Origin: an uncultured Acidobacteriota bacterium
GTDB taxonomy: Bacteria; Acidobacteriota; Vicinamibacteria; Fen-336
Direction: 5' to 3'
Length of the DNA: 64,000 nt
Assembly: GCA_963720545.1 (NCBI GenBank)
Contig: OY970399.1
Location: 2,752,001 to 2,816,000, forward strand
The position numbers were made by a program, and so were the translations under genes. Under the pieces are notes generated by a model. The model saw nothing but the letters and a program-made list of their open reading frames with translations, had not been told where the DNA came from and ran no database searches. Shown piece by piece: positions 1 to 64,000 of the stretch (within the stretch, counting starts at the first letter, position 1; each line of letters begins with the position of its first letter).

Positions 1-512
1 TCGCCCAGGAAAAGGGCGGCGCGCGCGGCTGGAAGAACGCGTGGGCCAACGGCGGCGTGCCGGCGCTGCTCGCGGTGCTGGCCGGCATCCACGCCGCCGC
101 CCTCGGCGGCCTCGACAAGGCAGTGCTGTTCGCCATCGCCTACGCCGCCGCGGTCGCGACCGCAGCCGCCGACACCTGTTCCTCGGAAGTGGGTAAGGCG
201 TACGGCCGCCGCACGTTCCTCATCACCACGCTGCGCAGCGTCCCGCCCGGCACCGAGGGCGCCGTCAGCCTCGAAGGCACGCTCGGAGGACTGGCGGGCG
301 GCTTCCTCGTCGCTGCCGTCGGCGCCTTCGGCGGCCTCTACCCGTGGCCGGTCAGCGTGCTGGTCGGCTTCGCGGGCCTTCTCGGCAGCCTCGCGGAGAG
401 CGTCATCGGCACGGTTGCCGAGAAGCGCGGCTGGCTCGACAACGACCTGCTGAACGCGCTCAACACCGCGATCGGCGCGCTGCTCGCGGCGGCGATGACC
501 CGTCTCTTATAA
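1..512 (+). CDS. DUF92/TMEM19 family membrane protein, 5' truncated by window edge
   Basis: Frame open from window start (AQEKGGARGWKNAWANGG...); motifs ADTCSSEVG, VPPGTEGAVSLEGT, GSLAESVIG, NDLLNALNT typical of DUF92. Confidence 0.88.
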   Translation, partial: AQEKGGARGWKNAWANGGVPALLAVLAGIHAAALGGLDKAVLFAIAYAAAVATAAADTCSSEVGKAYGRRTFLITTLRSVPPGTEGAVSLEGTLGGLAGGFLVAAVGAFGGLYPWPVSVLVGFAGLLGSLAESVIGTVAEKRGWLDNDLLNALNTAIGALLAAAMTRLL

Positions 513-530
513 TCGAGGCCCCCCGACAAC

Positions 531-1442
531 ATGGCGAGCGGCAAAATCTATTCGGAGTTCGCGCGGCCGTTCACGCTGCTGCCGCCGGCGCTGGGCGTGC
601 TGAGCGGTGCCGTTACGGCATGGGGCGCGCACCACACCAAAGAGCCGGTGACCGCGGCGCTGGTCGTGCCGGTGCTGTTCGGCACGCTGATGGCGGCGGT
701 GCTCAATGCCTCCAACAACGCCGTCAACCAGATCTACGACCTCGACATCGACCGCGTCAACAAGCCGGGCCGGCCGCTGCCGAGCGGCCGCCTGAGCCTG
801 CACGACGCGTGGCTCTTCACCATCGCCACCTGCGTGCTCTCCTGGGTGCTCGCGTGGTTCGCCTCGCCGCAGGGCCGCCGCGAGTGCTTCGTCATCGTCG
901 TGTTCACGACGCTCCTGTGCTGGATCTACTCGGCGCCGCCGCTCTGGACCAAGCGCCGCGGCTTCCTCGCCAACCTGACCATCGCGATCCCGCGCGGCGT
1001 GCTGCTGAAGGTCGCCGGCTGGTCCACGGTCAAGACGGTGATGGACGCCGAGCCGTGGTTCATCGGCTCGGTGTTCGGCCTGTTCCTGCTCGGCGCCGCC
1101 TCCACCAAAGACTTCGCCGACATCCCCGGCGACCGGGCGGGCGGCTGCCGCACGCTGCCGATCCTCTACGGCGTGAAGAAGGCCGCATGGCTCATCGCAC
1201 CCTTCTTCGTCCTGCCGTTCTTCCTCATCCCGATCGGGGTGGGCGCAGGCATCCTCACCGGCAACGCGCTGCTGCTGAACGTGTTGGGCGCCCTGCTCAT
1301 CGTCTACGGCTGCTACACGGTCTACCTGCTGGTGCGCCGGCCCGACGACCTCGCGACCACCGAGAACCACCCCTCGTGGACGCACATGTACCGGATGATG
1401 ATGCTGGCGCAGGTTGGCTTCGCGCTCGCCTACTTGTTCTAG
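531..1442 (+). CDS. UbiA-family prenyltransferase
   Basis: NQIYDLDIDRVNKPGRPLPSG first Asp-rich motif, YSAPP, KDFADIPGD second motif; multiple TM helices. Confidence 0.9.
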   Translation: MASGKIYSEFARPFTLLPPALGVLSGAVTAWGAHHTKEPVTAALVVPVLFGTLMAAVLNASNNAVNQIYDLDIDRVNKPGRPLPSGRLSLHDAWLFTIATCVLSWVLAWFASPQGRRECFVIVVFTTLLCWIYSAPPLWTKRRGFLANLTIAIPRGVLLKVAGWSTVKTVMDAEPWFIGSVFGLFLLGAASTKDFADIPGDRAGGCRTLPILYGVKKAAWLIAPFFVLPFFLIPIGVGAGILTGNALLLNVLGALLIVYGCYTVYLLVRRPDDLATTENHPSWTHMYRMMMLAQVGFALAYLF

Positions 1443-1973
1443 CTAGTCGGCGTCGGCGTACTCGCCGACCACGACACGCGCGTGGCGCACCATGTGGCCG
1501 TCGAGCTTGTAGCCGCGCACGATCTCGCGCAGCACGTAGTGGTGGCGTTCGGGATCGTCGACGCCTTCCATCTGCACTGCCTCGGCGATTTCCGGGTCGA
1601 ACACCTTGCCGATCACCGGCACCCGCTCCAGGCCCTCGCTCTGCAGCACCGACACCAGCTGGTTGCGCACCAGGATCAGCCCCTCGGCCAGGCGTTCGTC
1701 CACACCCGTGCCCTGCGCGGCTTCGAGCGCGCGGTCGAGGTTGTCGAGGACCTCGATGAAGCGCAGCAGCAGGACCTCGCGCTCCTGGCTGAACTGCAGT
1801 TCGGCGTTTCGCACCTGGCGTTCGCGCAGCGTCTGGGTTTCCGCGCGCAGTGCGCGGATGCCCTCGAGGGCTTCGCCGAGCCGGCTCTCCGCAAGCTCCG
1901 CGCGCTGGCGATAGCCTTCCAGGTTCTTGCGCAGCGCGTCGGATTCTTGTGGAGTTCTCGGGGTTTCGGTCAT
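1443..1973 (-). CDS. grpE: Nucleotide exchange factor GrpE
   Basis: EVLDNLDRAL, GKVFDPEIAEAV, RGYKLDGHMVRHARVVV; ATG at 1973. Confidence 0.88.
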   Translation of the reverse strand: MTETPRTPQESDALRKNLEGYRQRAELAESRLGEALEGIRALRAETQTLRERQVRNAELQFSQEREVLLLRFIEVLDNLDRALEAAQGTGVDERLAEGLILVRNQLVSVLQSEGLERVPVIGKVFDPEIAEAVQMEGVDDPERHHYVLREIVRGYKLDGHMVRHARVVVGEYADAD

Positions 1974-2091
1974 TGCTTGTGGCTGTCGCACGGCCCAACG
2001 AATCGCGTGGATCCAGGTGGTTGCTGAGTATAGCGACAAGCCTGCGAGAGCGCGGCTTTTGTCTCCGGCCGCGTGCGACCCGGATCACAAC

Positions 2092-3423
2092 TCAACGCGC
2101 ATATCCCGCGAGCATCAGCGTCACGTCGAGCAGGTTGGTGCCGGTCGGTCCGGTGCGGATCAGGCCGCCGATGGGCTCCAAAAACGATGCAGTGTCGTTC
2201 GCCGCGAGGTAGCTTGCGGGTGCGCGCAGTCCGGCGCGCACCGCCAGTGCCAGCGTCTGCGAGTCGGCGAAGGCGCCGGCAGCATCGCTGTTGCCGTCGA
2301 GGCCGTCGGTCGCGAGCGAGGCCAGCAGCGCCGGCACGCGCAGGGCCGCGAGCGGCTTCGCCGCCGCCACCGCCAGCTCGAGATTGCGGCCGCCGCGGCC
2401 CTGGCCGCGCCGCGTCACCGTCACCTCGCCGCCGGCGATGAGGCAGAGAGCCCGCCCGCCCGGGCGCAGGCCCGCGCTTTCGCGGCGCAGGAGGTTCGCG
2501 AGCCGCACGCCCGCGGCGGCGGCTTCGCCGTGCAGCTGCCGCTCGACGACGCGCGCCCGGAGGCCGCGCCGCCGCGCTGCGCGCAGGGCCGCGTTCACCA
2601 CGATGCGGTTGCTGCCGATGAGGCGCAGGCGCACCCGCCGGAACGCCGCATCGCCCGGCTTCGGCGTTTCGGGAGCTTCCCCGGCCATTCCCCTCGCCAG
2701 GTGGCGCGCGACGTTCGGCGGCGCTGCGATCCGGTGGCGCCGCAGCACCCGCACGGCGTCGGCGTAGGTGGTGGGGTCGGGCGAGAGCATGCCCGACGCG
2801 ATCGCCGCCGGGTCGTCGCCGAGGACATCCGAGAGCAGCAGGCCGCGCACGCTCGCCGCCTTCATGAGGCCCGCGAGACCGCCGCCCTTGAGTCGCGACA
2901 GGTGCCGCCGCACGACATTCATCTCGTTTATGGTGGCGCCGGCGCGCAGCAGGCTGTCGGTCAGCGCGCGCTTGTCGTCGAGGGTGACGCCCGCGACCGG
3001 CGCCGGCAGCAGCGCCGACGAACCGCCAGAGAGGAGCGCCAGCACCACGTCCTTCGCTTCGAGGCCGCGCGCCAGCATCTCGACCTGGTGAGCCGCGCGC
3101 ATGCCGCGCTCGTCGGGCAGGGGATGGGAGGTGATGAGGAGCGGCAGCCGCCGCAGCGGCACCGTGCCGGGCGCCTGGGCCACGACGATGCCGGCGTCGA
3201 TGCGCGAGCGCAACACCGATTCGGCCGCGGCCGCCATCAACGCCGCTGCCTTGCCGATGGCGACGATCACCAGCCGGCCGCCGCGCGGCACCGCCACCGG
3301 CCGCGCGCGCAGCTCGTCACGGACGAGGGCGAAGGGGTCGGCGGCGCGGCGCACCGCGGCCAGGATCGAGGACGCCTGGCGGCGCAGGAACAGCAGGTCG
3401 CGCCGCAATGCGGCGGGCTTCAG
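2092..3423 (-). CDS. Glycerate 2-kinase (GckA/TtuD, DUF4147+MOFRL); start uncertain
   Basis: IGKAAALM, HPLPD, LLSGGSSAL, RRHLSRLKGG, SDVLGDD, GGEVTV, GRGGRN, TDGLDG, TGTNLLD. Confidence 0.9.
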   Translation of the reverse strand: MKPAALRRDLLFLRRQASSILAAVRRAADPFALVRDELRARPVAVPRGGRLVIVAIGKAAALMAAAAESVLRSRIDAGIVVAQAPGTVPLRRLPLLITSHPLPDERGMRAAHQVEMLARGLEAKDVVLALLSGGSSALLPAPVAGVTLDDKRALTDSLLRAGATINEMNVVRRHLSRLKGGGLAGLMKAASVRGLLLSDVLGDDPAAIASGMLSPDPTTYADAVRVLRRHRIAAPPNVARHLARGMAGEAPETPKPGDAAFRRVRLRLIGSNRIVVNAALRAARRRGLRARVVERQLHGEAAAAGVRLANLLRRESAGLRPGGRALCLIAGGEVTVTRRGQGRGGRNLELAVAAAKPLAALRVPALLASLATDGLDGNSDAAGAFADSQTLALAVRAGLRAPASYLAANDTASFLEPIGGLIRTGPTGTNLLDVTLMLAGYAR

Positions 3424-3674
3424 TTGGCCCGAACGCCGCGCGTTTCGGAGAGGCGGGTGAGGGTGTCGAAGTTCCTGAGGAGCGCTTCGGCCTTGGCGGA
3501 AAATCCGTTCTGGCAGCACACCGCGGGCAGGTCGTCGCAAACCCGGCGCCAGGCCTTGTCCATGGCATCCCGGCGGGCTGCGGTCACGAGCCCGCTTTGA
3601 TCCAGGCACTGCAGGTGCTTCGTGAACTCTTCACGGTAGAAGTCCGTCAGTGCGCGGGTCTTGTCGATTTCCAC
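3420..3674 (-). CDS. Small hypothetical protein (84 aa)
   Basis: GTG start preceded by GAGGTG SD-like; MEIDKTRALTDFYREEF...; fills the gap between tsaD and glycerate kinase. Confidence 0.65.
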   Translation of the reverse strand: MEIDKTRALTDFYREEFTKHLQCLDQSGLVTAARRDAMDKAWRRVCDDLPAVCCQNGFSAKAEALLRNFDTLTRLSETRGVRAN

Positions 3675-3745
3675 AGGCCTTGGGGCACCTCTTCTTCGAG
3701 CGTAGCCGCACCCCGGTGCCTTGTCAACGATTGTGAACGTTCGTC

Positions 3746-4780
3746 TCAAAACATGGCCAGCTGGGGGTCGGCGTCGAGGCTCCAGTCGGCTCGCAAGCCG
3801 TTGGTGAAGTTGACGTAGCCCGCGGCGCCGATCATCGCGGCATTGTCGGTGGAAAGTGCGATCGGCGGCACATGGAGCGGCAATCGCAGCGCGGCGGCGG
3901 CCGCCGCGGCCTCCTTGCGCAGCAGCGAATTGGCGGCGACCCCGCCGCTCAGGATCAGGCTTCGTGGCCGGCGTTCCCGGGCGGCCTGGGTGAGCGCCGC
4001 GACCAGGGCATCGACGGCGGCGCGCTGGAACGAAGCGACCAGGTCCTTCACCGCGGCGCTTGCGTGTGACGAATCCGTGACGGGCTCGATGCCGGTCTTG
4101 CGCACGTGGTGCAGCACCGCGGTCTTGAGCCCGCTGAAGGAAAAGCCGGGCTGGCCGTCGCTCATCTTCGGCCGGCGGAATGCCACCGCGCGCGGGTTGA
4201 CGCCGGGCTCACGGCTCAGCTTGTCGATGATCGGGCCGCCGGGGTAGCCGAGGCCGAGGAGCTTCGCCACCTTGTCGAACGCCTCGCCGGCGGCGTCGTC
4301 GCGGGTCTTGCGCAGCAGCACGTAGGTGCCGAGCTGCGGCAGCTCGAAGAGGCTCGTGTGCCCGCCCGAGACGATGAGCGCCAGCGCCGGCAGTTCGATA
4401 TGCGCGCCGCCGAGGAACGGCGCCATCACATGGCCGGCGATGTGGTGCACCGGCACCAGCGGCTTGCGGGCGCCGAAGGCGATCGACTTCGCGGCTTCGA
4501 TGCCGACGAGCAGCGAGCCGACGAGGCCGGGCCCCTGCGTCACCGCGACCGCGTCGAGCGCGTCGAAGCCGAGCTGAGCTTCGGCCATGGCGGCGGCGAT
4601 CACCGGCCGCAGGTTCTCGAGGTGATGGCGTGCCGCCAGCTCCGGCACGACGCCGCCGTGCGGCGAGTGCAGCGCCGCCTGCGTCGCGACGATGTTGGAG
4701 AGCACCCGCCGCCCGTCCGCGATCACCGCCGCCGCGGTCTCGTCGCAGGAGGTCTCGATGGCGAGGAGCTTCACGCTCAC
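3746..4780 (-). CDS. tsaD: tRNA N6-adenosine threonylcarbamoyltransferase TsaD
   Basis: LAIETSCDETAAA, GGVVPELAARHH, HHIAGH, SGGHT, DDAAGEAFDK, FSFSGLKT, TDNAAMI; GTG at 4780 or 4774. Confidence 0.97.
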   Translation of the reverse strand: MSVKLLAIETSCDETAAAVIADGRRVLSNIVATQAALHSPHGGVVPELAARHHLENLRPVIAAAMAEAQLGFDALDAVAVTQGPGLVGSLLVGIEAAKSIAFGARKPLVPVHHIAGHVMAPFLGGAHIELPALALIVSGGHTSLFELPQLGTYVLLRKTRDDAAGEAFDKVAKLLGLGYPGGPIIDKLSREPGVNPRAVAFRRPKMSDGQPGFSFSGLKTAVLHHVRKTGIEPVTDSSHASAAVKDLVASFQRAAVDALVAALTQAARERRPRSLILSGGVAANSLLRKEAAAAAAALRLPLHVPPIALSTDNAAMIGAAGYVNFTNGLRADWSLDADPQLAMF

Positions 4781-5826
4781 AGCGACGCGTGCGGCTCGAC
4801 CAGCTCGGCGAGGCTGCGCTCGTAGGGCGGAAAGGCGATGCCGCGCTCGGTGACGATGGCGCTCACGAAGCGGTGCGGCGTGACGTCGAACGCGGGGTTG
4901 CGCACCGCGACGCCCTCGGGCGCCATGCGCACGCCGCCGTGGTGCGTGATCTCGTCCGCGCCCCGCTCCTCGATCGCAATCGCGGCGCCGTTCGGCGTCT
5001 TGAGGTCGAGCGTCGAGATGGGCGCCGCGACGTAGAACGGCAGGCCGTGCTCCTTCGCGAGCACCGCCACCGTGTAGGTGCCGATCTTGTTGGCGACGTC
5101 GCCGTTGGCGGCGATCCGGTCGGCGCCGACCACGATCGCGTCGATCTCGCCGCGCGCCATCAGGTGGCCCGCCATGTTGTCGGCGATGAGCGTCGTCGCG
5201 ATGCCGTCGCGCAACAGCTCCCACGCCGTCAGGCGCGCGCCCTGCAGGTACGGGCGGGTCTCGTCGGCAAAGACCTGCAGCACGTTGCCGTCGCGCGCCG
5301 CCGAACGGATGACGCCGAGCGCGGTGCCGTAGCCCGCGGTCGCGAGGCCGCCGGCGTTGCAATGCGTGAGGATGCGCGACGGAGCGGTGAAGAGCGTGGC
5401 GCCGAGGTCGCCCATGCGCCGGCACGCGGCGAGATCCTCGGTTTCGATCGCGTGCGCCTCGCCTTGCAGTGCCTGCGCGAGCGCGGCGCCGTCCTGTCCC
5501 GCTGCCAGCTCGGCGTGGCGCCGCTGCATGCGCTCGACCGCCCAGGCGAGATTGACGGCGGTGGGCCGCGTCGCCACCAGTTCGGCGCAGGCTGCGGCCA
5601 GGCGTGCCGCACCCAGCGGCGCGGCACCGTTTTCGCGCGCGGCGAGTGCTATGCCGTAAGCCGCCGCGATGCCGATGGCCGGAGCGCCGCGCACCACCAT
5701 GGTGCGGATGGCGTCCGCCACCTCGGACACCGTCGCGCAACGCACCCAGGTCTCCTGCGAAGGGAGCTTGCGCTGGTCGAGCATCAGGACGGCGCCTTCG
5801 GGATCCCAGCGGACGGGTGCGATCAA
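4777..5826 (-). CDS. mtnA: S-methyl-5-thioribose-1-phosphate isomerase
   Basis: VRGAPAIG, RPTAVNL, THCNAGGLATAGYGTALG, ETRPYLQGARLT, ANKIGTY, NPAFDVTP. Confidence 0.97.
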   Translation of the reverse strand: MIAPVRWDPEGAVLMLDQRKLPSQETWVRCATVSEVADAIRTMVVRGAPAIGIAAAYGIALAARENGAAPLGAARLAAACAELVATRPTAVNLAWAVERMQRRHAELAAGQDGAALAQALQGEAHAIETEDLAACRRMGDLGATLFTAPSRILTHCNAGGLATAGYGTALGVIRSAARDGNVLQVFADETRPYLQGARLTAWELLRDGIATTLIADNMAGHLMARGEIDAIVVGADRIAANGDVANKIGTYTVAVLAKEHGLPFYVAAPISTLDLKTPNGAAIAIEERGADEITHHGGVRMAPEGVAVRNPAFDVTPHRFVSAIVTERGIAFPPYERSLAELVEPHASL

Positions 5827-5873
5827 AGATTGGCCTCTCCTCGATGCTAGTATGCCCGGCTCCGATCCTCTCC

Positions 5874-7121
5874 ATGAGCGCCGAGCCTGCCCTCACCGTC
5901 TCCGCCGCACTGAACGCTGTCCTCGCGCGCGCCGCGCCGCTCGGCAACGAGCACGTCGCGCTCGAGGGCGTGCTGGGACGGGTGCTCACCGAAGCCATCC
6001 CCGCGGACATCGACATGCCGCCCTTCGACCGTTCGGCGATGGACGGCTTCGCGCTGCGCGCCGCCGACGCCGGTGCCGTGCCCGCGCGCCTGCGGGTCAT
6101 CGGCGAGGTGCGTGCCGGAGAGCAGTCGAGCCTCACGGTGGGACCCGGCGAGGCGGTCGCGATCATGACCGGCGCGCCGGTGCCGGCGGGCGCCGACGCG
6201 GTGCAGCAGGTGGAGAAGACCGCGGCGGGCGGCGGCTTCGTCGAGATCCTCGCGACCGTCGAGAGGGGCGCCAACATCGCGCCGATGGGCAGCGAGGTGC
6301 GCGCCGGCCACGAGATCCTGGCTCCCGGCCGCGTCATCGACCCCTCGACGGTTGCCGTGCTGGCGGCGGTGGGGCGGCATCACGTGCTCGTCGGCAAGCG
6401 GCCGACCGTTGCGATCCTCGCCACCGGCGACGAACTCGTGGCTTATCACCAACGGCCCGCGGCCGCGCAAATCCGCAACAGCAACGGCCCGACGCTGCGG
6501 GCGCAGGCGCTCTGGGCCGGAGCGCACGCCGTCGTGCTCGGCACCGCCCGCGACAACGAAGAGGCCCTCGTGCACGCGATGGAGCCGGGCCTCGACGCCG
6601 ACATCCTGGTGGTGTCGGGCGGCGTCTCGGCCGGCGCCTACGACCTCGTCGAAGACATCTTCGACAAGCTCGGCGTCATCGTGGAATTCCGCCGCGTCGC
6701 GATCAAGCCTGGCGCGCCGCTCGTCTTCGGGCACCGCGGCAAGGCGCTCGTCTTTGGCTTGCCGGGAAACCCGGTATCGACACAGGTCACGTTCGACCTG
6801 TTCGTGCGGCCCGCCATCCTCAGTATGCAGGGCGCCGCGGTGCTGGCGCGTCCGGCCGTTTCCGTGGTGCTCGCGGAGGCCGTCACCAACCGCTCGGGGC
6901 GCGAAGCACACCTGCCGGCGTTCGTGCGCAGTGTCGGCGGCCGGTTCGTCGCCGCCGTGCTGCCCTCGCGCGGCTCGGCCGACATCGTGCGCCACGCGCA
7001 CGCCAATGCGCTCGTGGTGATGCCCGCGGACCGCGTCGCGGCCGGCGCCGGCGAAATGGCGCCCGCCATCCTCATGGGAGCATTCCTCGAGAGGGGCGAT
7101 GGCAACAGCGAAGACATCTAG
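5874..7121 (+). CDS. moeA: Molybdopterin molybdenumtransferase MoeA
   Basis: PPFDRSAMDGFA, IMTGAPVP, TGDEL, SGGVSAG, KPGAP, LPGNPVS. Confidence 0.96.
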   Translation: MSAEPALTVSAALNAVLARAAPLGNEHVALEGVLGRVLTEAIPADIDMPPFDRSAMDGFALRAADAGAVPARLRVIGEVRAGEQSSLTVGPGEAVAIMTGAPVPAGADAVQQVEKTAAGGGFVEILATVERGANIAPMGSEVRAGHEILAPGRVIDPSTVAVLAAVGRHHVLVGKRPTVAILATGDELVAYHQRPAAAQIRNSNGPTLRAQALWAGAHAVVLGTARDNEEALVHAMEPGLDADILVVSGGVSAGAYDLVEDIFDKLGVIVEFRRVAIKPGAPLVFGHRGKALVFGLPGNPVSTQVTFDLFVRPAILSMQGAAVLARPAVSVVLAEAVTNRSGREAHLPAFVRSVGGRFVAAVLPSRGSADIVRHAHANALVVMPADRVAAGAGEMAPAILMGAFLERGDGNSEDI

Positions 7122-7620
7122 GGCAGGCGGCAAGGCCGCGAAACGACTGAGCCACGTCGACGCGCGCGGTGCCGTGCGCATGGTCGACGTCTCGCACAAG
7201 GACGCGAGCGTGCGCACCGCGGTGGCGCGCGGGCGGATCCGCATGAGCCCCGCTGCGGCGAAGCTCGCCGCCGCGAACCGCCTCGCGAAAGGCGGCGTCG
7301 TCGAAGTGGCGCGGCTCGCCGGCATCCAGGCCGCAAAGGCGACGTCGCAGGCGATCCCGCTCTGTCATCCGCTGGCTCTCAGCCACGTCGACGTCGCGAT
7401 AGCACCGCGGCGCGACGGTTTCGTGGTGGAGGCGCGGGTGCGCGCCGAGGCGAAGACCGGCGCCGAGATGGAGGCGTTGCACGCGGTGGCGGTCGCGGCG
7501 CTCACGCTCTACGACATGGTGAAGGCGGTGGACAAGTCGATGGTCATCGGCGAGATCCGGGTGATGCGCAAGACCGGCGGAACCAGCGGCGACTACAGTG
7601 CCCGCGGCCGCAAGCGCTAG
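7099..7620 (+). CDS. moaC: Cyclic pyranopterin monophosphate synthase MoaC
   Basis: LSHVD..G.VRMVDVS, AGIQAAK, IPLCHPL, TGAEMEAL, LYDMVKAVD. Confidence 0.97.
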   Translation: MATAKTSRAGGKAAKRLSHVDARGAVRMVDVSHKDASVRTAVARGRIRMSPAAAKLAAANRLAKGGVVEVARLAGIQAAKATSQAIPLCHPLALSHVDVAIAPRRDGFVVEARVRAEAKTGAEMEALHAVAVAALTLYDMVKAVDKSMVIGEIRVMRKTGGTSGDYSARGRKR

Positions 7621-9700
7621 GGCAGCCCGCCTGCTCCCTTACCCGCAGGCGCCGCGCCTTGCGCACGTCGACGACTACCACGGCGTCGAGGTCGCCGATC
7701 CCTACCGCTGGCTCGAGGAGCCGGACAGCCCGCAGCTCCGCGAGTGGATCGCGGCGCAGAACGCGCTGACCGAGTCGTTTCTCGCGCAGGTGCCGCAGCG
7801 CGCCGCCATCAAGGCGCGGCTGACGAAACTCTGGAACTACGAGCGCTGGTCGCTGCCGTCGAAGGAGGGCGGGCGCTACTACTACGGCCGCAACGACGGA
7901 CTGCAGAACCAGAACGTGATCCTGGTGAGCGACACTCTCGACGGCGCCGGCGATGCGCGGGTCTTCATCGACCCGAATGAGCTTTCCGCCGACGGCACCC
8001 TGGCGCTCGGCGGGCTCAACGCCAGCAAGGACGGCCGCTACGCCGCCTACGCGACCGCGCTAGCCGGCTCCGACTGGCACGTGTGGCGCGTGCGCGACAT
8101 GGCCTCGGGCCAGGACCTTGCCGACCGCGTCGAGTGGAGCAAGTTCTCGGTCGCGGCCTGGAGCGGCGACTCGAAGGGCTTCTTCTACGCCGCCTTTCCG
8201 CCGCCAGGAGAAGGCGAGGAGTTCAGCGCCGTGAGCGCCGCGCCCAGGATCATGCATCACCTGGTCGGCACGGCGCAGGCGCAGGACCAGCTCGTCTACG
8301 AACGCCGCGACCAGCCCGAGTGGTACCTGAGCCCGTTCGTCAGCGACGACGATCGCTACCTGCTGATCGCCGTGAATCCGGGCCGGTTGATCCACAACGG
8401 CTTCTTCTACAAGGACCTGCAATCGCCCGGCGCGGCGGTCGTCGAACTCCTGGGCGGATTCGAAGCGCAATACAACTTCATCGGCAACGATGGCCCGCTC
8501 TTCTACATGCAGACCGACCTCGACGCACCGCGCGGCCGCATCGTCGCGATCGACACGCGCACCCCGGACAAGGCGAACTGGACCACGCACATCCCGCAGG
8601 CGGATGAGGCGCTGCTGAAGGCGAGCCTCGTGGGCGGCCACTTCGTGCTGCACTACCTGAAGGACGCGCGGTCGGTGGTGCGCATCTTCGACCGCAACGG
8701 TGCCTTCGTGCGCGAGGTCGAGCTGCCGGGCATCGGCACCGTGGACGGGTTCGACGGCCGGCAGGACGATCCGGAAACCTTCTACCTCTTCACCGGTTTC
8801 ACGACGCCCGCGGCCATCTATCGCTACGACGTCGCGACCGGGACCGGCACGCTCTTCAAGCAGGCGCGGGTCGACTTCGACCCGTCACGGTTCGAGACGA
8901 AGCAGGTGTTCTACGCGAGCAAGGATGGCACCCGCGTGCCGATGTTCCTGACGCACCGCAAGGGACTCGAGCTTGACGGCGCCAACCCGACGATCCTCTA
9001 CGGCTACGGCGGCTTCAACATCCCGCTGACGCCGGCGTTCTCGGTCGCGAACCTGGCGTGGGTCGAGATGGGCGGCGTGCACGCGGTTGCCTGCCTGCGC
9101 GGCGGCGGCGAGTACGGCGAGGCGTGGCACGTCGCCGGCACCCGGCTTCGGAAGCAGAACACCTTCGACGACTTCATCGCCGCCGCCGAATGGCTCACCG
9201 CGAAGAGGTACACGAGCGCCGCGCACCTCGCGATCCAGGGGCGCAGCAACGGCGGCCTGCTGGTGGGCGCCGCGATGACGCAGCGCCCGGAGCTGTTCGC
9301 CGCCGCGCTGCCCGGCGTCGGCGTGCTGGACATGATGCGCTTCCACAAGTTCACCGTCGGCTGGGGCTGGGTGGGCGACTACGGCTCGTCGGACGATCCC
9401 GCCGAGGCGCGGGCGCTGCGCGCCTATTCTCCGTATCACAACCTCGAGGCAGGCTCTTGCTATCCTGCGACCCTGGTGCACACCGCCGACCATGACGACC
9501 GTGTCTATCCCGCCCACAGCTTCAAGTTCGCCGCGGCGCTGCAGCATGCACAGTCGTGCGACCGTCCTGCGCTCATTCGCATCGAGACCCGCGCCGGCCA
9601 CGGCATGGCGACGCCCACGGCCAAGAAGATCGAGGAAACCGCCGACCTCTGGACGTTCCTGGTCGCGGTCCTCGGCATGAACCCGACTCTTGCGGCCTGA
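7598..9700 (+). CDS. Prolyl oligopeptidase (S9A)
   Basis: DPYRWLE, GYGGFN, RGGGEYG, catalytic GRSNGG, DDRV, AGHG. Confidence 0.95.
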
Positions 9701-9707
9701 CGAACCG

Positions 9708-9875
9708 ATGGCTGTCTGCCCCGAGTGCGACGCAAAGGTCGAAATCGACGAATACGACGTCGACAAGGGCGAAGTCATCTCCTGCCCCGAATGCGGCGTC
9801 GACCTCATCGTCCTGGGCCTGTCCCCCCTGGACCTGGGATTAGCTCCCAGAGAGGACGAGGAATGGCAAGAATGA
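9708..9875 (+). CDS. lysW: LysW-like amino-group carrier/zinc-ribbon protein (55 aa)
   Basis: CPEC...CPECGVDL zinc ribbon, acidic, C-terminus EDEEWQE resembling LysW EDWGE. Confidence 0.75.
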   Translation: MAVCPECDAKVEIDEYDVDKGEVISCPECGVDLIVLGLSPLDLGLAPREDEEWQE

Positions 9876-10333
9876 GTGTCGCCGTCGTTTTGATCTCCCT
9901 CCTCACCCTCTCGCTGCCGGCGGCTGACGACACAGCGCTCGCTCCTTCCATCCTTGCACCCGCCGACATCCAGTGGCGTCCCGGCCCCGGCACCATCCCG
10001 GTCGGCACGCAGTTCGCAGTCATCCAGGGCGACCCGACCAGGCCCGGACCCTTCGCCATCCGCCTGCGTTTTCCCGCCGGTTATCGCATCCCGCCGCACA
10101 GCCATCCGGTGCCGGAGTTCCTCACGGTGCTCTCCGGCTCCATGCACCGCGGCGTGGGTGACTCCTTCGACGAGTCGAAGGGCCAGCTCGTGCCGACCGG
10201 CGGGTTCGCGGTCACGCCGGCCGGCGTCAACCACTTCGTCTGGACCACCGAGGAAACGGTCGTGCAGGTGCACGGCTTCGCCCCCGGCGGCGTCACCTAC
10301 GTGAACCCTGCCGACGACCCGAGAAAGAAGTAG
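9872..10333 (+). CDS. Secreted cupin-domain protein (DUF4437-like)
   Basis: Signal peptide; GDP..PGPFAIRLRFPAGYRIPPHSHP..E..TVLSG; ATGA overlap with lysW stop. Confidence 0.85.
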   Translation: MSVAVVLISLLTLSLPAADDTALAPSILAPADIQWRPGPGTIPVGTQFAVIQGDPTRPGPFAIRLRFPAGYRIPPHSHPVPEFLTVLSGSMHRGVGDSFDESKGQLVPTGGFAVTPAGVNHFVWTTEETVVQVHGFAPGGVTYVNPADDPRKK

Positions 10334-10337
10334 AGAA

Positions 10338-10781
10338 ATGCGCCTCGCCCTTTCGTTGCTCCTCGCCGCATCCGCCTTGCTCGCTCCCGCGCCGCCCGCC
10401 GCCGCCCAGGCGCCGCCGGCAGCGAAGGCGTTCGTCATCGAGTACTACTACAAGGCGAAGTGGGGCCAGCTCGACGAGTTCCTGCGTCTCTTCAGGAAGA
10501 ACCACCTGCCGGTGCTGATGGAAGAGAAGAAGCTCGGCCGCATCGTCGACGTCGCGCTCGTGAAGCCCGTCTACCACGGCACGGAAGACGGCCGCTGGGA
10601 CTTCCGCGTCACCATCACCTGGCGCGACGCCGCCACCGCCCACGACGCGTTCGACACCACGCCGATCCTGACGAAGCTCTATCCCGACCAGGATGCGTTC
10701 CGCAAGGAAGAGCAGCACCGCTTCGAGCTGCTCGACGCCCACTGGGACCTGCCGATCGCGACGGTGCCGCTCGAGAAGTGA
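10338..10781 (+). CDS. Exported hypothetical protein (NIPSNAP/dimeric alpha-beta barrel-like)
   Basis: Signal peptide; EYYYKAKWG..DEFL.LF.KNH.P pattern; coding-like codon usage. Confidence 0.7.
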   Translation: MRLALSLLLAASALLAPAPPAAAQAPPAAKAFVIEYYYKAKWGQLDEFLRLFRKNHLPVLMEEKKLGRIVDVALVKPVYHGTEDGRWDFRVTITWRDAATAHDAFDTTPILTKLYPDQDAFRKEEQHRFELLDAHWDLPIATVPLEK

Positions 10782-10782
10782 T

Positions 10783-11445
10783 CTAGGCACCGCAGGAGCG
10801 AGGGGCAGTTGAGCCGGGGTACGGGCGCGCCGTCCGGAACGAGTCAAATTGAGTCGTAAGACGCAACAGTTCGCGGTGCAGGCTTTCTTCGCCGGCGAGT
10901 TCGGGGTGGAAGGTGCCGGCCAGGATGCGGCCTTGGCGGATCAGCACCGGTTCGCCGTCGCGGGTGGCGAGCACCTCGACGCCCGGGCCGGTCGCGACGA
11001 TGCGGGGAGCGCGGATGAAGACGCCGCGTACGGTGCCGCCCAGGGTGGGTGCCGTGACCGCGCCCTCGAACGATTCGCGCTGGCGGCCGTAGGCGTTGCG
11101 TTCCACCACGGCGTCGATCAAGCCGAGAGAGGGCTGGTGCGGGCCGCGCGCTTCGCGCGCCAGCAGGATGGCGCCGGCGCAGGTGCCGAGGATCGCGCCG
11201 CCGCGCGCGGCGAAGCCGCCGAGCGCCTCGAACCAGGGCTCGGCGGCCATCAGCTTCAGCAGCGCCGAGCTTTCGCCGCCGGGGATCACCAGGGCATCGA
11301 GGCCGTCCAGGTGCGACACGCGCCGCACCTCACGCACTTCCGCGCCGAGTGCCTTGAGCATCGCCGCGTGTGCGGCGAAGTCGCCCTGCAGAGCCAGCAC
11401 GCCCACCTGGCGGCGGCGGACTGCGGCGAGCGGCTGTGCGGCCAT
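10783..11445 (-). CDS. pdxT: PLP synthase glutaminase subunit PdxT
   Basis: GVLALQGDF, IPGGES, GTCAGAILL, RNAYGRQ.ESF, VFIRAP, FHPEL. Confidence 0.96.
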   Translation of the reverse strand: MAAQPLAAVRRRQVGVLALQGDFAAHAAMLKALGAEVREVRRVSHLDGLDALVIPGGESSALLKLMAAEPWFEALGGFAARGGAILGTCAGAILLAREARGPHQPSLGLIDAVVERNAYGRQRESFEGAVTAPTLGGTVRGVFIRAPRIVATGPGVEVLATRDGEPVLIRQGRILAGTFHPELAGEESLHRELLRLTTQFDSFRTARPYPGSTAPRSCGA

Positions 11446-11456
11446 TGCTGTAGCCG

Positions 11457-12349
11457 TTACCAGCCGCGGCCCTGCAGCTTCTCGGCGGCCGGGATCGACG
11501 CGGCGTCGAGCCCCTTCATCGCGCCGCGCAGGCCGCGCGACGTCTCGGCGACGATCGCCGCGTCGCGGTAGTGGGTGGTGGCGCGCACGATGGCCTTGGC
11601 GCGCGCGGCAGGATCGTCCGACTTGAAGATGCCGGAGCCGACGAACACCGCCTCCGCGCCGAGCGCCATCATGAGCGCCGCATCGGCCGGCGTCGCGATG
11701 CCGCCGGCCGCGAAATTCGGCACCGGCAGCCGGCCGCCGTCTTTCGCCACCTTGCGCACCAGCTCGTAGGGCGCGCCGAGGTTCTTGGCCTCGGTCATCA
11801 GCTCTTCGTCGCCGAGGATGGTCAGCCGCTTCAGGCCGGTGGTCACGGCGCGCATGTGGCGCACCGCCTCCACCACGTTGCCGGTGCCGGCCTCGCCCTT
11901 GGTGCGGATCATCGCGGCGCCCTCGCCGATGCGCCGCAGCGCCTCGCCGAGGTTGCGGCAGCCGCAGACGAACGGCACGCTGAACGCGTGCTTGTCCACG
12001 TGGTACTCGTCGTCGGCCGGCGTCAGCACCTCGCTCTCGTCGATGAAGTCGACGCCGAGCGACTCGAGCATGCGCGCCTCGGCGAAGTGGCCGATGCGGC
12101 ACTTGGCCATCACCGGCATCGACACCGCTTCCATGATCGCCTCGATGATCGTCGGGTCGGCCATGCGCGCGACACCGCCGTCGCGGCGGATGTCGGCCGG
12201 CACGCGCTCCAGCGCCATCACCGCCACCGCGCCGGCGTCCTCGGCGATGCGCGCCTGCGACGCGTCGGTCACGTCCATGATCACGCCGCCCTTCAGCATC
12301 TCGGCGAGGCCGGTCTTGAGCCGCAGTGTTCCTGTCACGTCGTTGGTCG

Positions 12350-12353
<4 letters not shown>
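11457..12353 (-). CDS. pdxS: PLP synthase subunit PdxS
   Basis: [49 protein letters not shown]. Confidence 0.98.
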
Positions 12354-13795
<1,442 letters not shown>

Positions 13796-13801
13796 AGGGA
13801 G

Positions 13802-13842
13802 ACTATAGGATTGACACAATATAGGTGCAATACCTATATTGT
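13802..13842. promoter_or_regulatory. Overlapping divergent sigma70-type promoters with palindromic operator
   Basis: + strand TTGACA(13811-16)-N18-TATATT(13835-40); - strand TTGCAC(13830-25)-N17-TATAGT(13807-02); perfect inverted repeat ACAATATAGGT-N5-ACCTATATTGT at 13816-13842. Confidence 0.75.
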
Positions 13843-13846
13843 CACC

Positions 13847-15247
13847 ATGACAACGTGGGCACCGGATTTGAGCGATCGGAGCGGTCCGCGGTACCTGGCG
13901 ATCGCCGACGCGCTCGGTTCGGATGCCGCGTCGGGCCGGCTCAAGCCCGGAACCCGCCTGCCCACGCACCGCGACCTCGCCGACAAGCTCGGTGTCACGG
14001 TCGGTACCATCACCCGGGCTTACGGCGAAGCGCAGCGCCGCGGCCTCGTCTCGGGGGAGGTCGGGCGCGGCACCTTCGTTCGCCACCTCGCCGCGAGCCC
14101 CGACCTGCCGCTTGGCTCCTTCGAGCCGGGCGTCATCGACCTCACGGTGAACTACCCGCCGCCCGACCCCGACGAGGAACGCGCCCCCGACCTCGCGAAG
14201 ACGCTCGAGCAACTGTCACGGCGCCGCGACCTCGGCACGCTGCTACGCTATCCGCCCGAAGGCGGCGCCGCGCACCACCGCGCCGCCGGGGCCGCGTGGA
14301 TTCGCCGCGGCGGGCTCGACGCCGATCCCGACAACGTCATCGTTTCTTCGGGCGGCCAGCACGGCATGACCGCGGTGTTCGGCGGCATGCTGCGTCCGGG
14401 CGACACCATTGCCACCGAAGCGCTCACCTATCCCGGCCTGAAGGCGCTCGCGAACCTGATGCACCTGCGGCTGACCGGGGTGGCGATGGACGCCGGCGGC
14501 ATGCTGCCCGAGGCTTTCGCCGCGGCCTGCAAGGCCGGCGGCGGCAGCATCAAGGCGCTCTACACCGTGCCGACACTGCACAACCCGACCAGCGCGGTGC
14601 TGAGCGAGGAACGCCGCCGTGCGCTTGCCGCGATCGCGCGCGAGCACGAGGTGCTGATCGTCGAGGACGACGTCCACGGCCGCCTCATCGAGGGCGGACC
14701 GCGGCCGCTCGCCGCGCTGGCGCCGGAGCGCAGCGTCTACCTCACCGGCATCGCCAAGACCGTGGCGCCCGGGCTGCGCGTCGGGTTCGTGCACGCGGCG
14801 CGCCCCATCCTGCCGCGCATCGCGCGCGCCATCCGTGCGACGACCTGGATGGCCGCGCCGCTGATGGCCGAGATCGCGGCGCAATGGATCGACAACGGCA
14901 TCGCCGAAGAGTGGCTGCGCCGTCATCGCGCCGAAGCGGCGGCCCGCCAGAGGATCGCCGCTCGGGTGTTCCGCGGCCTGAGCGCCGACAGCCACCCGGC
15001 GTCCTACTACACCTGGCTGCATCTCCCGGACGGCTGGCGCGCCGAGACCTTCACCGCCGCGGCGCGGCGGCTCGGAATCGGCGTGATTCCGGCTTCCGTC
15101 TTCCAGGTGGGCAGGGGCGGCGGGGAAGCGGTGCGCATCTGTCTTGGTCCGGCGAAAGACCACGAGGAACTGCAAACGGCACTCGCTGCGCTCGCCGACC
15201 TGGCGAGCCACGGCGAGCCCTCGCTGAGCTTCGCGCCGGGACCCTGA
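13847..15247 (+). CDS. MocR/GabR-family regulator (GntR wHTH + PLP aminotransferase domain)
   Basis: RLPTHRDLADKLGVTVGTITRAY...GRGTFV; PTLHNPT, IVEDDV, AKTVAPGLRVG. Confidence 0.95.
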   Translation: MTTWAPDLSDRSGPRYLAIADALGSDAASGRLKPGTRLPTHRDLADKLGVTVGTITRAYGEAQRRGLVSGEVGRGTFVRHLAASPDLPLGSFEPGVIDLTVNYPPPDPDEERAPDLAKTLEQLSRRRDLGTLLRYPPEGGAAHHRAAGAAWIRRGGLDADPDNVIVSSGGQHGMTAVFGGMLRPGDTIATEALTYPGLKALANLMHLRLTGVAMDAGGMLPEAFAAACKAGGGSIKALYTVPTLHNPTSAVLSEERRRALAAIAREHEVLIVEDDVHGRLIEGGPRPLAALAPERSVYLTGIAKTVAPGLRVGFVHAARPILPRIARAIRATTWMAAPLMAEIAAQWIDNGIAEEWLRRHRAEAAARQRIAARVFRGLSADSHPASYYTWLHLPDGWRAETFTAAARRLGIGVIPASVFQVGRGGGEAVRICLGPAKDHEELQTALAALADLASHGEPSLSFAPGP

Positions 15248-15324
15248 AACCGGGGCGAATCGCAGGAAACCGTTGTGGGCGTGCGGCTTGTGTGGAGTAA
15301 CATCGGTCACTGGAGGCCGCAGCC

Positions 15325-15486
15325 ATGTTTGGTAGCTTAGGTTTCACAGAACTCCTCGTCATTCTGGCCATCATCATCCTGATATTCGGAACGAGCCGTA
15401 TCCCGGAGCTCGGCAAGGGCCTGGGAGAGGGCATCAAGAATTTCAAGAAGTCGATCAAGGGCGACGAAGACGAGAAGAAGGGGTGA
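15325..15486 (+). CDS. tatA: Twin-arginine translocase TatA (53 aa; absent from ORF track)
   Basis: [50 protein letters not shown] upstream. Confidence 0.95.
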
Positions 15487-15491
15487 GATTG

Positions 15492-16055
15492 ATGAAGAAG
15501 CTGGCGCTGGCCGTTGCGGTTTCCCTCGCGCTGCCTTTTGCAGCGTGCCACAAAGAAAAGCCCGTGGTGCAGGCGCCTGCGCCGCCCGAAACCGAGACCA
15601 CGCCTGAGGCTCCGCCGCCCGCGCCGGTGGCCGAGAGCCCCATCGTCAACACCGTGCCCGACGAGTACGCGCGCATCAAGGACATGTCGCTCGACGAGAT
15701 CAACCGCAACCTCGTGCCGACGCTGTTCCCCGACGTGCACTTCGACTACGACCGCGCCGAGGTGAAAGACCAGGACCGCGCCATCCTGCAGCAGAGCGCC
15801 GCGAACCTGAAGAAGTTCGACTTCCTCAAGATCACGCTCGAGGGCCATGCCGACGAACGCGGCACCGCCGAGTACAACCTCGCCCTCTCCGAGCGCCGCT
15901 CGCGCTCGGTGTTCGAGTACCTGGTGTCGCTTGGCATCGACGGCAGCCGCCTCAAGACCGTCGGCTACGGCAAGGAAATCCCGCTGTGCGCCGACGGCAC
16001 CGAAGAGTGCCATGCGCGCAACCGCCGCGGCCATTTCGCGGTGACCGGCAAGTAA
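15492..16055 (+). CDS. pal: OmpA-domain peptidoglycan-associated lipoprotein (Pal-like)
   Basis: Lipobox FAAC; VHFDYD, LEGHADERGTAEYNLALSERR, GYGKE, NRR. Confidence 0.9.
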   Translation: MKKLALAVAVSLALPFAACHKEKPVVQAPAPPETETTPEAPPPAPVAESPIVNTVPDEYARIKDMSLDEINRNLVPTLFPDVHFDYDRAEVKDQDRAILQQSAANLKKFDFLKITLEGHADERGTAEYNLALSERRSRSVFEYLVSLGIDGSRLKTVGYGKEIPLCADGTEECHARNRRGHFAVTGK

Positions 16056-16086
16056 CCCCCGAAGCCAGCGCAAGCCGGCCGCAAGG

Positions 16087-16125
16087 AGCCCGGGAACAGC
16101 CAGCACGGCTGTCCCGGGCTTTTTT
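16087..16125 (+). terminator. Intrinsic terminator after tatA-pal
   Basis: AGCCCGGG-A-ACAGCC-agcac-GGCTGT-CCCGGGCT followed by TTTTT. Confidence 0.85.
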
Positions 16126-16158
16126 CTCTGGTACCCTTCTCTCCCCAAGGGGGCACAA

Positions 16159-16935
16159 GTGGACAGCTTGAACGCGCTTTTCCGGTGGCTGCACATCTTC
16201 GCCGGCATCATCTGGATCGGCATGCTGTACTTCTTCAACTTCGTCAACGGTCCGTTCGCCGCGACCATGGACGGCGAGACGAAGAAGAAGGTGGTCCCTG
16301 AGCTCATGCCGCGGGCGCTCTGGTGGTTCCGCATGGGCGCCGCGTGGACCTGGTTCACCGGGCTCTTCCTGCTGCTGCTCGTCTTCTACCACGGCCAGTT
16401 GATGTTCGATGGCGACAAGGGCTGGGGCGTCGAGGCGATCGTGATGGTGGCACTCGTGTTCGTCGCGCCGTTCCTCTACGACGCGCTGCACAAGAGCCCG
16501 CTCGGCAGGAACGCGCGCAACTTCGGCATCGTCTGCTTCGTGCTCGTCGGTGTCGTCTTGTGGCTGATGCAGGCGTGGGCCGGCTTCGGCTATCGCGCGG
16601 CGACCATTCACATCGCCGGCCTGTTCGGCACGGTGATGGCCTTCAACGTCTGGTTCCGCATCTGGCCGGCACAGCAAAAGATCATCACCGCGGTGAAGCA
16701 GGGCGTCGCCCCCGACGCCGCCCTGGCCGCGGTCGCTACTGCCCGCTCGCGACACAACGTCTACATGTCGGTGCCGCTCGTCTGGGGAATGATCAACCAG
16801 CACACCGTGACCGTGCCCTCGGCGATCGGCCTGCCGGACGGGCTCAGCTCGATGCTGTTCCTCGTCATCACCGCGCTCGGCTGGCACATCGTCTGGCAGT
16901 TGTACCGCCGCGCCGGCAAGGTCAAGGGGTTCTAG
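16159..16935 (+). CDS. Urate hydroxylase PuuD-like membrane protein (N-terminal domain only)
   Basis: RWLHIFAGIIWIG..YFFNF, MAFNVWFRIWPAQ, RSRHNVYMSVP, MINQH. Confidence 0.8.
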   Translation: MDSLNALFRWLHIFAGIIWIGMLYFFNFVNGPFAATMDGETKKKVVPELMPRALWWFRMGAAWTWFTGLFLLLLVFYHGQLMFDGDKGWGVEAIVMVALVFVAPFLYDALHKSPLGRNARNFGIVCFVLVGVVLWLMQAWAGFGYRAATIHIAGLFGTVMAFNVWFRIWPAQQKIITAVKQGVAPDAALAAVATARSRHNVYMSVPLVWGMINQHTVTVPSAIGLPDGLSSMLFLVITALGWHIVWQLYRRAGKVKGF

Positions 16936-16994
16936 CCCTGGTGTAACGGACGTTCTTGACAGACCCCGCAGCCACGACCTATTGTGTTCCTCGG

Positions 16995-17558
16995 ATGCAG
17001 GGCCGCAAGGACTACTACCAGGTGCTCGGCGTGCGGCGCAATGCGACCACCCGGGCCATCAAGAACGCGTTCCTGAAACTCGCCCGCCAGATGGAGGGCG
17101 AGGACCGGGCGCTCGACCGGCTCGCCGACCTCACGGCCGCGTACGAAACGCTGAGCGACCACGAACAGCGGCGCCGCTACGACGAAACCCTGCGGGTGGT
17201 CGATCCCGGCACCGGGGTTTCCTGGAGCTTCCTCAAGAACACCGACGGCCGCGAGCTGAAGCGGCCGGTGGAGCCGGGCTCGCTCTCGGCCGAGGTGTTC
17301 CTGACGGCGGCCGAGGCGCGCTCGGGCGGGATCGTCACGCTCGAAATACCGGTGCCCACCACCTGCTCGGAATGCTACGGCACGGGCGGCGCCGCGCTCA
17401 ATTGCTTCTCCTGCGACGGCGAGGGTGTCACCCACCACCGCATGCCGGTGCCGCTGCGCGTTCCCGCGGGTGCTCGCACCGGGATGGTGTTCCAGGTACA
17501 CCTCGACGATCCGCTGGTCTCGACGCTCTTCCTCACCGTCCACACGCGCTTCGTCTAG
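16995..17558 (+). CDS. Short DnaJ-like protein (J-like domain without HPD, single Zn finger)
   Basis: KDYYQVLGV...IKNAF.KLA...AYETLSD...RRRYD; CSECYGTG and CFSCDGEG. Confidence 0.8.
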   Translation: MQGRKDYYQVLGVRRNATTRAIKNAFLKLARQMEGEDRALDRLADLTAAYETLSDHEQRRRYDETLRVVDPGTGVSWSFLKNTDGRELKRPVEPGSLSAEVFLTAAEARSGGIVTLEIPVPTTCSECYGTGGAALNCFSCDGEGVTHHRMPVPLRVPAGARTGMVFQVHLDDPLVSTLFLTVHTRFV

Positions 17559-17574
17559 CCGCGCGCCAGGGCTC

Positions 17575-18432
17575 TTACTGGCCGTCGATGCGGATCGAGC
17601 CGTCGTTCGTCTCGAGGCTCACGAGCGGGCCGCCGCCGTTCAGCTTGCCGCGCAGCGAATGGCCATCGTCGGCCCGGCGCTCGATCGTCAGGTCGAGGTT
17701 GCTCGAGACCCGGCCGTCGTCCGAACGCGCCATCAGGTCGGCCGCGAGGCCCCTGGGAAGGCCGAGCCGGATGGAGCCGTCCTGCGTGCGCAGGTTCCAG
17801 GGAGTCGCGACCTTCGAGCCGGTGCGCGCATCCACCTGGATGGAGCCGTCGGCGCTGGTGGCGTCGAGCCGGTCGAAGCGGCCGTTGATGGTGACACTGC
17901 CGTCCGCGGTCCTCGCGTCCACGTTGCCGCCAAGGTCGCTCATCCTTATCGAGCCGTCGGCCGTGTGCAGCCGGACGTCGCCGGTGAGGTCGGCGCCGCG
18001 CAGCGAGCCGTCGGCGCTCTCGATGTCGAGCTTGCCGCTCAGCGCCTCGGCGTCCACGGAACCGTCGGCGGTGCGCAGGGTGAGCGCCACCTTGCGCGGC
18101 ACCTGCAGCTCGACCTTGACCTGGCGGCGGCTGTTCCAGTTCCACCCCGACCAGGTGTGCTTCGGGAACACCACCTGGATGTCGACGCCGTCAGCGAGCT
18201 TGCGGTCGACGATCTGGATGGAGTCGCTGCCGCTGCCGCCGATGGTGTAGCCGACGGTGTGCACCTGCGCCGAGATCTCGTTGCGGTCCCAGCCGCGGAT
18301 GGTGATGCTGCCGTCGTCGGTGCTGACCCTGACGGTGCCGCCGGGCGTGCCGGGGTAGGTCTGCTGCCACTCGTCCGCCGCGGCGGCTGAAGCCAGGAGA
18401 GCGGTGAGCAGGAAGGCGGTCGGGATTCTCAT
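17575..18432 (-). CDS. Exported DUF4097-family beta-strand repeat protein
   Basis: Signal peptide; repeated T/S-x-DGS-I/V units. Confidence 0.85.
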   Translation of the reverse strand: MRIPTAFLLTALLASAAAADEWQQTYPGTPGGTVRVSTDDGSITIRGWDRNEISAQVHTVGYTIGGSGSDSIQIVDRKLADGVDIQVVFPKHTWSGWNWNSRRQVKVELQVPRKVALTLRTADGSVDAEALSGKLDIESADGSLRGADLTGDVRLHTADGSIRMSDLGGNVDARTADGSVTINGRFDRLDATSADGSIQVDARTGSKVATPWNLRTQDGSIRLGLPRGLAADLMARSDDGRVSSNLDLTIERRADDGHSLRGKLNGGGPLVSLETNDGSIRIDGQ

Positions 18433-18495
18433 GCCCTCTACGACGCTGCCCGCGGCCCGGGGGTTCAAAAAGAAGCGGCTTATAATCGCCCGACC

Positions 18496-19086
18496 TTGAA
18501 CGAAAAGGACATAGCCCGCGCCGTCGCCGACAGCCTGGCCCTGAAGCAGCGCTTTTTCGAGAGAAACGCCGGCCCCCTGGTGCGGGCGGGCGAGGCGATG
18601 GCAGCTTCGCTCCAGCGCGGGGGCCGGATCCTCACTTTCGGCAACGGCGGCTCGGCGGCCGACGCCCAGCACCTGGCGGGTGAGCTGGTCGGCCGGTTCC
18701 TCAAGGACCGCAAGGGGCTCGCCGCCCTGTCGCTCACCACCGACGCTTCGGTGACGACCGCCATCGCCAACGACTTCGGCTACGAGCGGGTGTTCGCACG
18801 GCAGGTGGAGGCGCAGGGCCGCGCCGGCGACGTTGCCGTCGGCATCTCCACCTCCGGCAACTCGCCGAGCGTCGTCACCGCGTTTCGCGCCGCCCGCGAA
18901 CTGGGCGTCATCACGGTCGGCCTCACCGGCCGCGGCGGCGGCGCGCTGCGCGAGCTTTCCGACCACCTCCTCGACGTCGAGCACGCCGAGACGCCGCGCA
19001 TCCAGGAGGTGCACACGATGGTGGTCCACTTCCTCTGCGAGATCATCGAGAGCCGCTGCGCCGGCGCCGGGAAAGCCGGGGCTTGA
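18496..19086 (+). CDS. gmhA: Phosphoheptose isomerase
   Basis: GNGGSAADAQH, AIANDFGYE.VFARQ, ISTSGNS, RIQEVH. Confidence 0.96.
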   Translation: MNEKDIARAVADSLALKQRFFERNAGPLVRAGEAMAASLQRGGRILTFGNGGSAADAQHLAGELVGRFLKDRKGLAALSLTTDASVTTAIANDFGYERVFARQVEAQGRAGDVAVGISTSGNSPSVVTAFRAARELGVITVGLTGRGGGALRELSDHLLDVEHAETPRIQEVHTMVVHFLCEIIESRCAGAGKAGA

Positions 19087-21482
19087 GCGAAGCAGGCGTG
19101 CCGCGCCGCCGCCGCCGGGTGCTGCGTGCCACGGCGCTGACCCTCGCCGTCGTCGCCTTGCTGCTCGTGGCTGGAGGCTTCTGGGTACGCTCACAGGTGC
19201 GCGGCAGCCTGCCGGTCGTGGACGGCGAGCTGCGTCTTGCCGGCCTCGGCGCGCCGCTGTCGATCGAACGCGACGCGCGCGGCGCACCGATCATTCGCGC
19301 CGCGAACCGGCTCGACGCGGCGCGCGGCCTCGGCTTCGTCCACGGTCAGGACCGGTTCTTCCAGATGGACCTCCTGCGGCGGCGCGCGGCGGGCGAGCTC
19401 GCCGAGATCGTCGGTCCCGGCGTGCTGCGCGTGGACCGCGCCGCCCGCGTGCACCGCTTCCGCGACGTCGCGCAGCGGGTGGTGGCTGCGGCACCCGCAG
19501 GCGACGCCGCCGTGCTGCGCGCCTACACCGAAGGCGTCAACGCCGGCCTCTCGTCGCTGCGGGTGCGGCCGTTCGAGTACCTGCTGCTGCGCGTGGCGCC
19601 GCAGCCATGGCGCGAGGAAGACACGGTGCTCGCGATCCTCGCGATGTTCATCACGCTGCAGGACGACACGGGCAAGCGTGAATCGATGCTCGGCCTGATG
19701 CACGACACGCTGCCGGCGCCGCTCTTCGATTTCCTGACGCCGCAAGGCACCGAGTGGGACGCGCCGCTCGTCGGCTCGGCCATCGCCCAGCCGAAGGTTC
19801 CGGGTCCCGAGGTGCTGGACCTGCGCGGCACCAGACCGCTCCGCATCGCGGCGGACGCCGCCGGCGACGACGGCGCGGTTCCTGGCAGCAACAACTGGGC
19901 AGTGGCCGGAACCCACACCGAGCACGGCGGCGCTCTCGTCGCGAACGACATGCACCTCACCATCGACTCGCCGAACATCTGGTATCGCGCGGCGCTCGTC
20001 TACCAGGACGGCGGCGAGCAGCGGCGCCTCGTCGGCGTCACCCTGCCCGGCACGCCCGCGCTCGTGGTCGGCAGCAACGGTTACGTCGCGTGGGGCTTCA
20101 CCAACAGCTACGGCGACTGGACCGACCTCATCGAGCTCGAGCCGGTGACCGGCGACGACGATTCGTATCTCACGCCCGATGGGCCGCGGAAGTTCACGCA
20201 CACGGCCGAGGCGATCCGGGTGAAGGGCGCTCCCGACGCCACCCTCGACGTGGTCGGAACGATCTGGGGCCCGGTGATCGACAGGGACCACAAGGGCCGG
20301 CGGCGCGCGCTCGCGTGGGTGGCGCACCATCCCGAGGGTGTCAATCTCGGCTTCCTCGGCCTCGAGAACGCGCGTGACCTGGATGCCGCGCAAAAGGCCG
20401 CGGCGGCTTCCGGCATCCCGGCGCAGAACTTCGTCTGCGCCGATCGCTCCGGCCGGGTCGGCTGGACCATCATGGGCCGCATCCCGCGCCGTGTCGGGAT
20501 CGGCCGCCTGCCGGCTTCATGGCGAGACGGCAGCAGGCGCTGGGACGGCTGGCTCGCACCCGAAGAGTATCCGCGCATCGTGGACCCGCCGAACGGGCGC
20601 ATCTGGTCCGCCAACTCGCGCATCGTGGACGGCGAGATGCTGGCTGTGGTCGGCGACGGCAGCTACGACCTGGGCGCGCGCCAGAAGCAGATCCGCGACG
20701 ACCTGCTGACGATCGACAAGGCCGCCGAGAAGGACATGCTGCTGGTGCAGCTCGACGACCGCGCCTTGTTCCTCGCGCGCTGGCGCGAGCTGGCACTCTC
20801 GGTGCTGACGCCGTCGGCGCTCGAAGGCCACCCGCAGCGCGCCGAGTTCCGCGGCTTCGTGGACAACTGGAAGGGACGCGCGGCCGTCGAGTCTGTGGGC
20901 TACCGGCTGGTGCGCGCGTTCCGCCAGCGGCTCGCCCTCGAGGTGCTCGACGCGGTCACGCAGCCGTGCCTGGCGCTCGCGGCGAAGGACGAACACTGCC
21001 GCACCAACCAGTACGAAGGACCGCTCTGGAGCCTCGTCAGCCAGCGGCCCGCGCACCTGCTGAACCCCGCGTACCAGACCTGGGACGACCAGTTCCTGGC
21101 GGCGATCGACAACGTCATCGAAACGCTCACCAAGGGCGGCGCGCGCCTGTCCCGAAAGACGTGGGGCGACCGCAACGACCCGCCCATCGGCCACCCGCTG
21201 AGTGCCGCGGTGCCGTGGCTCTCGCGCTTCCTCAATATGCGGCGCCAGGGGATAGACGGCGACTCGAACATGCCGCGCGTGCAGGACTACCGCGAGGGCG
21301 CCTCGGAGCGCATCGCGATGTCGCCGGGGAAAGAGGAGCTGGCGCTCTTCCAGATGCCGAGCGGCCAGAGCGGCAACCCGCTGTCGCCGCACTACGCCGA
21401 CGGCCACGACGACTGGGTGCACGGCCGCGCCATTCCGCTGCTGCCCGGGACAAAGGTCAACACCCTGCGCCTCGTTCCCTGA
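19083..21482 (+). CDS. Penicillin acylase family (S45) Ntn-hydrolase
   Basis: GFVHGQDRFFQMDLLRR, GSNNWAV nucleophile, ANDMHL, SGQSGNPLSPHY. Confidence 0.94.
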   Translation: MSEAGVPRRRRRVLRATALTLAVVALLLVAGGFWVRSQVRGSLPVVDGELRLAGLGAPLSIERDARGAPIIRAANRLDAARGLGFVHGQDRFFQMDLLRRRAAGELAEIVGPGVLRVDRAARVHRFRDVAQRVVAAAPAGDAAVLRAYTEGVNAGLSSLRVRPFEYLLLRVAPQPWREEDTVLAILAMFITLQDDTGKRESMLGLMHDTLPAPLFDFLTPQGTEWDAPLVGSAIAQPKVPGPEVLDLRGTRPLRIAADAAGDDGAVPGSNNWAVAGTHTEHGGALVANDMHLTIDSPNIWYRAALVYQDGGEQRRLVGVTLPGTPALVVGSNGYVAWGFTNSYGDWTDLIELEPVTGDDDSYLTPDGPRKFTHTAEAIRVKGAPDATLDVVGTIWGPVIDRDHKGRRRALAWVAHHPEGVNLGFLGLENARDLDAAQKAAAASGIPAQNFVCADRSGRVGWTIMGRIPRRVGIGRLPASWRDGSRRWDGWLAPEEYPRIVDPPNGRIWSANSRIVDGEMLAVVGDGSYDLGARQKQIRDDLLTIDKAAEKDMLLVQLDDRALFLARWRELALSVLTPSALEGHPQRAEFRGFVDNWKGRAAVESVGYRLVRAFRQRLALEVLDAVTQPCLALAAKDEHCRTNQYEGPLWSLVSQRPAHLLNPAYQTWDDQFLAAIDNVIETLTKGGARLSRKTWGDRNDPPIGHPLSAAVPWLSRFLNMRRQGIDGDSNMPRVQDYREGASERIAMSPGKEELALFQMPSGQSGNPLSPHYADGHDDWVHGRAIPLLPGTKVNTLRLVP

Positions 21483-21496
21483 TAGCGTCCCGACCC

Positions 21497-24025
21497 ATGC
21501 GCTACCTTGCGGTTCTCCTGGCCCTCGTCCTCGCTCCCGCCGCTTCGGCCGCGGCACCGCGCGAACGGGTGCTGAAGCAGATCGCCGTGCCGCATCATTA
21601 TTACTACCGGGAGATGTACCTGCCGCAGGCGACCAGCGGCCCGAACGCAGTCGCGTGGTTTCCCGACGGCCAGTCGGTCGTGGTCGCGATGCAGGGTTCG
21701 CTGTGGCGCCACACCCTGAGCAGCGAGGCGGCGACGCAGCTGACCGACGGCCCCGGCTACGACAACCAGCCGGACGTCTCGCCCGACGGCCGGTTCGTCG
21801 CGTACTCGTCCTACCGCGGGGACGCCATCGACCTGCTGCTGCTCGACGTCGCGAGCGGCGCCACGAGCGTGCTGGTGAAGAACGGCGCGGTCAACGTCGA
21901 GCCGCGCTTTTCGCCGGACGGCAAGCGCATCGCATTCGTGTCCACCGTCTTCAACGCGCGCTGGCACGTGTTCACGCTCGCGCTCGATGCCAAAGGCGCC
22001 GCGGCCGGCGAGCCGCGGCGGATCACGAACGACAGCGAGACCGACCAGCGCTACTACTACAGCAAGTGGGACCACTTCCTGTCGCCGGTGTGGTCGCCGG
22101 ACGGCAGCGAGCTGATCCTGGTGGGCAACCACGGCCATGTCTGGGGCACGGGCGGCTTCTGGCGCATGCAAGCCGAACCGGGCGCCGCGGCGCGCGAGCT
22201 GCACTACGAGGAGACCAACTGGAAGGCGCGGCCCGACTGGTCGCCGGACGGCAAGCGCGTCGTCTATTCGTCGTATCTCGGCCGGCAATGGAACCAGCTA
22301 TGGCTGATGCCCGCTGCCGGTGGCGATGCCCTGCAGCTGACTTACGGCGAGTTCGACAACGTCGCGCCGCGCTGGTCCAAGGACGGCCGGCAGATCGCCT
22401 ACATCACCAACGAGGGCGGCAACACCGCGCTGCGCATCCTCGCCTTTCCGGGTGGCGCCGTCAGCCGGCCGCGGTTTCGCCACAAGAACTACAAGAACCC
22501 CGGCGCGCAGCTCGCCATCACCGTGACGGACGGCGCGCGCCCGGTGCCCGCGCGCATCTCGGTCACCGCAGCCGACGGCCGCGGCTACACGCCCGACGAC
22601 ACATGGCGGCATGCCGACGACGCCTACGTGCGCGGCGCGCGCGCGTTCGAGTATTCCTACTTCCACACCAGCGGCCGCGCGTCGCTGCGCGTGCCGGCCG
22701 GCTCCGAGCTGACGATCGAGGTGAGCCGCGGCCCCGAGTACGCAGTGCATACGCAGAAGCTGACGCTTGCCGCGGGCGCTTCACAGCGCCTCGCCGTGCC
22801 GCTGCGGCGCATCGACGACCTGCCGAAGAAGGGCTGGTGGAGCGGCGACGGCCACGTGCACATGAACTATGGTGGCGCCTATCGCAACGACCCGGCGCAC
22901 CTGGTGACGCAGATGCAGGCCGAAGACCTGCACCTCGTCGAGAACCTGGTGGTGAACAAGGAAGGGCGCATTCCAGACATCTCCTACTTCCGCCCCACCC
23001 CAGACCCGGCCTCGCGCCCCGGCTTCCTGCTGGCGCACGGGCAGGAGTTCCACACGAGCTTCTGGGGCCACACCGGGCTCCTCGGCCAGTCCGATCATTT
23101 CCTGCTGCCGGACTACGCGGGCTACGCCGGCACCGCAGCCGCGAGCCTCATTCCCATGAACTTCGACGTCGCCGACATGGCGCGCGCGCAAGGCGGCATC
23201 ATCGGCTACGTTCATCCATGGGACTACTATCCCGATCCCGCGAAGCGCGACGAGGCGCTCACCAACGAGCTGCCGGTGGACGCGGCGCTCGGCAAGGTGG
23301 ACTACTACGAGGTCGTCGGCTTCATCGACGACTATCTCGCGAACTCGAAGGTCTGGTACCAGCTCCTCAACTGCGGCTTCCGCATTCCCGCGGGCGCCGG
23401 CACCGACGCGATGGCGAACTACTCCTCGCTGCGCGGCCCGGTCGGCATGAACCGGGTGTTCGTGAAGGCCGGCCTGAAGCTCGAGCACGGCGCATGGCTG
23501 GCCGGGCTCAAGGCGGGCCGAACCTTCGCGACCAATGGGCCGCTGCTGTCGCTCGCCATCGACGGCAAGGAACCGGGCGCCGAGATCAAGCTACCGGCGG
23601 GCTCGCACACGCTGCACGCCGCCATGACGATGAAGTCGTACGTGCCGGTGACGAACGTCGAGCTGGTGCGAAATGGCGAAGTCATGGCCACGGCGAAGCT
23701 CGCGGCCGATGGCCGCTCGGCCAGCGGCAGCGCCGCGCTCGAGGTCAAGGAGAGCGGCTGGTACGTGCTGCGCGCCTGGAGCAAGGAGCCGCAGTATCCG
23801 GTGCTCGACGTCTACCCGTTCGCGAGCACCAGCCCCATCTACGTCACGGTGGGCGACGATCCGGTGCGCTCCGCGCGCGATGCGGCTTACTTCATCGCCT
23901 GGATCGACCGCGTCGCCGAGGCGGCGGGCAAGCACGACGGATGGGCCAGCGACGCGGAGCGCGCCACCGCGATGGAGCGGATCGCGGCGGCGCGCAAAGT
24001 CTTCACGGAGCGCGCTCAGGACTGA
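21497..24025 (+). CDS. Exported TolB-like (PD40) beta-propeller + CehA/McbA-type metallohydrolase
   Basis: Signal peptide; repeated P.WSPDG units; GDGHVH, GQEF...GH, YVHP, GTDA, GRTFATNGP. Confidence 0.85.
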   Translation: MRYLAVLLALVLAPAASAAAPRERVLKQIAVPHHYYYREMYLPQATSGPNAVAWFPDGQSVVVAMQGSLWRHTLSSEAATQLTDGPGYDNQPDVSPDGRFVAYSSYRGDAIDLLLLDVASGATSVLVKNGAVNVEPRFSPDGKRIAFVSTVFNARWHVFTLALDAKGAAAGEPRRITNDSETDQRYYYSKWDHFLSPVWSPDGSELILVGNHGHVWGTGGFWRMQAEPGAAARELHYEETNWKARPDWSPDGKRVVYSSYLGRQWNQLWLMPAAGGDALQLTYGEFDNVAPRWSKDGRQIAYITNEGGNTALRILAFPGGAVSRPRFRHKNYKNPGAQLAITVTDGARPVPARISVTAADGRGYTPDDTWRHADDAYVRGARAFEYSYFHTSGRASLRVPAGSELTIEVSRGPEYAVHTQKLTLAAGASQRLAVPLRRIDDLPKKGWWSGDGHVHMNYGGAYRNDPAHLVTQMQAEDLHLVENLVVNKEGRIPDISYFRPTPDPASRPGFLLAHGQEFHTSFWGHTGLLGQSDHFLLPDYAGYAGTAAASLIPMNFDVADMARAQGGIIGYVHPWDYYPDPAKRDEALTNELPVDAALGKVDYYEVVGFIDDYLANSKVWYQLLNCGFRIPAGAGTDAMANYSSLRGPVGMNRVFVKAGLKLEHGAWLAGLKAGRTFATNGPLLSLAIDGKEPGAEIKLPAGSHTLHAAMTMKSYVPVTNVELVRNGEVMATAKLAADGRSASGSAALEVKESGWYVLRAWSKEPQYPVLDVYPFASTSPIYVTVGDDPVRSARDAAYFIAWIDRVAEAAGKHDGWASDAERATAMERIAAARKVFTERAQD

Positions 24026-25152
24026 GCGAGCGCCGCCAGCAGGTCGTCGGCCAGGTCCTGCGGGTCCTCGATGCCGACCGAGACGCGCACCAGGTCGGGC
24101 GGCGGCGCGAGCCGGGCGCGCAGTGCTCCCGGAATGCTCGCGTGCGACATCGCGCTCGGCAGCGAGATCGACGAAGTGACCGAACCAAAGCTCACGGCAA
24201 TGGCGAAGAGGCGCACGCCCTCGACCACCCGCCGCGAACGCTCCGCGTTGCCGGTGGTGAAGCTGAACACCGAGCCGGGGCCACGCGCCTGCGACTCGTG
24301 CAGCGCCCGTGCGGCGGATGAGGCGAGTGTCGGGTAGTACACCGTGCCCACTGCCTGTTGCTCGAGGACCCGGTTGGCCAGCAGCTCCGCGGTCTGGCTC
24401 TGGCGCGCGACCCGGAGGTCGAGCGTCTTCAGCCCGCGCAACAGCAGCCAGCAGTCGAAGGGCGCGAGCCCTGTGCCCTCGGCGTTGCGCAGGAACGCAA
24501 GCCGCTCGCGCAGCGCCTCGTCGTTGGTGACCACGGCCCCCGCGCTGATGTCGCCGTGCCCGCACAACGACTTGGTCGCGGAGTAGAGCACCAGGTGGGC
24601 GCCGAGCGCCAGCGGCCGCTGCAAGCGTGGCGAGAGCAGCGAGTTGTCCACCGCCAGCAGCACGCCGCGCGTGCTCGCGAGCGATGCCAGCCCGGCGAGG
24701 TCGGCGATGCGCAACAGCGGATTGCTCGGCGTCTCGGCGACGAGGAGCCGCGTGTTCGGGCCGATCGCGGCCGCGACCGCGTCGAGATCGGTCATGTCCA
24801 CGTAGCGCACGCCAATGCCGAGGCCGGGAGCGACGCGCGCCAGGAGGCGCGTGGTGCCGCCGTAGAGGTCGTCGCCGGCGAGGATCTCGCCACCCGCAGC
24901 GACCAGGCGAGTCACGGCCGCGATCGCCGCCATGCCGCTCGTGTAGCTGAGCGCGTAGCGCGCCTTCTCGAGCGCGGCCAGCTGCTCCTCCACCTGCGTG
25001 CGCGTCGGGTTGGCGGTGCGGGTGTAGTCGTACTCGCCGAATTCCAGCGCTCCCGGCTGGCGGAAGGCCGCGGTCTGGTAGAGCGGCGGCGTCAGGGCGC
25101 CGTAGGGGTCGCCGTTCTTTGCAAGCGCAACACAGCGGGTGGCGAACTTCAC
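24016..25152 (-). CDS. Trans-sulfuration enzyme, cystathionine beta-lyase-like
   Basis: PPLYQTA, YDYTRTANPTR, DDLYGGT, ETPSNP, SATKSLCGH, VSFGSV.S, RVSVGIED. Confidence 0.9.
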   Translation of the reverse strand: MKFATRCVALAKNGDPYGALTPPLYQTAAFRQPGALEFGEYDYTRTANPTRTQVEEQLAALEKARYALSYTSGMAAIAAVTRLVAAGGEILAGDDLYGGTTRLLARVAPGLGIGVRYVDMTDLDAVAAAIGPNTRLLVAETPSNPLLRIADLAGLASLASTRGVLLAVDNSLLSPRLQRPLALGAHLVLYSATKSLCGHGDISAGAVVTNDEALRERLAFLRNAEGTGLAPFDCWLLLRGLKTLDLRVARQSQTAELLANRVLEQQAVGTVYYPTLASSAARALHESQARGPGSVFSFTTGNAERSRRVVEGVRLFAIAVSFGSVTSSISLPSAMSHASIPGALRARLAPPPDLVRVSVGIEDPQDLADDLLAALAQS

Positions 25153-25916
25153 GCGGCACCGCCTGCCGCTGCGTCCGCGGCCAGTGGCGCGGTACGGTCC
25201 GGCCCGCGGCCGACGAGAGTACGGTTGCCGGACGCGAGGGCCGCGATCTCGAATTCGAGAAAAGCCGCGCCGGCGAAGCGCACCGCCTTCGATTGCACGA
25301 CACGGGTGCCGACACGCAGCGCCGTGCCCCAGGTCGCGGTGTGATAGCGGCTCGCGGTCGCGTCGGTCGCGGGGTCGCCGCTGTACAAGCCGTCCACATC
25401 CTTGATGAGCCGGCAGCGCGCGCCGAGCGTGTGGGCGAGGAACAGCGCTGTGAGGTCGGAGCCGCCCCGGCCGAGCACGGTGGTGCGGCCGTCGCGGTCG
25501 CGCGCCACGAAGCCGGGCACGACCACCACGCCGGCAGCGAGCGCCTTGCGGATCGCTGCGGCGTTGACCGCGACCGCCTGGCCGTCGAGGAAGTCGCCTT
25601 CGCTGACGAGCCCGAGCTGCGCGGAATCGAAGAGGGTCGCCACCATGCCCGCTTCGGCCAGGGCCAGCGTGAGGAGCGCCGCGGCCGTGGCCTCCCCGGT
25701 CGCGAGAAGTGCCGCGAGCGCCTGCGGCTGCGGTGGCAGCCCGAGTTGTTGCGCGCGTTTCAGCAGGTCGTCTGTGACACCCCGGAACGCCGAAACCACT
25801 GCCAGCACCACAGCGCCGGCGACGCGCTCACGCACGATCTCCCGCACCACAGCGGGCAAGTCCCGCTCCGAGCGCAGCACCGAGCTGCCGAATTTCAGCA
25901 CCACGATGCGCGTCAT
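25149..25916 (-). CDS. Aspartokinase-like amino-acid kinase (catalytic domain only)
   Basis: VLKFGSS, VVSA, TDDL, GE, LGRGGSDLTA, KDVDGLY..DP; no ACT domain. Confidence 0.85.
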   Translation of the reverse strand: MTRIVVLKFGSSVLRSERDLPAVVREIVRERVAGAVVLAVVSAFRGVTDDLLKRAQQLGLPPQPQALAALLATGEATAAALLTLALAEAGMVATLFDSAQLGLVSEGDFLDGQAVAVNAAAIRKALAAGVVVVPGFVARDRDGRTTVLGRGGSDLTALFLAHTLGARCRLIKDVDGLYSGDPATDATASRYHTATWGTALRVGTRVVQSKAVRFAGAAFLEFEIAALASGNRTLVGRGPDRTAPLAADAAAGGAA

Positions 25917-27091
25917 GACTGGAGCGCCTGGCGCAAGTCGGCGATCACGTCCTGCGGATCCTCGAGGCCGACCGAGACGCGGATCAGGCCTTCGGTGATG
26001 CCGGTGGCTTCGCGCTGCCGCAGCGGCACGGCGCCGTGGGTCATCGACACCGGATGGGTGACGATGGTCTCGGCCGCGCCCAGGTTCTCGGCGAGCGCGC
26101 ACAGCCGCACGCCGTTCATCACCGCGATGCCGGCCGCGGCGCCGCCCTCGACCTCGAACGCCAGCACCGCGCCGCCGCTGCGCTGCTGCCGCAGGGCGAG
26201 CTCGCGCTGCGGGAACGAGTCGAGTCCGGGATAGAGGATGCGGGTCACGCGCGGGTGCGCCTCGAGGAAGCGCGCCACCTCGAGCGCGTTGGCCGCGTGC
26301 TGGCGCATGCGCAGCGGCAGCGTCTTGGCGCCCTGCAGCGTCAGCCACGCGTTCCACGGCGACTGGATGGCGCCGATGCAGTTGCGCAGCAGGAACAGCC
26401 GCTCGTGCAGCGCGGCGTCGCGCGTGAGGAGCGCCCCGCCGACGGTCGCGTTGTGGCCCTCGATGAACTTGGTGGTCGAGTGCAGCACGATGTCGGCGCC
26501 GAGGTCGAGCGGCCGCTGCAGCACCGGCGTCAACAGCGTGTTGTCGACGACCACCACGGCGCCCGCCGCGTGTCCCAGCCGCGCGGCCAGCTCGATGTCG
26601 GTGAGCTTGAGCGTCGGGTTCGCGGGCGATTCGAGGAACAACAGGGCGGCGCCGCCGCGCAGCGACCCGGCCAGCGCCGCGGGGTCGGAGGCGTCCACGA
26701 ACACGGCGTCGACGCCGAACTTCGACAGCACCTGCTGGAACAGGCGCACGGTGCCGCCGTAGGTGACGTCGCCGATGACGGCGCGCGCGCCTTTTTCGAG
26801 CAGCGCGAGCGCCAGCGCGGTGGTGGCGCCGAGGCCGGTGCCGAAGGCGGTGCAGTGCGCGGCGTTCTCGAGCGCGGCGAGGCGACGCTCGAGCGCCGCG
26901 ACCGTCGGGTTCGACTGGCGGCTGTAGGTGTAGCCCTTGTGGACCCCGACCGCCTCCTGCACGTAGGTGGTCGATTGATAGATCGGGGTCAGCAGCGCGC
27001 CGGTCACCGGATCCGGCGCGGTGCCGGCGTGCAGCGCCACGGTTTCGATGCCTGTCGCCAGGCCCTCTGTCACGGGTGCGGTTGCGGTCAT
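25913..27091 (-). CDS. metB: Trans-sulfuration enzyme, cystathionine gamma-synthase-like
   Basis: TPIYQSTTY, YSRQSNPT, YGGT, ESPANP, HSTTKFIEGH, AENLG, HPVSMTH, RVSVGLED. Confidence 0.85.
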   Translation of the reverse strand: MTATAPVTEGLATGIETVALHAGTAPDPVTGALLTPIYQSTTYVQEAVGVHKGYTYSRQSNPTVAALERRLAALENAAHCTAFGTGLGATTALALALLEKGARAVIGDVTYGGTVRLFQQVLSKFGVDAVFVDASDPAALAGSLRGGAALLFLESPANPTLKLTDIELAARLGHAAGAVVVVDNTLLTPVLQRPLDLGADIVLHSTTKFIEGHNATVGGALLTRDAALHERLFLLRNCIGAIQSPWNAWLTLQGAKTLPLRMRQHAANALEVARFLEAHPRVTRILYPGLDSFPQRELALRQQRSGGAVLAFEVEGGAAAGIAVMNGVRLCALAENLGAAETIVTHPVSMTHGAVPLRQREATGITEGLIRVSVGLEDPQDVIADLRQALQS

Positions 27092-27122
27092 TGCAGGCGT
27101 CCTTTCGGGGCGGGTCGCGCCC

Positions 27123-27167
27123 AAAAAACAAAAAAGCCACCGCGGGGAGATCCCCAGGCGGTGGCTT
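27123..27167 (-). terminator. Attenuator terminator upstream of the met operon
   Basis: - strand AAGCCACCGC-CT-GGGG-ATCT-CCCC-GCGGTGGCTT then TTTTGTTTTTT, about 30 nt before the metB-like ATG. Confidence 0.88.
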
Positions 27168-27195
27168 CTTGGTGTCGTTACGATCCGGGTTCTGA

Positions 27196-27318
27196 CTAGA
27201 GCGTCTCGAACCTCGTCTCAGCGAACACGCCGCCGCCCGACGGACCGATGGGAATGCGCATCCACATGTGCATCGTGGTGGCCATCGAAACGGCGTTGGT
27301 GGTGGCGTTGCGGTTCAT
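27196..27318 (-). CDS. Putative attenuator leader peptide (40 aa, Met/Thr/Ile-rich)
   Basis: MNRNATTNAVSMATTMHMWMRIPIGPSGGGVFAETRFETL*; AGGAG upstream; directly followed by terminator. Confidence 0.8.
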   Translation of the reverse strand: MNRNATTNAVSMATTMHMWMRIPIGPSGGGVFAETRFETL

Positions 27319-27329
27319 CTGAGGCTCCT

Positions 27330-27359
27330 AAGCTAACGTCCGGCTCGCGCTCGTGTCAA
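27330..27359 (-). promoter_or_regulatory. Putative sigma70 promoter of the leader/met operon
   Basis: TTGACA(27359-54)-N18-TAGCTT(27335-30). Confidence 0.55.
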
Positions 27360-27396
27360 ACCGCGCCCCGCTCCGGTGTTAACGTGCGGCCAAACC

Positions 27397-29157
27397 ATGA
27401 GCATTGCGAAAGCCGCAACCGCACTTGCCGCCGCATTTCTTGCCACCGCCGCCGCAGCCGCCCAGCCGGGTCCGCCCACGCACTCGTCGCAGCTCGTCGC
27501 TTTGGTCGGAACCGACTATCTCGAGCACAACAAGGCGACGGACATCTCGCTGCAGATGAAGTTCGGGCTTCCGACCCTGCGATTGCCCGACGTGAGCCTC
27601 GCCGAAGAAGAGCGCGAAGCCGAATGGGCGAAGGCGCAGCTCGCCCGCCTCGAGGCGGCGAAGACAGCGGAGCTCAGCCACGGCGAGACGCTGTCGCTCG
27701 ACATCCTGCGCCGCCAGCTGCAGTTTCGCGTCGATGCGCCGCGGTTCTACTGGCTGAGCTTCGCCGTGACCCCTTACAACTCGCCGATCGGCACGGTCAA
27801 TCGTCTGTTCGAGACGCTGCCGCTGCCGGATGCCGCGGCGGCCGAGCGCTACGCCGCGCTCGTCAGGCAGCTGCCGGCTTTCTTCGATGCCCTGCGTGCC
27901 AAAGTCGAGGGCCAGGCGCAGCGCGGCATCCACCTGCCGCAGCCGGAAGTGGACGTGGTCGCCGGCTTCATGCGCTCGCTCGGCGGCAGCGGCGCCCAAA
28001 GCCCGTATGCCGTGAAGCCCGCGCGCCTCGCGTCGCTGCCGAGAGAGGCCGCCGCGCAGTTGACGAGTACGGTGGACGCGGCCGTCGCCAACGACATCAA
28101 CCCGCGGCTCGCCGCGTTCGCGGCGTATCTCGCGGGCGAGTACCGGAAGAAGGCCCCGGAGGCCGTCGGCGTAGGCCAGTATCCGGGCGGCCAGGAGTAC
28201 TACGCGTGGCTCGTGAAGTGGTACACGACCATGGAAGTGACGCCGCAGCAGGTGCACGACACCGGGGTGTCGCGCGTCTCTGCCATCGAGGCCGAGATGG
28301 CGAGGGTGCGCGAGCGGCTCGGCTTCAAGGGCACGGCCGCGCAGTTCCGCGCGAGCCTCAAGGCGAACCCGCGGTTCTTCCCGCGCACGCCCGACGAGAT
28401 CGGCGCGACGCTCATGGGCCACGTGCGGCGCATCGAGCCGCACCTCGACGCGTTCTTCCTCAGCAAACCGAAGGCACCCTACGGCGTGCGCCGCCTGCAG
28501 CCCGAACTCGAGGCCAGCCAGACGTTCGGCGCCTACAACCCGCCGACCGCCAGCGAGCCCGGCGGCTACTACTATTTCAACGGCTCGAATCTCAAGGAAC
28601 GCTCGCTGCTGAACGCCGCTGCGCTCACCTATCACGAGCTGGCTCCCGGGCATCACTTCCAGATCGCGAGCACCTACGAGAACCCCGACATCCCGCCGTT
28701 CCAGCGCGAGACCTATGACGTCGCCTACACCGAGGGCTGGGGCGAGTACGCGTCGATGCTCGCCGGCGAGATGGGCATGTACGAGGATCCCTACGACCTC
28801 TATGGCCGCCTCTCGATGGAAATGTTCATCGCGGTGCGCCTGGTGGTGGACACCGGCATGAACGCCTTTGGCTGGCCGCGCACCCGGGCCGTCGCCTACA
28901 TGCGCGAGCGCGAGATGGAGACGGACACCCAGATCGCGAGCGAGTCGCTGCGCTACTCGTGCGACATCCCGGGCCAGGCGCTCGGCTACAAGATGGGCGC
29001 CATCAGGATCCTCGAGTTGCGCGAAAAGGCCCGCAAGGCGCTGGGGCGCGACTTCGACATCCGCCGCTTCCACGCGGCGGTCCTCGGCAGCGGCTCGCTG
29101 CCCATGACAACGCTGGAGCGCCATATCGACTGGTTCATCGAGGAGGCAGCCAAATGA
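27397..29157 (+). CDS. Exported DUF885-family protein (putative metallopeptidase)
   Basis: Signal peptide; HELAPGHHFQ, AYTEGWGEY, RLVVDTG, PGQALGYKMG. Confidence 0.92.
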   Translation: MSIAKAATALAAAFLATAAAAAQPGPPTHSSQLVALVGTDYLEHNKATDISLQMKFGLPTLRLPDVSLAEEEREAEWAKAQLARLEAAKTAELSHGETLSLDILRRQLQFRVDAPRFYWLSFAVTPYNSPIGTVNRLFETLPLPDAAAAERYAALVRQLPAFFDALRAKVEGQAQRGIHLPQPEVDVVAGFMRSLGGSGAQSPYAVKPARLASLPREAAAQLTSTVDAAVANDINPRLAAFAAYLAGEYRKKAPEAVGVGQYPGGQEYYAWLVKWYTTMEVTPQQVHDTGVSRVSAIEAEMARVRERLGFKGTAAQFRASLKANPRFFPRTPDEIGATLMGHVRRIEPHLDAFFLSKPKAPYGVRRLQPELEASQTFGAYNPPTASEPGGYYYFNGSNLKERSLLNAAALTYHELAPGHHFQIASTYENPDIPPFQRETYDVAYTEGWGEYASMLAGEMGMYEDPYDLYGRLSMEMFIAVRLVVDTGMNAFGWPRTRAVAYMREREMETDTQIASESLRYSCDIPGQALGYKMGAIRILELREKARKALGRDFDIRRFHAAVLGSGSLPMTTLERHIDWFIEEAAK

Positions 29158-30416
29158 AGGGCGCGAGGGGACGCCGCGAGTTCGTCAAGGCGGCAGGAGT
29201 TTCGGTGCTGGCGAGCGCCGCTGCAGGCGGCGCCGTGCGTGCCGCGCAAGCGCCCGCGGCGGCCAAAAGCGGCGGCAGCTTCGACGTGGCGGTGATCGGC
29301 GCCGGCGTTTTCGGCGCCTGGACCGCCCAGTGGCTCGCCAAGGCCGGGCGCAAGGTGGTGGTGATCGACGCCTATGGCCCCGGCAGCAGCCGCGCGAGTT
29401 CCGGCGGCGAGTCGCGCGTCATCCGCATGGCGTACGGTGAGGCCGAGCTGTACACGCGTTTCTCGCACCGCTCGCTCGGCTTGTGGAAGGAGTTCGCCGC
29501 GAAGACCGGCCAGACGCTGTTCTATCCGACCGGTGTCTTGTGGATGGCGCGCGACGAGGATCCGGTCGCGAAGGCTTCGCTCGGCGTGCTGGCGAAGCAA
29601 GGCATCGCCCACGAGAAGCTGACCCGCGCGCAGCTCGAGGCGCGCTATCGCCAGATCGACTTCGGACCGATCAGCTGGGCGATCTACGAACCGGACAGCG
29701 GTGTGCTGATGGCGCGCCGCGCGGTGCAGGCTGTGATGGCCGAAAACCGCAAGCTGGGCGTGTCGTACCTGCAGGCGCGGGTGCTGCCGCCCGAAGGCAA
29801 GGGCGCGCTCGCGCAGGTGACGACCAGCGACGGCCAGCAGGTGCAGGCAGGGCAATACGTGATCGCATGCGGCCCGTGGCTTCCCAAGGTCGTCCCCGCG
29901 GTGCTCGGCAACAGGATCTTTCCGACCCGCCAGGAGGTCTACTACTTCGGCCAGCCGGCCGGTGAGACGCGCTTCACGCCGCCGCAGATGCCGGTGTGGA
30001 TCGACGACATCGCCCAGTGGTACGGCCTGCCCGACGTGGAGAGCAAGGGCTTCAAGATCGCGGCGCATGCGGTCGGCGAAGCCTTCGATCCGGACAGCGG
30101 CGAACGGCGGGTCTCCACCGAAGGCATGACCGCCGCGCGCAGCTTCGTCGGCGAGCGCTTCCCGGCGCTGAAGGACGCTCCGCTCATCGCCTCCGAAGTC
30201 TGCCAGTACGAGAACAGCTCGAACGGCGACTTCCTCATCGACCGCCATCCCGACTTCGGCAACGTCTGGCTGGTGGGCGGCGGTTCGGGCCACGGTTTCA
30301 AGCACGGCCCGGCGGTGGGCGAGTACGTGGCGGCGCGGGTGCAGGACGGCAAGCCCGTCGATCCGCATTTCTCGCTCGCGACCAAGGGCACGCAGTTCAA
30401 GCGGGAGGTGACATAG
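29154..30416 (+). CDS. FAD-dependent oxidoreductase, sarcosine oxidase/SolA family, Tat signal
   Basis: RREFVK twin-arginine signal; VIGAGVFG, SSGGESRVIR, CQYE, GGSGHGFKHGP. Confidence 0.9.
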   Translation: MKGARGRREFVKAAGVSVLASAAAGGAVRAAQAPAAAKSGGSFDVAVIGAGVFGAWTAQWLAKAGRKVVVIDAYGPGSSRASSGGESRVIRMAYGEAELYTRFSHRSLGLWKEFAAKTGQTLFYPTGVLWMARDEDPVAKASLGVLAKQGIAHEKLTRAQLEARYRQIDFGPISWAIYEPDSGVLMARRAVQAVMAENRKLGVSYLQARVLPPEGKGALAQVTTSDGQQVQAGQYVIACGPWLPKVVPAVLGNRIFPTRQEVYYFGQPAGETRFTPPQMPVWIDDIAQWYGLPDVESKGFKIAAHAVGEAFDPDSGERRVSTEGMTAARSFVGERFPALKDAPLIASEVCQYENSSNGDFLIDRHPDFGNVWLVGGGSGHGFKHGPAVGEYVAARVQDGKPVDPHFSLATKGTQFKREVT

Positions 30417-31672
30417 TGCGCGGAGCACAACTGACGATCGCCGTGTGGTGCGCGCTGGCCTTGCCGTTCACAGCCGCCGGCACCGCCGCGGCTGCCGACG
30501 ACCCGGCCCTGGCGCGCGCCAACGCGCTCCTCGACAAGGTCCCGCTGGTGGACGGCCACAACGACCTGCCGTGGCTCATCCGCGAGTACCAGGACGCTCC
30601 CAACGACGTCCTCAAGTACGACCTGCGGCGCCACGCGCCTGCCGAGACGGACATCGAGCGCCTGCGTGCCGGCAAGCTCGCCGGCCAGTTCTGGAGCGTC
30701 TGGATCCCGGCCGAACTGAAGGAGGGCTTCGCGCGCACGCAGCTGGAGCAGATCGACCTGACGCGACGCATGATCGACGCGTATCCCGAGGCGCTTTCCT
30801 TCGCGACCCGCGCCAGCGACATCGCGGCCGCGAAGCAGGCGGGCAAGGTGGCGTCCTTCCTCGGCATGGAGAACGGGCTCGCGCTCGAGAACAGCATCGC
30901 GACGCTGCGCATGTACTACGACCTCGGCGTCCGCTACATGACGCTGACGCACACCCGGAACACCGACTGGGCCGACTCGGCCACCGACAAGCCGGTGCAC
31001 AACGGCCTCACTCCGTTCGGCAGGGAAGTGGTGCGCGAGATGAACCGGCTCGGCATGCTGGTGGACATCGCGCACGTCTCGCCGAAGGCGATGCACGATG
31101 CCCTCGACGTCAGCGAGGCGCCGGTGATCTTCTCGCACTCGAGCGCGCGCGCCGTCAACGACCACGTGCGCAACGTGCCCGACGACGTGCTGGCGCGCAT
31201 GGGCAAGAACGGCGGTGTGGTGATGGTGAACTTCATCCCCATGTTCATCTCCAGGGAGAACATGGTCTGGAGTGCAGGGTTGGAGCAGACGCTGCTCACC
31301 AACCCCGACCTCAACGCGGTGCGCAAGATCGAAGCGGAGTACCGCAAGACGCACGGGCCGGAGCCGCGGGCGACGCTGGCGCAGGTGTGCGACCACATCG
31401 AACACGTGGCGAAGGTGGCTGGCCATGACCATGTCGGCATCGGCAGCGACTACTGGGGCGGCTCGATGCCAAGCGGGCTCGAGGACGTGAGCAAGTACCC
31501 GTACCTGTTCGCCGAGCTGATCCGCCGCGGCTGGTCCGACGACGACCTCGCAAAACTCGCCGGCGGCAACCTGATCCGCGCGTTCGGCGACGCCGAGAAG
31601 GTGTCGGCGCGGCTGCGGGCGGCACGGCAGCCGTCGCTCGCGACGCTCGAAGCGCTCGACGGCAAGCGCTAG
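30416..31672 (+). CDS. Membrane dipeptidase (M19)
   Basis: Signal peptide; DGHNDLP, GMENG, YMTLTH, EMNRLGMLVDIAH, SHS, GIGSDY. Confidence 0.94.
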   Translation: MRGAQLTIAVWCALALPFTAAGTAAAADDPALARANALLDKVPLVDGHNDLPWLIREYQDAPNDVLKYDLRRHAPAETDIERLRAGKLAGQFWSVWIPAELKEGFARTQLEQIDLTRRMIDAYPEALSFATRASDIAAAKQAGKVASFLGMENGLALENSIATLRMYYDLGVRYMTLTHTRNTDWADSATDKPVHNGLTPFGREVVREMNRLGMLVDIAHVSPKAMHDALDVSEAPVIFSHSSARAVNDHVRNVPDDVLARMGKNGGVVMVNFIPMFISRENMVWSAGLEQTLLTNPDLNAVRKIEAEYRKTHGPEPRATLAQVCDHIEHVAKVAGHDHVGIGSDYWGGSMPSGLEDVSKYPYLFAELIRRGWSDDDLAKLAGGNLIRAFGDAEKVSARLRAARQPSLATLEALDGKR

Positions 31673-32799
31673 CGGCGCTCCAGCAGCTTGCCGCCCTGCA
31701 CCCAGGTGTCGTCGCCCACCGTCACGGTGGCGTCGGCGAAGAAGTTCCAGCGCACGTAGCCGCCGGTGACGCTGCCGCCGAGCTCGCTGTTGTCGCCGAG
31801 CGACAGGCGCACGACCCCCGCGCCATAGCCGTAGTAGGGAATCCACGACCGGTCGTCGGGCACCGCGAGCAGCGGGTTGAAGCCGAGGACGAACTCGCGG
31901 AAGGCGCCGCCGGCGTTGCCGGCCTTCTGCATCTCGGCCTCCACCGCCTCCTGGCCGGCTTCGGCCGCGACCGCAACAACCCGGCCCTTCGCGAACGTCA
32001 GCTTGAGCCCGCGCACCGCGCGCCCGTCCCACGTGGCGTCGGGGAAGGCGATGGTGCCGCTGACCGACTCCTCCAGGGGCGCGACGCGCACGCCGCCAGC
32101 GGGAATCTCGATCTCGCGGTCGACGAGGATCGCGCCGTCCTGGGCGCGCGCGGCCGAGGCGTTGCCGTCCTGGCGGTTCACCGGCCGGTCGCCGATGCGG
32201 AAGCGCAGGTCGGTGCCGGCGGGCGTCGTCACCCGCACCTCCGTCGCGCGCATGGCGGCTTCGAACTTCGCCTGCACCGCCGCGAGCGCCGCGTAGTCGG
32301 TCTTGAGCACGGCGTGTTCGTAGAGCGCGTCGATCTTTTCCCGCGGCGGCAGCGAGCCGCCCGGCAGCGGTGTCGCGCTCGGCGCGCTGCCGCCGTCCCA
32401 GTGGAAATGGATGGTGCGGCGCGGCCCGCGCGCCTCGGTGAGCAGCTGCTGCAGCGCGGCGTACGGCGGGTGCGCAGGGGTGGCGCCCGGCAGCATGACG
32501 CTGGCATCGACGTCGAGGAGCTTTGCCTTCATCTCGGCGAGCGCCGCGTCGTCCTTTGTCGGTGGCGCCGCGGGTGCCGCGCCCACCTTCTCGCAGCCGA
32601 GATCCTCGGCACCGGCCGCCGCCAGCGCCTTGCGCAGCGGCCCGACGATGCCGTCGAAGTTGCCGGGCTGGCAGACGAGCAGCACCTTCTCGCCCCGCAG
32701 CGGCGCGAGCGCTTTCACGATGCGGTCGGCGAGCGCCCCATAATTGACGTCGAGGTCGAGCGCCATAGCTCCGGCCAGGAACAGTGCGGTCATCGCCAT
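31669..32799 (-). CDS. M29/AmpS aminopeptidase-like protein with degenerate metal ligands
   Basis: VRVTTPAGTDLRF.IG.R, P.G.V.VAP.E.SV.G.I, EF.LGFNP, LSLGDN..LGG. Confidence 0.65.
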   Translation of the reverse strand: MAMTALFLAGAMALDLDVNYGALADRIVKALAPLRGEKVLLVCQPGNFDGIVGPLRKALAAAGAEDLGCEKVGAAPAAPPTKDDAALAEMKAKLLDVDASVMLPGATPAHPPYAALQQLLTEARGPRRTIHFHWDGGSAPSATPLPGGSLPPREKIDALYEHAVLKTDYAALAAVQAKFEAAMRATEVRVTTPAGTDLRFRIGDRPVNRQDGNASAARAQDGAILVDREIEIPAGGVRVAPLEESVSGTIAFPDATWDGRAVRGLKLTFAKGRVVAVAAEAGQEAVEAEMQKAGNAGGAFREFVLGFNPLLAVPDDRSWIPYYGYGAGVVRLSLGDNSELGGSVTGGYVRWNFFADATVTVGDDTWVQGGKLLERR

Positions 32800-32803
32800 C
32801 GCG

Positions 32804-34843
32804 CTACCAGACTTCGCACGCCTTTTCGGCGCGTACCATGGGCGCGCCGGCCGGGCAGGAAAATGCCTTCTGGAACTCCTTCAGGTTCGAGAGCGGGCCG
32901 ATGACCCGGAACTTGCCGATCGGATGCGGGTCCGACTGCACCATCAGCCGCTGCGTCTCGGGGCGCACCGCGTCGCCGCGGAACTGGCCCCAGGCGATGA
33001 AGAACTGCTGGTCGGTGGTGAAGCCGTCGATCGGCGGCGGCTCCGGCCTGCCGGCAAGCGAGCGGCGCAGCGCGCGGTAGGCAATGCGTGCGCCCGCCAG
33101 GTCGCCGATGCTCTCGCCGAGCACCAGCTTGCCGTCGTGATGGATGCCGGGCTCGATGAAGTAGCCATTGAACTGGTCGACGACGCATTGGCCGCGCGCG
33201 GTGAACTTCTTCAGGTCTTCGTCGCTCCACCAGTTCTGCAAGCGCCCCTGCGCGTCGTACTGCGCGCCCTGGTCGTCGAAGCCGTGGCTGATCTCATGGC
33301 CGATGACGACGCCGATGGCGCCGTAGTTGACCGCGTCCGTGGCCTCGAGGCTGAAGGCCGGCGGCTCGAGGATGCCGGCGGGGAACACGATCTCGTTGAG
33401 CGAGGGGTTGTAGTAGGCGTTCGAGGTCGGCGGCGTCATGCCCCAGGCGCCACGGTCCACCGGCTTGCCGATGGTCGCGAGGTTGTCGGCCACCTGGAAG
33501 TTGCGGCCGGCGACCACATCGCTCCATAAGTCGGCGCGGCTGATGCGCACGCTGCTGTAGTCCTTCCACTTGTCGGGGTAGCCGACTTTTGGATTGAAGG
33601 TGGCCAGCTTCTCCAGCGCCTTGGCCTTGGTCGGCGCGCTCATCCAGTCGAGTTCGCCGATGATGTCGCCCATCGCGAGCAGCAGGTTCTTCACCAGCTC
33701 CTGCATGCGCGCCTTGGCGGCGGGCGGGAAATACTTCTCGACATACTTGCGGCCGAGCGCCTCGCCGAGCAGGTCGTCGTTGGTCTCGACGCAGCGCTTC
33801 CAGCGGGGTTTCATTTCCTTCGAGCCGCCGAGGTACTGCTGGTTGAACTCGTAGTCCGCGGTGACGAAGTTGCTGGAGAGGAACGGCGCCGCCGAGTCGA
33901 GCACGTGCCACTCGAGGTAGGCCTTCCAGGCCGGCAGCGGCGCACCCGCCAGCATCCTGTCGAACTCCTGCATGAACTTTGGTTCGTTCACGTTCAGGTC
34001 GGCGGGCGCCACCTTTGCGCTTGCCAGATAGCCGTTCCAGTCGAATCGCGGCGTCAGCTTCTGCAGCTCGGCCACCGACATCTTGTGGTCGGTCTGCGCC
34101 GGATCGCGCAGCGCGACCTTGTCGAGCGACGCCTCGGCGAGCTGCTTCTCGAACGCGAACACCCGCTCGGCGGCCGCCTGCGCGTCGGCGGCGCTGCGGC
34201 CGGCGAGGGCGAACATGCGCGCGACGTGCGCCTTGTACTTGTCGCGTGCCTCGACGAAGCGGGCATCGGTCTTCACGTAATAGTCGCGGTCGGGCAGGCC
34301 GAGGCCGGAGGCCGCTATCTGTGCGATCACGTTGGTCGGCTCGTGATTGTCGGAGCTGCCGTAGGTGGCGAACGGCGCGGCGATGGTGAGGTCGCGGAGT
34401 CTCGCGATCATCGCCTGCACGCCGGCCTGGTCCTTGACGGCTTCGATGTCGGCGAGCAGCGGTGCTATCGGCTTCGCACCGGCCGCGTTGACGGCGGTTT
34501 CGTCCATGCAGGCGCCGTAGTAGTCGCCGATCAGCTGTTCCGGGCTGCCCGCCGGCCAGTCCTTCTTCGCCGACACCTCGTCGAGGATCACCTTCAACCG
34601 GTCTTTCGCGGTCTCGCCGGCTTCCCAGCGCCGGCTCCAGCGCACCATCGAGGGCGGTATCGGATGGGCTGCCCGCCAGCCGCCGTTCGCGAACTCGAAG
34701 AAGTCGTCGCACGGCTTGACGCTGCGGTCGAGGTCGTTCAGCTCGATGCCGTGGAGCGCGGGGTCGTCTGCAGCCCGCGCCGCGGATGCCGAGAGGGCGA
34801 CGACCGACAAGACGAGCGAGGACAGGAAGGCGGATCGTTGCAT
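32804..34843 (-). CDS. M13 family metallopeptidase (neprilysin/ECE-like)
   Basis: PCDDFFEFANG, NAYYNP..NEIVFPAGIL, GHEISHGFDDQG, GESIGD, DPHP. Confidence 0.97.
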   Translation of the reverse strand: MQRSAFLSSLVLSVVALSASAARAADDPALHGIELNDLDRSVKPCDDFFEFANGGWRAAHPIPPSMVRWSRRWEAGETAKDRLKVILDEVSAKKDWPAGSPEQLIGDYYGACMDETAVNAAGAKPIAPLLADIEAVKDQAGVQAMIARLRDLTIAAPFATYGSSDNHEPTNVIAQIAASGLGLPDRDYYVKTDARFVEARDKYKAHVARMFALAGRSAADAQAAAERVFAFEKQLAEASLDKVALRDPAQTDHKMSVAELQKLTPRFDWNGYLASAKVAPADLNVNEPKFMQEFDRMLAGAPLPAWKAYLEWHVLDSAAPFLSSNFVTADYEFNQQYLGGSKEMKPRWKRCVETNDDLLGEALGRKYVEKYFPPAAKARMQELVKNLLLAMGDIIGELDWMSAPTKAKALEKLATFNPKVGYPDKWKDYSSVRISRADLWSDVVAGRNFQVADNLATIGKPVDRGAWGMTPPTSNAYYNPSLNEIVFPAGILEPPAFSLEATDAVNYGAIGVVIGHEISHGFDDQGAQYDAQGRLQNWWSDEDLKKFTARGQCVVDQFNGYFIEPGIHHDGKLVLGESIGDLAGARIAYRALRRSLAGRPEPPPIDGFTTDQQFFIAWGQFRGDAVRPETQRLMVQSDPHPIGKFRVIGPLSNLKEFQKAFSCPAGAPMVRAEKACEVW

Positions 34844-34909
34844 TCAGACGCTCCTGATAAAACCAGAGAAGGGCAGGCGAGTGTTGCGTAACTCGCCACG
34901 GCCGTCAAT

Positions 34910-36520
34910 TCACCGTGCTGGACCGGCGGAGGGCCGCTGGCTCGAACGGGCGACGATATCGCGCAGGGCGGCAACGAACGCGTCGCTCTGGTCGGCGTGC
35001 ACGTAGTGCCCCGAGTCGCTGAAGACCAGCTGGCGGCGATGGACCGACTCGCTCGCGAGAGCGCGCTGCGCTTCCCACCACAAGTCGGCCCACCCGCGGT
35101 CGTCGGCCGTCTCGCCGCGGCGGCGCGCTCCGGTGAGGACCGTGACCGGCAGCTTCTCGAGGCCCTTTGGCACGCTCACGTTCGGAAACCTGTTCATCTG
35201 GGTGATCTCCGAGCGCATCGTCGCGTTCATCTCAGCGAGCTCCTTGGCGCCCGGCTGGCAGTGCTGCAGCTTGCGGGCGAGGCATCGCCCGGTCACGAAG
35301 CTGCTGCGGGCGTCCTCGAGCACAAGCCCCGCGACCTCTTCGGGGTGATGGCGCGCAAACCATTCGACGTAGATGCCGCCGAGCGAATGGCCGACGAGCA
35401 CGTAGGGCGGCGCCACGCCCGCGCTCTTCAGCAGCGCGCGCAGGTCGCCGACCACCTGCTCCGGCGTGCGCGGCATCGGCCCCGTTGCGCTGCCGCCGTA
35501 ACCCGGCCGGTCGTAGGCAAACACCCGCGCAAACTGCGAGATGCGCTGGAACACCGGCTTCCACGTGCCCATGCCGTTGCCGAAGCCGGCCTCGAGCACC
35601 ACCGTCACCGGGCCGGAGCCATGCACCGCGTAGCGACGCACGGCGCTGCCTTCGCCGGTGAGCGCGGCGCCGGGCAGCACCTGGGCGTTCACCACGCGGT
35701 CGCCCGCTTCGCTGAACGCGGCGCTGAAGCGCTTCGGGTCCTCGAGCATCGGGTAGTGGCCGGAGCCCTTCACGAGCGACACTTCGAAACCCGGCATCGC
35801 CTTGCGGTTTTCCTCGAGGTTGGTCGGGAACTTGTCGGCGTTCACCGCGCGGATCGGCGCCTCGATGTCGCGCAGAGCCGGCAGCGGGTCGTAGGACCAC
35901 GCCGCGCGCAGCATCGCGATCGCGGCTTCGCGGTCGAGCGCGGCGGCCGCTCGCAGCACGCGCTCCTTCACGGCTGGCGGCGTCTTCGGGGCGAACAGGT
36001 AGTTCTCAGCCATCGCTGCCATGGTCTTCTGGTAGTCGGCCCGCAACTCTTTCGTGAAAGCGTCACGCTCCGCCTCCGGCGTCTTCTGGGTGACGTCCAG
36101 GAGCGTGTCCACGAGCACGATGCCGACGAGCGAGCCTTTCATCCGCCGTCCCGCCTCGAGCGCCACCGGTCCGCCCATCGAATGGCCGACGAGCAGCACC
36201 TGGTCGGCGCCGAGATCGTCCACCACCGCCTCGACGTCGGCGCCGAACGCTTCCATCGACCAGTCCTTGCGGTCCCGGCCCGACTTGCCGTGCCCGGCGA
36301 GGTCGATGGTGACGACCCGTTCGAACTGCGCGAGCTCCTTCACCTGGGCGTCCCAGAGGGAGCCGTCCATCGCGTAGCCGTGGATGAACAGCAGCGTCGG
36401 CTCGCCCGCGCCGTAAACGTCGTAATGAATGGCGACGCCGTCCTGCGACTTCACGGTGTGCGCGGTCCCCGCCGGCATCGGCGCCACCACGGCGGCCAGC
36501 AGCAGCAGTTCACTCAGCAT
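34910..36520 (-). CDS. Exported protein with two tandem alpha/beta-hydrolase domains
   Basis: Two nucleophile elbows (GHSMGG, GHSLGG), each with a downstream GHY His motif. Confidence 0.9.
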   Translation of the reverse strand: MLSELLLLAAVVAPMPAGTAHTVKSQDGVAIHYDVYGAGEPTLLFIHGYAMDGSLWDAQVKELAQFERVVTIDLAGHGKSGRDRKDWSMEAFGADVEAVVDDLGADQVLLVGHSMGGPVALEAGRRMKGSLVGIVLVDTLLDVTQKTPEAERDAFTKELRADYQKTMAAMAENYLFAPKTPPAVKERVLRAAAALDREAAIAMLRAAWSYDPLPALRDIEAPIRAVNADKFPTNLEENRKAMPGFEVSLVKGSGHYPMLEDPKRFSAAFSEAGDRVVNAQVLPGAALTGEGSAVRRYAVHGSGPVTVVLEAGFGNGMGTWKPVFQRISQFARVFAYDRPGYGGSATGPMPRTPEQVVGDLRALLKSAGVAPPYVLVGHSLGGIYVEWFARHHPEEVAGLVLEDARSSFVTGRCLARKLQHCQPGAKELAEMNATMRSEITQMNRFPNVSVPKGLEKLPVTVLTGARRRGETADDRGWADLWWEAQRALASESVHRRQLVFSDSGHYVHADQSDAFVAALRDIVARSSQRPSAGPAR

Positions 36521-36577
36521 GTTCCCTCACTCGAATCTGTTCGCGTTGTCGAACGCGGCATGGTACGTCAACCCGCC

Positions 36578-36990
36578 CGTTTTCCCGAGGAGTCCATCGC
36601 TTGCGCTGCGACCACCGAGCGTTTTTCCCGAGGGAGTCATCGCTTGCGCTGCGACCGAGGGACCTCCGTCGCCGACGGTCTAGACAACGTCGACTGCGTC
36701 CGCCCAGGAGAACGGAAAACGGAACGGCCGAAGGAACGGCATCGAGCCTCCGCCACCGGAAATCGGCGGATGGGTCGCGAACGGGAGCCCATCCGATGAC
36801 GTCACTGCGTCCGGACGCAGTTGCGTTACCGATCACCACAATCGCAGTTGACTCGTCGAGACGGTCGGCTGGCGATTCAGGTCACAGCATGTTGCAACGG
36901 GGCTCCCTCGGTCGCAGCGCAAGCGATGACTCCCTCGGGAAAACGCTCGACGGTGGATCCCTCGCGCCAGCGCAAGCGACGGGAGCGCTC
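36578..36990. repeat. REP/MITE-like element: 46-bp inverted repeats plus degenerate outer copies
   Basis: 36616-36662 CGAGCGTTTTTCCCGAGGGAGTCATCGCTTGCGCTGCGACCGAGGGA is the reverse complement of 36904-36949 with one T indel; partial copies at 36578-36613 and 36958-36990. Confidence 0.8.
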
Positions 36991-37001
36991 AGGAATTCGG
37001 C

Positions 37002-39878
<2,877 letters not shown>

Positions 39879-39999
39879 TGGCAACCGCTCATTTTACAGC
39901 CGTAGGGCTGCCGGGGCGTGTCCTCACGTTTGGAGAATCTTTGGAGTTCGCAAAGGACGCCAGACCCCGCCGCGACCGATCCTTGCGGTGGAGGTTGAT

Positions 40000-40524
40000 A
40001 TGTACCGTCTTTTCTTGAGTTTGTCGGTTCTGGCCGGCGTCCTGACAGCGGCCGGGCCAACGGCCGCGCTCGCTGCGGGCGACTACGCAACCGTCGAAAA
40101 GCCCGTCCGGCTCGAGATGAGCGCCGGGCCGAACTGGCTCTTCGGCCCTCCCGGCGCCGGCAACTATGGCGCCGGCGTTTCCTACACCCCCCACCCGGTC
40201 GTGTCCGTCGGTCTGACCCTCGACCGGCCGGGCCGTGGCACCACGGTGTTCGCGCACTTCAAGCTGGCGCCGCTCGCGAGTGTCCTGCGCGTCTCGCCCT
40301 ACGCCATCGGCGGCCTGGGCCGGCAGTGGTACGAGGAGCTGGGGCCCGACCTGCGCCCGGTGACGGTCTCGGGCCGCGCCGCCTTCCTCGGCGCCGGCAT
40401 CGATTTCGCCATCACCCGCCGGCTCATCGTCTTCGGCGAAGCGCGCCTCACCGGCCTCGCCAATTCAGGCGGCGACGGCGACCCGGTCGGCGGCGCCAAG
40501 CTTGGCGTTCGTCTTGGTTTCTAG
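40000..40524 (+). CDS. Putative small outer-membrane beta-barrel protein
   Basis: GGAGG SD, signal peptide, [18 protein letters not shown]-terminal GVRLGF. Confidence 0.7.
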
Positions 40525-40542
40525 CGAGGAAGCCGTGCGCGG

Positions 40543-41055
40543 TCATTTGAAGTTCTGCACGAACTCCAGTCCATTCTGGTCCTTGCCATGCGCGTCGGCC
40601 GCGCCGTCCAGGTCGATGTCATAGGCGAGCACCGCCCCGGGCAGCGACAGGTCGCCCGCGGAGAGGGTGAACGGCGTGTTCGCCGACGCAAAGAGCACGA
40701 CGCCGCCACCCGCCGCGGCGCTCACCTTGAGCGTCACCGTCGCGGTGCCAACGCGATAGGCCGCGCCGCGCAGCTTCCCCCAGTACTGCCATCCGGTCCA
40801 GCGTGGCGCATCCTTCAATGCCAGAGCGCAGCGCAAATTCCCCGATTCGCACGTGAAGGCGGTGTTGACCGCGTCGAGCTCCCAGCGCGCGCGCGCAGTC
40901 GCTGGCGGCGCCGGCGGCGGCGGCGTGCGCACGCCCTTGATGATGATCCTGGGCCCAGGGCTCAGGAATCGATCGAGGACGCCCACGGCGGCCACCGTTA
41001 TGGCGACGACGACGATCGTCCGGACGGCAATGCGCAGGAACTGGCCAGCGTTCAT
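40543..41055 (-). CDS. Hypothetical membrane-anchored protein
   Basis: N-terminal TM, Pro-rich linker; ATGA overlap with kinase-TPR stop; AAGGA SD. Confidence 0.6.
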   Translation of the reverse strand: MNAGQFLRIAVRTIVVVAITVAAVGVLDRFLSPGPRIIIKGVRTPPPPAPPATARARWELDAVNTAFTCESGNLRCALALKDAPRWTGWQYWGKLRGAAYRVGTATVTLKVSAAAGGGVVLFASANTPFTLSAGDLSLPGAVLAYDIDLDGAADAHGKDQNGLEFVQNFK

Positions 41056-43818
41056 GGTTGCTTCCTTTCTTTCCCGAGGCGAAGGGCCGTCTGCGAGATG
41101 AGTTGTGCGGCGCGCTGCGCCGAGACGCGGCGGCCGGTGCGCGCCAGGTTGGGCTGCGCTTCCACCGCGGCCTGGTACGCTCCGGACGCATCGCCCTCGC
41201 GGTCGCGGTACTCGGCGACACGCAGGATGAGGGGTGCCGACAGGTAGTCGTCCGTGTGCTGCCGCGCCCATTGCAAGGCGCCGGCTGCGAGTTGCGCGCC
41301 CGCACGGCCCGGGCCGAGCGCGTGCGCGAGTTCCAGGTTGAGGCGCATCAGTTCACCTGCGTCTTCGGGCAGCGCCAGCGCTATGGCGCGCCGGTAGAGT
41401 GCCGCCGCCTCGGTTTGCCGTCCGCCACCGGCGGCGCGCTCGGCATCGACCGCGAGCACCCGCGACTCGAGGCCCGCGCCGCCCAGCGCGCCCAGGTCGG
41501 CGGCGCGCAGCTTCGTAAGCGGCTCGTCGGCGCTGCGGCCGAGGCGCAGCAGCGCCTGCGCCTGCGTGAGCAGCGATTCGGCTCGGTCGGCGAGGGCGCC
41601 GTGTGCTTCGTAATACGCAATCGCGGCGCCGGCCGGCGCGAGCGCTTCGGCGAAGCGCTCGGCGCGGACCAGTGTGGCCGCGAGCTGCGCCTGCGCGCCG
41701 GCCGCGAGCGAACGGTCGCCGGCCGCCGCCGCGGCCGCGAGCTGCGCCTCGAACGCCGCCACCGCCTTTGCGAAATCGCCGCGCGCCGTGCTCACCTGGC
41801 CCAGCAGCTGGCGGGCCATGGCCGCCTCGCGGCGGAAGCCGTTGCCCTCGTAGAACGGCAGCGCGCGTTCGATGCGCGGCTGCGCGTCCGCGGCCTTGCC
41901 CTCCTGGATGTCGAGGCTCGCGAGCGACAACAGCGCGCGCGCCTCGGTGCGGCGGTTCGACATGCGCCCGGCCGAATCGAGGGCGCTCTCGAACAGCCGC
42001 CGTGCCTCGCCGTACTCGCCGCGCTGGAAGGACACGTTGCCGAGGTTGATGAGCCCGCCCGCGAGCAGCGCCGGCATGCCGCGGCCGAGCCGCATGCCGT
42101 CCTCGGCCAGCGTCCGCGCCGCGGCCGTGTCGCCCAGGGTGGCGCGCACGCTGGCGAGGCGCAGCAGCGAGCGCGCCTGCTGGTTGGCGTTGCCCAGTTC
42201 GCGCGCCAGCGCCAGCGAACGCTCGAGCTCGCGCTGCGCATCCTTTGGGCGATCGACGTCGTCATAGAGCGCGCCGCGCCGATAGGCAACCTCGGCGACG
42301 CCCTCGGCGTTGCTCGCCGCCTGGTAGAGAGCTTCGGCGCGCGCGTACGCCTGCATGGCGTGCTCGAGCTCGCGCCTCTTGCCGGCGACCTGGCCCAGGC
42401 CGAGGAACGCGGCGGGCGACTGCGGGTCGAGGACCGAGGCGCGCTCGTAGCTGCGCGCGGCGGCCGCGAGATCGTCGTTCGCCTCATGCGCACGGCCGAC
42501 ATCGACCTGCGCGAACGCCACCTGCGGGTGCAGCGCCGCCAGCTGCCCGTAGCTGGATGCCGCATCGGCGAAGCGGCGCGTGACCATCGCACGGATCGCG
42601 TCGAGAGCCAGCGAGTCTTCGCGCGGCAGCGCGCTCAGGTCGGGAACCAGCTCCTGCACGTGCAGCAGCGAGTCGCGCGCGCGGTCGTCGTCGAGCTCGG
42701 CACGCGCCTCGGCGAGTCGCGCGTGCGCCAGCGGATACGCGTCATGGAGCGCCACCGCCTGCTCGAAGCGTTTCGCGGCGGTCAGGTACGAGCCTTCGCG
42801 CAGCGCGGTGGCGCCGCGCTCGAACCAGCCTTGCGCGTCGGCAGGAATCGCGGCGAGCGGCGCGCGCGGCGCCTGGTGCCTGAATACCAGGAGCGCCGCA
42901 ACCGCGAGCGCGACGCGCTCCGGCGGCCAGTGCCGCCAGGAGCCTGCGGCGCGGCCGGGGCGCCACGCTGCGCCGCCCGGAGATCGAAGCGGAGGTGAGC
43001 GTGCGGTCGAGCTTGCGCAGGTCGCGTTCGAGATCGGCGGCCGACTGGTAACGAGTGCGCGGATCGGTCGCCATCGCCCGCGCCACCACCGCGGCCACAG
43101 CCTCCGGCACCTCGGGGTTCCTCTCGCTGGCGCGCGGCGGTGTGCCGCCGGCGAGGACGTCCGGCCAGGAAACCCCGTGCTGGCCGTACGGGCTCGACGC
43201 GGTGAGCATCTCGAAGAGCATCACGCCGACGCTGTAGACGTCGCTGAGCGCGCTGGGCTCGGCGCCCTCGAAAAGCTCCGGCGCGATGTAGGCGGGCGTG
43301 CCGGCGAGGCGCATGCGCTGCCCCTGTGACGGCGTCAGCTTGCCGTCCGAGAGGGACATCGCGAGGCCGAAGTCGAGGATCTTGGCCTGGCCCGCCGGGG
43401 TCACGATCACGTTCGACGGCTTGAGGTCGCGGTGGATGACTCCCAGCTCGTGGGCGTGCGCGACGGCGCCCGCGAGCTGCGCGCCGAGGCTGGCGGCACG
43501 GTCCACCGTGAGCGGGCCGCGCGACACCAGCGCCTGCAGGGTCTCGCCGGGGACGTACTCCATGATGATGCAGGTGCGCGGTCCGTCGACCACGATGTCG
43601 TGGATCGCGGCTATGTTCGGGTGCTTGAGGTTGGCGGCCGCCTGCGCCTCCTGGAGCGCGCGCACCGCTTTTTCCTCGGAGTCGGCCTTGGCGGAGACGA
43701 AGGTCTTGAGCGCGACCCGGCGGTGCAGGCGGCTGTCATGCGCCAGGTACACCTGGCCCATCCCGCCCTCGCCGAGTTTTTCGATGATTTCGTAAGGACC
43801 GACCCACGAGCCGAGCAT
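41052..43818 (-). pseudogene. Ser/Thr kinase-TM-TPR protein, frameshift near 42915 (real or sequencing error)
   Basis: Kinase motifs LGEGGMGQV, VALK, HRDLKPSN, DFG, APE in 42742-43818; TM (VALAVAALLVF) and TPRs continue in the frame of 41052-42755. Confidence 0.8.
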
Positions 43819-43892
43819 CGCAGGGAGCGTCGAAGCGTAGCACGCGGGTGTGGCGCGGAGGCGCCCGATGCGCAGCCGATAGAATCGCCGGC

Positions 43893-45017
43893 GTGAACCC
43901 TTTCGACGGCAAGCTCTGGCTGGCGCCGCTCACCTTTGGCGGCAACCTGCCGTTCCGCCGGCTGTGCGTCGGGTTCGGTGCCGAGGTGACGGTGGGCGAG
44001 ATGGCGGTGGTGCGCAAGCTGCTGCAGCGGCGCCAGGCGGAGTACGCGCTGCTGCGCAGCCACCCGAGCGAGGCGATGTTCGGCGCGCAGCTCGCCGACC
44101 GCGACGCAGGCACGCTGGCGGAGGGTGCCCGCATCGCCGCCGGCAGGGGTGCGCGCTTCATCGACCTCAACTGCGGCTGCCCGATCTTCGAGTTCACGCG
44201 CCGCGGCCTCGGCTCGGGCCTGCTGCTGAAGCCGCGCAAGATCGCCGGGCTGGTGGCGGCGATGAAGGCGGCGGTGGACGTGCCGGTCACGGTGAAGCTG
44301 CGCCTCGGCTACAGCGACGACAAGCGCAACGTCTCCGAGGTGGCGCGGCTCGCAGAGGAAGCCGGCGCCGCGGCCATCACCATCCACGGCCGCACCCGCG
44401 AGGCGCGCTACTCGAAGGCCGCCGACTGGGATGCGATCGGCGCGGTGGCGGCTGAGCGCTCGGTGCCGGTGATCGGCAACGGCGACATCCTCACCTGCTA
44501 CGAAGCGCGCGACCGCATGGCGCGCGCCGGTGTCCGCTCGGTGATGCTGGCGCGCGGCGCGCTCATCAAGCCCTGGCTGTTCCGCGAGATCCACGAGAAC
44601 CGCACCTGGCTGCCGACGCCTCGCGAGCGGCTGGGCGTGCTGTGGCAGTTTCTCGGCCTGCTGCTCGAGCACTTCGGCGCCGACGAGCGCGGCCGCGTGC
44701 GCGTGCGCCAGTTCCTCGCATGGCACCTCGGCTTCTTCCACCGCTATCGTCCGCTGCCGGAAGAGGAGCACCTCGAGGCCTCGCGCGCGCACCCGCTGCT
44801 GCAGACGCGCCAGGACCTGGGTGAGGGCCTCGAGCCGCTCGAGGCACTCTTGCGCGATGCGCGCCCCGCCGTTCACGAGCGGTTGGCGGACGCGCTGCTT
44901 GGCAGTGCCAGCTTCACGGAAGCCATCGAGCGCGCCGCTGCGGTAGACCGCGGCGGCGACACGCCCGCTGGCGACGAGCGGGACAGCGAGCCGTCCGCCC
45001 GCCTTATCGCGGGCTAG
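43893..45017 (+). CDS. tRNA-dihydrouridine synthase (Dus3-like)
   Basis: LAPLTFGGNLPFRR, DLNCGCP, VTVKLR, IHGRTR, IGNGDI, MLARGALIKPW. Confidence 0.92.
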   Translation: MNPFDGKLWLAPLTFGGNLPFRRLCVGFGAEVTVGEMAVVRKLLQRRQAEYALLRSHPSEAMFGAQLADRDAGTLAEGARIAAGRGARFIDLNCGCPIFEFTRRGLGSGLLLKPRKIAGLVAAMKAAVDVPVTVKLRLGYSDDKRNVSEVARLAEEAGAAAITIHGRTREARYSKAADWDAIGAVAAERSVPVIGNGDILTCYEARDRMARAGVRSVMLARGALIKPWLFREIHENRTWLPTPRERLGVLWQFLGLLLEHFGADERGRVRVRQFLAWHLGFFHRYRPLPEEEHLEASRAHPLLQTRQDLGEGLEPLEALLRDARPAVHERLADALLGSASFTEAIERAAAVDRGGDTPAGDERDSEPSARLIAG

Positions 45018-47544
45018 CAGCGGCGGCGAGCTTGCGCAGTTCCTCGTCGGCGTAGCCTACCCAGCGGTTCGCGGTGTCGCCGGTGCCGAGGATCGCCGCG
45101 CGGCCGGCGGTCAGCAGCGGCTCGCCTTCGGCGCGGCGGCCCTGCTCGGCGAGCGCCCGGCCCAGCGCCACCTGCGACTCGCCGATCCCCGCGCGATCGT
45201 CCTTCTTCACCCGCTGCCGGATGTCGAGGCACTCGCGCGCCAGCTTCTCGGTGCGTGGCCAGTCCTTGAGGACCGCGGTCGTCATCGCCCAGTTGCAGAG
45301 CGAGGTGGCGACATCCGGATGGTCGTTGCCCAGCTCCTTGCGGAAGCGCGGCACCGCGTTCTCGTAGGCGGCGTCGGCTGCGCGCGGGTCGCCGGCGCGC
45401 ATTGCGACGGTGGCGGTGTTGAGCATGGTGCGGGTCACGGCGGGGTGGTTCTCGCCGAGCACCTTGCGCCGCATCGCCAGGACCTCGCCGAGCACCGCCT
45501 GCGTCTCCTTGTATCGCGCGTTGCGGAAGTAGACGCCGCCCAGGTTCTCCATGACGATCGCGACTTCCGGGTGCTCCTCGCCGTAGGCGCGCCGGGTCAC
45601 CGCCAGCGCTTCCTTGTAAAGGCGCTCGGCGCTGTCGAGCTGGTTGAGGTTGAGGTTCGCGATCGCGAGGTCGTTGAGGGCGAGCGCGACATCGGGATGG
45701 TCCGGGCCCAGGGCCGCGCGGCGGATCGCGAGCGACTGCTCGATCATCGTCGCCGCGCGCTTCCAGTCGCCCTTGCCCTGACCGGCGATGTTGCCAGCGA
45801 GCTGCAAGGTCTGGCCGACTTCGCGGCTGCCTTCGCCGAGCGCCTTCCTCTGCAGCGCCAGCGCCTGGTCGGCGGCGGCAGCCGCCTCGTCGTACTTGCC
45901 GCGATCGAACAGCACGGTCGCGAGCGCCACCTCGCCAGCGCCGATCTGGGCATCGCCTTGCGCGTAACGCTGCCGTCGGATCGCCAGCGACTCGCGCGCC
46001 ATCGTTTCCGCTTCCTCGTGGCGCCCCTGGCGCAGCGACAGGTCGGCGAGCGCCGTGAGTGTCTCCGCCACTTCCTCGTGCGCGGGGCCGAGCGCCGCCT
46101 TTTCCTCCGCGAGCGCCTTGCGCAGCAGTGGCTCGGCCTCCTGGTAGCGGCCGAGGCTCGCGTAGGTGCGGCCGATGGTGCGCCGCGCCGCGGCCGCGAG
46201 CAGCGGCTGCGCGCCGAACGAGCTGTCGATCTTGCGCGACGAATCCTGCAACGCCTCGAGCACCGTGATGTTGCGCTGGCCGGTCTGCGACGGGTCGGCC
46301 GAGCGCAGCATCTCCTGCAGGAAAGCGTTCATCGCGGTGGCCTTCGCCATCTCCACCTCGGCGCGGTCGCGTTCCCGCGCGATGCGCCGCGCCTGCACCG
46401 CGGCTGTGAACGCCGAGCCCACGACCAGCAGGCTCAGCACCGCGGCGAAGGCGACGCCGGCGCGGTGGCGGCGCACGAACCGGCTCATGCGGTAGGTGGT
46501 CGTCGGCGGCCGCGCCGTGACCGGCTCGTTGTTCAGGTGGCGGCGCAGGTCGAGGGCGAACGCGTTCGCGGTTTCGTAGCGCTCGGCGCGTTCGCGGCTC
46601 ATCGCCTTGAGCGTGATCCAGTCGAGGTCGCCCTTGACCTGCCGACTGAGGGAGCCCGGATCGGTGTGGCGCTGCGCGGCAATCTGCGTGCTGCGCTCAT
46701 CGGTGGTCGCGAGCCGTGAGCTGGGCGTCGCCGCATCGGTCTCGCGCAGGATCTTGTGGCCCTCGCTGCCGGCGCGCGCCAGGAGCCGCGGGTCGAACGG
46801 ATAGGCGCCGGTGAGCAGGAAGTAGAGCATCACGCCGAGGCTGTAGATGTCGGTGCGGGTGTCGATGTCGAGGCCGGTGAGCTCGTACTGCTCCGGGCTC
46901 ATGAACGCCGGCGTGCCCAGCACCTGGCCGATCTGGGTGACGAGCGTCGCGTCGCTGAGGCGGCGTTCGGTGGCCTTGGCGATGCCGAAGTCGATGACCT
47001 TCGGCTGCGCCTTGCCGTCCTGCATCATCACCAGCACGTTGCTCGGCTTGAGGTCGCGGTGAATGACGCCCTTCTGGTGGGCGTGCTGCACCGCATGGCA
47101 GACGCCGATGAACAGCTCGACGCGCTCGCGGGTGGTGAGGCGGTTGAGGTCGCAGTAGTCGGTGATCGGGATGCCCTGCACCAGCTCCATGACGAAGTAG
47201 GGAAGCCCGTTGTCCGCGACCGCGCCGTCGAACACCTTGGCGATGCCGGGATGGTCCATCACCGCGAGCGCCTGGCGCTCGGTCTCGAAGCGTCCCACCA
47301 CCTGCTTGGTGTCGAGCCCGGCCTTCATGATCTTGAGCGCGACGCGGCGGCGCACCGGCTCGCGCTGCTCTGCCATGTAGACGACGCCCATGCCGCCTTC
47401 GCCGAGCACCTGCAGGATGCGGTAGGCGCCGATCCACTCGGGGTGCTTCGCCGCCGCAACCGGCGGCGGCGTGGGCGCGTCGGGGCCAGCGGCGCGTGTC
47501 GCGGTGTCGTGCTCGCGACCCTTCGGCTTGTTCTCGGTGTTCAT
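45004..47544 (-). CDS. Ser/Thr protein kinase with TM and kinesin-light-chain-type TPR repeats
   Basis: LGEGGMGVV, VALK, HRDLKPSN, DFGIAK, GTPAFMSPEQ; repeated LG..HP.VA units. Confidence 0.95.
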   Translation of the reverse strand: MNTENKPKGREHDTATRAAGPDAPTPPPVAAAKHPEWIGAYRILQVLGEGGMGVVYMAEQREPVRRRVALKIMKAGLDTKQVVGRFETERQALAVMDHPGIAKVFDGAVADNGLPYFVMELVQGIPITDYCDLNRLTTRERVELFIGVCHAVQHAHQKGVIHRDLKPSNVLVMMQDGKAQPKVIDFGIAKATERRLSDATLVTQIGQVLGTPAFMSPEQYELTGLDIDTRTDIYSLGVMLYFLLTGAYPFDPRLLARAGSEGHKILRETDAATPSSRLATTDERSTQIAAQRHTDPGSLSRQVKGDLDWITLKAMSRERAERYETANAFALDLRRHLNNEPVTARPPTTTYRMSRFVRRHRAGVAFAAVLSLLVVGSAFTAAVQARRIARERDRAEVEMAKATAMNAFLQEMLRSADPSQTGQRNITVLEALQDSSRKIDSSFGAQPLLAAAARRTIGRTYASLGRYQEAEPLLRKALAEEKAALGPAHEEVAETLTALADLSLRQGRHEEAETMARESLAIRRQRYAQGDAQIGAGEVALATVLFDRGKYDEAAAAADQALALQRKALGEGSREVGQTLQLAGNIAGQGKGDWKRAATMIEQSLAIRRAALGPDHPDVALALNDLAIANLNLNQLDSAERLYKEALAVTRRAYGEEHPEVAIVMENLGGVYFRNARYKETQAVLGEVLAMRRKVLGENHPAVTRTMLNTATVAMRAGDPRAADAAYENAVPRFRKELGNDHPDVATSLCNWAMTTAVLKDWPRTEKLARECLDIRQRVKKDDRAGIGESQVALGRALAEQGRRAEGEPLLTAGRAAILGTGDTANRWVGYADEELRKLAAAASPR

Positions 47545-47669
47545 CGACCCGGGCGCATCGTACAAGCAATCGTCACTGCACCCAGCATACGATTCATGGT
47601 GGTGTTCAAGTTGCCCAACCCCAACATTGTGGGCTCGAAGGCCTTCGGGCTGGGCGATAATGGTTGGCG

Positions 47670-48611
47670 ATGCTTTTTGCTCCGGCCCGTTTCATCCAGG
47701 GCGCCAACCTGCCCTGGATGCTCTACGGATGCGACTTTGGCGCGAATCCCTGGTATCCGGAGGGTGGCATCGCCGTGCCCGAACGGACCCGCCAGCTCGA
47801 CGAAGTCGTGGCGCGGCTCGCCGCACGCGGCATCGAGGCGCTGCGCTGGTTCGCGCTTTGCGACCTGCGCTCGGGCGTGCGCTTCGACAGCCACGGAACG
47901 CCGCTGGGACTCGACGCGTTCGTCGCCGCCGACATGGAAGCGGCGCTGCAGGTGCTCGACCGCCACAACGTCAAGGTGATCTTCTCGCTCTTCGACTTCC
48001 ATCTCTGCGGGCGCCGCCAGGTGCAGCAGGGCGTGCAGCTCGGCGGCCGGCGCACGCTCGTGACCGCGGCGGCCCGCCGGCGCGCGCTGGTCGGTACGGT
48101 GGTCGCACCCATCCTGCAGCGCTTCGGCAACGAGCCGTCGGTCCTCGCTTGGGAAGTGATGAACGAACCCGAATGGGTGACCTCCGGCTACGGCCGCGCC
48201 ATCCTCGGCCTGCGGGTGTCGCGCGCCGACATGCGCGCGTTCCTCGGCGCCGTGACCGACGCGGTTCACGAGCACACCGGGCGGCCCGCCACTGTCGGCT
48301 GCGCCAGCCGCAAGTGGCTCGACCTCGTGGACGGCCTCGGGCTCGACCTGCACCAGGTGCACTGGTACGACAAGATCGATTCGCTCGACGCGCTGCGCCA
48401 TCCGGTCGCCGAGTGGGCCGGTGGCATGTCCGCGCTGCTCGGCGAGTTCCCGACCCGCGGGTCCGCGCACCAGGCGCCGCTGCTGGCCGAGGCCGCGCGC
48501 GCCGCCGGCTTCAGCGGCGCCTTCGCGTGGTCGGCGATGAGCAGCGACGAAGCCTCGGACGGAGCCGCGGTCGAAACCCTGTATCCACAACCTCGCTATC
48601 ACGACGCCTGA
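47670..48611 (+). CDS. GH5-like (clan GH-A) glycoside hydrolase
   Basis: GANLPW..YG.DFG, LRWF..CD, WEVMNEPEW acid/base, QVHWY, LLGEF nucleophile, AFAWS. Confidence 0.75.
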   Translation: MLFAPARFIQGANLPWMLYGCDFGANPWYPEGGIAVPERTRQLDEVVARLAARGIEALRWFALCDLRSGVRFDSHGTPLGLDAFVAADMEAALQVLDRHNVKVIFSLFDFHLCGRRQVQQGVQLGGRRTLVTAAARRRALVGTVVAPILQRFGNEPSVLAWEVMNEPEWVTSGYGRAILGLRVSRADMRAFLGAVTDAVHEHTGRPATVGCASRKWLDLVDGLGLDLHQVHWYDKIDSLDALRHPVAEWAGGMSALLGEFPTRGSAHQAPLLAEAARAAGFSGAFAWSAMSSDEASDGAAVETLYPQPRYHDA

Positions 48612-48651
48612 TTCATTCGCCTTGCTTCATTCCTGCAACTGGAGGTATTCG

Positions 48652-49425
48652 ATGCGTAACGCCCTACTGGCCGTCCTCGGCCTTGCCGCCCTTGCCGCCT
48701 CGGCCCCGCGCGCCGCGGCGCAGGTGATCGAACCCGCTCCCACGGTCTATCGCGGCGCCGCGGCGCCAGATGCCCCGACCTGGTCGGGCCAGCTGGACGC
48801 TTCGCTGCTCGCCGTCACCGGCAACAGCGACACTCGTGCGCTCGGCTTCGGCGCGGTGGCTTTCTACAACGCGAACCGCTGGCGGGTGGAAGCGAAGGGC
48901 AGCTTCACCTCGGCTGCCACCGACGGCATCGCCACCGCGCGCCGCACGCTCACCAGCCTGCGGGTCGAGCGCGACATCGGCACCTGGTGGGGCGTCTACG
49001 GCGGCCTCGGCTGGGCGCGCGACACCTTCGCCGGCTTCACTTCGCAGACGACCATCGAAGGCGGCGTGATGTACCGCGCGATCGTGCAGCCGCGCCACGT
49101 GCTGACGCTCTCGGGCGGCATCGCGCAGACCTTCGAGTCGCGGTTGCCGCCGGAGGCGAACGAGAACTTCCTCGGCGCCAAGGCCGGCCTCAACTACCGC
49201 TATCGCATCAGCGACAACGCCGAGTTCTTCGAGGACGCGGGCATGCTGTGGAACTTCGAGATCTCGAGCGACTGGCGCTTTACCAACTCCGCCGGCATCA
49301 CGGCGCAGGTGACGAAGAACATCGCCCTCAAGGTCGCGAACGAGCTGTTCTACCGCCACCAGCCGATCAGCGGCTTCGAGTCGACCGACTCGGTGCTGCG
49401 CGCCGGCATCGTCGCCAAGTTTTAG
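48652..49425 (+). CDS. DUF481 outer-membrane beta-barrel protein
   Basis: GGAGG SD; signal peptide; TGNSDT, RD.FAG; terminal F. Confidence 0.85.
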   Translation: MRNALLAVLGLAALAASAPRAAAQVIEPAPTVYRGAAAPDAPTWSGQLDASLLAVTGNSDTRALGFGAVAFYNANRWRVEAKGSFTSAATDGIATARRTLTSLRVERDIGTWWGVYGGLGWARDTFAGFTSQTTIEGGVMYRAIVQPRHVLTLSGGIAQTFESRLPPEANENFLGAKAGLNYRYRISDNAEFFEDAGMLWNFEISSDWRFTNSAGITAQVTKNIALKVANELFYRHQPISGFESTDSVLRAGIVAKF

Positions 49426-49436
49426 CGCGGGTTCGG

Positions 49437-49883
49437 CTACTCGGAACAGTTGCCGAGGCCGAGTCCCGTGGGAGCGAGCGCGGCAATCAGCGCCTGAAGG
49501 TCCGCGGGCAGCTCGGCGCCCTCGGTCCACGCGGCGGTCTCCTCCAGATCGCCGCGCCGCAAGGTCAGCGTCGCCGTCTTCATGTCGGCCGCGCCGCCGC
49601 GCGCCCAGCGCGACTGGTACTTCGCCTGCCACGCGTCGGGCGCAGCGTTCTTCACCGCGGCCGCGAGCGGCTCCTTCGCCGCCGCCGGTGTCTGTTGCCG
49701 GCACGTCACCCGCGCGCCTTCACCCTCGCCGGTGCGCCTTTCCATCGAACCGTCGGAGCGCAGCAGCACGGTGTCGGTACGGCCGGTGAAGCCGCCGGAG
49801 GTGGTGTAGGTGAGTGTCCAGGGGGCGTCGGTCGGGGCAGTGAGGGGGGTCGAGAGCATCAAAGAAAGAACGAGGATCTTCAC
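49437..49883 (-). CDS. Secreted protein resembling the M4-protease inhibitor emfourin
   Basis: Signal peptide; LTYTTSGGFTG; ADMK...LTL...LPADLQALIAAL; same strand downstream of M4 genes. Confidence 0.55.
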   Translation of the reverse strand: MKILVLSLMLSTPLTAPTDAPWTLTYTTSGGFTGRTDTVLLRSDGSMERRTGEGEGARVTCRQQTPAAAKEPLAAAVKNAAPDAWQAKYQSRWARGGAADMKTATLTLRRGDLEETAAWTEGAELPADLQALIAALAPTGLGLGNCSE

Positions 49884-49898
49884 TGGGCGAGGATAACA

Positions 49899-49940
49899 AC
49901 AACGGACAACGAACAACGGACAAAGAACTATGAACAACGA
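49899..49940. repeat. Heptamer tandem repeat (ACAACGR)x6
   Basis: acaacgg acaacga acaacgg acaaaga actatga acaacga. Confidence 0.8.
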
Positions 49941-49941
49941 C

Positions 49942-50008
49942 AAAAGGAAAGGGGCTCCCTGGCGGGAGCCCCTAATTTACTAATCAGTCGGCGCCTGCGG
50001 CGCCGACT
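49942..50008 (-). terminator. Double hairpin / intrinsic terminator after M4 copy 1
   Basis: AGTCGGCGCC-tgc-GGCGCCGACT (49986-50008); AGGGGCTCCC-tggc-GGGAGCCCCT (49950-49973) followed by TTCCTTTT on the - strand. Confidence 0.85.
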
Positions 50009-53000
50009 TAATTATCATCATTAACGATCGTGCAGATGCCTCGGTTGTCGAGGATCGTGCCCTGGCTCGTGTGGGTGAGCTTCAGGTTGAAGCGCTCGTC
50101 CGCTTCGGGGATGCGGTCGCCGACGACGTCCGTGACGACCTGCGCCGAGATCGAACCGGCGGGGATCACCACCGAGCCCGACTTCGCCGCGTAGTCGTTG
50201 TTGGCGACGCGAGCCGTGCCGTCGGCCGTCTGGTATTGGACGACCACGTTGCGGTTGAACGTGTGCGCGAGCGACACCGTGAAGCGGGCCTTGCGGACGT
50301 TGCGATCGCCCTCCTCGACGGAGACGTCGTCGACCGCGACGGACGGCGCCGTGGTGCTGGCGCAGCCGTACGCGCGGATGTCGGTGACGTACCAGCCAAA
50401 GGCGCCGCCGCAGCCGTCGTTGCCGAAGTCGAAGCGCAGACGGACGGAATCGCCGGCAGCGGCGAGGCCGGTGAGGTTCACCCGGGACGTTCCCCAGGAT
50501 CCGGAGACGCTGCCAGGATCGGTGCCGCTGAAGGCAGCTTCGCCCGCCAGCGGGTTGGTGTTGCCCTGCGCCGCGGTGAAGAGCGACGTGTTGTAGGCGT
50601 TGTAGGTGAAGCTGGCTGCGGGCACCAGCTGCCAGTCGCCGCCGTTGACGCTCACCTTGAGGTTGCCGCCATCGAAGTTCGCTTCGGTTGCGACCCAGTG
50701 GTCGAACGTCAGCAGCGGTGCCACGACGCCGTTGGGGATCTTGATGGCCTTGCTCGAGAGGTGCAGCACGGCCGACTCGTCGCCGCCCGGCGCGCACGTC
50801 CCGCCGGTCGGGTCGATGGCGAACATCGCCGAGCCGTCGCGGCCGTCCGGCAGGTTGGAGACCACCTGCCAGTCGCGGTCGGTGAAGTCGGCCGGCCGGT
50901 TGGCCCTGTGGGTGGTAGTCCAGCGTGCCGAACCCTCGTTGAAGCTCTCCCGGAACAGGTTGACCGCGGCGTCGCCTGTGGAGCAGACGGGCGGCGGATC
51001 CTTGGCGAGCAGCGGCTGGAAGTTGCACTGCACCGGTTCGGTACGCAGTTCGACGGCGAGGGTTGCCTTTGCCACCTGCTGGCAGTCGTCGGCGTCGAGG
51101 ACGTCGGTCGTCGGCGCGCCGGTGTAGGCCTCGACCAGCGTCGCGCCGATGAGGTCGGCGCACGACTGCTCGAGCGCATCGGCGTGATCAGCGAAGTTCG
51201 AGCTCGGCGTCTGGTAGACGGTCTGGGCGCGGAAGTAGATCGGCGCGACCTTGTTGAAGCCGAGGCCGGCGATCGTCTGTCCGTTGTAAGTGCCGCCGTC
51301 CACCAGCAGCGCGAACGCATGGTTGGGCACGCCGGAGTTGGTGTGCACGCCGCCCTGGTCCGAGGCGCCGCAGGTGTACTGCGACGTCCGAGACCTTGCC
51401 GGGGTTGCTGGCGCAGACCGGGTTCCACATGTCGCGCAGCGCGCCGCCGGGTGTCGACCTCTTCGCCCATCAGCCAGCGGTAGGAGTTGTCCACCGTCGG
51501 CGTCTCGTCGAGGCGCAGCGTGGCGTTGGCCGGCAGGTTGGCGCGCAGCAGGTCGCCGTTGGCGTTGCCCAGGCCGACCGCGGGAATGTTCGGGAAGTTG
51601 ACGCCGTCCCCGCCCAGGCCGAACGGCGCGTTGCCGCCGAGCGCATGGTTCGAGATGATGACGGCGACCGCGCCGTTCGCCTCGGCATTCGCCACCTTCG
51701 CCGCGAACGAACAGGTGCCGCGGTAGATGAGCGCGATCTTGCCGGCGACGGCCGCTGCGTTGACGAACGGCGTCTCGCAGCCATCCATCACCGACAGGTT
51801 GCCGCCGCCGGTCGGCGGCCCCGCGTCACCGACGCCGTCGTTCACCAGCACCACGTCGCCGGTGATGCCGGTGCCGGTCAGCGGCGGGCCGAAGTCGGCG
51901 CCGCCGACCGCATAGTTGCCCGCGATGCTGGCCGGGGCGTTGACGCGCAGCACCGGCGGCGGCGTGATGAATGCGGTGCACGAGCCGTCGGTGCGCGCGC
52001 CGCCGGGAGCATCGAGGCCGCGGCCGTTCAGCTGGTCGATGGTCTCACCCCACATATCGGAATACGCCTCGTTGAGGGCGCCCGACTGCCACTGATAGAT
52101 GAGGCCGTGCGTGAACTCGGTGTAGGCGTGCGCCCACTCGTGGCCGGTGACGTCGTCGGTGGTGAAGCCTGGGCAGAACGAGATGAAGATGCTGTTCCAG
52201 GAAGCGTTCGGGCACTGGTAGCCGCGGTTGAAGATCGAGTCCATGGTCGCGCCGTTGCCGTCGAACGAGTCGCGGCCGAAGGTGTTCTTGAAGTAGTTGT
52301 AGGTCTCTTCCGACGCCTCGATCATGTTGTCGGCTTCGACGGTGCCCGTTGGGAAGGCGTCGCCCTCCACCCAGAACGGCGAATCGGGGTAGCTCGGCGG
52401 CACGTTCGGCAGGTTGGCGCCGTCGTAGGCGCGGCGGTTCAGGTCGTCGGCGATGCCACTGATCTGGTCGATGTACTTGCCGGTGTGCGCGTCCATGTAC
52501 ACGAACTCACGAATTGCTCCCTTGCGGTCAGTGACCTCGACTTCCCACGCAAGGTGGTTCTTGCCGGGGACGCCCTTCACCAGGCCCTCGCGGAAGATCA
52601 CGAGGCGGTGGCGGCCGGCGGCAGCATCCTTCGCTGCCTTGTCGGTTGCGACCTTGCCGACCGCGACCTTCGCGACCGACTCGAAGCTGCGCGCAGGCGC
52701 GGTGCTGATGCTGAGGTCGGGCACGAACACGCCGTTCACCGCGCGCAACTGGCCGCCGACGGTGTGGGTACGCATTTCGGCGCCGAACACCGGCAGGCCG
52801 TTGTAGACCTGGCCGTAGACGAGATGGCGGCCGCCGTTCTTGTCGTCGAAGGCGCGCACCAGCGACAGCTCGGACGCGGCGTTGCGGATGCCGAATGCGG
52901 CACCGTACGCCTTGAGGAAATCGGCCGAAGCCTTTTCAGCCGTGGTCTGCAATGCGGCTGGCGCGGCCTTGGCGGCGGGCGCTGCCGGGGCGAGCCGCAC

Positions 53001-53177
53001 GAACCGAGCGCGGCCGGTGGCGCTGTTCAGGCTGACGCGCGCGGCGCCGCCCTTCAAGGCGGCGATGGCGGCGTCTGCGGAGCGGTCCGCGGCGGACGCA
53101 GCTTGCGGAGCGGCGATGGCGATGGCTGCGGCCGCGGCGACTGCGAGCCGCGAAAAATAAGGGTGTCTGGATTTCAT
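50008..53177 (-). pseudogene. M4 metallopeptidase (FTP/PepSY, PA insert, Calx-beta), two frameshifts near 51456 and 51386
   Basis: HEWAH, ALNEAYSD, GGVHTNSG; colinear with intact paralog, restored by removing one G at each site. Confidence 0.85.
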
Positions 53178-53340
53178 TGCTTCACATCTCCTGGAAGGAG
53201 TTTTTCAGGCTTGAAGGAGCTCCGACGGAAGGGACGTCGAAAGGCCATCGAGTAAACGTTTTTGGGGTTCCCGTTGAACGTGAGTGGAGCCTAGGCCCGG
53301 GCTAAGCGAAAGGTCAAGAGGTTGGATGGAGGGGACGAAG

Positions 53341-53387
53341 AAAAAGAACGACGAACAACGGCAACGAACAACGAACAACGGCAACAA
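53341..53387. repeat. Degenerate heptamer tandem repeat (ACAACGR)
   Basis: aaaaaga acgacga acaacgg caacga acaacga acaacgg caacaa. Confidence 0.75.
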
Positions 53388-53389
53388 AC

Positions 53390-53456
53390 AAAAGGAAAGG
53401 GGCTCCCTTTGGGAGCCCCTTATTTACTAATGAGTCGGCGGCTTACGCCGCCGACT
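53390..53456 (-). terminator. Double hairpin / intrinsic terminator after M4 copy 2
   Basis: AGTCGGCGGC-ttac-GCCGCCGACT (53433-53456); AAGGGGCTCCC-ttt-GGGAGCCCCTT (53397-53421). Confidence 0.85.
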
Positions 53457-56400
53457 TAATTATCATCATTCACGATCGTGCAGATGCCGCGGTTGTCGAG
53501 GATGGTGCCTCGGCTCGTGTGCAGCAGGCGCACGCTGAAGCGCTCGTCGCGCTCGGAGATGCGGTCGCCGATGACGGTCGCCGCCACTTCGGCAGAGATC
53601 TCGCCCGGCTGGATGACGACCGACCCCGACTTCGGGGCGTAGTCGTTGTTGGCGACGCGCGCGGTGCCGTCGGCCGTGTCGAACGAAACCGACACGGGCT
53701 TGTCCGAGATCGCGCTGAGCGAGACTGTGAACCGCGCCTTACGCGTGCCGCGGTTGCCCTCGGTGACCTCGACGTCGTTGACTGAGACCTGCGGAGCGGC
53801 GGTGCTGGCGCAGGCGTAGGCGCGGACGTCGGTGACATACCAGCCGATGGCGCCGGTGCCGCAATCGTTGCCGAGGTCGTAACGCAGCCGGATGGAATCA
53901 CCGGGCGCAGCGAGCCCGGTGAGATCCACGCGCGACGTGCCCCACGAACCCTTGTTGGAGCCCTGGTCGGCCCCGCTCCACGCCTCCTCACCGGCCATCG
54001 GGTTGCTGTTGCCGGCTCCTGCGAGAACCAGGTTGTAGGGGCTGTAAGTGAACGAACCGGATGGCACCACCTGCCACGGCCCGCCGTTCACGCTCAGCTT
54101 CAGGTTGCCGCCGTCGAAGCCGATCTCGGTGCTGACCCAGTGGTCGAATGAAACCAGCGGCGCGCTGACGCCGTTGGGCAGCTTGATCGCCGGACTCGTC
54201 AGGTGCAGCACCCCCGACTCGTCGCCGCCGGGCAGGCATGTGCCGATGCTCGGATTGGGAGCGAACATCGCCGAGCCTGCGCGATGGTCGGGCAGCGACG
54301 ACACCACCTGCCAGTCGCGGTCGGTGAAGTCGGCCGGAGTGACCGCGGTGTGGTTGGTGACCCAGCGCGTGCCGCCCGTGTTGAAGCGGTCGCGCAGCAG
54401 GTTGATCGGCGCATTGCCCGCGGGGCAGAAGGGCGGCGGATCGTCGCCGAGGAGCGGCTCGAACCCGCACTGCGCCGGCGGTGTACGCAGCTCGACCGCC
54501 GCGATCGCCTTGGTCACCTGGTTGCAATCGGCGGCGTTCAGCACCTGGCCGGACGGGGCGCCGGTGGCGAGGTCGGGCAGGTCCTGGCCGATGAGGTCGG
54601 CGCACGACTGCTCGAGCCCGTCGGCATGGTCGGAGAAGTCCGACGCGGGGCCGAGGTAGGTGCTCTGGTTGCGGAAGTGGATCTGCGCGGCCTTGGTCAC
54701 GCCGAGGGCGGCGATCGTCTGGCCGTTGTAATGGCCGCCGTCCACCAGCAGCGCATAGAGGTGGTTGGGCACGCCCGAGTTCTCGTGTACACCGCCCTGG
54801 TCGCCGGCCGAGCACCAGTATTCGTTGTCGCTAACCTTGCCGGGGTTGGCGTTGCAGGTCGGGTTCCACATGTCGCGCCCGGCACCGCCCGGCACCTCCT
54901 CGCCGATCAGCCAGCGATACGAATCCTCGAGACCGACCGGGACCGCGAGCCGCAGCGTCGCGTTGACGGTGCCGCCGAGTTCACCGCGCACCGCCTGCGC
55001 CGCCGGGAACTGCACGTTGAGCGACGGGATGGTGACGGTAGGATCGACGCCGGACATGCCGCCCGTGGGAATGCTGGTGGCGACGTCGCCGACGATCGCC
55101 GCGACCGCGCCATTGAGCTGCGCGTTGCGCACCTTGGTGATGAAGTCGCAGGTGCCGCGATCGATGAAAGCGATCTTGCCGGCAACCGCTGCCGCGTTGG
55201 CGAACGGCGACTCGCAGCCGTCGTTGACCGACGCGCCCGCGCCGTCGTTTACCCGGACCACGTCACCGGTGATACCCGCACCCGTGAGCGGCGCGCCGAA
55301 CGAAGCGCCCACGGCTTGATAGTCGCCGGCGATCGCAGCTGGCGAATTGACGCGCAGCGAGGGCGGGAACGGGGTGAACGAGCTGCAACTGCCGTCGCTG
55401 CGCTCGCCGCCCGGCTCATCGAGGCCGCGGCCGTTCATCTGGTCGACGGTCTCGCCCCAGATGTCCGAGTACGACTCGTTGAGCGCGCCGGACTGCCACT
55501 GGTAGATGAGGTTGTTGGTGAACTGGGTGTAGGCGTGGCCCCACTCGTGGCTGGTGATGTCGTCCGTGGTGAAGCCCGGGCAGAAGGAGATGAAGGTACC
55601 GTTCCACGACGCGTTCGGGCACTGGTAGCCGCGGTTGAAGATCATGTCCATCTTCGCGCCGTTGCCGTCGATCGAGTCGCGGCCGAATGCCTTCAGGAAG
55701 AAGTCGTACGTCTCTTGCGACGAGACGATCATGTTGTCGGCCTCGACCGTGCCGGTGGGGAAGGCATCGCCCTCGACCCAGAACGGCGTATCGGGATAGG
55801 CGGGCGGCACGTTCGGCAGGTTGGCGCCGTCGTAGGCGCGGCGGAACAGGTCGTCCGCGATACCTGCGATCTGGTCGATGAACTTGCCGGTATTGGCGTC
55901 CATGTAGACGAACTCGCGCACCGCCTTGCCGTCGCCCACCTCGATCTCCCAGGCGAGCCTGTTGGCGCCGGGACGGCCGCGCAACAGGCCCTCGCGGAAC
56001 ACCACCAGGCGGTGGCCGCGTGCCGTCAGGTCCGCGCCGGCCTTGTCGGTGCGCACCTTCGACACCGCGATCGCCGCGGCCTTGTCCCAGGCCTTCGCGG
56101 GCGCGGTCGCGAGCGTGAGGTCGGGAACGAACACGCCGCTTGCGGCATTGACGCTGCCGCCGCGCGAGTGCACCCGCACCTCCGCGCCGAACACCGGCAC
56201 GCCGTTGTGCACCTGGCGATAGACGACGTGCTGCGCGCCGAGCTTGTCCGAATAGGAGCGCACCATGCTCAGTTCGCTCGCGGCATCGCGCACGCCGAAC
56301 AGGCCGCCGTAGTCGCGGAAGAACGCGGCCGCCGCTTGCTCGCCGGTGGCCGCAACCGGGGCTGCCTTCGCCTGGGCTGCGGTCGAAGGCGCGAGGCGCA

Positions 56401-56572
56401 CGAAGCGCGCGGTGCCGGTGGCGGCGTTGAAGCTGATGCGCGCCGTGTTGCCGGTGTCGGCCTTGAGCCGCGCGGCGGCGGCCGCGGCGGCCTTGTTGCT
56501 GTCGGCCGCGGACGCCAGCGGCGCCAGTGCCACGAGCAGCATAGGAAGACTGCAAAGGCTGTTTCGTTTCAT
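53456..56572 (-). CDS. M4 metallopeptidase (FTP/PepSY, PA insert, Calx-beta), intact
   Basis: Signal peptide; HEWGH, ALNESYSD, GGVHENSG; PA domain (GKIAFIDRGTCDF); C-terminal TADGTA...I.NDD; AGGAG SD. Confidence 0.94.
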   Translation of the reverse strand: MKRNSLCSLPMLLVALAPLASAADSNKAAAAAAARLKADTGNTARISFNAATGTARFVRLAPSTAAQAKAAPVAATGEQAAAAFFRDYGGLFGVRDAASELSMVRSYSDKLGAQHVVYRQVHNGVPVFGAEVRVHSRGGSVNAASGVFVPDLTLATAPAKAWDKAAAIAVSKVRTDKAGADLTARGHRLVVFREGLLRGRPGANRLAWEIEVGDGKAVREFVYMDANTGKFIDQIAGIADDLFRRAYDGANLPNVPPAYPDTPFWVEGDAFPTGTVEADNMIVSSQETYDFFLKAFGRDSIDGNGAKMDMIFNRGYQCPNASWNGTFISFCPGFTTDDITSHEWGHAYTQFTNNLIYQWQSGALNESYSDIWGETVDQMNGRGLDEPGGERSDGSCSSFTPFPPSLRVNSPAAIAGDYQAVGASFGAPLTGAGITGDVVRVNDGAGASVNDGCESPFANAAAVAGKIAFIDRGTCDFITKVRNAQLNGAVAAIVGDVATSIPTGGMSGVDPTVTIPSLNVQFPAAQAVRGELGGTVNATLRLAVPVGLEDSYRWLIGEEVPGGAGRDMWNPTCNANPGKVSDNEYWCSAGDQGGVHENSGVPNHLYALLVDGGHYNGQTIAALGVTKAAQIHFRNQSTYLGPASDFSDHADGLEQSCADLIGQDLPDLATGAPSGQVLNAADCNQVTKAIAAVELRTPPAQCGFEPLLGDDPPPFCPAGNAPINLLRDRFNTGGTRWVTNHTAVTPADFTDRDWQVVSSLPDHRAGSAMFAPNPSIGTCLPGGDESGVLHLTSPAIKLPNGVSAPLVSFDHWVSTEIGFDGGNLKLSVNGGPWQVVPSGSFTYSPYNLVLAGAGNSNPMAGEEAWSGADQGSNKGSWGTSRVDLTGLAAPGDSIRLRYDLGNDCGTGAIGWYVTDVRAYACASTAAPQVSVNDVEVTEGNRGTRKARFTVSLSAISDKPVSVSFDTADGTARVANNDYAPKSGSVVIQPGEISAEVAATVIGDRISERDERFSVRLLHTSRGTILDNRGICTIVNDDN

Positions 56573-56695
56573 GGGCACACGTCTCCTAAGTTCAAATAAA
56601 TGAGCATCTTGCAGGCGAAGGGAGCGAGCGGAGCGTATGAAACGCCGTCCAGCGAGTCAAGGCTTTAATGAAGATGCGGATGCTACGATCCCTCC

Positions 56696-57781
56696 ATGGA
56701 CAACCTTTTCGGCCTCGATCGCGCGGCGCTCGGCGCGGTCCTCGAAGCCGCGGGAGCGCGTCCATTCCACGCCGGCCAGGCTTACTCGTGGCTCTACGCG
56801 AAGCGGGTGCGTTCGCTCGGCGCGATGACGACGCTCGACAAGGCGGTGCGCGCCAGGCTCGCCGCGACCCATGGCGTCGAGTGGCCGGCGGTCGCCGAGA
56901 AGCAGCGCTCGACGGACGGCACCATCAAGTACCTGTTCGCCCTCGCCGACGGCCCGACGATCGAGGCGGTCTACATCCCCGAGCTGCGCCGCCGCACCAT
57001 GTGCATCTCGACGCAGGCGGGCTGCCCGTTGAAATGTGCCTTCTGCCTCACCGGCATCTCCGGCTACAAGCGCAACCTCAAGGTGGGCGAGATCCTCGGC
57101 CAGGTGGCGACACTGATGGCGGACTCGCCGGCTCGCGACCAGCCCTGGAACATCGTGTTCATGGGCATGGGCGAACCGCTCCTCAACATCGACGCGACGC
57201 TGCGCAGCCTGCGGATCCTCATGGACCCCGAAGGCTTCGCGGTGGCGCCGCGCCGCATCACACTCTCGACCGTCGGTATCCTGCCGGCGCTCGAGAAGCT
57301 GATGGCGGAGCCGGTGCGCCCCAACCTCGCGATCAGCCTGCACGCGCCGAACGCGGCGCTGCGCCGCGAGCTGATGCCGATCGAGGACAAGTATTCGCTC
57401 GCCGACGTGATCGCGGCCGCCGCGCGCTACCGTGCGCCCGGCTCGGGCGCCGTGACCTATGAATACGTGCTGCTGCGCGGAGTCAACGACTCGGTCGCGC
57501 ACGCCCGCGAGCTGGCGCGCCTGCTGACGCGCTCGAACCATCGCTGCAAGGTGAACCTGATCCCGCTGAACGCGGCGCGCGACATCCCGTTTGCCGCGCC
57601 GCTGCGGCGCTCGGTCGAGGCCTTCAGCGAGGTGCTGCTGCGTTCGAAGATCCCGGTGTCGGTGCGCAAGCCGCGCGGCCAGGACATCCTGGCGGCCTGC
57701 GGCCAGCTGCATTTCGAGAAGCCGCAGGGCGGCTCGGCCGCGTCCGCAGCCGGCGCCGCCGCAGCGGCGACCGCCCTCTAG
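56696..57781 (+). CDS. rlmN: Dual-specificity RNA methyltransferase RlmN
   Basis: CISTQAGCPLKCAFC, FMGMGEP, LAISLHAP, EYVLL.GVND, RGQDILAACGQL. Confidence 0.97.
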   Translation: MDNLFGLDRAALGAVLEAAGARPFHAGQAYSWLYAKRVRSLGAMTTLDKAVRARLAATHGVEWPAVAEKQRSTDGTIKYLFALADGPTIEAVYIPELRRRTMCISTQAGCPLKCAFCLTGISGYKRNLKVGEILGQVATLMADSPARDQPWNIVFMGMGEPLLNIDATLRSLRILMDPEGFAVAPRRITLSTVGILPALEKLMAEPVRPNLAISLHAPNAALRRELMPIEDKYSLADVIAAAARYRAPGSGAVTYEYVLLRGVNDSVAHARELARLLTRSNHRCKVNLIPLNAARDIPFAAPLRRSVEAFSEVLLRSKIPVSVRKPRGQDILAACGQLHFEKPQGGSAASAAGAAAAATAL

Positions 57782-57796
57782 GGCCGCGCGCCACTC

Positions 57797-59551
57797 GTGA
57801 ACACCCGCCGCACGTCCCTCGCCAGCGGCGCCTTGCTGGCTGCCGCGTTCCTGCTGTTGGTGCTGCCGCGGCTGGGCCTGGTGCCGATCGAGCGCGCGGA
57901 GATCTACTTCCTCGACGCGGCACGCACCATGGCCGAGGGCGGCGATTGGCTGGCGCCGCGCTACCAGGGTCAGGCCTTCTACGACAAGCCCGCGCTCTCC
58001 TACTGGCTGATGGCCGGCGCCTTCAGGATCTTCGGCGTCTCGCTCGGCCCGGCGCGCGCTGTCTCCGCGCTGGCAGCGGCCGGCTGTCTCGCTCTCACGA
58101 TGACGCTTGGCACGCTCTTCTTCTCGCGGCGCGCCGGGCTCGCCGCCGCGGCCGTTCTTGCCACCACCTTCGGCTTCCTGTCGTTCGCGCGCCTCGCGAT
58201 GTCCGACATGCTGCTGTGTTTCTTCGTGCTGGCGGCGGCCACCTGCGGGGCCGCATGGCTTTCACGGCCCCAGTCGCGCTGGTGGCTCAGTCCAGCCCTG
58301 GGCGCCGCGCTCGGCCTCGCGTTCCTCGCCAAGGGTCCGGTGGCCGTGGTGTTCGCGGGCTGCGCGCTCGCCGTGTTCGCCTGGCAAAAGCGCGCCGCGG
58401 TGCGCGAGGCGCTTCCGGCGCACCTGCTCGTGTCGGCCGTGGTGTTCGCGCTCGTCGGCTCGAGCTGGTTCGTGGCCTTGTGGTGGCGTGAAGGCTGGGA
58501 GCCGCTGCGGCATTTCTTCCTGCAGGAAAACCTCGAGCGCTTCGCGGGCGAACGCTACGACGCCGAGCGCGGCCCGTTCTTCTACCTGCTGACCTATCTC
58601 GCCGAAGGACTGCCGTGGTCGCCGTTCCTCGCGATCGCCCTGGTCGCGCTGGTCCGCGAAACGCCTTCCGTGGCGCGCCGGTCTGCTCTCGGCCTCATGG
58701 TCTGGAGCGCGCTGATGCTGGTGCCGCTCAGCGTGTCGCGCGGCAAGATCGACTACTACCTGTTGCCGCTCTATCCGGCCGCGAGCCTGGTGATCGGCAG
58801 GTTCCTCGCGTCCCAATGGCCGTCGGCCGCGGCGGCGTGGGTGCGCGCCGCGCTCGCGGCGCTCGGCCTGCTGTTCGCCGGCTTCGCGTTCGTGCCGCTG
58901 CGCATGCCGCCGGCGTGGCAGCCCCAGGGGCCGGCGCGCTTCGCGCTCGCGGCCGCGGCGCTCGCCGGCGCCGTGCTCCTCGGTGTCGCCGCATGGCGCG
59001 CCCGACGGCAGGCCGGCTGGGCGACCTTTGCCCCGGCAGCGGCCGCCGCGCTGGTGTTCGCGGCCTTCGCGCAGACCACGATCCCGGCGTTTCGCGGCGC
59101 CCAGCCGCAGCACGTAGCCGTCGCCGACATCGCGCGCGAGCTGCGCTACCGCAAGGACGCGCGCATCGTCTACTGCAGCGACCCCGCGCGCCTCGAGCGC
59201 GACGTGCTGTTCGAGGTGCGCCTCGTGATGGCCCAGCGCTGCGACCTGCTGCTGGCGGCCTCTTCCACGCAGCCGCAGCTCTTCGTCCTCGACCCCGGCG
59301 AGCGCGAGTTCCTGGCCGCGGTCCCGGCCCTGCGCGACGTCGCGGAGTACCCGGTGCTGCCGGCGACCATCGCCACCCTCGATGGCCTCATCGCCGGGGT
59401 GGCGCCGTCCCGTATCATCCTGGCAGCGAACTATGAGACCGACGACCCGGTTGCCGAACGCAAGTGGCGCCGCGAGCGCAAGCAGGCGATCCGCGCGGAG
59501 CAGCAGGCCGCGGAGCGGCCGCACCGCAAGCGGCACCGGCGCAAGCCATAG
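57797..59551 (+). CDS. ArnT/PMT-like (GT83/GT39) membrane glycosyltransferase
   Basis: E..F..AARTM...GDW..P...G..FYDKP.L.YW, LAKGPV, LPWSPF, YYLLPLYPA. Confidence 0.9.
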   Translation: MNTRRTSLASGALLAAAFLLLVLPRLGLVPIERAEIYFLDAARTMAEGGDWLAPRYQGQAFYDKPALSYWLMAGAFRIFGVSLGPARAVSALAAAGCLALTMTLGTLFFSRRAGLAAAAVLATTFGFLSFARLAMSDMLLCFFVLAAATCGAAWLSRPQSRWWLSPALGAALGLAFLAKGPVAVVFAGCALAVFAWQKRAAVREALPAHLLVSAVVFALVGSSWFVALWWREGWEPLRHFFLQENLERFAGERYDAERGPFFYLLTYLAEGLPWSPFLAIALVALVRETPSVARRSALGLMVWSALMLVPLSVSRGKIDYYLLPLYPAASLVIGRFLASQWPSAAAAWVRAALAALGLLFAGFAFVPLRMPPAWQPQGPARFALAAAALAGAVLLGVAAWRARRQAGWATFAPAAAAALVFAAFAQTTIPAFRGAQPQHVAVADIARELRYRKDARIVYCSDPARLERDVLFEVRLVMAQRCDLLLAASSTQPQLFVLDPGEREFLAAVPALRDVAEYPVLPATIATLDGLIAGVAPSRIILAANYETDDPVAERKWRRERKQAIRAEQQAAERPHRKRHRRKP

Positions 59552-59572
59552 TAAAGTGGCTGTTCCTTTCAC

Positions 59573-59649
59573 GGCGGTGTAGCTCAGTTGGTTAGAGCAC
59601 GCGGCTCATATCCGCGGAGTCCGGGGTTCAAGTCCCTGCACCGCCACCA
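59573..59649 (+). tRNA. tRNA with CAT anticodon, probably elongator tRNA-Met
   Basis: Acceptor GGCGGTG/CACCGCC, D arm GCTC/GAGC, anticodon arm CGCGG-CTCATAT-CCGCG, T loop TTCAAGT, encoded CCA. Confidence 0.95.
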
Positions 59650-59689
59650 TTCCTCTCCCTTGGTTCCGGCGGCGCGCCCGCGCAGCCCC

Positions 59690-60685
59690 GTGGTCGCCGC
59701 CATCCGGCGCGCGCTGCGCCTGGCCGGCATCCGCGACTGCACGGTGATCGTCGGGTTGTCGGGCGGCCCCGATTCGGTCGCGCTCCTCGACGCACTCGTG
59801 GCGGTCGCCGACGAGCGCGAGATTGCGGTGCACGCCGCGCACCTCGACCATCGCCTGCGGCCCGAGGCGACGCAGGACGCCGCCTTCTGCGCGCGGCTGT
59901 GCGCGCAACTCGGCGTGCCGCTGCACACCGCGAGCGCCGACGTCGCGGCGCGGGCGGCGCGCGACCGGCGAGGAATCGAGGCGGCAGCGAGGCGCGAGCG
60001 CTATGCGTTCCTGCGCCGCGCCGCCGCCGAATGCAGCGCGCGCTTCGTGCTCGTCGGCCACAACCAGGACGACCAGGCGGAAACGCTGTTGCTGCGCCTG
60101 CTGCGCGGCGCGGGCAGCCGCGGCCTCGGCGCCATGCGCCCGCGCCGGGGGATGATCGTCCGCCCGCTGCTCGACGTGTCGCGCGCGCAGATCCTCGCGC
60201 ACCTGGAAATGCGCGCGCAGGACTTCGTCCTCGATCCGTCGAACGCAGACGCCGCGTTTACCCGCAACCGGGTGCGCCACGAGGTGCTGCCGGCGCTCGC
60301 GCGGCTCAACCCGCGGATCGCCGCCAGCCTGGCGCGCACCGCCCGGCTCCTGGCACGCGATGAACGAGCGCTGCAGGGAATCGCGCGCGTGGCAGCAGGG
60401 CAGTGGCGGCGGTCCGCGGCCGGTGGGATCGAAATGCCCGTGGCGCTGCTGCGCAGCCTGCCCCCCGCGGTCGCCTCGCGGGTGCTCCTGGCCGGGCTGC
60501 GGCTCACGGGCGGGCGGCGCAACGTCTCTGCGCTGCACGTCGATGCCCTGCTGCGCCTCTGCCGAAAGCGCTCCGGCAAGGGCCGTCGGCTGGAGCTGCC
60601 CGGGGGCAGGGCGGCAGCGCTCGTCCGCGGCCACTTGACCCTCGGCTCTGCTAGCATCCGCGCCGAGGGCGACCCCGACCAATGA
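59690..60685 (+). CDS. tilS: tRNA(Ile)-lysidine synthetase (start approximate)
   Basis: GLSGGPDSVALL, DHRLR, E.AARRERY, GHNQDDQAET, RPLL, DPSN, RNRVR. Confidence 0.95.
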   Translation: MVAAIRRALRLAGIRDCTVIVGLSGGPDSVALLDALVAVADEREIAVHAAHLDHRLRPEATQDAAFCARLCAQLGVPLHTASADVAARAARDRRGIEAAARRERYAFLRRAAAECSARFVLVGHNQDDQAETLLLRLLRGAGSRGLGAMRPRRGMIVRPLLDVSRAQILAHLEMRAQDFVLDPSNADAAFTRNRVRHEVLPALARLNPRIAASLARTARLLARDERALQGIARVAAGQWRRSAAGGIEMPVALLRSLPPAVASRVLLAGLRLTGGRRNVSALHVDALLRLCRKRSGKGRRLELPGGRAAALVRGHLTLGSASIRAEGDPDQ

Positions 60686-61254
60686 GCCCAGCGCCGAAGG
60701 TCGTTTTCGACGAAGCGACCATCACGGAACGTGTCGAGAGCCTGGGCGCCGATATCTCTTCGGCCTACCCCGGCGGCCGCCTCGGTGTCGTTTCCCTCGT
60801 CTCGGGCGCCCTGGTCTTCACCGCCGACCTGGTGCGCGCCATCGACCTCGACGTGGACCTGCACGTCCTGCGGGTGAGCTCGGCTCCGGAACAACCGCAC
60901 GGGCCGATGCGTACCGATATCATGTACGCGGGTCATATTCCCTACGAAGGGCGGGAGATCCTGGTGGTTTGCGACCTGATCTCCACCGGGGTGACACTCA
61001 CGTTCCTGGTCGAACACATCCGCGGACGCAACCCGCGGAGCGTGCGGATTTGCACGCTTCTCGATCGGCCGGATGAGCGTAAGATCGATCTCAGGCCCGA
61101 TTGGGCGGCTTTCAGCCTCAAGGAAGGCGTTCACGGGTTCATGGTGGGATACGGCCTGGGCCATGACGGCCGCTACTGCGGCTTGCGGTACCTCGCTGAA
61201 ATCCCGCACCCTCCCCGAGCAACGGACCGGCAAAAAGCGGTGTCCAAGGGCTAG
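60682..61254 (+). CDS. hpt: Hypoxanthine phosphoribosyltransferase-like protein, degenerate active site
   Basis: tilS-hpt-ftsH synteny; F.ADLVR, LLD, FMVGYGL; PRPP loop reads VVCDLISTGVTL. Confidence 0.8.
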   Translation: MSPAPKVVFDEATITERVESLGADISSAYPGGRLGVVSLVSGALVFTADLVRAIDLDVDLHVLRVSSAPEQPHGPMRTDIMYAGHIPYEGREILVVCDLISTGVTLTFLVEHIRGRNPRSVRICTLLDRPDERKIDLRPDWAAFSLKEGVHGFMVGYGLGHDGRYCGLRYLAEIPHPPRATDRQKAVSKG

Positions 61255-61295
61255 GGGACGCTCGTGACGTCGTACTGGAGGCGTAGACTTATATC

Positions 61296-63226
<1,931 letters not shown>

Positions 63227-63230
<4 letters not shown>

Positions 63231-64000
63231 TCGCGGCGACGCGGCGCAGGCACCGGATCCGCCTGCGCGGCGCCTGGCACGACCTGGGCGCCGAAACCTG
63301 GGTGATGGGGGTGATCAACACCACCCCCGATTCGTTCTCGGACGGTGGCCTGCACCTGCGCGCCGCCGACGCGATCGCGGCCGGCGAGGCGATGGCCCTG
63401 GCTGGCGCCCGCATCCTCGACATCGGCGGCGAATCGACGCGCCCTGGCGGCGCCGCCCGCGTGAGCGCTGCCGAAGAAGCAGACCGCGTGCTGCCGGTCG
63501 TCGCAGCCCTGCGCGCTCGCAGCGGGGCGTTTCTCTCGATCGACACCACCCGGTCCGAGGTCGCCGAGGCGGCGCTCGCCGCCGGCGCCGACATCGTCAA
63601 CGACATCAGCGGCCTCACTTTCGACCTGCGCCTGGGCGAAGTCGCGGCACGCCGCGGCGCGCCGATCGTCCTCATGCACCTGCGCGGCAGCTTCGACACG
63701 ATGCACCGCGCACCGCACTACGGGAGCGTGCTGGCGGAAGTGGCGAGCGAGCTGCGCGCGGCGCAGGAGCGCGCGCACGCCTGTGGCATCGCCGCGGACA
63801 TGGTCCTGCTCGACCCCGGCATCGGCTTCGCCAAGGACGCGGCGCATAGCCTCGAGGTGCTGCGCGAGCTGCCCGCCTACCAGTCGCTCGACCGTCCGCT
63901 GGTCGTCGGAGTGTCGCGCAAGAGTTTCCTCGGCAAGGTGCTCGACCTGCCGGCGGGCGAGCGGCTGCACGGCACCTCGGCGGCGGTCGCCGCCAGCATC
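63227..64000 (+). CDS. folP: Dihydropteroate synthase, 3' truncated (start 63227-63305)
   Basis: [53 protein letters not shown]; absent from ORF track because no stop lies in the window. Confidence 0.95.

Follow-up and report, generated by a model that had tools for sequence, protein, structure and literature searches.

A conserved leader, probably a methionine-dedicated attenuator, upstream of metB-like operons in Acidobacteriota

The window analysed here, a 64,000-nucleotide stretch of DNA from an uncultured Acidobacteriota bacterium, carries on its minus strand three genes that overlap one another, preceded by a leader region with the following parts.

24016..25152, minus strand: Cys/Met PLP enzyme, metC-like (best NCBIfam match cystathionine beta-lyase, under its cut-off)
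25149..25916, minus strand: stand-alone aspartate-kinase catalytic domain of 255 aa (profile match)
25913..27091, minus strand: Cys/Met PLP enzyme, metB-like (best NCBIfam match cystathionine gamma-synthase, under its cut-off)
27091, minus strand: ATG start codon of the metB-like gene
27100..27105, minus strand: AAAGGA, from its sequence the likely Shine-Dalgarno of the metB-like gene
27123..27165, minus strand: intrinsic terminator (GC stem 27165-27136, U tail 27135-27123)
27149..27246, minus strand: predicted antiterminator, in which 27246-27222 pairs with 27177-27149
27231..27295, minus strand: predicted protector (anti-antiterminator) hairpin, in which 27295-27280 pairs with 27246-27231, with Met12 inside
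27196..27318, minus strand: leader ORF of 40 codons, candidate metL, of a type conserved in orthologues
27247..27255, minus strand: Ile22 (ATT) and Ile24 (ATC), aligned with the last two ATG columns of the family
27259..27285, minus strand: Met control codons 12, 16, 18 and 20 (at 27285, 27273, 27267 and 27261; M-x-M-x-M in the family)
27325..27329, minus strand: AGGAG
27330..27335, minus strand: -10-like box TAGCTT, separated by an 18-nt spacer from TTGACA
27354..27359, minus strand: -35 box of the sigma-70 type, TTGACA

The initial annotation of this DNA had listed the promoter motif, the 40-codon ORF with its four Met codons, the terminator and the metB-like ATG, and all are present where it placed them; the pairing of 27237-27229 with 27165-27157 that it proposed also exists, as part of the longer predicted antiterminator given above. 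The start of a divergent DUF885 gene (window positions 27376-29157, plus strand) and the -35 box of the leader promoter are some 40 nt apart.

The metB-like, aspartate kinase and metC-like genes are likely a methionine-synthesis operon. The nearest solved structures of the metB-like protein are methionine gamma-lyases and its NCBIfam match is below the cut-off, so its activity, like the direction in which the enzymes would work, is judged from context. The middle gene is a fusion of kinase and homoserine dehydrogenase in two of the three relatives scanned, and the third (L043) has a kinase frame that continues into the metC-like gene. The kinase domain of the window has no ACT or dehydrogenase parts, and the fusion of the relatives is also without ACT; the substrate of the window's kinase-domain gene could be either aspartate or homoserine. 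Elsewhere the genome has two genes for homoserine dehydrogenase besides metH and thrB, together with a MetX-like gene whose match is under the cut-off, and neither a MetA-type HTS nor the MetJ repressor (PF01340, for which the E. coli control was positive) was found in the 94.8% complete assembly. Neither metH nor the stand-alone hom gene of the genome showed a leader of the kind described here.

The terminator stem has a folding energy of -23.1 kcal/mol and is followed by a tail with T at 8 of 9 positions, and the fold of the whole leader beats 200 of 200 shuffles (z -3.9). Internal Met occupies 4 of 39 codons of the leader ORF (p=7e-4 when the background is set, leniently, at the 1% Met of the MetB proteins). 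Three-Met clusters are held by 48 of the 14,465 short ATG ORFs of the genome, and a terminator-like hairpin follows two of these 48 (the leader ORF at -29.4 kcal/mol, the other at -10.4), so that the leader ORF is the only one with a strong terminator downstream. Another Met-cluster ORF of the genome (C1:2262754-2262638) is antisense within a gene and was rejected as a candidate. A genome search for further copies of the leader gave none, the next best match having E 0.024, and the leader peptide matched no Pfam or NCBIfam family. A simple consensus scanner listed neither the leader promoter, whose -10 box agrees at 3 of 6 positions, nor the terminator, which contains an internal loop.

We collected metB-like loci from 41 related genomes (30 loci), from a species-level genome collection (best 80 of 375) and from metagenomes (best 80 of 364), and divided them by MetB identity, independently of the leader, with 56% or more taken as orthologous. 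Loci with at least 250 nt upstream were scored for a uORF that ends 40-320 nt before the match and contains M-x-M-x-M or a near form; 19 loci with short flanks (4 of them positive) were left out. A Met-type uORF lies before the metB-like gene at 43 of 45 genome orthologue loci (best-ranked loci, that of the window included; 39 of the 45 have the three-Met form) and at 28 of 31 metagenome orthologue loci (from the best 80 of 364), as against 9 of 60 distant genome homologues (<56%), all in one genus, and none of 35 distant metagenome homologues. The Met-rich uORF that the initial annotation suggested looking for in relatives is thus kept with the orthologous gene. These loci share kinship and are not independent samples, and those carried forward were picked by their Met pattern, so that Met enrichment among them is circular and the contrast between orthologues and paralogues is the non-circular result. 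Some metagenome loci duplicate genome loci; clustering the 84 positives at 90% identity leaves 40, of which 39 were analysed after motif-anchored picking of the terminator (L161, with no anchor, was omitted). The start codon of the leader frame is ATG in 38 of these 39.

Five orthologue loci fall outside the uORF pattern (L117, L156, L002, L155 and L043). L117 has a three-Met leader with a spacing variant, and L156 a two-Met leader (M-G-M) further upstream with a terminator present; the M-G-M variant with a terminator is found in both L156 and L201, about 330-400 nt before metB. L201 is a metB leader that had not been seen before and was recovered by an RNA model built from the other leaders. 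The phylum-wide search with this model gave five non-self matches in 150 genomes, one of them before metB, a count that is uninformative on prevalence since 22 candidates were scored per genome. A weak match at L204:1450-1700 has an M-R-M-H stretch a short distance ahead of the start of a gene, with no metB nearby. No such leader was found at 17 homologues of family f66, which are 52-55% identical.

The named carriers are mostly Acidobacteriota (Terriglobia and Thermoanaerobaculia), with one Planctomycetota and one Verrucomicrobiia label. Within the window's own family the orthologue is present in only 2 of 58 genomes (from a 250-genome sample of the class), both with a riboswitch-like RNA, and the MetB of the window groups with Thermoanaerobaculia sequences. 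Loci with the leader and loci with riboswitch-like RNAs are interleaved in a FastTree tree of 86 selected proteins, a midpoint-rooted tree that does not address donor or order. The genus g27 (nine loci: L015, L019, L021, L022, L024, L025, L027, L028 and L029) sits on a distant MetB branch of this tree; here a different Met-rich leader and a U-tailed terminator precede a metB homologue (44-45% identity) and a kinase-dehydrogenase gene, and this leader possibly had a separate origin.

The order of the predicted helices is conserved across the relatives, with protector, antiterminator and terminator following a promoter-like motif and the Met-cluster ORF. In an alignment of 34 distinct sequences of the 39 loci (A1, from which g27, L100 and L116 were omitted as too different), a strand that starts about 4 nt past the last Met pairs with the 5' arm of the terminator. 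In the core of this antiterminator 93.8% of the cells are paired and 5 of 11 pairs show double-sided changes, and the covariation score of the core plus the second helix is above that of 500 of 500 shuffles and of every slid control, comparisons that overstate the effect because the structure was derived from the same, related sequences. The protector helices over the Met codons are 87.1% paired, with double-sided change in 5 of 10 pairs, and so the mutually exclusive antiterminator first proposed for the window is backed by covariation in its family. The terminator helix is conserved in A1 with no significant covariation, in part because two clades align there in different registers. Cognate duplexes of leader and terminator arm beat at least 198 of 200 shuffles at 26 of the 39 loci and beat every arm from other groups at only 9, and in many relatives the terminator tails are weaker (4-6 T of 9). 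An additional pairing of codons 22-23 with the loop side of the terminator is absent from the computed structures. In some Terriglobia loci (e.g. L053, L063 and L088), which have weak U tails, the metB Shine-Dalgarno can pair with a CUCC strand past the leader stop, hinting at an added translational layer; the modelled pairing of the Shine-Dalgarno dropped by more than 0.3 on ribosome stalling in only 3 of the 38 relatives scored, a set that does not contain the window locus.

The effect of a translating ribosome was modelled at the 39 non-redundant loci by masking the RNA through the ninth nucleotide after the A-site codon, on a transcript that stops at the stem. An A site 2-11 codons ahead of the last Met gives a median terminator probability of 0.00-0.05; the median rises to 0.26 one codon ahead of it and to 0.94 on the last Met itself, and stays at 0.91-0.97 further along. 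A cover of 6 or 12 nt moves this boundary one codon either way (about one codon per 3 nt of footprint), so that the first Met is always on the read-through side and all positions from +2 on favour termination. In this model no switch appeared at the three g27 loci. Any stall in the 5' half of the ORF gives antitermination, so that specificity for Met would lie entirely in the codon content.

In the model the switch of the window locus is less clear-cut than that of its family, and near-balanced at equilibrium. Its antiterminator and terminator are within about 0-3.3 kcal/mol of each other for a ribosome at codons 8-24, and at full length with the 9-nt cover the terminator probability is 0.46 at Met12, 0.94 at Met16, 0.42 at Met18 and 0.96 at Met20; it is at least 0.97 from codon 26 on, and the untranslated leader favours the terminator by 7.7 kcal/mol (P 0.99). 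During simulated elongation with the ribosome at Met18, the antiterminator has P=1.0 until the 3' arm of the terminator is nearly complete. Given this near-balance and an antiterminator that forms first, read-through at the window locus would be kinetic. In relatives the Met cluster is 4 codons closer to the antiterminator strand than in the window, and this, together with the strong terminator (-23.1 kcal/mol) that wins at equilibrium at two of the four Met codons, fits a reading in which the family is a Met attenuator and the window copy has drifted into a weak or general sensor of translation speed or a leaky, near-constitutive terminator. We regard such drift as distinctly improbable, since every element is intact, the window has an extra Met (codon 12) in its protector, the antiterminator forms first in transcription, and L157 shares the same 12-nt shift.

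The initial annotation had also allowed for sensing of Thr and Ile. Family-wide this does not hold, as among the 39 loci Thr is missing from the sensing window in 15 and Ile in 29 (Cys and Lys are each missing in 34). For the window leader itself, sensing of Ile and perhaps Thr in addition to Met, in the manner of the multivalent thr and ilv attenuators, draws some support from the aspartate kinase of the operon, a step common to the aspartate family, from Ile22 and Ile24, which are single-base variants of ATG in the last two Met columns of the family, from the modelled switch boundary of this locus near codons 24-25, and from two Thr-Thr pairs within the sensing window. The absences just given stand against it, a count of six Thr among 39 codons is within expectation (p=0.12), and with the ribosome at Ile22 or Ile24 the full-length leader still favours the terminator (0.75-0.98 in 5 of 6 settings); such an addition to Met sensing therefore seems unlikely.

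Some leader peptides, among them TnaC, SpeFL and plant CGS1, arrest the ribosome in response to a ligand. An R-M-x-M-A-M-C-T-x-G-G stretch common to the Terriglobia leaders might be taken to mean that the peptide stalls on a metabolite (SAM, cysteine or homoserine) and not on uncharged tRNA. However, the residues past the cluster change non-synonymously in step with the RNA pairing (Leu/Pro at +3), clades agree with one another at the Met positions alone and differ in the rest of the peptide, and since stalling switches the operon on, the sign is wrong for an end-product ligand. We consider this explanation very improbable.

Methionine biosynthesis is normally controlled by SAM riboswitches or repressors. 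An Rfam search of the whole window at gathering level found only a distant tRNA gene (59573-59646, plus strand) and nothing at the leader, and at E<=10 the leader region gave five weak, unrelated matches with no SAM or T-box family among them, in agreement with the initial expectation that the leader is neither. Nor did Rfam at gathering level find a relevant family at 18 + 18 related loci, and no SAM-I riboswitch was found genome-wide (94.8% complete), where the search for SAM-I/IV had no positive control. RNAs resembling SAM riboswitches do occur at four orthologous loci that have no leader peptide, all four under the Rfam gathering scores. SAM-I/IV-like RNAs (RF01725; gathering 41.1) are found at L002:2063-2199 (minus strand, 30.8 bits) and L205:1325-1453 (plus strand, 37.9 bits); both lie upstream of the metB-kinase operon orthologous to that of the window, in two members of its family. 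A SAM-II-like RNA lies at L155:234-305 (plus strand, 27.6 bits, gathering 36), and a SAM-II-like motif was seen by eye before metB in L043, where Rfam did not list it. Leader-peptide-free orthologues thus carry RNAs of these two types, which ties the operon to Met/SAM status. The same four RNAs could also suggest that the leader is itself an unrecognised SAM-binding riboswitch, or a protein-binding leader, with an incidental ORF; we find this extremely improbable, as no SAM or T-box family is matched even at E<=10, the open ATG-started frame is kept in 38 of 39 loci, and its in-frame ATGs alternate with variable codons. The L155 and L043 RNAs, of the SAM-II (SAM_alpha) type, lie outside the alpha-proteobacteria and are followed by a further hairpin and U tract, and at L033 a motif resembling the SAM-I/IV-like RNA was seen by eye before metB.

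A TTGACA-like box plus a -10 box lies upstream of the uORF at 42 of 53 loci, and the spacing from the -10 box to the ATG is 6-8 nt in 24 of the 53, 9-14 nt in 6, 31-43 nt in 11 and 2 nt in 1. At the window locus 11 nt separate the end of the -10 box from the leader ATG. Sigma-70 promoters start transcription about 7 nt past the -10 box, and on this geometry the start of the leader transcript is predicted near 27323. The AGGAG at 27329-27325, which the initial annotation listed ahead of the ORF, would then be mostly untranscribed and hence is probably not a transcribed Shine-Dalgarno; no Shine-Dalgarno was found in the two relatives with the same 11-nt spacing. From these spacings and relatives the uORF is likely leaderless or near-leaderless.

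Taken from sequence and modelling, the element is most likely a four-segment transcription attenuator in the style of the trp operon with Met control codons, which is predicted to turn the operon on when charged elongator Met-tRNA is short. This largely upholds the tRNA-charging attenuator originally proposed, through the conserved Met-rich uORF, the covarying antiterminator and protector and the absence of a SAM or T-box match at the leader, and the conserved element is probably a dedicated methionine attenuator. The transcript would start a short way ahead of the leader ATG, and ribosomes would need little or no leader to load. When Met is plentiful, the ribosome would pass codon ~24 and melt the antiterminator strand 27246-27222, and the terminator would form. 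When Met is scarce, a stall at codons 12-20 would open the protector and free the antiterminator strand, which would capture the 5' arm of the terminator before the 3' arm is made and so let RNA polymerase read through. With no ribosome the protector would form, making termination the default. Under Met shortage initiation would have to outlast elongation at the Met codons, which the selective-charging theory of Elf (2003) and Dittmar (2005) is said to predict. More broadly, it is somewhat more probable than not that Met attenuators form a widespread uncatalogued class in Acidobacteriota and beyond, in which mostly leaderless Met-x-Met-x-Met uORFs and a full switch precede metB operons, which arose or moved at least twice and swap with two SAM riboswitch classes, and which exploit the different charging of initiator and elongator Met-tRNA, so that an fMet start could go with a stall at internal Met.

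Vitreschak and colleagues (2004) reportedly predicted that the thrA attenuator of Pasteurellales responds to Thr, Ile and Met. There, as here, Met is among the predicted control codons of an aspartate-family operon, but it shares a thr leader with two other signals, whereas in the type found in the window Met is the only conserved signal and the leader precedes metB. The mechanism of the classical attenuators trpL, hisL, leuL, thrL, pheL and ilvL is set out in the accessible parts of PMC2659441 and bioRxiv 10.1101/834739. In its sequence the window leader has the marks of the trpL, hisL and thrL attenuators, namely a short uORF with a cluster of end-product codons, a biosynthetic operon downstream, and protector, antiterminator and U-tailed terminator in the same order; it differs in having Met control codons, in a uORF that is probably leaderless or near-leaderless, and in belonging to an Acidobacteriota-type lineage, and no Rfam or NCBIfam model matches it. 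The nearest case by name is metL of Streptomyces lividans (SLIV_29928), a methionine-dependent leader peptide upstream of metNIQ, which is also leaderless, with Met codons near its end (PMC8079986, accessible part). It lies ahead of a Met importer, carries three Cys besides its two internal Met and has no Rho-independent terminator, and in the accessible part of that paper its function is putative and no conservation analysis is given; the window leader, in contrast, has a complete terminator and antiterminator (the latter covarying in the family) before a biosynthetic operon. The leaderless polycysteine sORF attenuators of mycobacteria (Ms5788A), as described in the accessible part of bioRxiv 10.1101/834739, likewise read a sulfur amino acid through codon runs, but are Cys-specific and act by Shine-Dalgarno sequestration, whereas the window leader would be Met-specific with an intrinsic terminator. 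The SAM-I/IV (RF01725) and SAM-II (RF00521, RF01726) riboswitches have their sub-threshold likenesses at the same position in four orthologous operons (L043 by eye) but bind SAM directly, whereas the window element has no such match and is predicted to need translation. The accessible part of PMC1262725 lists Met under S-box control and reports no conserved RNA structure before actinobacterial met operons. In the literature searched, which excluded most subscription journals and all supplements, we found no description of a Met attenuator on a metB operon, and within the same largely non-subscription literature S. lividans metL (PMC8079986, accessible part) is the only Met leader peptide named.

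Met charges both initiator and elongator tRNAs and is for this reason awkward for attenuation, since a shortage that stalls the ribosome also endangers initiation on the leader (PMC7949028, accessible part). A conserved, complete Met attenuator would be a natural solution to this initiation problem, a question open to a one-reporter test. For the Acidobacteriota, an abundant soil phylum in which the accessible part of PMC2965389 gives almost no predicted attenuator with a function, it would add a regulatory class, and the operon would offer direct cases of exchange between a SAM riboswitch and a tRNA-charging sensor. The leader would also offer a compact Met biosensor, and one of its carriers, Acidobacteriaceae bacterium KBS 83 (L083), is listed as a non-MAG assembly and may serve as a practical host.
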